A DNA stretch of 16,318 bases from Deltaproteobacteria bacterium (GTDB lineage: Bacteria; SAR324; NAC60-12): NCBI GenBank assembly GCA_038150265.1, contig JAYOTF010000049.1:362-16679 (forward strand), written 5' to 3'. The position numbers were made by a program, and so were the translations under genes. Below, in pieces: positions 1 through 16,318 of the stretch; position 1 is the stretch's first letter; each line of letters opens with the position of its first letter. A model generated the notes under the pieces. That model did no database searches. It saw nothing but the letters and a program-made list of their open reading frames with translations, and had not been told where the DNA came from.

Positions 1-2
1 AG

Positions 3-452
3 CTGTTCACCAATTTTCCGCCGCCCTTGGAAGTTTACCAGCAGCTGGATCAGCTGTTCAGCCACTCCGGACAAAAACCGCTGTCGCAGGTTGTTTTTCC
101 GCCTCCGGCCTTCAGCAAAGACACCCAAGCGGCTCAGGAAGCGCAGCTTCAGCTCACGCAGCACGCCCAACCGGGCATCGGAGGCGTCAGCGCCGGGTTG
201 TTCAAGATCCTCACCCAAGCGGGTTTCCAGCCAGACTTCACTGCCGGACACAGCTTCGGCGAATTGACCGCCCTTTGGGCTGCCGGAGTGCTGTCGGAAG
301 CCGACTACACCAAGCTGGCCTTTGCCCGTGGACAGGCCATGAAGGCTCCGGAAGACCCGAACTTTGAAGCAGGCACCATGATGGCCGTCATGGGGAAGCT
401 GGACCAGCTCGAAGACGACCTCAAGGATCCCCCCAAACATGACTCAAAATAA
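3..452 (+). pseudogene. Fragment of a type I PKS / PfaA-like PUFA synthase malonyl-CoA:ACP transacylase (AT) domain. Open at the window start and truncated at about 430.
   Basis: Frame 3 is open from position 3 (LFTNFPPPLEVYQ...). It has AT motifs LSQVVFPPPAF, LTQHAQPGI, catalytic AGHSFGELTAL, ARGQAM and GTMMAV. The frame then ends before the expected ANxNS..Q.V motif. Confidence 0.7.
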
Positions 453-972
453 TGAGGAATCAGTGACCAATGAAACGGAGTCTCCTCCGGCAGAACAGGA
501 AAAGCTCAGTAATGCCAAATTTCATCAACTGCTGACGCAGCTGCCCTTTCAGATCTTTCTGATGGTGGCCAGCGCAGACGGAAAGATTGATGCAGATGAA
601 TTCCTGGAGTTCACCCGAGCCCTGGAGGATCGCTCCAACTTCCGCAGCCCCTACCTCAAGGGGGTGATTCGTGAGACGGTGGCCAGCCTTCCCGACCTGC
701 GGGTGCGGTTTGAGCAGAAGAAGATCACGAAGGATCCGGACAGCGTCCGCCTGGTGTTTCAGTCGCTGTTCCGGCGCCTTGAAGTGGCAGAGGTGAAGAC
801 CTTTGCCGAAGACCTCATTCGCTTGGGGCAGATCATCGGGAATGCTTCTGGCGGGGGCATGCTGGGCATGAAAAAAGCCCTGTCCGAGGAAGAGGAGGCC
901 GCGATCAACGAGTTCATTTCGCTGGTCAAGGAGAGCGCCAAGGAGTCCAACAACTTCAGTCTGGACGAGTGA
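439..972 (+). CDS. TerB-like (tellurite resistance family) helical protein
   Basis: 177 aa ORF with the TerB-type motif MVASADGKIDADE and a second motif ASGG...LSEEEEAAI near the C-terminus. Confidence 0.6.
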   Translation: MTQNNEESVTNETESPPAEQEKLSNAKFHQLLTQLPFQIFLMVASADGKIDADEFLEFTRALEDRSNFRSPYLKGVIRETVASLPDLRVRFEQKKITKDPDSVRLVFQSLFRRLEVAEVKTFAEDLIRLGQIIGNASGGGMLGMKKALSEEEEAAINEFISLVKESAKESNNFSLDE

Positions 973-980
973 TTCCGGGG

Positions 981-1007
981 CAGAGGCTTCCGTTCCGGAG
1001 GCCTCTG
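981..1007. terminator. GC-rich hairpin between the convergent TerB-like gene and fliI
   Basis: CAGAGGCTTCCG-TTC-CGGAGGCCTCTG: 12 bp stem with one G-T pair, abutting the fliI stop. No clear U tract. Confidence 0.55.
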
Positions 1008-2348
1008 TTACATCCGGTCGCCAAACATGTGCTGCATGCGGGCCTCGCATTCGGCAAGGGAGGTTTGCTCCTCCATGTCCTGGTTGAGGAAGTCCATGAT
1101 CATGGAGTGCTTGGAGAGGGAGTAGTCGATCTCCGGGTTGCTTCCCTGCACGTAGGCTCCGATGTTGATCAGGTCTTCGGCCTCTCGGTAGGTCGCCAGG
1201 GTCCGGCGGAAGATCTGCGAGAGCTGCCGGAAGTTCCGAGACACCACATCGACCATCACCCGGCTTGAGGAGACCAGCAGGTCAATGGCCGGGTAGATGC
1301 CCTTTGCCGCCAGGTCGCGGCTCAAGACAATGTGCCCATCCACAATGGAGCGAACGGCGTCCCCGATCGGGTCGTTGGTGTCGTCTCCTTCCACCAGCAC
1401 CGTGTAGAATCCCGTGATGGAGCCCGGACCTTCGTGGGTCCCAGCGCGCTCCAGCAGGCTGGGAAGCAGCGCAAACACGGAAGGCGGATAGCCCTTGGTC
1501 GTGGGGGGCTCTCCGGCTGCCAGCCCAATCTCGCGCTGAGCCATGGCAAAACGCGTGAGCGAGTCCATGGAGAGCAACACATCCAGCCCCTCTCCCCGGA
1601 AGTACTCGGCAATCGCTGTGGCCACATACGCGCCACGCATCCGCAGCAGCGGGGGCTGATCTGACGTGGCAACCACGACGACGGAGCGGCGCAGGCCGTC
1701 TTCGCCAAGGTTGTCTTCAATGAATTCCCGGACCTCCTTGCCCCGTTCGCCAATGAGGGAGATGACGTTGACGTCGGCATCGGTGTAGCGGGCCATCATG
1801 CCGAGCAGCACCGACTTGCCCACTCCGGAGCCGGCCATGATGCCCACGCGCTGCCCGCGTCCGCAGGTGAGGGTGGAGTTGATGGCCCGGATGCCCACGT
1901 CCAGCGGACTCTTGATGCGCTCCCGCTTGAGGGGGTTGATCACCTGCGGGTACAGGGGCATCTCATGGTTGGTGACCAGCTCACCGAGGTCATCAATCGG
2001 ACGCATCAGGGGGTCAAACACCCGTCCCAGCATTTGCTCACCGACCGGAACCATCGCCGGACGCTCCTCCGCAACGACCCGGCAGTGGGGGCCAATGCCC
2101 TGGGCGTGGCTCAGGGGCATGACGAGAATGCGTTCGTTGCGCAGGCCAACGACCTCGGCCGGGGTCGCCTGATTGGTGCGAGGGTTGAGGATGCGGCACA
2201 AGGTGCCAACGGAACAGCCGGGGTTGGTGGACTCGACCATGTGGCCGATCACCTGAGTGACGCGTCCTTCCTTGCGGAGGGTGGGGCTGTTGACAACGGC
2301 GTCGTGGTAGTCTTGCAGAGCAGAGTAAATCGGGAGGCCGTGGCTCAT
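1008..2348 (-). CDS. fliI: Flagellar export ATPase FliI
   Basis: Walker A GSGVGKS, LIGERGKEVREF, ATSDQPPLLR, MDSLTRFAMAQREIGLAAGEPPTTKGYPPS, SIVDGHIVLSRDLA, GAYVQGSNPEID. The start overlaps the fliH stop (ATGA). Confidence 0.96.
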   Translation of the reverse strand: MSHGLPIYSALQDYHDAVVNSPTLRKEGRVTQVIGHMVESTNPGCSVGTLCRILNPRTNQATPAEVVGLRNERILVMPLSHAQGIGPHCRVVAEERPAMVPVGEQMLGRVFDPLMRPIDDLGELVTNHEMPLYPQVINPLKRERIKSPLDVGIRAINSTLTCGRGQRVGIMAGSGVGKSVLLGMMARYTDADVNVISLIGERGKEVREFIEDNLGEDGLRRSVVVVATSDQPPLLRMRGAYVATAIAEYFRGEGLDVLLSMDSLTRFAMAQREIGLAAGEPPTTKGYPPSVFALLPSLLERAGTHEGPGSITGFYTVLVEGDDTNDPIGDAVRSIVDGHIVLSRDLAAKGIYPAIDLLVSSSRVMVDVVSRNFRQLSQIFRRTLATYREAEDLINIGAYVQGSNPEIDYSLSKHSMIMDFLNQDMEEQTSLAECEARMQHMFGDRM

Positions 2349-3391
2349 GCCGGCTCCTCGGTGCCTTCAGCAGGCGCGGCCTCGGGAGCTGAAGCAACAG
2401 GGGGCCCAAAATCGTAGGCGTCCATGTCCACGTCATTCATCCGGGCGTAGCGCTCCAGCAGCTTTTGACTGAGCAGGTTCTCCAGCTCTTCAAACTGGTG
2501 CTGGAAGGAGTGGTTGACCACTTCTTCATCCGACTCAATGGAGACTGCTCCGGGCTGGATGTCCGGGGAGGCCTTGAGCGTGAGGGCCTGCTCCTCGTCG
2601 AGGAACCGCTCCAGGTCCGCGCCGCTTTTTTGCAGGTAATCGTAGCAGTCCGGATGCAGGTACACGATGATCTTCCCCTTTGAGTGAAGCTCCTTGAGGG
2701 CCGCTTGGGTGATGCCGATGATGACATCCGGATTGACCTGCAGCTCTTCAATGACCACCTTCTTGGCAATCACGACAGAGAGCTGAACCAACTCCTGCTC
2801 GGCCTGAAAGCGGACCAGGTGCCGAAGGCCCCGGAGCTGCTCCAGAACCTGCTCGGACTGCTCGGCAATGGGGGCAGATTCCTGATAGCGCTGCTCCATG
2901 CCGTCCAGGCGCCCTTGCTCAAATCCTTCTCCATAAGCCTGGTCCTTGATGGCCTGAACCTCGGCTTCTGCCTCACGGAGCATCCGGACCCGTTCCTCTT
3001 CCGCCTGCACCCGCAACTGTTCCGCTTCCTGACGAAGCCGCCGGGCTTTCTGGTTTTCCGCCTCTGCCTGCGCAACCAGTTGCTGGCGATACAGCTCTGC
3101 GCCTTCCCGGACCGTGGCGGCGTAACTTTCGGCGTTGGTCAGCAGGCTGTCTTCACGGGTGAAGCTTTCGTTGGAAAAGGTCGTGGAAAGCGCCACCTTC
3201 TGGTCGTCGGTCAGCTGCTGTTCCTGGGGGATCAGCGACTCCGGATCCAGCTCGTGGGAGGTCAGATCAAGGGGGCTGAAGTCGTTGGCGTGCGGAGCGG
3301 TGCCCGGCGCCTCGGCTTCCCGGGCCTCGGCTTCGGCAGACAGGTCGGTGAAGTCCCGGAGGTGGAATGGCTCAAATGCGTCGCCCGGCAT
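2345..3391 (-). CDS. fliH: Flagellar assembly protein FliH (start at ATG 3391 preferred; GTG 3436 possible)
   Basis: Coiled coil followed by AYGEGFEQGRLDG (GxxxG repeats), IAKKVVIEEL, VYLHPD and DIQPGAVSIES. Lies immediately upstream of fliI. Confidence 0.88.
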   Translation of the reverse strand: MPGDAFEPFHLRDFTDLSAEAEAREAEAPGTAPHANDFSPLDLTSHELDPESLIPQEQQLTDDQKVALSTTFSNESFTREDSLLTNAESYAATVREGAELYRQQLVAQAEAENQKARRLRQEAEQLRVQAEEERVRMLREAEAEVQAIKDQAYGEGFEQGRLDGMEQRYQESAPIAEQSEQVLEQLRGLRHLVRFQAEQELVQLSVVIAKKVVIEELQVNPDVIIGITQAALKELHSKGKIIVYLHPDCYDYLQKSGADLERFLDEEQALTLKASPDIQPGAVSIESDEEVVNHSFQHQFEELENLLSQKLLERYARMNDVDMDAYDFGPPVASAPEAAPAEGTEEPA

Positions 3392-3427
3392 GAGGAAAGA
3401 TGGGGGAAGGCGTTCAGGAAAGCGACA

Positions 3428-3455
3428 GGAGCCCACCGGCGGTTCCGGAGGCTCC
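3428..3455. other. Intergenic hairpin between fliF and fliH
   Basis: GGAGCC-CA-CCGG-CGGTT-CCGG-A-GGCTCC imperfect inverted repeat. Confidence 0.45.
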
Positions 3456-3466
3456 TACCGAGGGTC

Positions 3467-5077
3467 TTACTTTTCGCGGAGCCAGGTGCGGACCAGCGAA
3501 GCGGTCTTGAGGGCGTCCTGCTTGGCGATCTCGATGATCTTGTCGCGTGGTGGAATGCCGGATTCGCGTTCGGTCGGAATCTCGAGTTCCTCGCCTTCCA
3601 GCTCGCCAATGGTGGCAGGCAGGCCCATGAGGAGGTCGAGGTCGGCAGGCTTGGCGCTGAGGCGCTGCACCATCGGCCGGATGACCAGCATGATGAGGGC
3701 CATGACGGCGATGCCGAGGGCCACGTAGCGGACGATGTCGAGGATGAACTGGTTCCGGACCCGGGTCCGCTCGATTTCGGCGGCCTTGTCTTCTTCCACC
3801 GCTTTTCCGAACGGCATGTTGCCCACAAAGACTTCGTCGCCACGAGACTCGTTGAAGCCAATGGCTGCACGGACCAGGCTGACGATGATTTCTTTCTCGG
3901 CTTCCGTCCACTTGATGTTGTCACGGCCGATGAAGTTGCCGTTTTCATCCAGAATCTGCGGGCGCTTGTTGTCCAGCAGCACCGAGACACTCAGGCGCAG
4001 CACTTCGCCAATGGCGGCTTCCTTGAGGACCTCACGTCGGCTGGTTTCAAAGTTCCGGGTGGAGTTCTTCTTGGTGAATTCCGAAACCGTCGCGGCTTCT
4101 CGGCCTGTGGCTTCCGGCAGGTTGGTGGTGACACCTGCGGGTCCAACGGGAACGGAGCGGGAGCCCGTGGAGGCTTCATCGACCAACTGCTCACTGACAA
4201 CACTGGTCTGGTCCGGATCGATCAGCTGCTCCTTGATCGTCTCCTTGTCAAACCGCATGGAGGCCGAGACGATGACCTTGACGCGTCCGTCTCCAACGAT
4301 TTCTTCCAGCTGGTTCCGGATCTTCAGTTCCAGCTCCTGCTCAAAGCGGCGCTTGTAGGCGTAGTTGTCGCCAATGTTGCCGCCCATGCTTTCGTCGGTG
4401 ATGCCGCGGCTCAGCAGCTGTCCCGTCTGGTCGGTGACGCGGACGCTCTTGATGTCCATGCCTTCAACAGCTCCAGCAACCAAGTGCACAATCGTTTCCA
4501 CCTGATTCCGGGAGATGCTGCCGCTGTTCAGGTTCAGGGCCACTGCGGCAGTGGGCTGTTCCTGAGCATTAGAGAAGAGGCTCTTCTGCGGGATGGCGAG
4601 GGAGACCTTCGCGTTGCGGACCATGTCGAGCTGGCTGATCAAGCGGGCCAGTTCGCCTTCCTGGGCCACCCGAAACTTCACCTGCTGCTGGAACTCCGTC
4701 TCTCCCAGGCTGGGAGCGGCAAAGAGGTCCATGAAGCCCACGCCACTTCCAGGCAGAACCTTTTGCTGGGCCAGGGTCAGGCGAGCCTGGTCGACCATCT
4801 GCGGGTCCACCATGATGGTGCCGCCTCCGGGGGCAAGCAGGTACGGAATCTGGCTTTCCTGGAGCTTGGTGACGATTTTTGCCGCGTCCGCTGGATCCAG
4901 ATTGGAGTAAAGAGGAGCCCAGGTGGGTCGATTAGCCACCACAATCAGGCTGACCATGCCGATCAAAATGACGGCGAGGGCGCCGAGGATGGTGATTCGC
5001 TTGCCGAGACTGAGCGACCCAAAGAAGTCCTGAAACTGTAGCCGGACGTCTTGGATGAGGTTGGCTTGGTCGGCCAT
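3467..5077 (-). CDS. fliF: Flagellar MS-ring protein FliF (start MADQANL at 5077 preferred; ORF extends to 5116)
   Basis: N-terminal TM helix, LYSNLDPADAAKIV, GETEFQQQV..AQEGELARLI, IVHLVAGAVEG, VTDQTGQLL, GVTTNLP, RLSVSVLLD, AAIGFNESRGD, second TM helix and C-terminal ASLVRTWL. Confidence 0.95.
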   Translation of the reverse strand: MADQANLIQDVRLQFQDFFGSLSLGKRITILGALAVILIGMVSLIVVANRPTWAPLYSNLDPADAAKIVTKLQESQIPYLLAPGGGTIMVDPQMVDQARLTLAQQKVLPGSGVGFMDLFAAPSLGETEFQQQVKFRVAQEGELARLISQLDMVRNAKVSLAIPQKSLFSNAQEQPTAAVALNLNSGSISRNQVETIVHLVAGAVEGMDIKSVRVTDQTGQLLSRGITDESMGGNIGDNYAYKRRFEQELELKIRNQLEEIVGDGRVKVIVSASMRFDKETIKEQLIDPDQTSVVSEQLVDEASTGSRSVPVGPAGVTTNLPEATGREAATVSEFTKKNSTRNFETSRREVLKEAAIGEVLRLSVSVLLDNKRPQILDENGNFIGRDNIKWTEAEKEIIVSLVRAAIGFNESRGDEVFVGNMPFGKAVEEDKAAEIERTRVRNQFILDIVRYVALGIAVMALIMLVIRPMVQRLSAKPADLDLLMGLPATIGELEGEELEIPTERESGIPPRDKIIEIAKQDALKTASLVRTWLREK

Positions 5078-5245
5078 GGTTAATGAGCTTGGGTGTGAAC
5101 GAGTTGGGGCATCCATTCCCGGTTCCGCCTCTCAGCGGCCTCAAGGAAATCCTGCTTTCCGGTGCGACGCAACAAAATTGAATAACACAAACGAACTTGC
5201 CTGAAAAGGCGGAATTTCAAATGACCTTTTCTCCAAGCGACATCA

Positions 5246-5261
5246 AGCAAGAACGGTTCCA
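5246..5261 (-). promoter_or_regulatory. Sigma54 (RpoN) -24/-12 promoter for fliF-fliH-fliI
   Basis: Minus strand reads TGGAAC-CGTTC-TTGCT versus consensus TGGCAC-N5-TTGCW. GG and GC are correctly spaced, about 170 nt upstream of the fliF ATG. Confidence 0.72.
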
Positions 5262-5346
5262 CAACCTCCAAACCGGGAGCACACGACCCAATTTCTTCTG
5301 GGGGAACCGGCTCCCTGTGCGGAGGAGCCAGTTGTAGGCAGAGGGA

Positions 5347-5382
5347 GGCTCCGGAACCGCTGGGGGGAGCGGGTTCGGAGCC
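5347..5382 (-). terminator. Hairpin just downstream of the substrate-binding protein stop
   Basis: Plus strand GGCTCCGGAACCGCT-G6-AGCGGGTTCGGAGCC, a long imperfect stem about 10 nt after the TAA. No strong U tract. Confidence 0.55.
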
Positions 5383-5391
5383 GAGGGTTCC

Positions 5392-6582
5392 TTAGCGGAC
5401 CCGAACCGTGGTGAAGGCCTTGTTCTGAACTTCCAGCTCCTTGTAGGCACCAGAGGCTTCACCCACCGAGGTGAATTCGACATCGGTGGCCCCGACGTAG
5501 TCGATGTCGCCGCCGTTTGCCAGAATCTTCAGCGCCTTGCTCAATTCGCCAGCACCGATCTTTTCACCCGGAGCGTTGGCGACCTCCATGACCTTGCCCG
5601 CAAGCGCAGCCCGGTCGGCGGAACCTGCAGCCTGCATGGCCAGCACCATCAGCGCTGCCGCGTCATAGGACTCCCCGCGGTACGGACCATTGGGGTCCAG
5701 GCCGTTGGCTTGAGCGAAGTCGGCAAACCTGGCGGCACTCGGAGAATCCGAGCCCGGGAGGGTTCCGAAGGATCCGGTCAGGTCGCCGTCCAGGTTCTGG
5801 AGCAAGGACTCACCGACCATGCCGTCTCCGAAGATGAACTGGTCGAAGGCACCGGCATCAATGGATGCCTGGATCATGCGAATTCCACCCTGATCCACGT
5901 AGCCGAACACGGCGAGGACGTCGCCTCCGGAAGCCGAGAGAGACGCGACTTCGGCCGAGTAGTCCGCCTTGCCGTCTTCATGCGGCACGCTGGCCGTGAT
6001 GGTTCCTCCGAGTGCCTCGAAGGCGCTGCTGAAGGAGTTGGCCAGGCCCTTGCCGTAGTCGTTGTTGGTGTAGGTCACGGCGACGTTCTTGACGCCCCGC
6101 TCCATGGTCACCTGAGCCAGCACCTGTCCTTGACGGGCGTCAGAGGGAGCCGTCCGGAAGAAGTAGCCGCGGTCGTCCAGGTCCGTCAGAGCCGGAGAGG
6201 TGGCAGAGGGAGAGATCATGGTCACCCCGTTGGGAACGCCCACGTTGTTGGCCACAGCAATGGTGACCCCGGAGCAGTCGGCTCCCATCAGGCCCACGAC
6301 CTTGTCTGCCGTGACCAAGCGCTCAGCGGCAGCGGTGGCGGCCGCGGCGTCGATGCAGGTGGAGTCGGCCCGGGTCACGTTGATCTTTTGTCCACCCAGG
6401 AAGGCACCAGAGTCAGAAGCCTCCTTGAAGGCCAGCTCTGCCGAGGCGGCCATGCCGGGGGTCAGGGACTCGATGGGGCCGGTGAAGCCGAGGATGATGC
6501 CCATTTGGACGTCAGCAGCAGCCAGGGTGGGAACCAGTGCGGTCGCAAGGATGGCCGCGGAACGAAGCAGTTTTGCTTTCAT
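5392..6582 (-). CDS. ABC transporter substrate-binding protein, branched-chain amino acid (LivJ/LivK-like, type 1 PBP) family
   Basis: Signal peptide MKAKLLRSAAILATALVPTLAAA-D with GGAGAG RBS. Motifs GADCSGVT, ISPSATSPALT, FFRTAPSDARQG, NNDYGKGLA and YDAAAL. Confidence 0.9.
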   Translation of the reverse strand: MKAKLLRSAAILATALVPTLAAADVQMGIILGFTGPIESLTPGMAASAELAFKEASDSGAFLGGQKINVTRADSTCIDAAAATAAAERLVTADKVVGLMGADCSGVTIAVANNVGVPNGVTMISPSATSPALTDLDDRGYFFRTAPSDARQGQVLAQVTMERGVKNVAVTYTNNDYGKGLANSFSSAFEALGGTITASVPHEDGKADYSAEVASLSASGGDVLAVFGYVDQGGIRMIQASIDAGAFDQFIFGDGMVGESLLQNLDGDLTGSFGTLPGSDSPSAARFADFAQANGLDPNGPYRGESYDAAALMVLAMQAAGSADRAALAGKVMEVANAPGEKIGAGELSKALKILANGGDIDYVGATDVEFTSVGEASGAYKELEVQNKAFTTVRVR

Positions 6583-6785
6583 TGCATTCTCTCCAGAGGA
6601 AAAAAGGATCAAGGGCTCGGCGCTTTCTTGATGAGGCCAGGAAAGCAGGGGCCCAGTCAGGGGGGACCGTCCATGAAAACGACGGTCAAGTCTCTCATGA
6701 ATTTCTGTTTTTGAAAAGAACCACAATTCAAAACGTCTGAACTTCAGTGGCCCGGTGAAAGACGGTGGCTTCCGGAAAAGGTGGC

Positions 6786-7661
6786 TCAGTTTGGGGAGCG
6801 CAGTCGGGTGATCAGGCTGGAGGTGTCCCAGCGTCCGTGGCCTTCTGCCTGAAGCTGGGCGTAAAACTGGTCAACGAGCGCGGTAACCGGGAGTTGGGCG
6901 CCGTTGGCTTTGGCCTCCTCAAGGGCGATGCCGAGGTCCTTGCGCATCCAGTCGATGGCAAAGCCATAGTCGAACTTTCCGGTGTTCATGGTGGCGGAGC
7001 GGTTTTCCATCTGCCAGGACTGTGCGGCTCCCTTTGAGATGGTTTCAATGACCGCGTCCACATCGAGTCCGGACGCCTGCGCAAAGTGAATGCCCTCGGA
7101 GAGCCCCTGAAGGAGTCCGGCAATGCAGATCTGGTTGACCATCTTGGTGAGCTGTCCGTATCCGCTGGGACCCAGCAACTGGACCCGCTGGGCGTAGGCC
7201 TGAATGATGGGCTCCGCTTGGGCAAAGGCCTCCGTGTCTCCCCCACACATGACCGTCAGGATGCCCTTTTCCGCTCCAGACTGTCCGCCGGAGATGGGAG
7301 CATCAATGAACTGGAAGCCCCGCTGCTCCGCTTCTGCGGAAAGCTCGCGTGCCACTTGGGCCGAGGCCGTGGTATGATCGACAAAAATGCTGCCGGGGGC
7401 CATGGACGCAAAGGCGCCGTTGGGGCCGAGGGTCACGTCTCGGAGGTCGTTGTCGTTGCCCACACAGGCCATCACCACCCGCTTGCCTGCTGCGGCTTCA
7501 GCCGGTGTGGGCGCCGTGCTTCCGGAGTAGGCGGTTGCCCACTGCTGGGCTTTTGCTGCCGTCCGGTTGTACACTGTCACTTGGTGTCCGGCTTGTGCCA
7601 GATGTCCGGCCATGGGGTATCCCATGACGCCTAACCCGAGGAACGCCACCGCTTCCGACAT
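6786..7661 (-). CDS. NAD(P)-dependent beta-hydroxyacid dehydrogenase (3-hydroxyisobutyrate dehydrogenase / tartronate semialdehyde reductase family)
   Basis: AFLGLGVMGYPMAGHL, VYNRT, FIDAPISGG, GQLTKMVNQ (catalytic Lys) and MRKDLGIAL. GGAG RBS before ATG 7661. Confidence 0.92.
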   Translation of the reverse strand: MSEAVAFLGLGVMGYPMAGHLAQAGHQVTVYNRTAAKAQQWATAYSGSTAPTPAEAAAGKRVVMACVGNDNDLRDVTLGPNGAFASMAPGSIFVDHTTASAQVARELSAEAEQRGFQFIDAPISGGQSGAEKGILTVMCGGDTEAFAQAEPIIQAYAQRVQLLGPSGYGQLTKMVNQICIAGLLQGLSEGIHFAQASGLDVDAVIETISKGAAQSWQMENRSATMNTGKFDYGFAIDWMRKDLGIALEEAKANGAQLPVTALVDQFYAQLQAEGHGRWDTSSLITRLRSPN

Positions 7662-7805
7662 GCTTGCTCCTGTGATGAAGATGAAGGTCAAGAAAACGAA
7701 TCGAACCCAGCATTCTATGAATCCTGTTGAAGAGACTCAAGCTTCATCCGTATTTCGGCAATTCGGAGCGGTCCGTTGCGGGCGGTGGGAGCAAGGGGAG
7801 GGCGC

Positions 7806-8492
7806 ATGAGCCCCTCGGTTCTCGCGGATGTCATCATTGCCGGCGCCGGAGGAGGTTCCCGGATGCAGGCCGGGCGCAACAAGCTGCTGCTGCCTCTGGG
7901 AGCCTCAACGGTGCTGGAACAGACGGTGGCAACCTTCCACGCCCACCCCCGGATTGCGCGCATTCTGGTGACGGCCTCAGAGGTGGACTGGAGCGACTTT
8001 GAGCAGCGGCTGGCGCGGTTTGCCGTGACGCTGGTGCCAGGAGGCGCCCGCCGGCAGGACTCGGTGCATGAGGGGTTGGCGGTGCTGGCGCAGGCTCCGG
8101 AGGCGTCCCCCCTGGTGCTGGTGCAGGATGGCGCCCGTCCCTTCACTTCGGCAGCACTGATTTCCCGGGTGCTGGACGCTCTGGAAACGCAGGATGCCGT
8201 GATTCCGGTGGTGCCGCTGGTGGATACGATTCGGCGGATCAACGCCTCCGGAACCCGTGTGGAAGACCGGGCGGAGCTGTTTGCGGTCCAGACTCCCCAG
8301 GGCGCCCGCCGGGCGCTGCTGTGGCAGGCGTCTCAGCAGGCGCAGGTCGAAGCCTGGGAGGTGACCGATGATGCGTCGCTGATGGAGCGCGCCGGCTGGA
8401 AGGTGGAGAGCGTTCCGGGAGAGCGAGAGAACCTGAAGCTGACTCTTCCGGAAGACTACACCTTTGCCCAGTGGCGGGTGCAGCAGGCCTGA
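7806..8492 (+). CDS. ispD: 2-C-methyl-D-erythritol 4-phosphate cytidylyltransferase
   Basis: AGGGSRM...NKLLL, GGARRQDSV, VLVQDGARPF, DTIR, QTPQG, TDDASL and NLKLT. GGAGGG RBS before ATG 7806. Confidence 0.9.
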   Translation: MSPSVLADVIIAGAGGGSRMQAGRNKLLLPLGASTVLEQTVATFHAHPRIARILVTASEVDWSDFEQRLARFAVTLVPGGARRQDSVHEGLAVLAQAPEASPLVLVQDGARPFTSAALISRVLDALETQDAVIPVVPLVDTIRRINASGTRVEDRAELFAVQTPQGARRALLWQASQQAQVEAWEVTDDASLMERAGWKVESVPGERENLKLTLPEDYTFAQWRVQQA

Positions 8493-8493
8493 G

Positions 8494-9285
8494 CTAGAGG
8501 TGGGCCGCCATTGCCTGGGCCAACCGCTGAGCCTCCTGACCTGCGGCTTCGGCAAAGTCCTCTCCGGAGCTGGCGTAAAGGATGCTCCGGGAGGCATTGA
8601 TCAGGCAGGGAATGGAGGTGCCGTCTGTGGCCTCCCTGAGGGTTGCCTCCAGCGAGCCGCCCTGGGCTCCGACTCCTGGAATCAGGTACGGCATGGGGCC
8701 GGTGATGGTCCGGATGGCGCCAATGGCTTCCGGACGGGTGGCGCCCACGACGAGTCCGGCGTTCTGGTGCTCGTTCCACTCCCGGACCTTCCGGGCGACG
8801 GCGAGGTGCAGGTCTGGCAACTGAAAGTCCTGGGCCCCGGGGTTGGAGGTGAGGCAGAGGACGAACACGCCCCGGTCCCGGTACTCGAGGAAGGGCTGGA
8901 CGGAGTCGGCTCCCATGTACGGAGCCACCGTGACGGCATGGCAGCCCCATCCTTCAAAAATGGCCCGGGCGTACATGGCGGAGGAGGTGCCAATGTCTCC
9001 GCGCTTCGCATCAGCGATGATGGGCAGGCCTTCCGGGACGGCGGCCAGCACTTCCTGAAGAACCTCGGTGCCGACAGGTCCGAGCGCTTCAAAGAAGGCA
9101 AAGTTCGGCTTCACGGCGGCAGCAAACGGGCTGGTCGTCGCCAGGATCTGCTTGAGGAAGGCCACCAGGCCCTCTGGGGTTCGGGGGAGGGACTCCGGAA
9201 GGCGCTCAAGCTGCGGGTCGAGCCCAACACAGAGCAGGGAGCGGGCCTGGGAGACGCGTTGCTGAAGCAGAGCAGAGAAGGTCAT
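8494..9285 (-). CDS. pyrF: Orotidine-5'-phosphate decarboxylase
   Basis: LCVGLDP, KPNFAFFE, DAKRGDIGTS, LTSNPG, GLVVGAT, LIPGVGAQGG and NASRSILYA. Confidence 0.96.
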   Translation of the reverse strand: MTFSALLQQRVSQARSLLCVGLDPQLERLPESLPRTPEGLVAFLKQILATTSPFAAAVKPNFAFFEALGPVGTEVLQEVLAAVPEGLPIIADAKRGDIGTSSAMYARAIFEGWGCHAVTVAPYMGADSVQPFLEYRDRGVFVLCLTSNPGAQDFQLPDLHLAVARKVREWNEHQNAGLVVGATRPEAIGAIRTITGPMPYLIPGVGAQGGSLEATLREATDGTSIPCLINASRSILYASSGEDFAEAAGQEAQRLAQAMAAHL

Positions 9286-9332
9286 GGGGGTAAAAAATAT
9301 TTGGTGTTATGCGGATGAACCTTTAAGATACC

Positions 9333-9938
9333 TCAAAACAAGGACATCTGTTGCGCTTCCGGACGTTTGGCCTCAGTGGCCCAGTTCAACTGGACCCGCT
9401 TGATGCCGCTCCGGGATTCGTAATCGAGGTGTCCGTGTTCAACCGCGTGGAGGTACACGTCTCGGGTTACCTGGACATCCATCTTGCAGTATTCGATGAT
9501 TTTGTCGATTTTACCTTCTTTGTACCACTGCAAGGCCTGCAGGCCATCGGCAGACTTTCCGGTCCCCAGTGTGGGCCGCGCAATGGATTCCAGCTTGAGC
9601 CGGTGACCGAGCTCCTTCTTGAGTTCGGTCAGCATGTCCATGTTGGGGCGTCCAACGAGCTCGGTGTAGAGCTGCTGGCGTTGCTGGCGGTCGGCAAAGC
9701 GTGCGCCCGCGAGGACGCGGTAGTCAAACCCGATGTGGTTGAAGCCCACCACAAGGTCAGCCCGGCGGCAGTGATCGATCAGGGCCTGAACCTGGTGGTC
9801 GAGGTAAACCGTGAAGTCGGCTTCTTTTGAGTCCCAGATGACGCCAACCGACAGGCCCATGTCTTCAATGTTGCTCCAGCCTCCCACCTCATCAGCGGAG
9901 TACTTGGTTTCCAGGTCGAAGTAAACGATGCGTTCCAT
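9333..9938 (-). CDS. RNase H-like DEDDy 3'-5' exonuclease-domain protein (YprB/RNase_H_2-like)
   Basis: ExoI YFDLET, ExoII GFNHIGFD, ExoIII YCKMDV, plus GKSADGLQALQWYKEG. C-terminus is QMSLF. Confidence 0.8.
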   Translation of the reverse strand: MERIVYFDLETKYSADEVGGWSNIEDMGLSVGVIWDSKEADFTVYLDHQVQALIDHCRRADLVVGFNHIGFDYRVLAGARFADRQQRQQLYTELVGRPNMDMLTELKKELGHRLKLESIARPTLGTGKSADGLQALQWYKEGKIDKIIEYCKMDVQVTRDVYLHAVEHGHLDYESRSGIKRVQLNWATEAKRPEAQQMSLF

Positions 9939-9964
9939 GAACTTTCTCGGGCGTTAGAGGACGG

Positions 9965-10672
9965 ATGGTGGATTATTATGAACGACTGGGGGTGTCGCCA
10001 GAGGCCACGCTGGAGGTGATCCGGCGAGCGTATCGGCAAGCGGCCAAGGCGGAACACCCGGACCTGCATCCTCAGGATTCAGAGGCGCAGCGGCAGCAGC
10101 GGCAGTTGCGGTTTGTGCAAATCACCCAAGCGTATGAAGTCCTGAGTGACTCGGCCAAGCGTGCCGCATACGACCAGCAGCGTCGGGCCAGGCAAAGCCA
10201 ACAAAGTCACCAGAAAACCCAAGCAGGTTCAAGTTCTTCCCAACAACGGCCCCGGAGGCCTGCGTCTGGAACCACGGCTTCCTTCACCAGCCGGCCCCGG
10301 CGCCCGCGGCAGGAGGACATCCCCTCTCCGGAGGAGGCGCTGGAGGACCTGCTGCAGGAACTGGGGTCGCTTTTTGGTGACCTGAGGGGGCAGTCGAAGG
10401 ACCCCCTTGGCTTGCTTGTCCGCGGGGCAAAGCGTATTTATCAGGAGGTTGAGGACTGGCTCGACTCGTGGGAAAAGGACCTGAATGCAAGTGGATCGCG
10501 TCCGTCGGGCTCGACCCTGCATTCCTTTCAGGAAGAAATTGAAGAAGAACTGGCGCGCCTCAAGCGTCAGCGCCGCGCTCAACCGGGCGCCCGCACTCAG
10601 CGAAAGGCCCCTTCAGCCTCGTCTGAGATTGATCAGGAACTGGAACGCCTGAAAAAGCAGTATCAACGCTAA
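9965..10672 (+). CDS. J-domain (DnaJ class C) protein
   Basis: DYYERLGV...IRRAYR...HPD...ITQAYEVLSDSAKRAAYD. No G/F region or zinc finger. GAGGA RBS. Confidence 0.88.
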   Translation: MVDYYERLGVSPEATLEVIRRAYRQAAKAEHPDLHPQDSEAQRQQRQLRFVQITQAYEVLSDSAKRAAYDQQRRARQSQQSHQKTQAGSSSSQQRPRRPASGTTASFTSRPRRPRQEDIPSPEEALEDLLQELGSLFGDLRGQSKDPLGLLVRGAKRIYQEVEDWLDSWEKDLNASGSRPSGSTLHSFQEEIEEELARLKRQRRAQPGARTQRKAPSASSEIDQELERLKKQYQR

Positions 10673-10682
10673 CCGGAAAAAC

Positions 10683-11639
10683 ATGCCCCATTCCCCTGCT
10701 TCCCCGCTTCCCCCGCCGGGTAAAGTGGCCGTCATGATCCCTTGCCTGAATGAGGAAATCACCATTGGCAAGGTCATTCAGGACTTCCAGGCCGTGTTGC
10801 CTGACGCCGAGATTGTGGTCTTTGACAACAACAGCACCGACCGGACGGCAGAAATTGCCACCGGCCTGGGCGCTCGGGTGATTCCGGAGCGCCGCCCCGG
10901 GAAGGGCTATGTGGTGTCTTCGATGTTCCGGAAGATTGAGGCGGATTACTACGTGATGGTCGATGGCGACGACACCTACTCTGCCGAGCACGCCCTGCAC
11001 CTGCTGGAACCTGTGGCCAAGGGAAGCGCGGACATGAGCGTTGCGACGCGTTTGGAGGAGTACCACAACGAGTCGTTTCGGCCACTGCATGTCTTTGGAA
11101 ACAACCTGGTCAAGAACCTCGTCAACTGGATTTTCCAGAGCAACCTCAATGACATCATGTCTGGATACCGCGTGTTCAACCGAGATCTGGTGAAAACGGT
11201 TCCAGTGCTGTCGTCCGGGTTTGAAGTGGAAACCGAGATGACGATTCGGGTGCTGGACTACGGATTTTCCATTGCCGAAGTACCGGTGCCGTATCGGGAA
11301 CGTCCGGAGGGCAGCTTCTCGAAGCTTCACACCTTCCGAGACGGCTATCGGGTGCTGTCCACGATTGCCAACATTGCCAAGGCGTACAAACCGTTTACCT
11401 TCTTTGGGGGGCTGGGGCTGTTCTTTGCGGTGCTGGGAGGAATCAGTGGCACCTGGGTGGTGTTTGATTACCTGGAGGATGAATACGTCAACAAGGTGCC
11501 AACGGCGATTCTTGCCTCAGGGCTGATGCTGCTGGCGTTTGGAAGCGTGGGCGTGGGCGCCGTGCTGCACACGCTCAATCATCGGTTTCGGGAAACCAAT
11601 CGGCTCATGCAGCAGGTCTTGCGTGGACGGAGGGACTAG
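10683..11639 (+). CDS. GT2 glycosyltransferase (polyprenol-phosphate glycosyltransferase-like) with two C-terminal TM helices
   Basis: IPCLNEE, VFDNNSTDRT, GKGY, DGDDTY (DxD), DIMSGYR, GFEVETE, YRERPEGSFSKL and RDG. Confidence 0.9.
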   Translation: MPHSPASPLPPPGKVAVMIPCLNEEITIGKVIQDFQAVLPDAEIVVFDNNSTDRTAEIATGLGARVIPERRPGKGYVVSSMFRKIEADYYVMVDGDDTYSAEHALHLLEPVAKGSADMSVATRLEEYHNESFRPLHVFGNNLVKNLVNWIFQSNLNDIMSGYRVFNRDLVKTVPVLSSGFEVETEMTIRVLDYGFSIAEVPVPYRERPEGSFSKLHTFRDGYRVLSTIANIAKAYKPFTFFGGLGLFFAVLGGISGTWVVFDYLEDEYVNKVPTAILASGLMLLAFGSVGVGAVLHTLNHRFRETNRLMQQVLRGRRD

Positions 11640-12277
11640 AAATCCCAGTGAAAGGCGAGGCGCATGCCGTCATCGGTCGGGAGCACGTTCAGGCCGGTGG
11701 CAGGACGCGGAGCATTCGGATCCCAGACGGAGCGGGTGCCCAGCATGGTTCCGAGAATGCCCCCCAGGACCGTTGAGGTTCCAATGGTCCGGAACTGGTT
11801 CCGGGTGTTGGTTTCTTGCTGAATGAAGGCAAACCAGGTCCCGATCATGAGGCCCGTGCCGGCACCGTAGCTGATGTTGGCAATGGCATTCTGACGCTCC
11901 TCGGCCAGCAGCTGTTGCCGATTGGCCACATCGAAGCGGATCCGGTTTTCCGTGGAGTCTGAAAACTTGGTCTCGTCAATGTACTGCTGCTCCTGATCCG
12001 TTGGAGCCTGAAAGGGATCCTGCTGCTGCTGAAGAAAGGGGTCCTCAAATGCGCCTCCTGAAGGCGGCGGAGCCATCGGGTCCTGGAAGTCGCTCTGGTA
12101 GGGATCCATGAAGTCAGACCCATAGGGATCTTCTGCGGCAAAGGGGTCGTCCTGAGCAAAGGGATCCGAGTAGAGGTCCTGGGCGTGCAGCCCCGCAGGA
12201 AGGCAGAAGGCACCCAGGCAGAGGAGGCCCGCTGGGAGGACGAGGCGGAGTCGAGATCGAAGAAATTGAAGAATCAC
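11636..12277 (-). CDS. Hypothetical exported protein with acidic DP[F/Y] repeats, glycine-zipper hairpin and terminal Phe (start uncertain: GTG 12277 or ATG 12331)
   Basis: Signal peptide ending LHA-Q, seven DP(F/Y/M) motifs, YGAGTGLMIG and LGGILGTMLG, ending LAFHWDF. Confidence 0.7.
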   Translation of the reverse strand: MILQFLRSRLRLVLPAGLLCLGAFCLPAGLHAQDLYSDPFAQDDPFAAEDPYGSDFMDPYQSDFQDPMAPPPSGGAFEDPFLQQQQDPFQAPTDQEQQYIDETKFSDSTENRIRFDVANRQQLLAEERQNAIANISYGAGTGLMIGTWFAFIQQETNTRNQFRTIGTSTVLGGILGTMLGTRSVWDPNAPRPATGLNVLPTDDGMRLAFHWDF

Positions 12278-12336
12278 GTGCGTCTTGAAGTTCGAGGATT
12301 CATGTTTGCATGGAAACAATGCAATTCTCATTCACC

Positions 12337-12360
12337 GCTGAAGCAATTCGACGCTTCAGC
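12337..12360. promoter_or_regulatory. Perfect inverted repeat in the divergent promoter region (possible operator)
   Basis: GCTGAAGC-N8-GCTTCAGC in the AT-richer gap between divergent genes. Confidence 0.4.
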
Positions 12361-12378
12361 CTGCATTTTTGAGAAAAT

Positions 12379-12843
12379 ATGACAGAGAAACGCATCCGGA
12401 ACAAGCACATGCATATCCCTTTCCTTCGTCGCCTTTCCCTTTTTTTCATTGCGACCGTCCTCAGCCTGTCGGTGTTCCAGGCTTCCGCATCGGCTCAGGA
12501 AACAGGGCCACTGATGATGAAGCAGGAGTTGGGGTACACCCTGGGAGGAGGCGTGGCCGGAGTGGGCATGGGCGTCCTGGTCTGGTTTACTGATCCGCTC
12601 AATCCCAGTGTGACCCTCCGGGGGAACATCAAGGATGGCTTTGTCGTGGGAAGCACGCTGGGCGCCCTGTTTGGGTTCTACCTGTTGCAGAATGCGGCCA
12701 TCTTTCCCAACGAAGCCGCTCCAACGAACATTGACCAACTTTTGGGAAGAGAAGAGGATGTCGGTTGGCCCGCGACCCAGGCTCGCTCAGCTACTGCCCA
12801 AGGCCTTCGACTGAACATCCCCGTATGGCAATTCCGCTTTTAA
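12379..12843 (+). CDS. Hypothetical exported glycine-zipper protein with terminal Phe (start 12379 or 12409)
   Basis: Signal peptide ending ASA-Q, LGGGVAGVGMG and VGSTLGALFG, ending VWQFRF. Confidence 0.72.
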   Translation: MTEKRIRNKHMHIPFLRRLSLFFIATVLSLSVFQASASAQETGPLMMKQELGYTLGGGVAGVGMGVLVWFTDPLNPSVTLRGNIKDGFVVGSTLGALFGFYLLQNAAIFPNEAAPTNIDQLLGREEDVGWPATQARSATAQGLRLNIPVWQFRF

Positions 12844-12863
12844 CCTGCTTCCGTTCTGATTCC

Positions 12864-13301
12864 ATGCGCCCATTCTTGCGCAAGTCGCTGGTTGTTGTCC
12901 TCCTTTCATTCGGCTTGCTGGCCAGCCCCGTTCATGCCCAGACGCCGGGCGCCACCGGAGCCGCCAAGCCTCCGGTGATGCAGTCCATCTTCTGGAACAC
13001 CCTGTGGGGGTCCGGATGGGGAGCCACCATGGGGCTGTCGTATCAGTTGGTGTCTGGGGTCAACTTCCGGGAGTCAGTGGTCACTGGCGCCACCGTGGGA
13101 GGCCTTCTGGGGTACGGCCTTGGGATCTATGCCATCGTGAATGGGGTCACCTTTGACCAGCGGTTTCTGCTGAAGCTGCCGACCCCTCAGTTTGGTCCGC
13201 CTCAGGCGTCCAACGCGCCGCTACCCGACGCACTGTACACGCGCCACCAGAAACCGGACTCCAGCCGCTGGTCCACGACCCTCTTCAACTTCCGATTCTA
13301 A
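12864..13301 (+). CDS. Hypothetical exported glycine-zipper protein with terminal Phe
   Basis: ATG 12864 MRPFLRK, signal peptide ending VHA-Q, WGSGWGATMG and TGATVGGLLGYGLG, ending LFNFRF. Confidence 0.72.
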   Translation: MRPFLRKSLVVVLLSFGLLASPVHAQTPGATGAAKPPVMQSIFWNTLWGSGWGATMGLSYQLVSGVNFRESVVTGATVGGLLGYGLGIYAIVNGVTFDQRFLLKLPTPQFGPPQASNAPLPDALYTRHQKPDSSRWSTTLFNFRF

Positions 13302-13304
13302 CCC

Positions 13305-13895
13305 ATGTCCGTTTCCGGACACGACTCACTCCTTTCCCTGCTGCGTCAGAACCTGAAAGAGGTGCTGACGCTCATCCTCCTGGGAGGCCTGCTGGGGGCA
13401 GGAACCGCCTACTTCTACACCGGTGAACTGATGGAAGCGCCGCTTCCGGAAGAACAGGGAACGCTGGTGCTGACCCAGATCCTCATTCACGATTTTCAGA
13501 AGGCGTCTCCGCGCTGGGAGCTTCGGGGAGAGCGGGCCGTGGTGCTGGAGGATTCGCAGCGCATGCGCATCGAAGGCGTGACGATTGACGTGTTTGAGGC
13601 TGGCACAGAGCCCATGCAGGAGCCGGTGGTGGACCTGAAGGTCTCTGCGGAGCAGGGGCTGGTCGAGTGGCGCTCCAACCGGATCACCCTACAGGGCAAG
13701 GTGGTGGTGCAGCAGGTTCAGGGACCGGTCGTCTGGACCGAGACGGCTGTGTACGACATCACCAATGAGTTCCTGAACCTGCCGAAGCCGGTTCAGGTGG
13801 AGTATGAGGGCAGCCTGCTGACCGGAACCTCTCTGACCTACAGCCGTCCTCAAAACCTGGTTTCCATCAAACAGCCCGTCACTTCCGTGCGCTAA
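13305..13895 (+). CDS. lptC: LptC-like LPS export periplasmic beta-jellyroll protein
   Basis: Single N-terminal TM helix, then WELRGERA, VSAEQG, ITLQGKVVV, TETAVYD and LTGTSLTY, matching the LptC/OstA strand pattern. Confidence 0.65.
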   Translation: MSVSGHDSLLSLLRQNLKEVLTLILLGGLLGAGTAYFYTGELMEAPLPEEQGTLVLTQILIHDFQKASPRWELRGERAVVLEDSQRMRIEGVTIDVFEAGTEPMQEPVVDLKVSAEQGLVEWRSNRITLQGKVVVQQVQGPVVWTETAVYDITNEFLNLPKPVQVEYEGSLLTGTSLTYSRPQNLVSIKQPVTSVR

Positions 13896-13932
13896 GGGCC
13901 TTTCCCCAACCTGTTCGCTCCCAGAGGGCGCC

Positions 13933-15009
13933 ATGTCTGGCTTTTCATCGGTTGAACTCCTTCAGCAGCTCCGTCATGCCGTCTTGGCGCTGGATGCCCA
14001 GGGACGGGTCCAGCAGGTCAATGAAACAACGGCCCAGCTGTTTCATCAGGAGCCGGAACGCTTGCAGGGGCTGTTCTTCCCCGAGTTGTTTCCTCAGGAC
14101 CCTCGGCTGGTGGCCCGGATGCAACAGGTGCTGGAGCAGGGCAAGGAATTCCGCCTCAGCGCTGAGCGACTGGAGACGCCCCCTTTTCAGGGGAAGATTG
14201 CCGAGTTGGTGCTGGGGCCCCTCTATGACGCCGATGGGGTTCAGCAGGGGGCACTGCTGACGCTCCTGGAGACGACCTCTCTTGCGGAAGCCCGACACAA
14301 GGAGCAGGAAGAACAATTTGCCCACTCCCTGGGGATGCTGGTGGCGTCTCTTGCCCATGAGGTCCAGAATCCGCTTGGGGGGGTGAAGGGCATGCTGCAG
14401 CTCCATGAGCGCGAGCTGGAAGCCGCCGGCCTGAACACCGACAGCGTGGAGATGATGCTGGGGGAGTTGGGACGCGTGGAGCGGCTGCTCCGGCACCTGC
14501 TGTTTCTGTCACACCCCATGCCGCTGAGTCCCTCCTCATTCAACATCCACGAGCTGCTCAGCACCATCATTGAGTTTGAGCGCAACATCAACGCCGCTCT
14601 GGCCTTCCGGACGCGCTTTGATCCGTCGCTTCCCGAGATCACGGGAGATCGGGACAAGCTGCATCAGGTCTTTCTCAACCTGATCCGCAATGCGGCCCAG
14701 GCGTCTCCTGAAGCAGGGACCGTGACGATTCGGACCGAGTACTGCCAGCCCTGGGAGCTGGCTGGAACAAACCTGGATCCAACCTTGGCGTACCTGCAGG
14801 TCCTTGTGGAAGATGAGGGCTCGGGCGTGGCTCCGGAACATCAGGACCGTCTGTTTCAGCCCCTTTTCACGACCAAGCCTGAGGGAAACGGCCTCGGGCT
14901 CTCGATTTCGCAGCGGATCCTTCAGGCGCACAGCGGCCTGCTGCGCTACCGGCCCCGGCCCGAAGGCGGAGCCTGCTTTCAGGCCTTTCTGCCCCGGAAT
15001 CGAATGTGA
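13933..15009 (+). CDS. Cytoplasmic PAS sensor histidine kinase, NtrB/GlnL-like
   Basis: N-terminal PAS domain, H box LAHEVQNPLGG, FDPSLPEI, N box QVFLNLIRNAAQA, G1 DEGSGV, F box LFQPLFTTK and G2 GNGLGLS. No TM segments. Confidence 0.88.
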   Translation: MSGFSSVELLQQLRHAVLALDAQGRVQQVNETTAQLFHQEPERLQGLFFPELFPQDPRLVARMQQVLEQGKEFRLSAERLETPPFQGKIAELVLGPLYDADGVQQGALLTLLETTSLAEARHKEQEEQFAHSLGMLVASLAHEVQNPLGGVKGMLQLHERELEAAGLNTDSVEMMLGELGRVERLLRHLLFLSHPMPLSPSSFNIHELLSTIIEFERNINAALAFRTRFDPSLPEITGDRDKLHQVFLNLIRNAAQASPEAGTVTIRTEYCQPWELAGTNLDPTLAYLQVLVEDEGSGVAPEHQDRLFQPLFTTKPEGNGLGLSISQRILQAHSGLLRYRPRPEGGACFQAFLPRNRM

Positions 15010-15024
15010 CGGGACAAAAAGAGC

Positions 15025-15054
15025 TTGCGTGTCTTCGGGATCTCTCTTAAAAAT
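15025..15054 (+). promoter_or_regulatory. Possible sigma70 promoter of tRNA-His
   Basis: TTGCGT-17 nt-TAAAAA(T), with an upstream A tract, ending about 18 nt before the tRNA. Confidence 0.4.
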
Positions 15055-15071
15055 AGCTGTTTGCACTGGAT

Positions 15072-15148
15072 GGCGAAAGTAGCTCAGCTGGTAGAGCACC
15101 GGATTGTGATTCCGGTGGTCGCGGGTTCAAGTCCCGTCTTTCGCCCCA
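15072..15148 (+). tRNA. tRNA-His (GTG)
   Basis: G-1 plus acceptor stem GCGAAAG/CTTTCGC, D arm AGCTCAGCTGGTAGAGC, anticodon arm CCGGA-TTGTGAT-TCCGG, T loop GGTTCAAGTCC, discriminator C73 and encoded CCA. Confidence 0.97.
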
Positions 15149-15265
15149 CCCCCTCCTCATCTCTCGAATCCCCCTGAAATCCTTCGCTCCACTCGGCTCC
15201 CACCAGTGAATTCAATTGGGACGCGTGCCCCACTGGTTTGGTGCAGGGAGTGCCTCGTGGGTCAG

Positions 15266-15282
15266 GCTGGGGTGCCCCCAGC
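15266..15282. terminator. Small hairpin between the convergent tRNA-His and PhyH-family gene
   Basis: GCTGGGG-TGC-CCCCAGC, about 14 nt after the PhyH-family stop. Confidence 0.35.
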
Positions 15283-15295
15283 GAGTCGGGACCCC

Positions 15296-16195
15296 TTATG
15301 CCTCAGAGGTGGGTTGCCACCAGTCACTTCCAGCATGCCGTCCGGCTTTTTGAAGAGCAGGGTCGGCCAAGGCGTTGGCGGGAAGCGGTTCAATGTCGAG
15401 CAGGTACCGGTGTGCCGGAGGCATCCGCTCATACAGGTCCGGAGTCAGGTGGTCGCGTTGGACGAGCTGCTGAGGCAGGTCTCGACGGGTGTAGGTGAGG
15501 TGCAGCACCCGCCTCCGAGCGCCATCGGTGTTGGTGGTGCCCCCATGCCAGAGGGAAGAGTTGATCACAATCAGGCTGCCGGCCGGACACGAGACCCGAA
15601 GCTCTCCGGGGTAGGGGGCCGTGAGGTCTTCCGGAACCCGAGCCTGCTCTTCCGGAGTCAGGGGCGTCGGCTCCCAGTCGTGAATGTTCACATGAGCCAC
15701 GTTCAGGGGCTGCCAGTGGTGCGACCCGGGGACAACGCGAGGAGGGCCATTATCGGGAGTAATGGCGTCAAAGGCAATGATGGCGTTGCAGACCCACCAG
15801 TCGTCGGCAAACTTCTTGGGGACATCCGTATGCAGGCTCTGGAGGCCGCCACCTGGCAGAGGCTCGCGCAGATTGGCTCCATGCACCTTGAACTCCCCCA
15901 GCAGGTAGTGACAGGCCTGTAGCAAGGGCGACACTTCCAGGCAGGCGTCGAAGGCCTCGGATTTGTTGAAGATGTTGGAGACACGAGCTGCATTCGGCTC
16001 AATGTGAACCTCGTGCCCGCCCTGTTCTCCTTCGATGGCCTGAAGCCGATCAAACTCGGCCGCCATCGCCTCACAGGCTTCCGGACTCAACACCCCTTCC
16101 ACAACAAAAAAACCATGCGCATCGAGCGCAAGGCGGCGTTCTTCAGAAAGTGCATCCTGGATGCCGAGGGCCCTGAGGGCTTGCTTGCTGTACAT
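15296..16195 (-). CDS. Phytanoyl-CoA dioxygenase (PhyH) family Fe(II)/2-oxoglutarate oxygenase
   Basis: GFFVVEGVLS, QSLHTD (HxD), NGPPRVVPGSHH, PAGSLIVINSSLWHGG..N....RR. AGGAG RBS before ATG 16195. Confidence 0.9.
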   Translation of the reverse strand: MYSKQALRALGIQDALSEERRLALDAHGFFVVEGVLSPEACEAMAAEFDRLQAIEGEQGGHEVHIEPNAARVSNIFNKSEAFDACLEVSPLLQACHYLLGEFKVHGANLREPLPGGGLQSLHTDVPKKFADDWWVCNAIIAFDAITPDNGPPRVVPGSHHWQPLNVAHVNIHDWEPTPLTPEEQARVPEDLTAPYPGELRVSCPAGSLIVINSSLWHGGTTNTDGARRRVLHLTYTRRDLPQQLVQRDHLTPDLYERMPPAHRYLLDIEPLPANALADPALQKAGRHAGSDWWQPTSEA

Positions 16196-16318
16196 GGAAA
16201 CTCCTGACACGAGGAACAAGAACGGCGTGCGCCCAACCGAAAGCTCTGGGGCTCGCCCAGGGGCGTTATCTTTACCTCAAGTTTTTCCGCCGGTCAACCG
16301 GTCGCCCACTGACACCGG

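Follow-up and report, generated by a model that had tools for sequence, protein, structure and literature searches.

Three adjacent genes (A, B and C) located upstream of lptC are real, conserved genes in the analysed window, which is the whole DNA stretch of 16,318 nucleotides, and comparison of their products indicates that they define an undescribed family of double glycine-zipper proteins missing from Pfam and NCBIfam, with A as a probable distant member. The explanation considered best, put forward tentatively and with somewhat less than even confidence, is that these are Sec-exported, non-lipidated envelope proteins that would combine an outer-membrane hairpin of the SlyB/YiaD kind with a tethered C-terminal motif resembling a beta-signal.

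Gene A (positions 11636-12331, minus strand) encodes a conserved protein of 231 amino acids and is divergent from gene B (12379-12843, plus strand, 154 amino acids), which is separated by 20 nt from gene C (12864-13301, plus strand, 145 amino acids). Strong amino-acid conservation of the three open reading frames across 28 related loci excludes that they are shadow ORFs, and a longer frame for gene C starting at TTG 12765 was discarded because it had no orthologue support. The A/B intergenic region of 47 nt contains a perfect 8-nt inverted repeat (12337-12360, plus strand) composed of GCTGAAGC and GCTTCAGC separated by 8 nt, which is identical in the closest relative (locus L001) and was not found in locus L002; this repeat possibly serves as a regulatory site or forms a hairpin in a 5'-UTR. 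A promoter/terminator scan gave no signal above the expectation from shuffled sequence. The gene located downstream of C (13305-13895, plus strand, 196 amino acids, N-terminal membrane anchor at residues 20-38) had been described as lptC-like from the sequence alone, and it exceeded the cut-offs of both the LptC Pfam model (PF06835, E 1.8e-13, 50.9 bits versus 21) and TIGR04409 (46.7 bits versus 38). The gap of 3 nt given for this gene pair was also correct, with the stop codon of C ending at 13301 and the lptC ATG at 13305. At the other end, the stop codon of A overlaps by 4 nt that of a convergent gene (10683-11639, plus strand) encoding a GT2 glycosyltransferase like polyprenyl-phosphate-sugar synthases, with two C-terminal membrane helices (Pfam Glycos_transf_2, E 1.8e-17; 247 bits with the AglJ-type model, under its cut-off of 325). 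This gene is present in 25 of the 28 loci, adjoining A in 22, and in L026-L028 it lies upstream of A at a distance of about 1.7 kb; it is a conserved neighbour that provides envelope context only.

The order A (minus strand), B, C, lptC was maintained in all 28 related loci as far as their contigs reach, the titles of these loci being SAR324, Lambdaproteobacteria, Deltaproteobacteria, proteobacterial or unclassified. Gene A was present in every one of them, and lptC was found directly after C in 26, the remaining two ending at contig edges. The gene downstream of lptC varies between loci and is often convergent, and lptC is the last gene of a conserved B-C-lptC unit. Literature searches returned nothing relevant on an LptC operon combined with a glycine zipper, or on the SAR324 outer membrane and lipopolysaccharide.

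The signal peptides and Gly-rich segments from which the sequence-only reading had recognized exported-type glycine-zipper proteins were present in all three translations, as were the cleavage contexts LHA-Q, ASA-Q and VHA-Q; the FLR-containing n-region that it had also described occurs in the three proteins of the window and is not conserved across orthologues. In protein A, for which translation may possibly start at an internal GTG, the signal peptide (approximately residues 1-50 of the translation, LHA|Q cut) is followed by a low-complexity, acidic region rich in aromatic residues (51-150), two GxxxGxxxG zipper helices (approximately residues 152-170 and 180-198), a Pro-rich linker and a hairpin-like strand pair with WDF as the last residues; the protein has a net charge of -17 and contains seven DP[FYM] motifs. 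Protein B would be cut at ASA|Q (A39|Q40) and has zipper helices at about residues 51-70 and 87-106 with a DPLNP turn between them, followed by a variable linker and the C-terminal VWQFRF. Protein C, with a predicted VHA|Q cut (A25|Q26), shows a Trp- and Gly-rich first helix, FWNTLWGSGWGATMG, then a second zipper helix, a Pro-rich linker and the C-terminal LFNFRF. Two adjacent (G/A/S)xxxGxxxG zipper helices were present in both the B/C family and the A family. In the A family (411 homologues found) G156, G160, G164, G190, G194, G198 and F231 are invariant, the alignment of B (347 homologues found) contains 35 invariant columns with F154 conserved in at least 90% of the sequences, and F145 is invariant in the 29 sequences aligned for C.

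In at least 90% of the family, the predicted mature protein begins with Gln (+1). The window encodes a single further exported protein, a periplasmic binding protein, whose site is of the AA|AD type. No lipobox Cys was found at or near the cleavage site in the A, B or C families, so that processing by signal peptidase I, and not the lipoprotein/Lol route, is predicted; on the same basis, the identification of A, B and C as lipoproteins was rejected.

A comparison of the B family with C revealed a relationship along 129 columns (hhalign 96.5%, E 8.1e-10), which indicates that both proteins are paralogues, and the architecture that they have in common despite low identity is therefore attributable to real paralogy. 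The shared architecture proposed from the sequence alone thus holds for all three proteins, with true paralogy of B and C, whereas A is at best distantly related and its homology only suggestive (hhalign 72%). The links at about 70%, to the A family and to YiaD, are possibly inflated by shared Gly-rich composition. A search of 1.84 billion representatives with the B+C profile yielded no more than 171 proteins, 113 of them full-length. Sequences were grouped by BLAST binning in place of a tree. In a 67-sequence family alignment with 23% mean column identity, G57, G61, G91, G95 and the terminal F154 are invariant, and A39, Q40, G65, G87 and G99 are conserved in at least 90%. No unrelated known family was matched, as searches with A, B and C produced no Pfam family at E <= 0.1 and no NCBIfam family, and no PDB sequence was matched below E 0.04 by either the B+C profile or the A profile. 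The top PDB matches above that value were antibody chains, aquaporin and Gly-rich stretches of prion. A tblastn search of plasmids with a distant family member (P0280) gave no match. All clusters obtained for A and B from the ESM Atlas were unnamed, and the label Gly-zipper_YMGG appeared, as a lead only, in 26% of the members of one B cluster (rank 27) and in 21% of one A cluster (score 0.85). Other assignments were discarded: bacteriocin or holin-like peptides, which had nothing but sub-threshold Pfam noise in their favour and do not suit genes that are core and syntenic, and a LapA-like LPS assembly protein, for which there was no Pfam match.

The C-terminal endings LAFHWDF (A), VWQFRF (B) and LFNFRF (C) were confirmed in the translations, and the terminal Phe was present in all 28 A, 29 B and 27 C orthologues that are complete in the window and the 28 related loci. 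The last residue is Phe in 104 of the 113 full-length representatives and aromatic in 108, while 100 have an [aromatic/hydrophobic]-x-[aromatic/hydrophobic] ending and 83 carry R or K at position -2. This ending is described as a sub-motif of the beta-signal in PMC10945584, and R/K at -2 is common in outer-membrane proteins of several proteobacteria according to PMC3582582. The full consensus, polar-x-G-x-x-aromatic-x-aromatic, was found in 2 of the 113 members, although this consensus, taken from PMC10945584, may differ from that of the lineage itself. Terminal Phe is non-specific as such, and a cytoplasmic exonuclease-like neighbour ends in Phe in 25 of 25 copies from the 28 loci and the window. 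The sequence-only reading had stated that confident hits to unrelated families, or loss of the terminal Phe strand or of the clustering in homologues, would speak against it; with unrelated families unmatched and both the Phe and the order around lptC conserved, none of these sequence-based objections arose. Nothing was found in the literature on the combination of glycine zipper, outer membrane and C-terminal phenylalanine.

Structure predictions of low confidence were obtained with AF2 for B and A (mean pLDDT 55.7 and 55.6), both with a helical hairpin as the core. In B, helices were predicted at residues 45-71 and 80-106, without strands and with a tail (126-154) of pLDDT below 50, and in A at residues 125-173 and 177-203, followed by a short, low-confidence hairpin of strands 211-219 and 222-230. 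Foldseek comparison of these models with the PDB gave no match at E <= 1e-3 and only generic helical hairpins, matches to which no meaning can be given because the models are too weak.

According to the mechanism proposed, signal peptidase I would cut at the conserved A|Q site and the GxxxGxxxG helices would be too weakly hydrophobic for stop-transfer in the inner membrane, so that the protein would enter the periplasm. There, the hydrophobic-x-hydrophobic-[R/K]-Phe motif, carried on a variable Pro-rich linker, would act as a beta-signal-like strand and dock by beta-augmentation on a beta-barrel machine of the outer membrane, for which BamA is the likeliest candidate. The helical hairpin, of the same kind as in the lipoproteins SlyB, YiaD and YfgH and with a use proposed to be alike, would then insert in the outer membrane and zip up, giving homo-oligomers or hetero-oligomers of B and C, perhaps with A. 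Co-transcription with lptC would tie the dosage of the three proteins to LPS delivery, and from this tie a role in stabilization or assembly of the outer membrane or the LPS layer is proposed as likely. A bolder version, in which the proteins constitute a non-lipoprotein alpha-helical class of the outer membrane, assisted by BAM through a minimal beta-signal, and form hetero-oligomeric rings that organize newly delivered LPS together with Lpt, is regarded as unlikely.

The helices also bear on a different location, in which the zipper hairpin stays in the inner membrane with both ends out and the periplasmic tail of about 50 residues docks with its terminal strand on the edge of a periplasmic beta-sheet, for which the LptC beta-jellyroll is the obvious candidate and LptA, LptF or LptG are others. 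B and C would then assist or regulate the Lpt bridge as additional subunits. The conserved B-C-lptC unit, in which the genes are closely spaced (3 nt between C and lptC in the window) and which keeps its order in 26 of the 28 loci, agrees with such a role, and Lpt jellyrolls assemble edge to edge. The helices have a length typical of membrane spans (about 19-22 residues), the AF2 model of B shows a flexible tail behind a helical hairpin, and the Kyte-Doolittle means of B helix 2 and C helix 2 (approximately 1.3-1.4) make retention in the inner membrane conceivable. However, the mean of C helix 1 is only 0.34, and the insertion energies, calculated as approximate 19-residue sums without position weighting, were +5.0 and +5.6 kcal/mol for the A zippers, +3.8 and +5.1 for B and +7.3 and +3.6 for C, that is, from +3.6 to +7.3 versus -3.3 to +1.3 kcal/mol for inner-membrane helices of the same window (LptC anchor, +1.05; GT2 enzyme, +1.3 and +0.8; FliF, -3.3 and -1.2). 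The helices of A, B and C are thus far less hydrophobic than these inner-membrane anchors and near the zippers of the outer-membrane lipoprotein SlyB of E. coli (+4.4 and +8.4 kcal/mol). In addition, cytoplasmic loops usually carry net positive charge, which the inter-helix loop lacks as read from its sequence, and the link to lptC is established for the sampled lineage only. Retention in the inner membrane is judged rather unlikely, and the low hydrophobicity of the helices is taken to favour the arrival in the periplasm proposed above.

The tails bear on two further explanations. The sequence-only reading had proposed an oligomeric outer-membrane assembly to which each subunit would donate one or two strands, here understood as a beta-barrel comparable to MspA or CsgG, with strands from the C-termini and with oligomerization driven by the zippers. 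The conservation of the terminal aromatic-x-Phe in 104 of 113 members is in line with this, as are the two 9-residue strands that AF2 places at the C-terminus of A and the hydrophobic positions that alternate at -1, -3 and -5 and at -6, -8 and -10. Against it, the hydrophobic register shifts between these two sets and Pro is frequent at -7 and -9, which would interrupt a single long strand, and the conserved strand region of B and C comprises about 10 residues, with no AF2 strand in B. The helical hairpin fills most of the mature proteins (about 115-180 residues), and no barrel of at least eight amphipathic strands per chain was present in the low-confidence AF2 models of A and B. The tail after the second zipper ranges from 46 to 79 residues and includes the most variable segment of the protein, the linker located before the conserved C-terminal element of 10-11 residues, unlike a precisely packed barrel subunit; a conserved core, a highly variable linker and a conserved stretch of the last 11 residues fit a tethered docking motif. 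We know of no barrel built with one strand per subunit. The short element, the variable tail, the helical core and a full consensus in only 2 of 113 members lean against strand donation, and this barrel is considered highly improbable. Even less probable, if anything, is that these are periplasmic or peripheral proteins with the C-terminal hydrophobic-x-Phe as a ligand of PDZ proteases of the DegS, DegP or Prc type, acting as envelope-stress signals or decoys. The YxF-type termini of outer-membrane proteins activate DegS, and the motif resembles them and lies on a flexible tail, but this function would leave unexplained the two invariant glycine zippers, the conserved A|Q maturation site and the conserved lptC operon.

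SlyB, YfgH and similar outer-membrane proteins with helical glycine zippers have only lately been recognized as guards of outer-membrane integrity, and all those known to us are lipoproteins. Proteins A, B and C may represent a new kind of envelope component, and lipid-free zipper proteins with a BAM-type terminal motif raise the question of whether BAM or another barrel machine can recruit non-barrel proteins. If the bolder and unlikely version of a BAM-assisted helical class were true, outer-membrane proteins would have a third route of biogenesis, in addition to Lol delivery of lipoproteins and folding of barrels by BAM. To our knowledge the cell envelope of SAR324-type bacteria is unstudied, and in this major lineage of uncultured marine bacteria the three genes are tied to an lptC operon, their products being candidate envelope-biogenesis factors.

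Among known systems, the glycine-zipper lipoproteins YiaD, SlyB, OsmB, YfgH and Pcp are also small exported envelope proteins with paired GxxxGxxxG helices and a short loop, and the zippers of SlyB are of comparably weak hydrophobicity. A 2TM glycine zipper is described as common to YfgH, SlyB, OsmB and YiaD in a preprint (10.64898/2025.12.22.696046), and SlyB, first found with BamA, oligomerizes into transmembrane rings in the outer membrane according to PMC13067283. The match of the family to E. coli YiaD was weak, with both zippers in register along 61 columns and a possible composition bias (hhalign 68.5%, E 4.6e-5), and that to E. coli SlyB was not significant (hhalign 10.2%). With the NCBIfam model NF053611 (YiaD_Gzip_OmpA), 4 of 67 members were detected at E <= 1e-3, the best at 5.6e-8 and 32.7 bits versus a cut-off of 175. 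Among 27 distant members, the Pfam Gly-zipper models appeared only with values below threshold (E 0.004-0.95, 9.7-17.3 bits versus cut-offs of 24-29), the zipper lipoprotein models considered being PF05433 (Rick_17kDa_Anti), PF13488 (Gly-zipper_Omp), PF13436 and PF13441. In contrast to those lipoproteins, A, B and C have neither a lipobox Cys nor a Pfam match above threshold, and instead of an OmpA-like or beta-sandwich periplasmic domain they carry a variable linker and a C-terminal hydrophobic-x-[R/K]-Phe motif; they also have the conserved A|Q site and occur as tandem paralogues in an lptC operon. The +1 Gln recalls the Q-rule of Bacteroidetes, in which the +1 Gln exposed by signal peptidase I is reportedly cyclized to pyroglutamate (PMC5837995, PMC10653852), whereas here A|Q is a feature of the family and the lineage is not Bacteroidetes. 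The terminal Phe, the hydrophobic-x-hydrophobic ending and the frequent basic residue at -2 are shared with the beta-signal of BAM substrates, which BamA/BamD recognize (PMC10945584, PMC3582582), but the upstream Gly and polar consensus positions are missing and the remainder of A and B, unlike a barrel, is predicted to be helical in the low-confidence AF2 models. A precedent for a non-barrel protein with a C-terminal peptide able to pair with strand 1 of BamA is provided by the lectin-like protein antibiotics, which reportedly deliver such a peptide to that strand (preprint 10.64898/2026.09.25.754295); these are secreted toxins that hit other cells from outside, whereas A, B and C are encoded by core, syntenic genes of housekeeping type and would be membrane hairpins.

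Three adjacent small exported-type glycine-zipper proteins, A (11636-12331, minus strand, 231 aa), B (12379-12843, plus strand, 154 aa) and C (12864-13301, plus strand, 145 aa), are encoded beside lptC (13305-13895, plus strand, 196 aa). The three are real genes on the evidence of homologue counts and HMM recovery: 411 homologues of A and 347 of B were found at E <= 1e-3, only 4 of C by word-indexed search, and HMMs from the A, B and C alignments recovered complete copies in related genomes at E <= 1e-37. A longer frame for C from a TTG at 12765 was rejected because orthologues and the database gene call begin at the ATG. The sequence-only reading had described a common architecture, and the translations confirmed the cleavage contexts LHA-Q, ASA-Q and VHA-Q (Gln at residue 51 of A, 40 of B and 26 of C), two Gly-rich hydrophobic segments in each protein, Pro-rich linkers and the termini LAFHWDF, VWQFRF and LFNFRF. 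The FLR n-region was also present in the window translations, but it is not conserved among orthologues and should be dropped from the description. The shared features are far beyond chance. All complete orthologues end in Phe (28 of A, 29 of B and 27 of C, window counted), and this residue and the zipper glycines are invariant or near-invariant in the A, B and C family alignments.

Judged by their alignments, B and C are paralogues along their whole sequence, including the C-terminus (hhalign 96.5%, E 8.1e-10, 129 columns; BLASTP 28% identity over 102 residues, E 0.005). Comparison of A with the narrow B or C profiles detected nothing beyond the signal peptide. The deeper 67-sequence family profile aligned both zipper helices of A in register (72%, E 3.3e-5, 63 columns), scores that a Gly-rich composition can inflate, and A is a probable distant paralogue of B and C. 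An A-specific insert of about 100 residues (51-150) separates the signal peptide from the first zipper. It is strongly acidic (net charge -17 in the window copy): of the 28 A copies scored, 27 have 21-33% Asp+Glu and 2-7% Lys+Arg, and the other, from locus L013, gave only a 20-residue stretch for scoring; in that locus (5118-5767, minus strand) A is broken into two ORFs by a frameshift or an assembly error. The insert is aromatic-rich and low-complexity, contains seven DP[F/Y/M] motifs, is unstructured in the AF2 model and could have divalent cations or a repeated partner site as ligand.

A search of 1.84 billion cluster representatives with the B+C profile matched 171 proteins at E <= 1e-3 (104 at E <= 1e-10). 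Among 148 newly listed matches examined, 113 were 120-200 aa long and started with Met; 104 of these end in Phe and 108 in an aromatic residue, and a small-x-small site before Gln, mostly followed by Glu or Asp, was found in 98 of the 104 Phe-ending members. In the family alignment (67 sequences, 23% mean column identity) G57, G61, G91, G95 and F154 are invariant, and conservation reaches 90% or more at A39, Q40, G65, G87 and G99. At least 90% of members have Gln as the predicted first residue of the mature protein, usually within QE or QD. The family signature thus comprises a predicted cut between Ala and Gln, two GxxxGxxxG zippers and the terminal Phe. Spacing between zippers is tight (17-23 residues) and the tail after the second zipper is 46-79 residues long; conservation is lowest in the linker (entropy 3.24 bits) and rises again in the last 11 residues (2.37 bits). 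By BLAST, 92 of 105 full-length Phe-ending members shared <50% identity with every B and C from the 28 related loci and the window, and for the 105 the nearest relative was B in 71 cases and C in 34, so that the B/C split looks old and the family extends past the sampled species. One database protein (P0323) fuses the last two-thirds of a C-type sequence, with FAFRF at its end, directly to the final 37 residues of an Lnb-like protein; it is probably a chimera that arose in assembly or gene calling where the two share a short FRF/IRF similarity.

The 28 loci (L001-L028) come from a single scan in which the B alignment was run against species-representative genomes; it used B-specific peptide patterns and could therefore reach close relatives only. 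The loci carry MAG titles that read SAR324, Lambdaproteobacteria, Deltaproteobacteria, proteobacterial or unclassified. Annotation of all their ORFs by HMM and phmmer gave one gene order throughout: exonuclease (-), J-domain (+), GT2 (+), A (-), B (+), C (+) and lptC (+). A is present in 28/28 loci (shortened by a contig end in L015, two ORFs in L013), B in 28/28, the loci having been found with it, C in 27/28 (L007 ends just past B, and a contig end shortens the L010 copy) and lptC in 26/28 (cut by contig ends in L007 and L010). GT2 was found in 25/28, adjoining A directly in 22 and lying upstream of it at a distance of about 1.7 kb in L026-L028; the sequence is cut in L015 and L022, and L024 has no GT2 within 1.8 kb. 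The exonuclease and J-domain genes occur in 25/28 loci, in constant order and always to the GT2 side of A-B-C-lptC, with no evident functional link. Because the gene downstream of lptC varies, the conserved transcription unit consists of B, C and lptC and includes neither lptA nor lptB. The histidine kinase that follows lptC in the window does so directly only in L001 among the 28 loci and lies outside this unit; a weak match in L025 is to a longer ORF (712 aa) situated some 200 nt past lptC. In 14 loci lptC is followed by a convergent ORF of 655-672 aa, absent from the window, whose product may be an outer-membrane protein. Its copies end in an alternating strand with terminal Trp (LALHYFW in L003), and the only copy scanned with Pfam (L003, 7602-9569, minus strand) has Lnb_N, DUF7843 and DUF7840 domains.

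The gap between B and C is 20 nt, and the 3 nt noticed earlier between the C stop and the lptC ATG were verified, as was lptC itself (Pfam E 1.8e-13, 50.9 bits against a cut-off of 21; TIGR04409 46.7 bits against 38). A is divergent from B, and their 47-nt intergenic region contains an inverted repeat with perfect 8-nt arms and an 8-nt loop (12337-12360, plus strand), which recurs unchanged in L001 (5959-5982), the closest relative, and is not present as such in L002. The GT2 gene, polyprenyl-phosphate-sugar-synthase-like, is convergent with A, their stops overlapping by 4 nt. Beyond it are genes for an RNase-H-like 3'-5' exonuclease, whose last residues are QQMSLF, and for a J-domain protein that has an extended low-complexity tail (9333-10672). 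After lptC come a soluble PAS-HisKA-HATPase histidine kinase (13933-15009, plus strand) and tRNA-His (GTG) (15073-15148, plus strand), the latter overlapped by a likely spurious 187-aa ORF (14536-15099, minus strand). The window also contains FliI ATPase, FliH and FliF M-ring genes of the flagellar export apparatus and basal body (1008-5116, minus strand), a periplasmic binding protein (5392-6726, minus strand), a dehydrogenase, IspD, PyrF and a PhyH-type dioxygenase. Opposite the flagellar genes runs a 785-aa ORF (2684-5041) without a Pfam match, probably a shadow frame in this GC-rich DNA. The homologues that carry names are MAG proteins titled 'SAR324 cluster bacterium' or 'Deltaproteobacteria bacterium', and the contig is a SAR324-type chromosome fragment.

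We tentatively favour, as the most probable reading, that A, B and C are putative non-lipidated SlyB/YiaD-like helical hairpins placed in the outer membrane, whose conserved C-terminal strand would be targeted to, or associate with, a barrel machine that is probably BamA; B and C would join as hetero-oligomers, and expression would be coupled to lptC. Location is predicted from a biological hydrophobicity scale summed over 19-residue windows, which gives approximate values: the zippers gave +5.0 and +5.6 kcal/mol in A, +3.8 and +5.1 in B and +7.3 and +3.6 in C, compared with +1.05 for the LptC inner-membrane anchor, +1.3 and +0.8 for the GT2 helices and -3.3 and -1.2 for those of FliF. The weakly hydrophobic zippers thus resemble those of a proven outer-membrane hairpin, E. 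coli SlyB (+4.4 and +8.4), and not Sec stop-transfer anchors, although this comparison is indirect and the zippers may still be retained in the inner membrane. The main rival is an inner-membrane hairpin with a periplasmic tail that would dock on the LptC jellyroll, which we consider less likely.

The C-terminus bears on the other readings. The barrel beta-signal is given as polar-x-G-x-x-[aromatic/hydrophobic]-x-[aromatic/hydrophobic], with its core in the final three positions (PMC10945584). This core was matched by 100 of the 113 members, whereas the full 8-residue consensus was found in only 2. Arg or Lys stands at -2 in 83 of the 113, a basic residue described as common there in several lineages (PMC3582582). 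Upstream hydrophobic positions lie at -6, -8 and -10 with a register shift, Pro is frequent at -7 and -9, and AF2 predicted no strand in B and one short C-terminal hairpin in A (pLDDT about 48-57). These features and the variable linker resemble a tethered strand for docking more than a component of a packed barrel. The evidence leans against the multi-subunit beta-barrel of donated strands proposed in the sequence-only reading, which is improbable. Terminal Phe is not specific, since the cytoplasmic exonuclease neighbour also ends in it. A role of the motif as PDZ ligand explains little and ranks last, as the least probable.

Comparison with known systems places the outer-membrane hairpins proposed here outside every curated family, as conserved and real proteins. 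A, B and C matched no Pfam or NCBIfam family and 27 distant members no Pfam family, with sub-threshold Pfam hits only to Gly-zipper_OmpA, Gly-zipper_Omp, Rick_17kDa_Anti and YMGG; no usable match came from PDB sequence searches, Foldseek or the ESM Atlas. Membership in the glycine-zipper lipoproteins was rejected because two defining features, lipobox and HMM match, are missing. The Gln at +1, from which the periplasmic binding protein of the window departs, unlike A, B and C, recalls the Bacteroidetes Q-rule (pyroglutamate). The family profile gave no significant alignment with E. coli SlyB (10%) and aligned both zippers in register with E. coli YiaD (68.5%, E 4.6e-5), and the NCBIfam YiaD glycine-zipper/OmpA lipoprotein model matched 4 of 67 members at E <= 1e-3, at best with 5.6e-8 and 32.7 bits against a cut-off of 175, covering its zipper part. 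From these matches and the sub-threshold glycine-zipper models, the closest known kind is the outer-membrane glycine-zipper lipoproteins, of which YfgH, SlyB, OsmB and YiaD are described as having a 2TM glycine-zipper domain in common and SlyB rings as 11-mers (10.64898/2025.12.22.696046), SlyB being described in a BAM review as forming ring-shaped transmembrane complexes and as having been first found with BamA (PMC13067283).
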